Below are positions 1 to 6,191 of a DNA stretch of 6,191 nucleotides, in pieces (the first letter of the stretch is position 1; the number at the start of each line of letters is the position of its first letter). The translations under genes and the position numbers were made by a program. The stretch lies in the NCBI GenBank assembly GCA_964522265.1, contig CAZFVS010000063.1, positions 1-6,191 of the forward strand, in the 5' to 3' direction. Below the pieces are notes generated by a model. That model saw nothing but the letters and a program-made list of their open reading frames with translations, had not been told where the DNA came from and did no database searches. The DNA comes from an uncultured Gammaproteobacteria bacterium. GTDB lineage: Bacteria; Patescibacteriota; Microgenomatia; Daviesbacterales; UBA10151.

Positions 1-49
1 ATCTGGCCCATATATTAAAAGACATTTAATTTACCTTAGTGGGGTAATG

Positions 50-883
50 TCAGATGAATGAAGCAAGAGGCTCCCTAGTACTTCTTCTTTTGGGAGGCTC
101 GAGAGGTGGCAGCTTGTTAATTTCTTCCTCCAGGCCATAAATCATCCTAAGCCTGATGATTTCAGGGTCATCTGTTTCAAAACTGGGGTTTCTTGAAACC
201 ATTGCCAGTCTATTTCTGTCGATTTTATTATACATAAACACCACTCTGTTTTCTGTCAGATTTAATAAATCAAGCGCCCATTTCCTTTTTCCCAATTCAG
301 CAAGCGCTCTTGATTTTGCCACCAGTATTTCAGGAGTATCCATTACCAGCATGACATCTACGGGGATAGTCAACCCGTGCTTATTGTAAAACTCAAGAAA
401 ATAATCTATTTTATCTTCTGCCTCCGCCAATAAATTATCAATATATTCCTTGAGAGCCTCTGTTCCTTTCAGAAAAGCTTCTGTCAATCTAATACTCTTT
501 TCTGTCTCTTCACCTGTCAGCAATATCCGGAGTTTTGCCGGCTGGCTGATGCTTCTTTCATACGCCCTGAGACCCGCTGGGAACAGATGCTCCTTTTTGA
601 CCTGCAAAACTTCTGCTATACTCTTTGCTACCTCCGGAGTTGGAAACCCGCGCATTGTTTCAATATAATTTATTGCCCTGCTTGGTACATGTGCTGCTTC
701 AGCAAGCCCCCTTTGGGTTAATTTATTTGCAACATGATCTCCTTTCCTGGCGATAATCATTGCCCCGTTTGTGCGCCTGTATTCAAAAGTAACTGTTCTT
801 TCCGTAAAATGTTTCGCTCTAAGTTGTGAGAGCTGATCTATTGAGAAGGATGTTTGGGGTTCTAAATATTCTTTTAGTGCCAT
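50..883 (-). CDS. XRE/Cro-C1-type helix-turn-helix DNA-binding protein with an unrecognised ~170-aa C-terminal domain (putative transcriptional regulator)
   Basis: 277-codon ORF with ATG at 883 and TGA at 50-52. Residues ~50-101 (VANKLTQRGLAEAAHVPSRAINYIETMRGFPTPEVAKSIAEVLQVKKEHLF, nt ~581-736) follow the HTH_3/XRE pattern: LTQ-x-LA, V-S-x-x-I-x-x-E, P-x-x-x-x-x-x-IA-x-x-L-x-V, LF. The C-terminal half has no motif I can name (no HExxH, no P-loop). A near-consensus promoter lies immediately upstream. Confidence 0.8.
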   Translation of the reverse strand: MALKEYLEPQTSFSIDQLSQLRAKHFTERTVTFEYRRTNGAMIIARKGDHVANKLTQRGLAEAAHVPSRAINYIETMRGFPTPEVAKSIAEVLQVKKEHLFPAGLRAYERSISQPAKLRILLTGEETEKSIRLTEAFLKGTEALKEYIDNLLAEAEDKIDYFLEFYNKHGLTIPVDVMLVMDTPEILVAKSRALAELGKRKWALDLLNLTENRVVFMYNKIDRNRLAMVSRNPSFETDDPEIIRLRMIYGLEEEINKLPPLEPPKRRSTREPLASFI

Positions 884-889
884 AAAGTT

Positions 890-914
890 AAGGGTAATAT
901 ACCATACAACCCTT
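890..914. promoter_or_regulatory. Inverted repeat AAGGGT-N13-ACCCTT bracketing the -10 box of the HTH-gene promoter (candidate operator)
   Basis: AAGGGT (890-895) and ACCCTT (909-914) are perfect reverse complements. The 13-nt spacer contains the -10 hexamer (896-901). Only 6-bp arms, so this could be chance. Confidence 0.3.
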
Positions 915-923
915 GTTTGTCAA
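896..923 (-). promoter_or_regulatory. Sigma70-type promoter for the 277-aa HTH gene
   Basis: Read on the minus strand: TTGACA (923->918), a 16-nt spacer, then TATATT (901->896). Only 12 nt separate the -10 box from ATG 883, and no Shine-Dalgarno is present. This predicts a 5-7 nt leader, i.e. a leaderless-type mRNA. Confidence 0.55.
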
Positions 924-931
924 CTGCCGTA

Positions 932-960
932 TTGACATTAATTTGGGAAAATGGAATAGT
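932..960 (+). promoter_or_regulatory. Candidate extended -10 promoter for the 781-aa gene
   Basis: TTGACA (932-937), 17-nt spacer, AATAGT (955-960, 4/6 match with A2 and T6 kept), preceded by TGg (952-954) in the extended -10 position. ATG 980 lies 19 nt after the -10 box, with no Shine-Dalgarno. Confidence 0.4.
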
Positions 961-979
961 GGATCTGCAATCATGCTAA

Positions 980-3325
980 ATGGTAGAACGTAAAGCTAAA
1001 CAGGCTGCTGAAGACTTAATAAGAACTCATCAAGATGGTTCAGACCGTAAAAAACATGATAAACAAGCCCAAAACGACATAACTGAGGAGGATCGTCTCC
1101 GCGCTTCACTTGCCCTGGAAGCTCTGTTGCCCCAAAAACCTCAGACTATTAAATCTTTGGATCAGGTACTAGAGATCTATAAAAAAAAGGATGAGTCCAA
1201 TAAAATTGATGCGTTAAAATATGAAATTAAAAGCGATTCTGTCAAGACATTGTATTTGTCAGAAATTTTTACAGGCAACAACACCTCAGATATCCCCTTC
1301 TTAAGAGAGATCATTCAGAGAATTAAAGAGTTTACTCAAGAGTACCAGCCGGATATTGTTGTTGTGTCAGGACTTTTAGAAGGAAACTATAAGTTTAGGG
1401 ATAAGGATAGGCGTTCCACTCTAGTCCTTTCTTTGGACCAACAATTCGCAGCTGCAAATTTAATATTAAAGGAAATGCAGGGGTTAGGATCCGAAATTGT
1501 CTATTCGCTTTCAACAGAAGATAGGGAGATTTGCAGAGATGGGACTATTGAAGCCATGCAGGCACTTCATAATACTGCAAAACCTGTGCTTGATAAGGAT
1601 AAGGGGTTGGTAACCTACTGGCAAATTGATCAGATTAAAAAAAATCCGGCTTGGGATACACACCTAAAATTCCAAACTAATGTAGTTTTTGAATATTGCT
1701 TGCGCTCGGGAAGAAGATTGAGATCAGCAGAAGAAATCGGAAAAATCACAAAAGGCAAAATAATTATGGAAGAGTACCTCATGTTATATGATTTTTTCAA
1801 TAAATTAGCCAAATCAGAAAAGATACCTGAAGAATACAAGGAAGTCTTGGAAATAGACAATATTCCCCTCACAGATAAAAAATTTAGCACTTTTGAGTTA
1901 GTTGATGATATGGATTTAATTGTAAATGCAAATGGCAAAAATTTTACCCAAAAAATTAAACATAACCTTAAATTTGGCACCAAACCGTTAACCCGCAACC
2001 CGACTGATGTAGCTGAAGCGATTATCAAACAACAAAGCTCAGAGGGGATTAAACCACCTAATGCGCTGGTAACTTTAAACCAGCATCAGGCATTGGGTAT
2101 AGGTGATGCGGAAAACACCTGGAGTATATCAGCAGGAAGCTTTTTAAATACCAGTAAGACACTTGATCAAAAAGGCAGTATTGCCTCAGCCGGCCGTGCG
2201 CCTTCATGGAGGAATCTCACTACCAGAAAAATCTTAAGCTACCCAACTGCCACAATGCATGAGTTTACAGATGATGGCAGGCATAGAATAACTTTCTACA
2301 ATAAAAAGCTGCTGGAAAAAGCAGACAGCGCTGATAGAACCACTATTTTAACGATCACTGATTGGCAGACAGGTTCAATGTCGGCAAGGCCTGACTTGCA
2401 GGTAAAACTTTTAGATTTGGCTATCTCTGAGATTCTTACCAGTAGGCCGATGTGGATACTTAGTACCGGAGATATTTTTCATGGACAAAATTATCCAGGA
2501 TTATCTATGGAGAATTTCCGTATTGGGCTCATCAGAATTGAAGACCAGCAAAGATTTGTGGAAAACCTGCTTGAGATGGCTACTGAGCATATATCTGCAG
2601 GAAATTTATCAAACATAGTAGGTGTCAGTATTGTCCCCGGGAATCATGAATGGAACTCCTTTTATACAAAAACAGGGGCAATCTTTAACCGTTCGTTGGT
2701 GAATTTTTTTAGAAACCTTTTAGGCAGGGTTGATCCGACTGCCAGAGGGAAAGTTCGCGCCAGTGAGTTGATAGATACTCCATACGGTGATGTTGTACCG
2801 GCATGGACCTGTCTGGATGAGATAGCAGGTTATGGAGTTTTATCACAACATATGATGCTTGAGAAAGGCGGCAACGGCAGGGGTAAAGTCCCGATATACC
2901 ATGCACAAAAATTTATCGAAGGTGCCGGAGATTTAGCCAGAAAGATTGATGTGTCGTCCTCCGGCCACTGGCATCACAATCAATATGCCGTATTTGGTAA
3001 CAAGCTGCATGTTATAAGCCCTTCTGTCGCCGGATTAACCGGTTACGAACTGACACGGGGTTTGCGGCCAACCCCCGGAGGGATTCTGATTCATTTAGGC
3101 GGAGGTTTACCACCCCAGGTTGAATTTTTAAGCCTGGATACCCTGATAAACCATAAGATTGAGGAGGGGTATTTCTCGGATAAAAATCTCGCCAAAGAGG
3201 GTTTTAGAGATGACAGGCACTTTGATCCCAAAAAACATGGATATTTTCATGAGAAGGGGGCGCTGCAAAAAGCCTTATGGCATATGGCTATGGAGATGAA
3301 TAGGGATATCCACTCGCATCTTTAA
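980..3325 (+). CDS. Tandem calcineurin-like metallophosphoesterase: degenerate N-terminal MPE-like domain plus intact Mre11/SbcD-like C-terminal MPE domain (putative nuclease/phosphodiesterase)
   Basis: 781-codon ORF with ATG at 980 and TAA at 3323-3325. The C-terminal half carries the ordered MPE motifs: ILTITDWQ (D461), STGDIFHG (nt 2468-2482), VPGNHEW (nt 2639-2650), VLSQHMM (H624) and SSGHWHH (nt 2963-2977). The N-terminal half repeats the same pattern with ligands replaced: TLYLSEIFTGN, PDIVVVSGLLEGN, IVYSLSTEDRE and WSISAGSFLN. The first ~85 aa are highly charged. Confidence 0.85.
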   Translation: MVERKAKQAAEDLIRTHQDGSDRKKHDKQAQNDITEEDRLRASLALEALLPQKPQTIKSLDQVLEIYKKKDESNKIDALKYEIKSDSVKTLYLSEIFTGNNTSDIPFLREIIQRIKEFTQEYQPDIVVVSGLLEGNYKFRDKDRRSTLVLSLDQQFAAANLILKEMQGLGSEIVYSLSTEDREICRDGTIEAMQALHNTAKPVLDKDKGLVTYWQIDQIKKNPAWDTHLKFQTNVVFEYCLRSGRRLRSAEEIGKITKGKIIMEEYLMLYDFFNKLAKSEKIPEEYKEVLEIDNIPLTDKKFSTFELVDDMDLIVNANGKNFTQKIKHNLKFGTKPLTRNPTDVAEAIIKQQSSEGIKPPNALVTLNQHQALGIGDAENTWSISAGSFLNTSKTLDQKGSIASAGRAPSWRNLTTRKILSYPTATMHEFTDDGRHRITFYNKKLLEKADSADRTTILTITDWQTGSMSARPDLQVKLLDLAISEILTSRPMWILSTGDIFHGQNYPGLSMENFRIGLIRIEDQQRFVENLLEMATEHISAGNLSNIVGVSIVPGNHEWNSFYTKTGAIFNRSLVNFFRNLLGRVDPTARGKVRASELIDTPYGDVVPAWTCLDEIAGYGVLSQHMMLEKGGNGRGKVPIYHAQKFIEGAGDLARKIDVSSSGHWHHNQYAVFGNKLHVISPSVAGLTGYELTRGLRPTPGGILIHLGGGLPPQVEFLSLDTLINHKIEEGYFSDKNLAKEGFRDDRHFDPKKHGYFHEKGALQKALWHMAMEMNRDIHSHL

Positions 3326-3326
3326 T

Positions 3327-4787
3327 TCACTTGAGAAACTTTACAAACAGTTCCTTGCTGTTTAACGTTGGTACCTCGATGGGTTTTTCTGTTTTCCCTA
3401 TCTTGGGTGCAAATTTGCTCATATCAATGGGTTTGTCCCCTGTGTGCTCTTTGGTGTAGCGCTCCCTTGAGGCTCTGATTGCTTTTTCCCTGTTCTGGGT
3501 TTTAGATTGGGGGAGGGGTAGGGATTGGGCGAAAAAAGGGGTGGAAGTGAGTCCGTTTATGGACATCTTCAAAAGCAACTGATAGTTTCCCAAACTCAAT
3601 AAATCCTCTTCTTTAAACCGCTCCCCAAATTCCCTTGCCATAATCGGGGTATCCTCAGCCCCGATAATAAAGGACATAATAGTACCTGCATTGCCGAAAA
3701 TGGCAGAGCGTACCAACGGGTCAATCTGGGCGGTGTATTGGTTTGCCAGTATCAAATTCAGATGATATTTCCTGGCCTCAGATAGGATTTTGATAAATGA
3801 GGTGGTAGCAAAGTTTTGGAACTCATCAACGTAAAGATAAAAGTCACGTCTTTCGGCTTCAGGCGTGTTAACCCGGTTCATGGCTGCAAGCTGCAGTTTA
3901 GTAATAATCATTGCCCCCAAAAGAGCGCTGTTATCTTCGCCGATTCTTCCCTGGGACAGGTTTAAAATTGCTATTTTACCGCTGTTCATAATATCCTCCA
4001 GGTTAACCGTTGATTTAGGAAAGCCGACAATATTGCGGATGACCTTGGATGATAAAAACTGCCCCACTTTATTCAAAATAGGGGAGATTGATTCTTCCCT
4101 AAGCTTGTCAGGCATTTTTTCGAATTCATTGGTCCAGTAGTTGACTAAAACCGGGTCCTGCAGCTCCGGGACTATTTTCTTCCTGAACTTCTGGTTGGTT
4201 AGGACTTCGGGAACCATCATCAGAGTTGAATTGGGGATCGCAACCAGAGTGAGGATGACATTGCGCAAAATATATTCAAGCCTGGGACCCCATGAATCCC
4301 CGTACAACTTGTAAAAAATAGAAACAATGCCCGAGGCGATCAGCTCTTTTTGGGCGGGGTTTGTCACCTCAAGCGGGTTTAAATGAAAAGGTCTGTCAAT
4401 ATCAGCCGGATTTAAATAAACTATATCGTTAACCCGGTAAGAAGGTATATAATCAAGCAAGACTTCTGACAAGTCACCATGAGGGTCAATTACTGCCAGC
4501 CCCTCATTATTTCTGATATCGTTTATGGCTAAGTTGGCGATTAGCGTAGATTTTCCGGTCCCGGTTTTCCCGATAATATACATATGTTTTCTCCTATCTA
4601 TCTGGTATACCCCAAATATCGAGGATTTATTTTTAAATTCGGTCCTGGCAAAAAAATTGATGCCTCTTTTTTCCTCATCTGATAATTCATAGGCAACCGG
4701 CAGGTTTTCCGGAGGATCGGAGAGAATAGTTTTTGACCATGACAGGTTGGGGATCGTTGAGAGTGTTTTGGAAGGGAAGTGGTACAT
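3327..4787 (-). CDS. FtsK/HerA/TraD(VirD4)-superfamily P-loop ATPase, C-terminal part of a probably longer gene
   Basis: 486-codon ORF with TGA at 3327-3329. Walker A is GKTGTGKST (nt 4545-4571). It is followed by the AVIDPHGDL motif typical of HerA/VirB4/TraD ATPases. Walker B is FYLYVDEFQNF (D321-E322 at nt 3822-3827). Then come ARKYHLNLILANQ and IFGNAGTIMSF, typical of the TraD/TrwB-like C-terminal region. No transmembrane segment is evident. The reading frame stays open for 45 codons upstream of the first ATG (to 4922) with no ATG/GTG/TTG. Confidence 0.9.
   Translation of the reverse strand: MYHFPSKTLSTIPNLSWSKTILSDPPENLPVAYELSDEEKRGINFFARTEFKNKSSIFGVYQIDRRKHMYIIGKTGTGKSTLIANLAINDIRNNEGLAVIDPHGDLSEVLLDYIPSYRVNDIVYLNPADIDRPFHLNPLEVTNPAQKELIASGIVSIFYKLYGDSWGPRLEYILRNVILTLVAIPNSTLMMVPEVLTNQKFRKKIVPELQDPVLVNYWTNEFEKMPDKLREESISPILNKVGQFLSSKVIRNIVGFPKSTVNLEDIMNSGKIAILNLSQGRIGEDNSALLGAMIITKLQLAAMNRVNTPEAERRDFYLYVDEFQNFATTSFIKILSEARKYHLNLILANQYTAQIDPLVRSAIFGNAGTIMSFIIGAEDTPIMAREFGERFKEEDLLSLGNYQLLLKMSINGLTSTPFFAQSLPLPQSKTQNREKAIRASRERYTKEHTGDKPIDMSKFAPKIGKTEKPIEVPTLNSKELFVKFLK
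3509..3529 (+). other. Canonical G-quadruplex motif (GGGGG-A-GGGG-TA-GGG-ATT-GGG) on the plus strand, which is the template strand of the ATPase gene
   Basis: Four G tracts of at least 3 nt with loops of 1, 2 and 3 nt. A fifth GGGG tract lies at 3538-3541. The opposite strand encodes SLPLPQ of the ATPase C-terminal tail. Confidence 0.5.
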
Positions 4788-4846
4788 AGTGGCAATCTCC
4801 AGGACATTTAATATCTGGTTTTTGGACAGGTAATCCGTATTTCTTT

Positions 4847-5581
4847 CTAAAATCGCCCTGAGGAATTTTTTGCGTTGCCAAAAAAAAGGCCTACCAGCGA
4901 CAAACTGTTTCCCGTCACATCGTTACAACTGATGAAGGTCGCAGCGATCAGCTCAATTAAAGTGCTGTTGCGTCCTCTGGTAAGGATTCTGATAGCCACT
5001 TTAAAGCCGGGATACGATACCTTATCCGAGATCTGTTTGGAGTAGGTGCTGATCATGAACGGGTCAGCCGGTGTCAAGGCACCTTCCTCTTTGGCTCCTT
5101 TCTGCTCCATCATGCGTTGGCCTTTTGCCTGCCATTTAGGGCTTGTTGGGACCAGTAAAAACTGGACCAGAGCAACATCGTCTTTACTGAGCCTGGTTAA
5201 CATTCCCACCAGAGAAGAAAGCGGGTCCACATCCTTAAAATCTCTAAAACTCTTCAGAGGGTATAAAAAATTGTGCTGCAGCTTAACCTGTCCTGTTTGG
5301 ATATCTGACTGGTCTGCAGAAAGGTTGGTAAAAGGGTTATCTTTTATCTCAGTGACCAGCGCTTTGGGGTATTGGGATAGAAGCTGACTTTCAATATAGC
5401 TTTGGTAGCCGGGCGGAGCCACTAAATAGAAATGTATTGTTGAATCAAAAGCAGCTATCTCAAGACTGATTGGGGTATCATTTTTCAGGCTTGAGAAGGA
5501 TGCTAAAAACTGCATCATAGCTTCTGGTGTTTCTTCTCCTGTACGTGGTGTTTTGATTTCAAGAGTAACTTTTTGGTCCAT
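4847..5581 (-). CDS. Unknown-function domain protein, likely the N-terminal part of the downstream ATPase gene
   Basis: 244-codon ORF with ATG at 5581 and TAG at 4847-4849. There are no catalytic motifs and no obvious TM helices. It starts MDQKVTLEIKTPRTGEETPEAMMQFLASFSSL. From memory, this style of N-terminus occurs fused to TraD-like ATPases in uncultivated (Patescibacteria/CPR-type) genomes; I have not verified this. Confidence 0.75.
   Translation of the reverse strand: MDQKVTLEIKTPRTGEETPEAMMQFLASFSSLKNDTPISLEIAAFDSTIHFYLVAPPGYQSYIESQLLSQYPKALVTEIKDNPFTNLSADQSDIQTGQVKLQHNFLYPLKSFRDFKDVDPLSSLVGMLTRLSKDDVALVQFLLVPTSPKWQAKGQRMMEQKGAKEEGALTPADPFMISTYSKQISDKVSYPGFKVAIRILTRGRNSTLIELIAATFISCNDVTGNSLSLVGLFFGNAKNSSGRF
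4880..4887 (-). repeat. T8 homopolymer on the coding strand (A8 on plus), giving an in-phase U_UUU_UUU slippery heptamer at the frame junction
   Basis: Zero-frame codons read GGC CTT TTT TTT GGC. The heptamer T TTT TTT (4880-4886) is in X_XXY_YYZ phase. A -1 slip continues TGG CAA CGC AAA AAA TTC..., which is the ATPase frame. A second run (A6 on the coding strand, 4866-4871) also lies in the overlap. Confidence 0.8.
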
Positions 5582-5628
5582 AGGGCAATTATCTATATTT
5601 TAACATTTATATTGGAAAAGAGGAAATT

Positions 5629-5970
5629 TCAGGAGAAAAGTTTTCTCAAAGCTTTTTTTAATTTGATAAATTTATTTTCCTTGGAAGAATAATATGCTTC
5701 ATAATCAAATACCTCGCTCGTAGAAGCTTGATTCCAGGATATGCCGTAGGCTTTGAGGATTGGATCTTTCCCTATTCCATCGCCGTGTATTGTCAGCACC
5801 CTGATGCCATTAACAAATCCAACCACCAGATCATCCTCTGCTTTATACAGATCAGGGTTTAGAATCAGTTCATCAAAATGTTGCCTGCGATAAAACAACG
5901 CATTTGTGAGTCTATTGGGAGTTAGGTGGACAGCAAATCCTATCAACCGATCTTTTTCCAAAATAGCCAT
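5629..5970 (-). CDS. Hypothetical 113-aa protein, first gene of the minus-strand unit
   Basis: ORF with ATG at 5970 and TGA at 5629-5631, same orientation as the two downstream ORFs and 47 nt upstream of the next one. A near-consensus promoter lies directly upstream. I recognise no motif in the sequence (MAILEKDRLIGFAVHL...LTIHGDGIGKDP...). Confidence 0.65.
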   Translation of the reverse strand: MAILEKDRLIGFAVHLTPNRLTNALFYRRQHFDELILNPDLYKAEDDLVVGFVNGIRVLTIHGDGIGKDPILKAYGISWNQASTSEVFDYEAYYSSKENKFIKLKKALRKLFS

Positions 5971-5994
5971 AATGCAATACTATAGTATAGCATT
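5971..5994. promoter_or_regulatory. 24-bp near-perfect palindrome AATGCaATACTA|TAGTATaGCATT (candidate operator)
   Basis: 11 of 12 positions pair; the only mismatch is 5976/5989. It begins at the nucleotide next to the ATG (5970) and covers the -10 hexamer (5984-5989). Confidence 0.5.
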
Positions 5995-6011
5995 GGGAGG
6001 TTTGCTGTCAA
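5984..6011 (-). promoter_or_regulatory. Near-consensus sigma70-type promoter for the 113-aa / 244-aa / ATPase unit
   Basis: Read on the minus strand: TTGACA (6011->6006), a 16-nt spacer, then TATACT (5989->5984). 13 nt separate the -10 box from ATG 5970, with no Shine-Dalgarno. It shares the 9-mer CAGTTGACA with the HTH-gene promoter (plus-strand TGTCAACTG at 6006-6014 and 918-926). Confidence 0.6.
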
Positions 6012-6036
6012 CTGTGCCTTAAGAAATTAGTTAGTT

Positions 6037-6129
6037 TTTCCCAGTGTCATTCCCGCGAAAGCGGGAATCCATCCTAAAAAGATGGATCCCGGATCAAGTC
6101 TGGGATGACAAAGAAGTAATTCTGGGAAA
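6037..6129 (+). repeat. Compound palindromic, cloverleaf-forming element (REP/MITE-like repeat or small structured RNA)
   Basis: The 66-nt core (6045-6110) folds into a four-way junction with no unpaired junction nucleotides:
- outer stem 6045-6050/6105-6110 (6 bp)
- arm 1, 6051-6056/6061-6066 (6 bp, GAAA loop)
- arm 2, 6067-6073/6081-6087 (7 bp, 7-nt loop CTAAAAA)
- arm 3, 6088-6093/6099-6104 (6 bp including one G-T pair, loop TCAAG)
The core is flanked by a perfect 8-bp inverted repeat, TTTCCCAG (6037-6044) / CTGGGAAA (6122-6129). The GNRA loop and the G-U wobble favour the plus strand if it is transcribed. Confidence 0.6.
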
Positions 6130-6191
6130 CTCTGAATGAGTTTGGTGCAAAACTCCTGGTAGGTTGATTTGACAAGTTAAAAGGCAACTGA

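Follow-up and report, generated by a model that had tools for sequence, protein, structure and literature searches.

Metallophosphoesterase (MPE) folds hydrolyse many different substrates, and the substrate is not fixed by similarity of the fold. MPE nucleases usually act as homodimers, as Mre11/SbcD does, or with a partner subunit, as DP1 does with DP2. Inactivated MPE copies are known as scaffolds in the polymerase B-subunits and in Vps29. The structures PDB 5ihe, 6knb and 8ppt are those of the archaeal PolD small subunit DP1, a 3'-5' proofreading exonuclease. Here we analysed a window of 6,191 nucleotides (the whole stretch of contig CAZFVS010000063.1), in which the ORF list and its translation gave a conserved protein of 781 aa (P0001). 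According to its structural model, this protein is a single-chain tandem of two MPE domains of the DP1/B-subunit structural class. The features of the locus are listed in Table 1. Our preferred explanation, to which we give a probability of about 0.55, is that the tandem is a putative metal-dependent nuclease or phosphodiesterase whose substrate is nucleic acid and which carries its own non-catalytic partner domain.

Table 1. Coordinates of the features in the window (nucleotide positions; residues refer to the 781-aa protein).
Feature	Position	Strand	Basis
XRE-type HTH protein, 277 aa, divergently transcribed	50..883	-	Pfam HTH_3 1.5e-6
Divergent promoter region, HTH gene / MPE gene	884..979	.	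sequence, consensus scan
Whole gene, tandem dead/live MPE	980..3325	+	ORF list, translation, homologues, AF2
N-terminal tail, aa 1-85	980..1234	+	composition, AF2, N-half start positions of relatives
N-half, aa ~85-445, MPE fold, dinuclear metal site lost	1235..2314	+	AF2, VIA-align, Foldseek
Degenerate motif I, SEIFTGN, aa 94-100	1259..1279	+	family counts
Degenerate motif II, SGLLEGN, aa 130-136	1367..1387	+	family counts
Degenerate motif III, LSTED, aa 177-181	1508..1522	+	family counts
Helical insertion, aa ~212-288, with the best-conserved N-half block FQ..VVFPYCLRSGRRL...EEY.LL	1613..1843	+	AF2, alignment
Retained motif-IV-like Arg-His (here K327-H328)	1955..1966	+	family counts, element order
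Probable motif V counterpart, LNQHQ, aa 366-370	2075..2089	+	element order
Conserved basic linker and beta-hairpin, aa ~405-445: R411, TxR416-RR, then HExTDDGR	2192..2314	+	alignment, AF2
C-half, aa ~445-720, intact MPE catalytic domain	2315..3139	+	Pfam, PHROG, VIA-align, BFVD
Motif I, ITDWQ, aa 459-463 (D461-x-Q463)	2354..2368	+	family alignment
Motif II, GDIFH, aa 497-501 (G497 D498)	2468..2482	+	family alignment
Motif III, GNHE, aa 554-557	2639..2650	+	family alignment
Motif IV, SQHMM, aa 622-626 (H624)	2843..2857	+	family alignment
Motif V, GHWHH, aa 662-666 (H663, H665)	2963..2977	+	family alignment
Conserved C-terminal tail, aa ~721-781 (FSD..L..EG...DR.FDP..HG....SALQK)	3140..3322	+	alignment, AF2

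More than 100 full-length homologues of the protein were found, with 28-82% identity. The full-length AF2 model (pLDDT 92.1) predicts that the two halves pack rigidly against each other, and its pTM of 0.91 says only that. An earlier note on this DNA, made from the letters alone, had described the N-terminal tail as highly charged, and 41% of its residues are indeed charged. This tail is predicted to be helical and well ordered from about aa 35, with helices and one strand at aa 36-83; pLDDT was about 50 for the first 30 residues and exceeded 90 from about aa 40 onward. The N-terminal extension varies in length from 85 to about 540 aa in the family, and the long extensions of the relatives had no match in Pfam or the Atlas. 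In the C-terminal tail conservation is 90% or more at G730, L737, D745, F748, G754, Q763 and K764, and helices are predicted at 719-724, 734-739 and 761-775. Querying the ESM Atlas with the whole protein returned generic MPE clusters only. The whole protein also gave no tblastn match in 50,697 phage records, and a phage origin of the gene was rejected on this ground.

The five MPE motifs that the earlier note had read in the C-half were all found in place, with invariant or nearly invariant ligands. Conservation was determined in 97 homologues and then in 102 representatives at no more than 50% identity, in which the metal ligands are likewise kept, invariant or nearly so. Among the 97, D461 (motif I), all four residues of GNHE (motif III), H624 (motif IV) and both H663 and H665 (motif V) are present in every sequence, and in a few distant members H663 is replaced by Asp. 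In motif II G497 and D498 are invariant, and position 501 is H in 58, Q in 32 and E in 7 sequences. Position 463, where motif I usually has His, is Q in 95 and H in 2. Judged from these residues, the C-half keeps a complete dinuclear metal site in which Gln replaces the motif I His. Its catalytic competence is argued from the invariance of D461, D498, N555, H556, E557, H624, H663 and H665. Pfam Metallophos (PF00149) scored 23.3-24.4 bits on the C-half, above the cut-off of 21.5.

When the full-length AF2 model was compared with VIA-align, 48 of the top 50 rows fell on aa 421-779, all of them MPEs (Z 10-20). The top match of the C-half was DP1 (5ihe_A; Z 20.2, 237 aa, 2.9 A, 19% identity), which leads the next chain by 4.5 Z units. 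Pol delta p50 (Z 15.7), MJ0936 (1s3l_A, Z 15.6) and Mre11/SbcD (Z 12.8-14.4) followed. Inactive MPEs are thus among the good matches (Pol epsilon B with Z 13.2 and Vps29 with 13.1, besides p50), which together with the near-universal motif I Gln could suggest a non-catalytic scaffolding role for the entire chain, as in Vps29 or the B-subunits of eukaryotic polymerases, with the Gln as the mark of lost hydrolysis. We regard this as the least probable of the readings considered, as about 100 sequences at 28-50% identity all keep the remaining metal ligands and the GNHE catalytic His, and to our knowledge such invariance is not seen among known scaffold MPEs. Gln is moreover able to ligate metal through its amide oxygen, for example in motif V of E. 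coli 5'-nucleotidase. The Gln in place of His could alter the metal content or the activity.

Profile searches of the N-half against Pfam, PHROGs, NCBIfam and PADLOC, and against PDB sequences, gave no match, and Pfam gave nothing even at E 1; its fold was revealed by structure alone. The AF2 model of aa 81-451 had a pLDDT of 93.7 and a pTM of 0.92. An unrelated fold, which the earlier note had named as the result that would speak against it, was not what VIA-align returned: the best 50 PDB chains were all MPEs (Z 9.5-17.3). DP1 was again the top match (5ihe_A; Z 17.3, 225 aa, 3.3 A), and the N-half also matched Pol delta p50 (Z 15.4 with 3e0j_A, and 13.9) and Pol epsilon B (Z 12.6). Foldseek agreed, with 34 matches at E 1e-3 or better, those listed being MPEs. 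The central proposal of the earlier note, an MPE fold with substituted ligands fused to an intact MPE, is thus supported by both the AF2 model and the fold search, and the 97 homologues revealed that the substitutions are family-wide.

The strings SEIFTGN, SGLLEGN and LSTED, singled out in the same note, are present and follow the predicted strands beta1, beta2 and beta3, like MPE motifs I-III. At the motif I site position 95 is E in 87/97 and D in 6/97, G99 is invariant, and Leu occupies position 97, the place of the His, in 89/97. G131 takes the place of the bridging Asp in 97/97, with D or N in a few distant members. The family consensus at motif III is S-N/D-D-D (D181 in 96/97), with no His but Asp, Asn or Glu in its place. 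A motif-IV-like pair is retained (position 327 is R in 83/97; H328 in 86/97), and from the order of elements in the model we infer that K327-H328, after strand 320-327, corresponds to Q623-H624, after strand 618-623. The earlier note had put AGSFL in the place of GHxH, probably wrongly. AGSFL (385-389) follows the strand equivalent to C-half 675-679, and LNQHQ comes after helix 343-354 and strand 362-365, matching the position of GHWHH behind helix 640-653 and strand 658-661. By this order of secondary-structure elements LNQHQ (366-370; family consensus Q-H/N-x-Q-E) is the probable counterpart of GHWHH. Polar residues are found at the former metal-2 positions (N/D179, H328, H/N367). None of the 102 representatives has an intact N-half metal site. 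Throughout the family the N-half is an MPE fold that lacks the metal-1 ligands as well as the bridging Asp.

Two further parts of the N-half are well conserved. The insertion is predicted to consist of helices (213-288), with conservation of 90% or more at F231, Q232, Y239, L241, G244, R245, L247, E252, E265, Y266 and L269. In the linker R411 is present in 96/97 and R416 in 93/97 sequences, and D432, R434 and N441 in at least 89/97; its hairpin is predicted to have strands at 423-430 and 435-441.

An internal duplication had been proposed for the two halves, and we consider it plausible, with weak support from sequence. Local hhalign of the N-half with the C-half gave P 0.005-0.017, with motifs I-II and an invariant Gln (Q155/Q523) falling in register, and the score was only narrowly above that of block shuffles. 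Globally no usable alignment was obtained; the local stretch of motifs I-II was the only usable one, and weak. A profile search with the N-half found 139 representatives among 1.84 billion, and in all 102 of the matches with at least 690 aa the C-half was also present. Shorter proteins, split or single-domain, were searched for and none was found. The C-half profile did return one 369-aa protein with the C-half only, whose start is an internal, conserved Met. Every one of its relatives (59-78% identity) is an open frame of 758-841 aa, and because these close relatives are full-length it is best read as a call from the internal Met; a split form of the tandem is unsupported. From these searches the pairing of the dead and the live domain appears to be obligate in the family.

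In the models the nearest structures to both halves are PolD DP1 and the polymerase B-subunits; Mre11/SbcD come second, about 4-6 Z units lower. That DP1 is the top match of both halves is a structural resemblance only, to which the MPE nuclease-type active site of the C-half can be added. Unlike DP1, the tandem has D-x-Q as motif I, occurs sporadically in bacterial hosts of candidate phyla, and has a second MPE before its live domain, where no OB-fold was recognised in the AF2 model. The gene for the DP2 partner (PF03833) was not found in the tandem's own genome, which is 94% complete, in a search whose control was positive in 3 archaea, and the curated NCBIfam model of DP1 (NF003119) gives 13 bits where its cut-off is 823. 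Pol delta p50, Pol alpha B and Pol epsilon B resemble the N-half in being MPE folds without metal ligands. They have no similarity to it at the sequence level, and the tandem differs from them in the fusion of its dead domain to a live paralogue-like domain and in having no known polymerase partner.

The earlier note had assigned the C-half to the Mre11/SbcD type. This holds for the motif forms (GDxxH and GNHE) but not for the closest relative, since DP1 is ahead (Z 17.3 and 20.2 against 11-14 for Mre11/SbcD, which share the fold with both halves). The best PDB sequence matches were SbcD (E 0.055-0.08) and T. maritima Mre11 (E 0.09), none of them significant, and Mre11_DNA_bind and SbcD_C were not matched in Pfam. 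Mre11/SbcD form homodimers through the helical bundle of their nuclease domains, whereas the tandem has an intramolecular domain pair, for which an Mre11-like packing is hypothetical. As the same note had observed, no SbcC/Rad50 ATPase adjoins the gene: none was found in the window, nor within two genes of the 26 genome loci compared. Three neighbours of these loci gave SMC_N-type matches, which we read as ABC transporters because they stand alongside three ABC-transporter-type matches (ABC_tran, AAA_21). Phage DP1-like metallophosphatases resemble the C-half, of which aa 452-707 align to positions 129-381 of phrog_284 'exonuclease' (E 5e-5). Fold comparison with BFVD matched it to phage models some 420 aa long (E 1e-10, rmsd 4-5 A, 16-19% identity), annotated 'DNA polymerase II small subunit', such as the putative metallophosphatase of Bacillus phage BSP38. 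In contrast to the tandem these have a single MPE domain, and none spans both halves (TMq <=0.32).

The region between the MPE gene and the XRE-type HTH gene contains two back-to-back -35 hexamers (TGTCAA-N8-TTGACA, at 918-937). The consensus scan gave 11/12 on the minus and 10/12 on the plus strand, which are consensus matches only. The HTH protein is a possible local regulator of the tandem MPE gene. Together with an ATPase and a small ORF the two genes lie on one 6.2-kb contig, in which the circularity check found no terminal repeats. The ATPase matches VirD4/TraD/HerA-type families, PADLOC mad8/DndH/HerA and phrog_5156, and the tandem gene is patchy, being found in only 2 of 301 Patescibacteria genomes. 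One could therefore imagine a mobile-element or anti-phage module of HTH regulator, phosphoesterase, HerA/VirD4-type ATPase and small ORF, its ATPase delivering DNA to the nuclease. This is very unlikely. The HTH, ATPase and small ORFs of the window were beside the gene in none of 47 comparison loci (0/26 genome and 0/21 metagenome loci), on which ground a conserved operon partner was rejected, and the window's ATPase gene appears to be broken by a frameshift. PADLOC detected no defence island and no recurrent defence neighbour among 93 neighbours, and had no match for the tandem MPE protein itself. Elsewhere the gene stands among tRNA synthetases, GreA, ABC transporters and biosynthetic genes, and the Pfam and PADLOC tallies of the 93 neighbours revealed synteny at the level of clades only. 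No DNA-repair or replication genes were linked to it. Such housekeeping neighbours, or a NUDIX regulator in one clade, count against a nuclease role.

Our leaning towards a nuclease comes from the best structural relatives (the DP1 proofreading exonuclease and Mre11/SbcD), from the matches of the C-half to phrog_284 and to the phage 'DNA polymerase II small subunit' MPEs, from SbcD and Mre11 as the best though non-significant PDB sequence matches, and from the many conserved Arg/Lys residues (K142, R145, R242, R245, R246, R411, R416, R470, R503 and K675). Small-molecule phosphodiesterases also match well, MJ0936 over all 165 residues and Rv0805 and SapH with Z 12.3 each, which counts against a nuclease role. 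The live domain might instead hydrolyse a small nucleotide-type molecule (such as an oligonucleotide signal, cyclic or linear, or else Ap4A or a derivative of an NDP), with the dead domain as a ligand-sensing or regulatory part whose polar residues at positions 179, 328 and 367 could bind the ligand. In the Saccharibacteria relatives a divergent wHTH-NUDIX gene takes the position of the window's XRE gene directly upstream (7/26 genome and 17/21 metagenome loci), and this would suit such a role. We find it unlikely, though worth keeping in view: DP1 clearly leads the matches of both halves, exonuclease-type MPEs are what the profile and viral fold searches matched, the NUDIX neighbour is limited to one related clade and missing from the window, and the abundant conserved Arg/Lys suit a polyanionic substrate.

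In the nuclease reading that we prefer, the C-domain would be the catalytic centre of a Mn2+/Mg2+-dependent phosphodiesterase, most likely an exo- or endonuclease like DP1 or Mre11 that acts on nucleic-acid ends or strands. The dead N-domain would serve as a permanent non-catalytic partner, replacing the second protomer or partner subunit of related enzymes. Judged by conservation only, its basic insertion of helices (YCLRSGRRL) and the linker rich in Arg may offer a surface for substrate binding. The protein would act alone, as the product of a sporadic accessory gene under a local divergently transcribed regulator; stand-alone action is suggested because there is no conserved partner gene. 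It is rather doubtful, though conceivable, that the family is a stand-alone bacterial branch of the DP1/B-subunit type in which the inactivated duplicate has been kept as an obligatory partner within the chain and binds or gates the nucleic-acid substrate of the live site through a partial metal-2 site and the basic insertion. If true, this would be an independent natural example of the passage from a DP1-like nuclease to a non-catalytic polymerase-B-subunit-like module, and a new type of asymmetric single-chain nuclease.

The tandem MPE family is rare and unnamed, and dead and live DP1-like domains in one chain are an undescribed arrangement. Members are labelled 'metallophosphoesterase' or 'hypothetical protein' in the sources, and a literature search gave no description of such a family. 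The earlier note had not recognised a described family here, which holds for the profile libraries, literature and source names checked. About 140 sequence clusters that are now called 'hypothetical protein' would gain a name and a domain model. The family is a bacterial relative of a fold otherwise linked to archaeal and eukaryotic replication, and a compact system for working out the contribution of a dead MPE domain to a live one.

The N-terminal half of the 781-aa protein (aa ~85-445) was found to be a metallophosphoesterase (MPE) domain with substituted metal ligands, as the earlier note had proposed. No match to aa 85-445 was detected in any profile library searched or among PDB sequences. 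An AlphaFold2 model of aa 81-451 (98-row alignment) reached a pLDDT of 93.7 and a pTM of 0.92, and was searched against 48,161 PDB representatives without a prefilter. The best 50 structural matches were all metallophosphoesterases and Foldseek on the same model agreed, thus we assign this half to the MPE fold. The top match was DP1, the small proofreading exonuclease subunit of archaeal DNA polymerase D (PolD; 5ihe_A, Z 17.3, 225 aa, 3.3 Å); human Pol delta p50 (3e0j_A) gave Z 15.4 and Mre11/SbcD Z 11-13. The substitutions are family-wide (Table), and an intact N-half ligand set was absent from all 102 representatives examined, indicating that the inactivation is old and fixed.

In the full-length model the order of secondary-structure elements was identical in both halves. 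GHWHH (662-666) of the C-half is preceded by helix 640-653 and strand 658-661; in the N-half, helix 343-354 and strand 362-365 lead to LNQHQ (366-370; family consensus Q-H/N-x-Q-E). By this element order LNQHQ is probably the N-half counterpart of GHWHH, rather than AGSFL (385-389) as claimed earlier; the latter would correspond to the conserved S-x-A-G at 682-685. An Arg-His pair at 327-328 (His in 86/97) appears to stand at the place of C-half Q623-H624, of which H624 is the motif IV His. By these correspondences, metal site 1 and the bridging Asp are gone from the N-half, but several former metal-2 positions appear to be kept as polar residues.

The C-terminal half carried each of its previously quoted motifs at the expected position, and matched Pfam Metallophos (aa 455-574, score above the gathering cut-off) and phrog_284 'exonuclease' (aa 452-707). 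D461, G497, D498, G554, N555, H556, E557, H624, H663 and H665 were invariant in a 97-sequence alignment. At position 463, the motif I His site, Gln was present in 95/97 (including this protein, Q463) and His in 2/97. The ligand conservation was repeated in 102 representatives at ≤50% identity, and such a pattern is that of an active enzyme. Searched with the full-length model, the C-half also matched DP1 best (Z 20.2, 237 aa, 2.9 Å, 19% identity), leading the next chains by 4.5 units (p50 Z 15.7, MJ0936 Z 15.6, Mre11/SbcD Z 12.8-14.4). The best matches in a viral structure library (E 1e-10) were ~420-aa phage proteins annotated either as metallophosphatase or as 'DNA polymerase II small subunit'. 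The "Mre11/SbcD flavour" seen in the earlier note was only partly borne out: Mre11/SbcD is among the structural matches of both halves, but DP1 scores higher for both.

An origin of the halves by internal duplication is likely but not proven. Profile-profile comparison paired N 88-168 with C 454-536; beta1/motif I, helix 1, beta2/motif II and one invariant Gln per half (Q155, Q523) fell in register, and the best PDB match is common to both halves. The comparison gave P 0.017 with 97-row cuts and P 0.005 with independent 24-row alignments; however, the score of 25.4 exceeded 20/20 block-shuffled controls only narrowly (top control 25.0). The full-length model was confident (pLDDT 92.1, pTM 0.91), so the two domains are predicted to pack in a defined way. 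Both halves together were covered by no structure, either solved (PDB) or in the viral library.

The open reading frame is clearly a real gene. Homologues spanning at least 90% of the protein formed more than 100 clusters at the 90% identity level (28-82% identity), chiefly from Patescibacteria (Daviesbacteria, Levybacteria, Saccharibacteria, Peregrinibacteria) and Melainabacteria MAGs; the closest named homologue was from a Candidatus Daviesbacteria genome (78% identity). The N-half profile retrieved 139 proteins from 1.84 billion representatives. A C-half with kept ligands was present in 102/102 matches of at least 690 aa, the remaining matches being shorter sequences. A search of shorter proteins found no split forms; the single 369-aa "C-half only" entry starts at a conserved internal Met (MHE.TDDGR), and its relatives (59-78% identity) are without exception open frames of 758-841 aa. 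The architecture of a dead and a live MPE in one chain is shown; the pairing appears obligate, and the packing is predicted to be rigid. N-terminal extensions range from ~45 to ~540 aa across the family, with no recognisable domain found in them. A literature search turned up no account of a tandem dead/live MPE, nor of comparable DP1-like proteins from bacteria.

The gene was present in 2/301 sampled genomes of its own phylum, and 26 loci, a lower bound, were found when 185,579 species genomes were scanned by pattern. In a quick tree the taxon labels clustered more than chance; Melainabacteria formed one clade adjoining Peregrinibacteria, and Saccharibacteria were divided among several places. 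Members at three loci (L003, L008, L007) come from bins assigned to Gammaproteobacteria or Pristimantibacillus, but the tree places them with Patescibacteria; the bins may be mislabelled, or the contigs mis-binned. The genome of origin (1.18 Mb, 147 contigs, 94% complete; the window is its complete 6,191-nt contig C63) also has two ordinary Metallophos genes, C36:7400-8044(-) and C37:6430-6684(-), whose open frames span 428 and 205 aa, so the tandem protein is an extra MPE and not the sole one. DP2, the catalytic partner of DP1, was not found in this genome.

Features of the tandem MPE protein and its genomic surroundings
Feature	Position	Strand	Remarks
Tandem MPE gene	980-3325	+	ORF, 781 aa
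N-half motif I (canonical D-x-H)	E95-x-L97		E 87/97, L 89/97
N-half motif II (canonical bridging Asp)	G131		Gly invariant (97-sequence alignment)
N-half motif III (canonical N-H)	N/D179-D180		then near-invariant D181
TGTCAA-N8-TTGACA inverted repeat	918-937		made up of the -35 hexamers of a divergent pair of promoter-like sites
HerA/VirD4/TraD-like ATPase	3327-4787	-	matches phrog_5156 positions 402-796
244-aa ORF upstream of ATPase	4847-5581	-	matches phrog_5156 positions 74-200
113-aa ORF	5629-5970	-	no family match in any library searched
wHTH-NUDIX gene	L004:4105-4773	- (L004)	same position in L005, L007, L020, L021, L022 and 17 of L030-L050 (metagenome loci)

None of the window's neighbours, the 113-aa ORF included, adjoined the gene in the 26 genome and 21 metagenome loci, and a "local four-gene module" is thus unsupported. 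At the other loci the gene lies among tRNA synthetases, GreA, ABC transporters and biosynthetic enzymes, with no sign of a defence island. In one Saccharibacteria clade a divergent gene directly upstream encodes a ~220-aa protein with an N-terminal winged-helix (DUF7347) and a NUDIX domain; this protein may regulate the family gene in response to a ligand. In the window the upstream position is held by a divergent XRE-type HTH gene, and two promoter-like sites stand back to back in the 96-nt intergenic region. The inverted repeat made by their -35 hexamers is a candidate operator of this XRE-type regulator candidate. The ATPase and the 244-aa ORF match one 824-position phage family in different frames, and the ATPase frame is still open upstream of its own ATG; they look like one gene split by a frameshift near 4790-4880 (pseudogene or assembly error). 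Among phages, the ATPase is closest to uncharacterised proteins from large Bacillus phages (phage G gp156 at 27% identity, 0305phi8-36 ORF201, JL, Shanette), some of which carry a probably mistaken annotation as lipid A export proteins.

As to function, the main rival reading is a small-nucleotide phosphodiesterase. By structure and by profile the closest relatives are exonucleases (DP1, phage DP1-like proteins, Mre11/SbcD), the catalytic set of the C-half is complete, and Arg/Lys residues abound on the conserved surface, notably in the helical insertion of the N-half (YCLRSGRRL) and in the linker (R411/TxRRR). On these grounds we favour the view that the tandem protein would act on nucleic acid, as a metal-dependent nuclease or phosphodiesterase.

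Follow-up and report, generated by a model that had tools for sequence, protein, structure and literature searches.

Programmed -1 ribosomal frameshifting in bacteria, as in dnaX and the IS3/IS911 transposases, uses an X_XXY_YYZ heptamer placed where a 0 frame and a -1 frame overlap, and it is stimulated either by a hairpin or pseudoknot 5-9 nt downstream or by a Shine-Dalgarno-like sequence upstream. Shifting can also take place unaided; in E. coli, U_UU.U_UU.U without a stimulator shifts at a frequency of the order of 0.1% or slightly above (PMC4066793). Bacterial transcriptional slippage is found on A/T runs of about 9, with examples from Buchnera and Blochmannia, two endosymbionts, and cases of 'savior indels' accompanied by compensatory frameshifting at a low level are on record (reviewed in PMC5009743). 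Genes interrupted by a frameshift also occur in metagenome-assembled genomes, as pseudogene calls or as indels of the assembly, where a one-base indel leaves fragments in adjacent frames, with no other lesions and with intact relatives.

Here we compare with these systems an ATPase gene that is read in two frames on the minus strand of the window (the whole stretch of DNA that was analysed, a complete metagenomic NCBI contig of 6,191 nt). Like dnaX and the IS3/IS911 transposases, it has an X_XXY_YYZ heptamer in a 0/-1 overlap; unlike them, it has no stimulatory hairpin, pseudoknot or well-spaced upstream Shine-Dalgarno sequence, its overlap is not conserved, and the junction that fits the protein family is not at the heptamer but ahead of it, at GT^AGG (the caret marks the missing base), which is not slippery. 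With the poly(A/T) slippage rescue of Buchnera and Blochmannia (PMC5009743) it shares an AT-rich reduced genome, a homopolymer beside the frame defect, and a frame that one extra base would restore, as at the window's run of eight T (T8); in the endosymbiont cases, however, the indel lies in the tract, which is typically 9 or more long, whereas the window's tract is ancestral and 8 long, with the lesion outside it. The frameshift-interrupted genes of metagenome-assembled genomes show the same one-base indel, adjacent-frame fragments, freedom from other lesions and intact relatives, and the only peculiarity here is the in-phase T8 5 nt downstream, with the trace rescue it might allow. As for the protein, its ATPase half has the P-loop fold and Pfam domains of the TrwB/VirD4/TraD coupling proteins and the HerA/FtsK translocases, but the N-domain is predicted to be a soluble alpha/beta domain (DUF8128) where the coupling proteins have a membrane anchor. 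We consider it very probable that the locus carries an ordinary one-base deletion in a single ATPase gene, which is either a recent real mutation or an assembly error.

Layout of the locus and identity of the protein

The features of the interrupted gene, in window coordinates, are as follows.

4847..5581, minus strand: 5' fragment of the interrupted gene, whose codons 1-230 are most of the DUF8128-type N-domain (ORF translation)
4890..4897, minus strand: true frame-change site, CTG GT^AGG, at the MAFFT gap; the family is matched in frame 0 up to V230 and in frame -1 from R231
4891-4850, minus strand: out-of-frame junk tail of the 5' fragment, its final 14 codons (GLFFGNAKNSSGRF), followed by TAG 4849-4847
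4880..4887, minus strand: T8 run, CCT TTT TTT TGG, coding for P-F-F-W in the conserved (-1) frame (alignment with relatives)
4866..4871, minus strand: A6 run, CGC AAA AAA TTC, coding for R-K-K-F in the conserved frame (of equal length in L001, one of the two closest loci)
4788..4892, minus strand: 35 conserved N-domain codons (RPFFWQRKKFLRAILERNTDYLSKNQILNVLEIAT), left without a start after the frame change (family conservation, dN/dS, AlphaFold model)
4797..4800, minus strand: GGAG 9 nt before ATG 4787, part of the conserved codons CTG GAG (Leu-Glu262)
3327..4787, minus strand: 3' fragment, a 486-aa ORF with the N-domain end, the linker and the TrwB/HerA-type P-loop ATPase (Pfam, Foldseek)

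The upstream ORF runs from ATG 5581 to TAG 4849-4847 and encodes 244 aa. The ATPase frame, which is -1 relative to it, is open from 4922, following TAA 4925-4923, and has no ATG, GTG or TTG for 45 codons up to ATG 4787, from where the 486-aa ORF extends to 3327; the two frames overlap by 73 nt. In the upstream frame the T8 run (4887-4880) is phased CTT TTT TTT GGC, with U_UUU_UUU at 4886-4880, and a -1 shift there gives a conceptual product of 751 aa. Two A8 runs (1181-1188 and 1637-1644) are in frame within the intact 781-codon ORF. Most of this had been described in the original prediction, and its coordinates, frames, T8, A6 and A8 runs, GGAG and 751-aa product were reproduced from the sequence.

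The C-terminal half of the product is a P-loop ATPase of the TrwB/VirD4/VirB4/HerA fold. The 3' fragment contains the Walker A motif GKTGTGKS, and local Pfam searches matched DUF87 at 37.9 bits (cut-off 23.2) and TrwB_AAD_bind at 36.8 bits (cut-off 20.5). By sequence, the only solved structure found was TrwB, over the P-loop, and Foldseek matched VirB4 (TrwK), TrwB 1e9r (TMt about 0.6), Cagbeta, DotL and HerA. The fusion of the two fragments fits a Patescibacteria family with DUF8128 and a TrwB/HerA-type ATPase in a single chain of ~720-790 aa only once the missing base is restored; members are annotated as 'type IV secretion system DNA-binding domain-containing protein' or 'DUF87 domain-containing protein'. 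AlphaFold models the first 300 residues of the closest homologue, P0001, as an alpha/beta domain, and we found no mention of DUF8128 in the literature. Of the label given at first, TraD/HerA-like, the HerA-type P-loop fold is borne out, but a true TraD is not indicated, the SXT_TraD model of NCBIfam scoring 39.7 bits against a cut-off of 366.

A bona fide TraD, VirD4 or CedD protein was considered and rejected, given NCBIfam scores far under the cut-offs and the lack of conjugation genes nearby. The TraD, VirD4 and CedD models overall reached 23-40 bits against cut-offs of 250-650 (the CD1115 VirD4-like model 27.8 against 250, and TOL TraD 23 against 648). Among the neighbours, in the window and at the locus of the second closest homologue, P0002, Pfam searches detected no conjugation, type IV secretion or relaxase genes near the ATPase gene; the genes found there encode a Metallophos-like protein, an HTH protein and proteins without a Pfam match.

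Of these neighbours, the 781-aa protein (window 980-3325, plus strand) has a weak Metallophos match at residues 455-574 and no NCBIfam match. Its gene is convergent to the ATPase gene and adjoins the gene for a 277-aa HTH_3 protein (window 50-883, minus strand). The order of the two is kept in the Daviesbacteria locus L002, with 78% and 51% identity, respectively; neither was present in the flanks of up to 4 kb of 80 other loci or in the 2.4-kb L001 contig. Upstream of the interrupted gene, a 113-aa ORF (window 5629-5970, minus strand) has no Pfam or NCBIfam match, and L002 has an unrelated 195-aa gene at the same position and no counterpart of this ORF.

A single gene in relatives and the site of the missing base

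A homologue search with the conceptual fusion of both ORFs as the query returned 7776 homologues. Among the best 120 of these, nearly all are unsplit proteins of 712-906 aa that span 94-100% of the fusion; the domain set PF26449 (DUF8128), PF10412 (TrwB_AAD_bind) and PF01935 (DUF87) is present in most, and the sole short entry (P0005) is the window's own 486-aa product. The named homologues in this set belong to Candidatus Daviesbacteria, other Microgenomates and Saccharimonadales, that is, to Patescibacteria (CPR). The closest, P0001 (747 aa), is 87% identical over 100% of the fusion length, and the second closest, P0002 (768 aa, from Daviesbacteria GCA_016186955.1), is 82% identical, again over 100%; the P0002 locus is syntenic with the window, having the ATPase gene, a 779-aa gene convergent to it and a gene for a 280-aa HTH protein. 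When P0002 was used as a tblastn query, one HSP was obtained in frame -2 and another in frame -1, the two sharing residues 221-235, with residues 1-235 matched in the frame of the 5' fragment, and in the tblastn comparison the neighbouring 781-aa and 277-aa genes were intact and free of indels.

Residues 1-230 of the 5' fragment align with the homologues up to ...NSLSLV. In an alignment of 119 homologues, the 45 codons that precede Met 4787 rank with the most conserved parts of the protein: W235 is kept in 112/119 and Q236 in 114/119, while R247, N259 and E262, as well as H268, are present in all (119/119 each). Met 4787 itself is residue 266, an internal column of L, M or I, and not the start codon of the family. 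Since the homologues are unbroken across the junction and the 45 codons upstream of Met 4787 are conserved, the 244-aa and 486-aa ORFs are, judged by these alignments, halves of one gene. The original prediction had contemplated two outcomes for such a comparison; the homologues proved to be single polypeptides that align across both the junction and the 45 upstream codons, and not pairs of genes whose ATPase starts at the equivalent Met, a position that is internal here and preceded by conserved codons.

Near the break, restored residue 253 (codon 4826-4824, TCC) is Ser in the window, where Pro is found in 115/119 homologues and Ser in 3 others. It is the sole departure from a near-invariant column seen there and is too slight to signal decay.

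We aligned the DNA of the window's gene with that of the two closest genes, L001 and L002, using MAFFT. The codons at the junction are:

Window: CTG GT- AGG CCT TTT TTT TGG
L001: CTG GTA AGA CCC TTT TTC TGG
L002: TTG GTC AGG CCT TTT TTC TGG

The only alignment gap in the region is at GT^AGG, between 4893 and 4892 and 5 nt upstream of T8. What has been lost is thus the last base of the Val-230 codon, which could equally be counted as one of the two adjacent A's in an ancestral GTA AGG. The upstream frame fits the family to ...NSLSLV230, and the -1 frame fits it from R231-P-F-F-W-Q. A switch of frame at GT^AGG produces ...SLSLVRPFFWQRKK (LVRPFFWQRKK), identical to P0001; a shift at T8 produces LVGLFFWQRK, with G-L in place of the R/K found in 108/119 homologues and the P found in 66/119. 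In length T8 equals the 8-nt TTTTTCTG-type stretch of the relatives (T6CT/T5CT), and it differs from the L002 run by one synonymous TTC->TTT change, L001 and L002 are single ORFs with TTTTTCTGG, and the A6 run is identical in length to that of L001 in the MAFFT alignment. By this comparison T8 is a bystander at its ancestral length and not the lesion, and U_UUU_UUU stands in phase in the broken frame because a one-base deletion lies just upstream of the P-F-F-W codons. A one-base frame change between the two ORFs, as originally proposed, is thus upheld by homologues that are unbroken, but its site is the gap at GT^AGG instead of T8; nor would nine T be the intact state, the alignment predicting an extra base elsewhere, as GTNAGG. 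Slippage at the break itself (CUG GUA GGC) was also considered and rejected, as from the sequence tRNA-Val should be unable to re-pair on GGU.

The course of events that we propose is the following. The locus would have been one gene for ~751 aa, of a kind widespread in Patescibacteria, encoding a DUF8128 N-domain and then a TrwB/HerA-type P-loop ATPase. Loss of one base at GT^AGG (4893/4892) would have moved the reading frame by one, leaving a 244-aa N-fragment that ends in 14 junk residues and a 486-aa fragment that begins at the internal Met-266. T8, 5 nt downstream, belongs to the conserved codons for Pro-Phe-Phe-Trp and would have come into slippery phase only through the upstream deletion.

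Recoding, phase variation and slippage

Conservation was assessed in L001, L002 and 80 further related loci from GTDB genomes (82 in total). The two-frame layout is found in 0/82 loci, including those of 87% and 82% identity; in 70 of the 80 further loci a single frame stays open over the full length of the match, and an out-of-frame break occurs in none of the 80. At the T8 position, 13 of 47 related loci have T runs of 5-7, which follow from the coding there, with the reading frame intact in every case, 7 being the longest run at this site in the 47 loci. None of the relatives has an uninterrupted long T run as here, the stretch being interrupted by C in L001 and L002. Neither the T run nor the two-frame arrangement, for which the original prediction had pointed to orthologous loci as the place to look, is conserved among these relatives.

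The 90 nt after the heptamer (4879-4790) fold at -18.9 kcal/mol (z = -1.61), and 19/200 shuffles fold equally well, which agrees with the earlier impression that no convincing stimulatory hairpin was present. No significant downstream RNA structure was detected in 4879-4790, where the only helix is long-range and leaves no spacer after the heptamer, and no Shine-Dalgarno sequence lies upstream at a working distance of the heptamer. In-phase X_XXY_YYZ heptamers number 25 in the 1906 codons of the window's ORFs (13 per 1000 codons), the intact ORFs including A_AAA_AAG and two other T_TTT_TTT in phase, and ~0.3 are expected in the 24-codon overlap. An in-phase slippery heptamer here is at chance-level frequency and nothing unusual.

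These results bear directly on programmed -1 ribosomal frameshifting at U_UUU_UUU (4886-4880), by which the gene would yield, in a fixed proportion, a truncated N-domain protein and the full-length fusion. The correctly phased heptamer precedes the 0-frame stop, U_UU.U_UU.U is among the motifs that shift at >0.1% in E. coli without a stimulator (PMC4066793), and the T8-shifted product departs from the family at two residues only, all of which would suit such a site. However, the layout is absent from all 82 related loci, the downstream fold is no better than that of many shuffles (z = -1.6; 19/200 equal) and its helix lacks a spacer, in-phase heptamers occur at chance frequency, and the heptamer is a by-product of the P-F-F-W codons and the upstream deletion. 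Moreover, the -1 frame preserves the conserved codons for R231-P232 ahead of the heptamer, although a programmed shift at T8 would leave them unread. A programmed -1 site would have a slippery heptamer, and U_UUU_UUU does stand in 0-frame phase upstream of the 0-frame stop; a stimulatory element, conservation in orthologues and an exact product match at the shift site are all lacking. We regard this reading, which the original prediction had entertained together with transcriptional slippage, as extremely improbable. Slipped-strand phase variation, also among its options, fares similarly: the tract is at its ancestral codon-register length, no frame changes occur across the 47 loci, and the relatives have neither the two-frame layout nor an uninterrupted long T run. 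None of the three readings, programmed -1 frameshifting, programmed transcriptional slippage or phase variation, is thus supported.

A related possibility is that T8 acts as a leaky, unprogrammed rescue or a site of fast reversion, in which U insertion, ribosomal slippage or a T8->T9 change would yield a full-length protein with R231G/P232L. T8 is well placed for this, 5 nt past the lesion and before the stop, where one extra U would give L-F-F-W; slippage on A/T runs of ~9 in bacteria and endosymbionts, like 'savior indels', is on record (PMC5009743), and a TTT in the window, in place of the TTC of both relatives, makes the run uninterrupted. Yet a synonymous TTC->TTT change is nothing out of the ordinary in a sequence of 42% GC, a run of 8 just reaches, or falls short of, the length needed for appreciable slippage, and R/K231 and P232 are conserved and lie in a well-folded region, so that the rescued protein may itself be impaired. 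We consider such a role for T8 improbable. The fuller version, in which a real deletion is combined with adventitious U8 rescue or reversion, so that a little full-length R231G/P232L protein persists in a CPR bacterium of reduced genome, seems to us quite improbable; if true, it would be a case of endosymbiont-style frameshift tolerance, yet with the lesion outside the tract.

Age of the break and its consequences

If a single gene was broken by one deletion, the traces of selection across the junction bear on when this happened. Measured against L001, codons 1-229 have a dN/dS of 0.054, the 35 orphaned codons (231-265) one of 0.065 with dS 1.38, and codons 231-297 one of 0.047; measured against L002, the value for the C-terminal ATPase part is 0.018. 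By these values purifying selection acts on the sequence across the break. The 751 codons are otherwise free of lesions, and no acceleration was detected on the window's branch. Together with the low dN/dS, this indicates a break that is very recent relative to the divergence or is not real, i.e. artefactual.

The AlphaFold model of P0001 (mean pLDDT 83.9) places the break at the end of strand 227-230, before helix 234-246, at pLDDT >90. The orphaned stretch covers helix 234-246, strand 257-259 and helix 260-266, also at pLDDT >90, and a lower-confidence linker follows at ~281-300.

A natural split of the gene was seen in 9 of the 80 related loci (L037, L043, L045, L048, L054, L057, L059, L071 and L074), which form a single clade of distant relatives labelled as Saccharibacteria, Uhrbacteria, Falkowbacteria and Buchananbacteria MAGs. 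In these, 1-2 stop codons directly follow the conserved motif PPxNLP, ~370-430 codons into each match and equivalent to window residue ~297 (window ~4690), and the frame restarts 1-8 codons on. Both ORFs are in the same frame in 9/9 despite the variable spacer, a regularity to which the ranking bias of the tblastn-based search could contribute. The N-module and the ATPase are, on this evidence, separable, but at the linker and not at the window's break.

The locus might also be read as a genuine two-gene arrangement, or a fission in progress, with the N-fragment and an ATPase started at ATG 4787 as separate subunits. The clade in which the modules occur as two adjacent ORFs lends itself to this, as does the GGAG at 4800-4797, 9 nt before ATG 4787. 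The natural split, though, follows PPxNLP at about residue 297, in the lower-confidence linker and 67 codons downstream of the window's break, whereas the latter falls within a folded domain and leaves 35 strongly conserved codons without a start; Met-266 aligns with a position inside the family's proteins, and no split is seen in the closest relatives. The GGAG, correctly noted in the original prediction as possible support for independent initiation, is accounted for by the Leu-Glu262 codons, E262 being present in 119/119 homologues. It is a fortuitous Shine-Dalgarno-like sequence, and some restart at ATG 4787 could occur. Overall, we judge fission to be very improbable.

The gene is also mosaic. 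The window's N-domain is about 80% (nt) and 87% (aa) identical to L001, as against about 65% and 69% to L002, while its ATPase is about 85% (nt) and 97% (aa) identical to L002, as against about 76% and 89% to L001. The switch from L001-like to L002-like similarity lies near 4740-4700, at the linker between the two domains, and suggests that recombination or an exchange of modules took place in the past. We rejected an assembly chimera as the cause of the break: the similarity switch, at ~4740, is roughly 150 nt away from it, and the identities there are only 76-85%, a pattern of mosaic evolution and not of a chimeric join where the frame changes.

Returning to a one-base deletion in a single gene, two causes have to be weighed. 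A sequencing error would be unusual at this site, where the missing base is outside any homopolymer (at most AA->A), and with the contig's other genes free of indels this leans slightly towards a real mutation. On the other side, the contig is a short metagenomic one and the lesion fresh, which favours an error. We put the probability of a very recent real deletion in the sampled population at about one half, that of a consensus or assembly error in this short 6.2-kb metagenomic contig somewhat below one half, and consider any reading other than these two unlikely. Exact scans of genome and metagenome contig collections for the junction pattern GT(N)AGG with T6-T10 found no independent strain copy, and no other contig was found with exact matches to the window's three proteins. 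Of the four explanations first offered for the locus, a real frameshift and a single-base assembly error thus survive, while recoding and phase variation are unsupported.

For annotation, the 244-aa and 486-aa products would best be described as fragments of one DUF8128-ATPase gene, whether it is a frameshifted pseudogene or was broken by an assembly error, and not as a candidate for recoding. The locus also carries a caution, in that an in-phase slippery heptamer in an overlap may be the product of conserved codons and a nearby indel; a DNA alignment with close orthologues reveals where the lesion truly lies. If the break is real, the cell would be left with an N-fragment that lacks about 67 conserved residues and an ATPase that can be started only at the internal Met-266. 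With the folded N-domain cut in this way, as the model of P0001 predicts, the protein would probably be inactivated or severely crippled, apart from whatever trace of slippage read-through T8 may allow.
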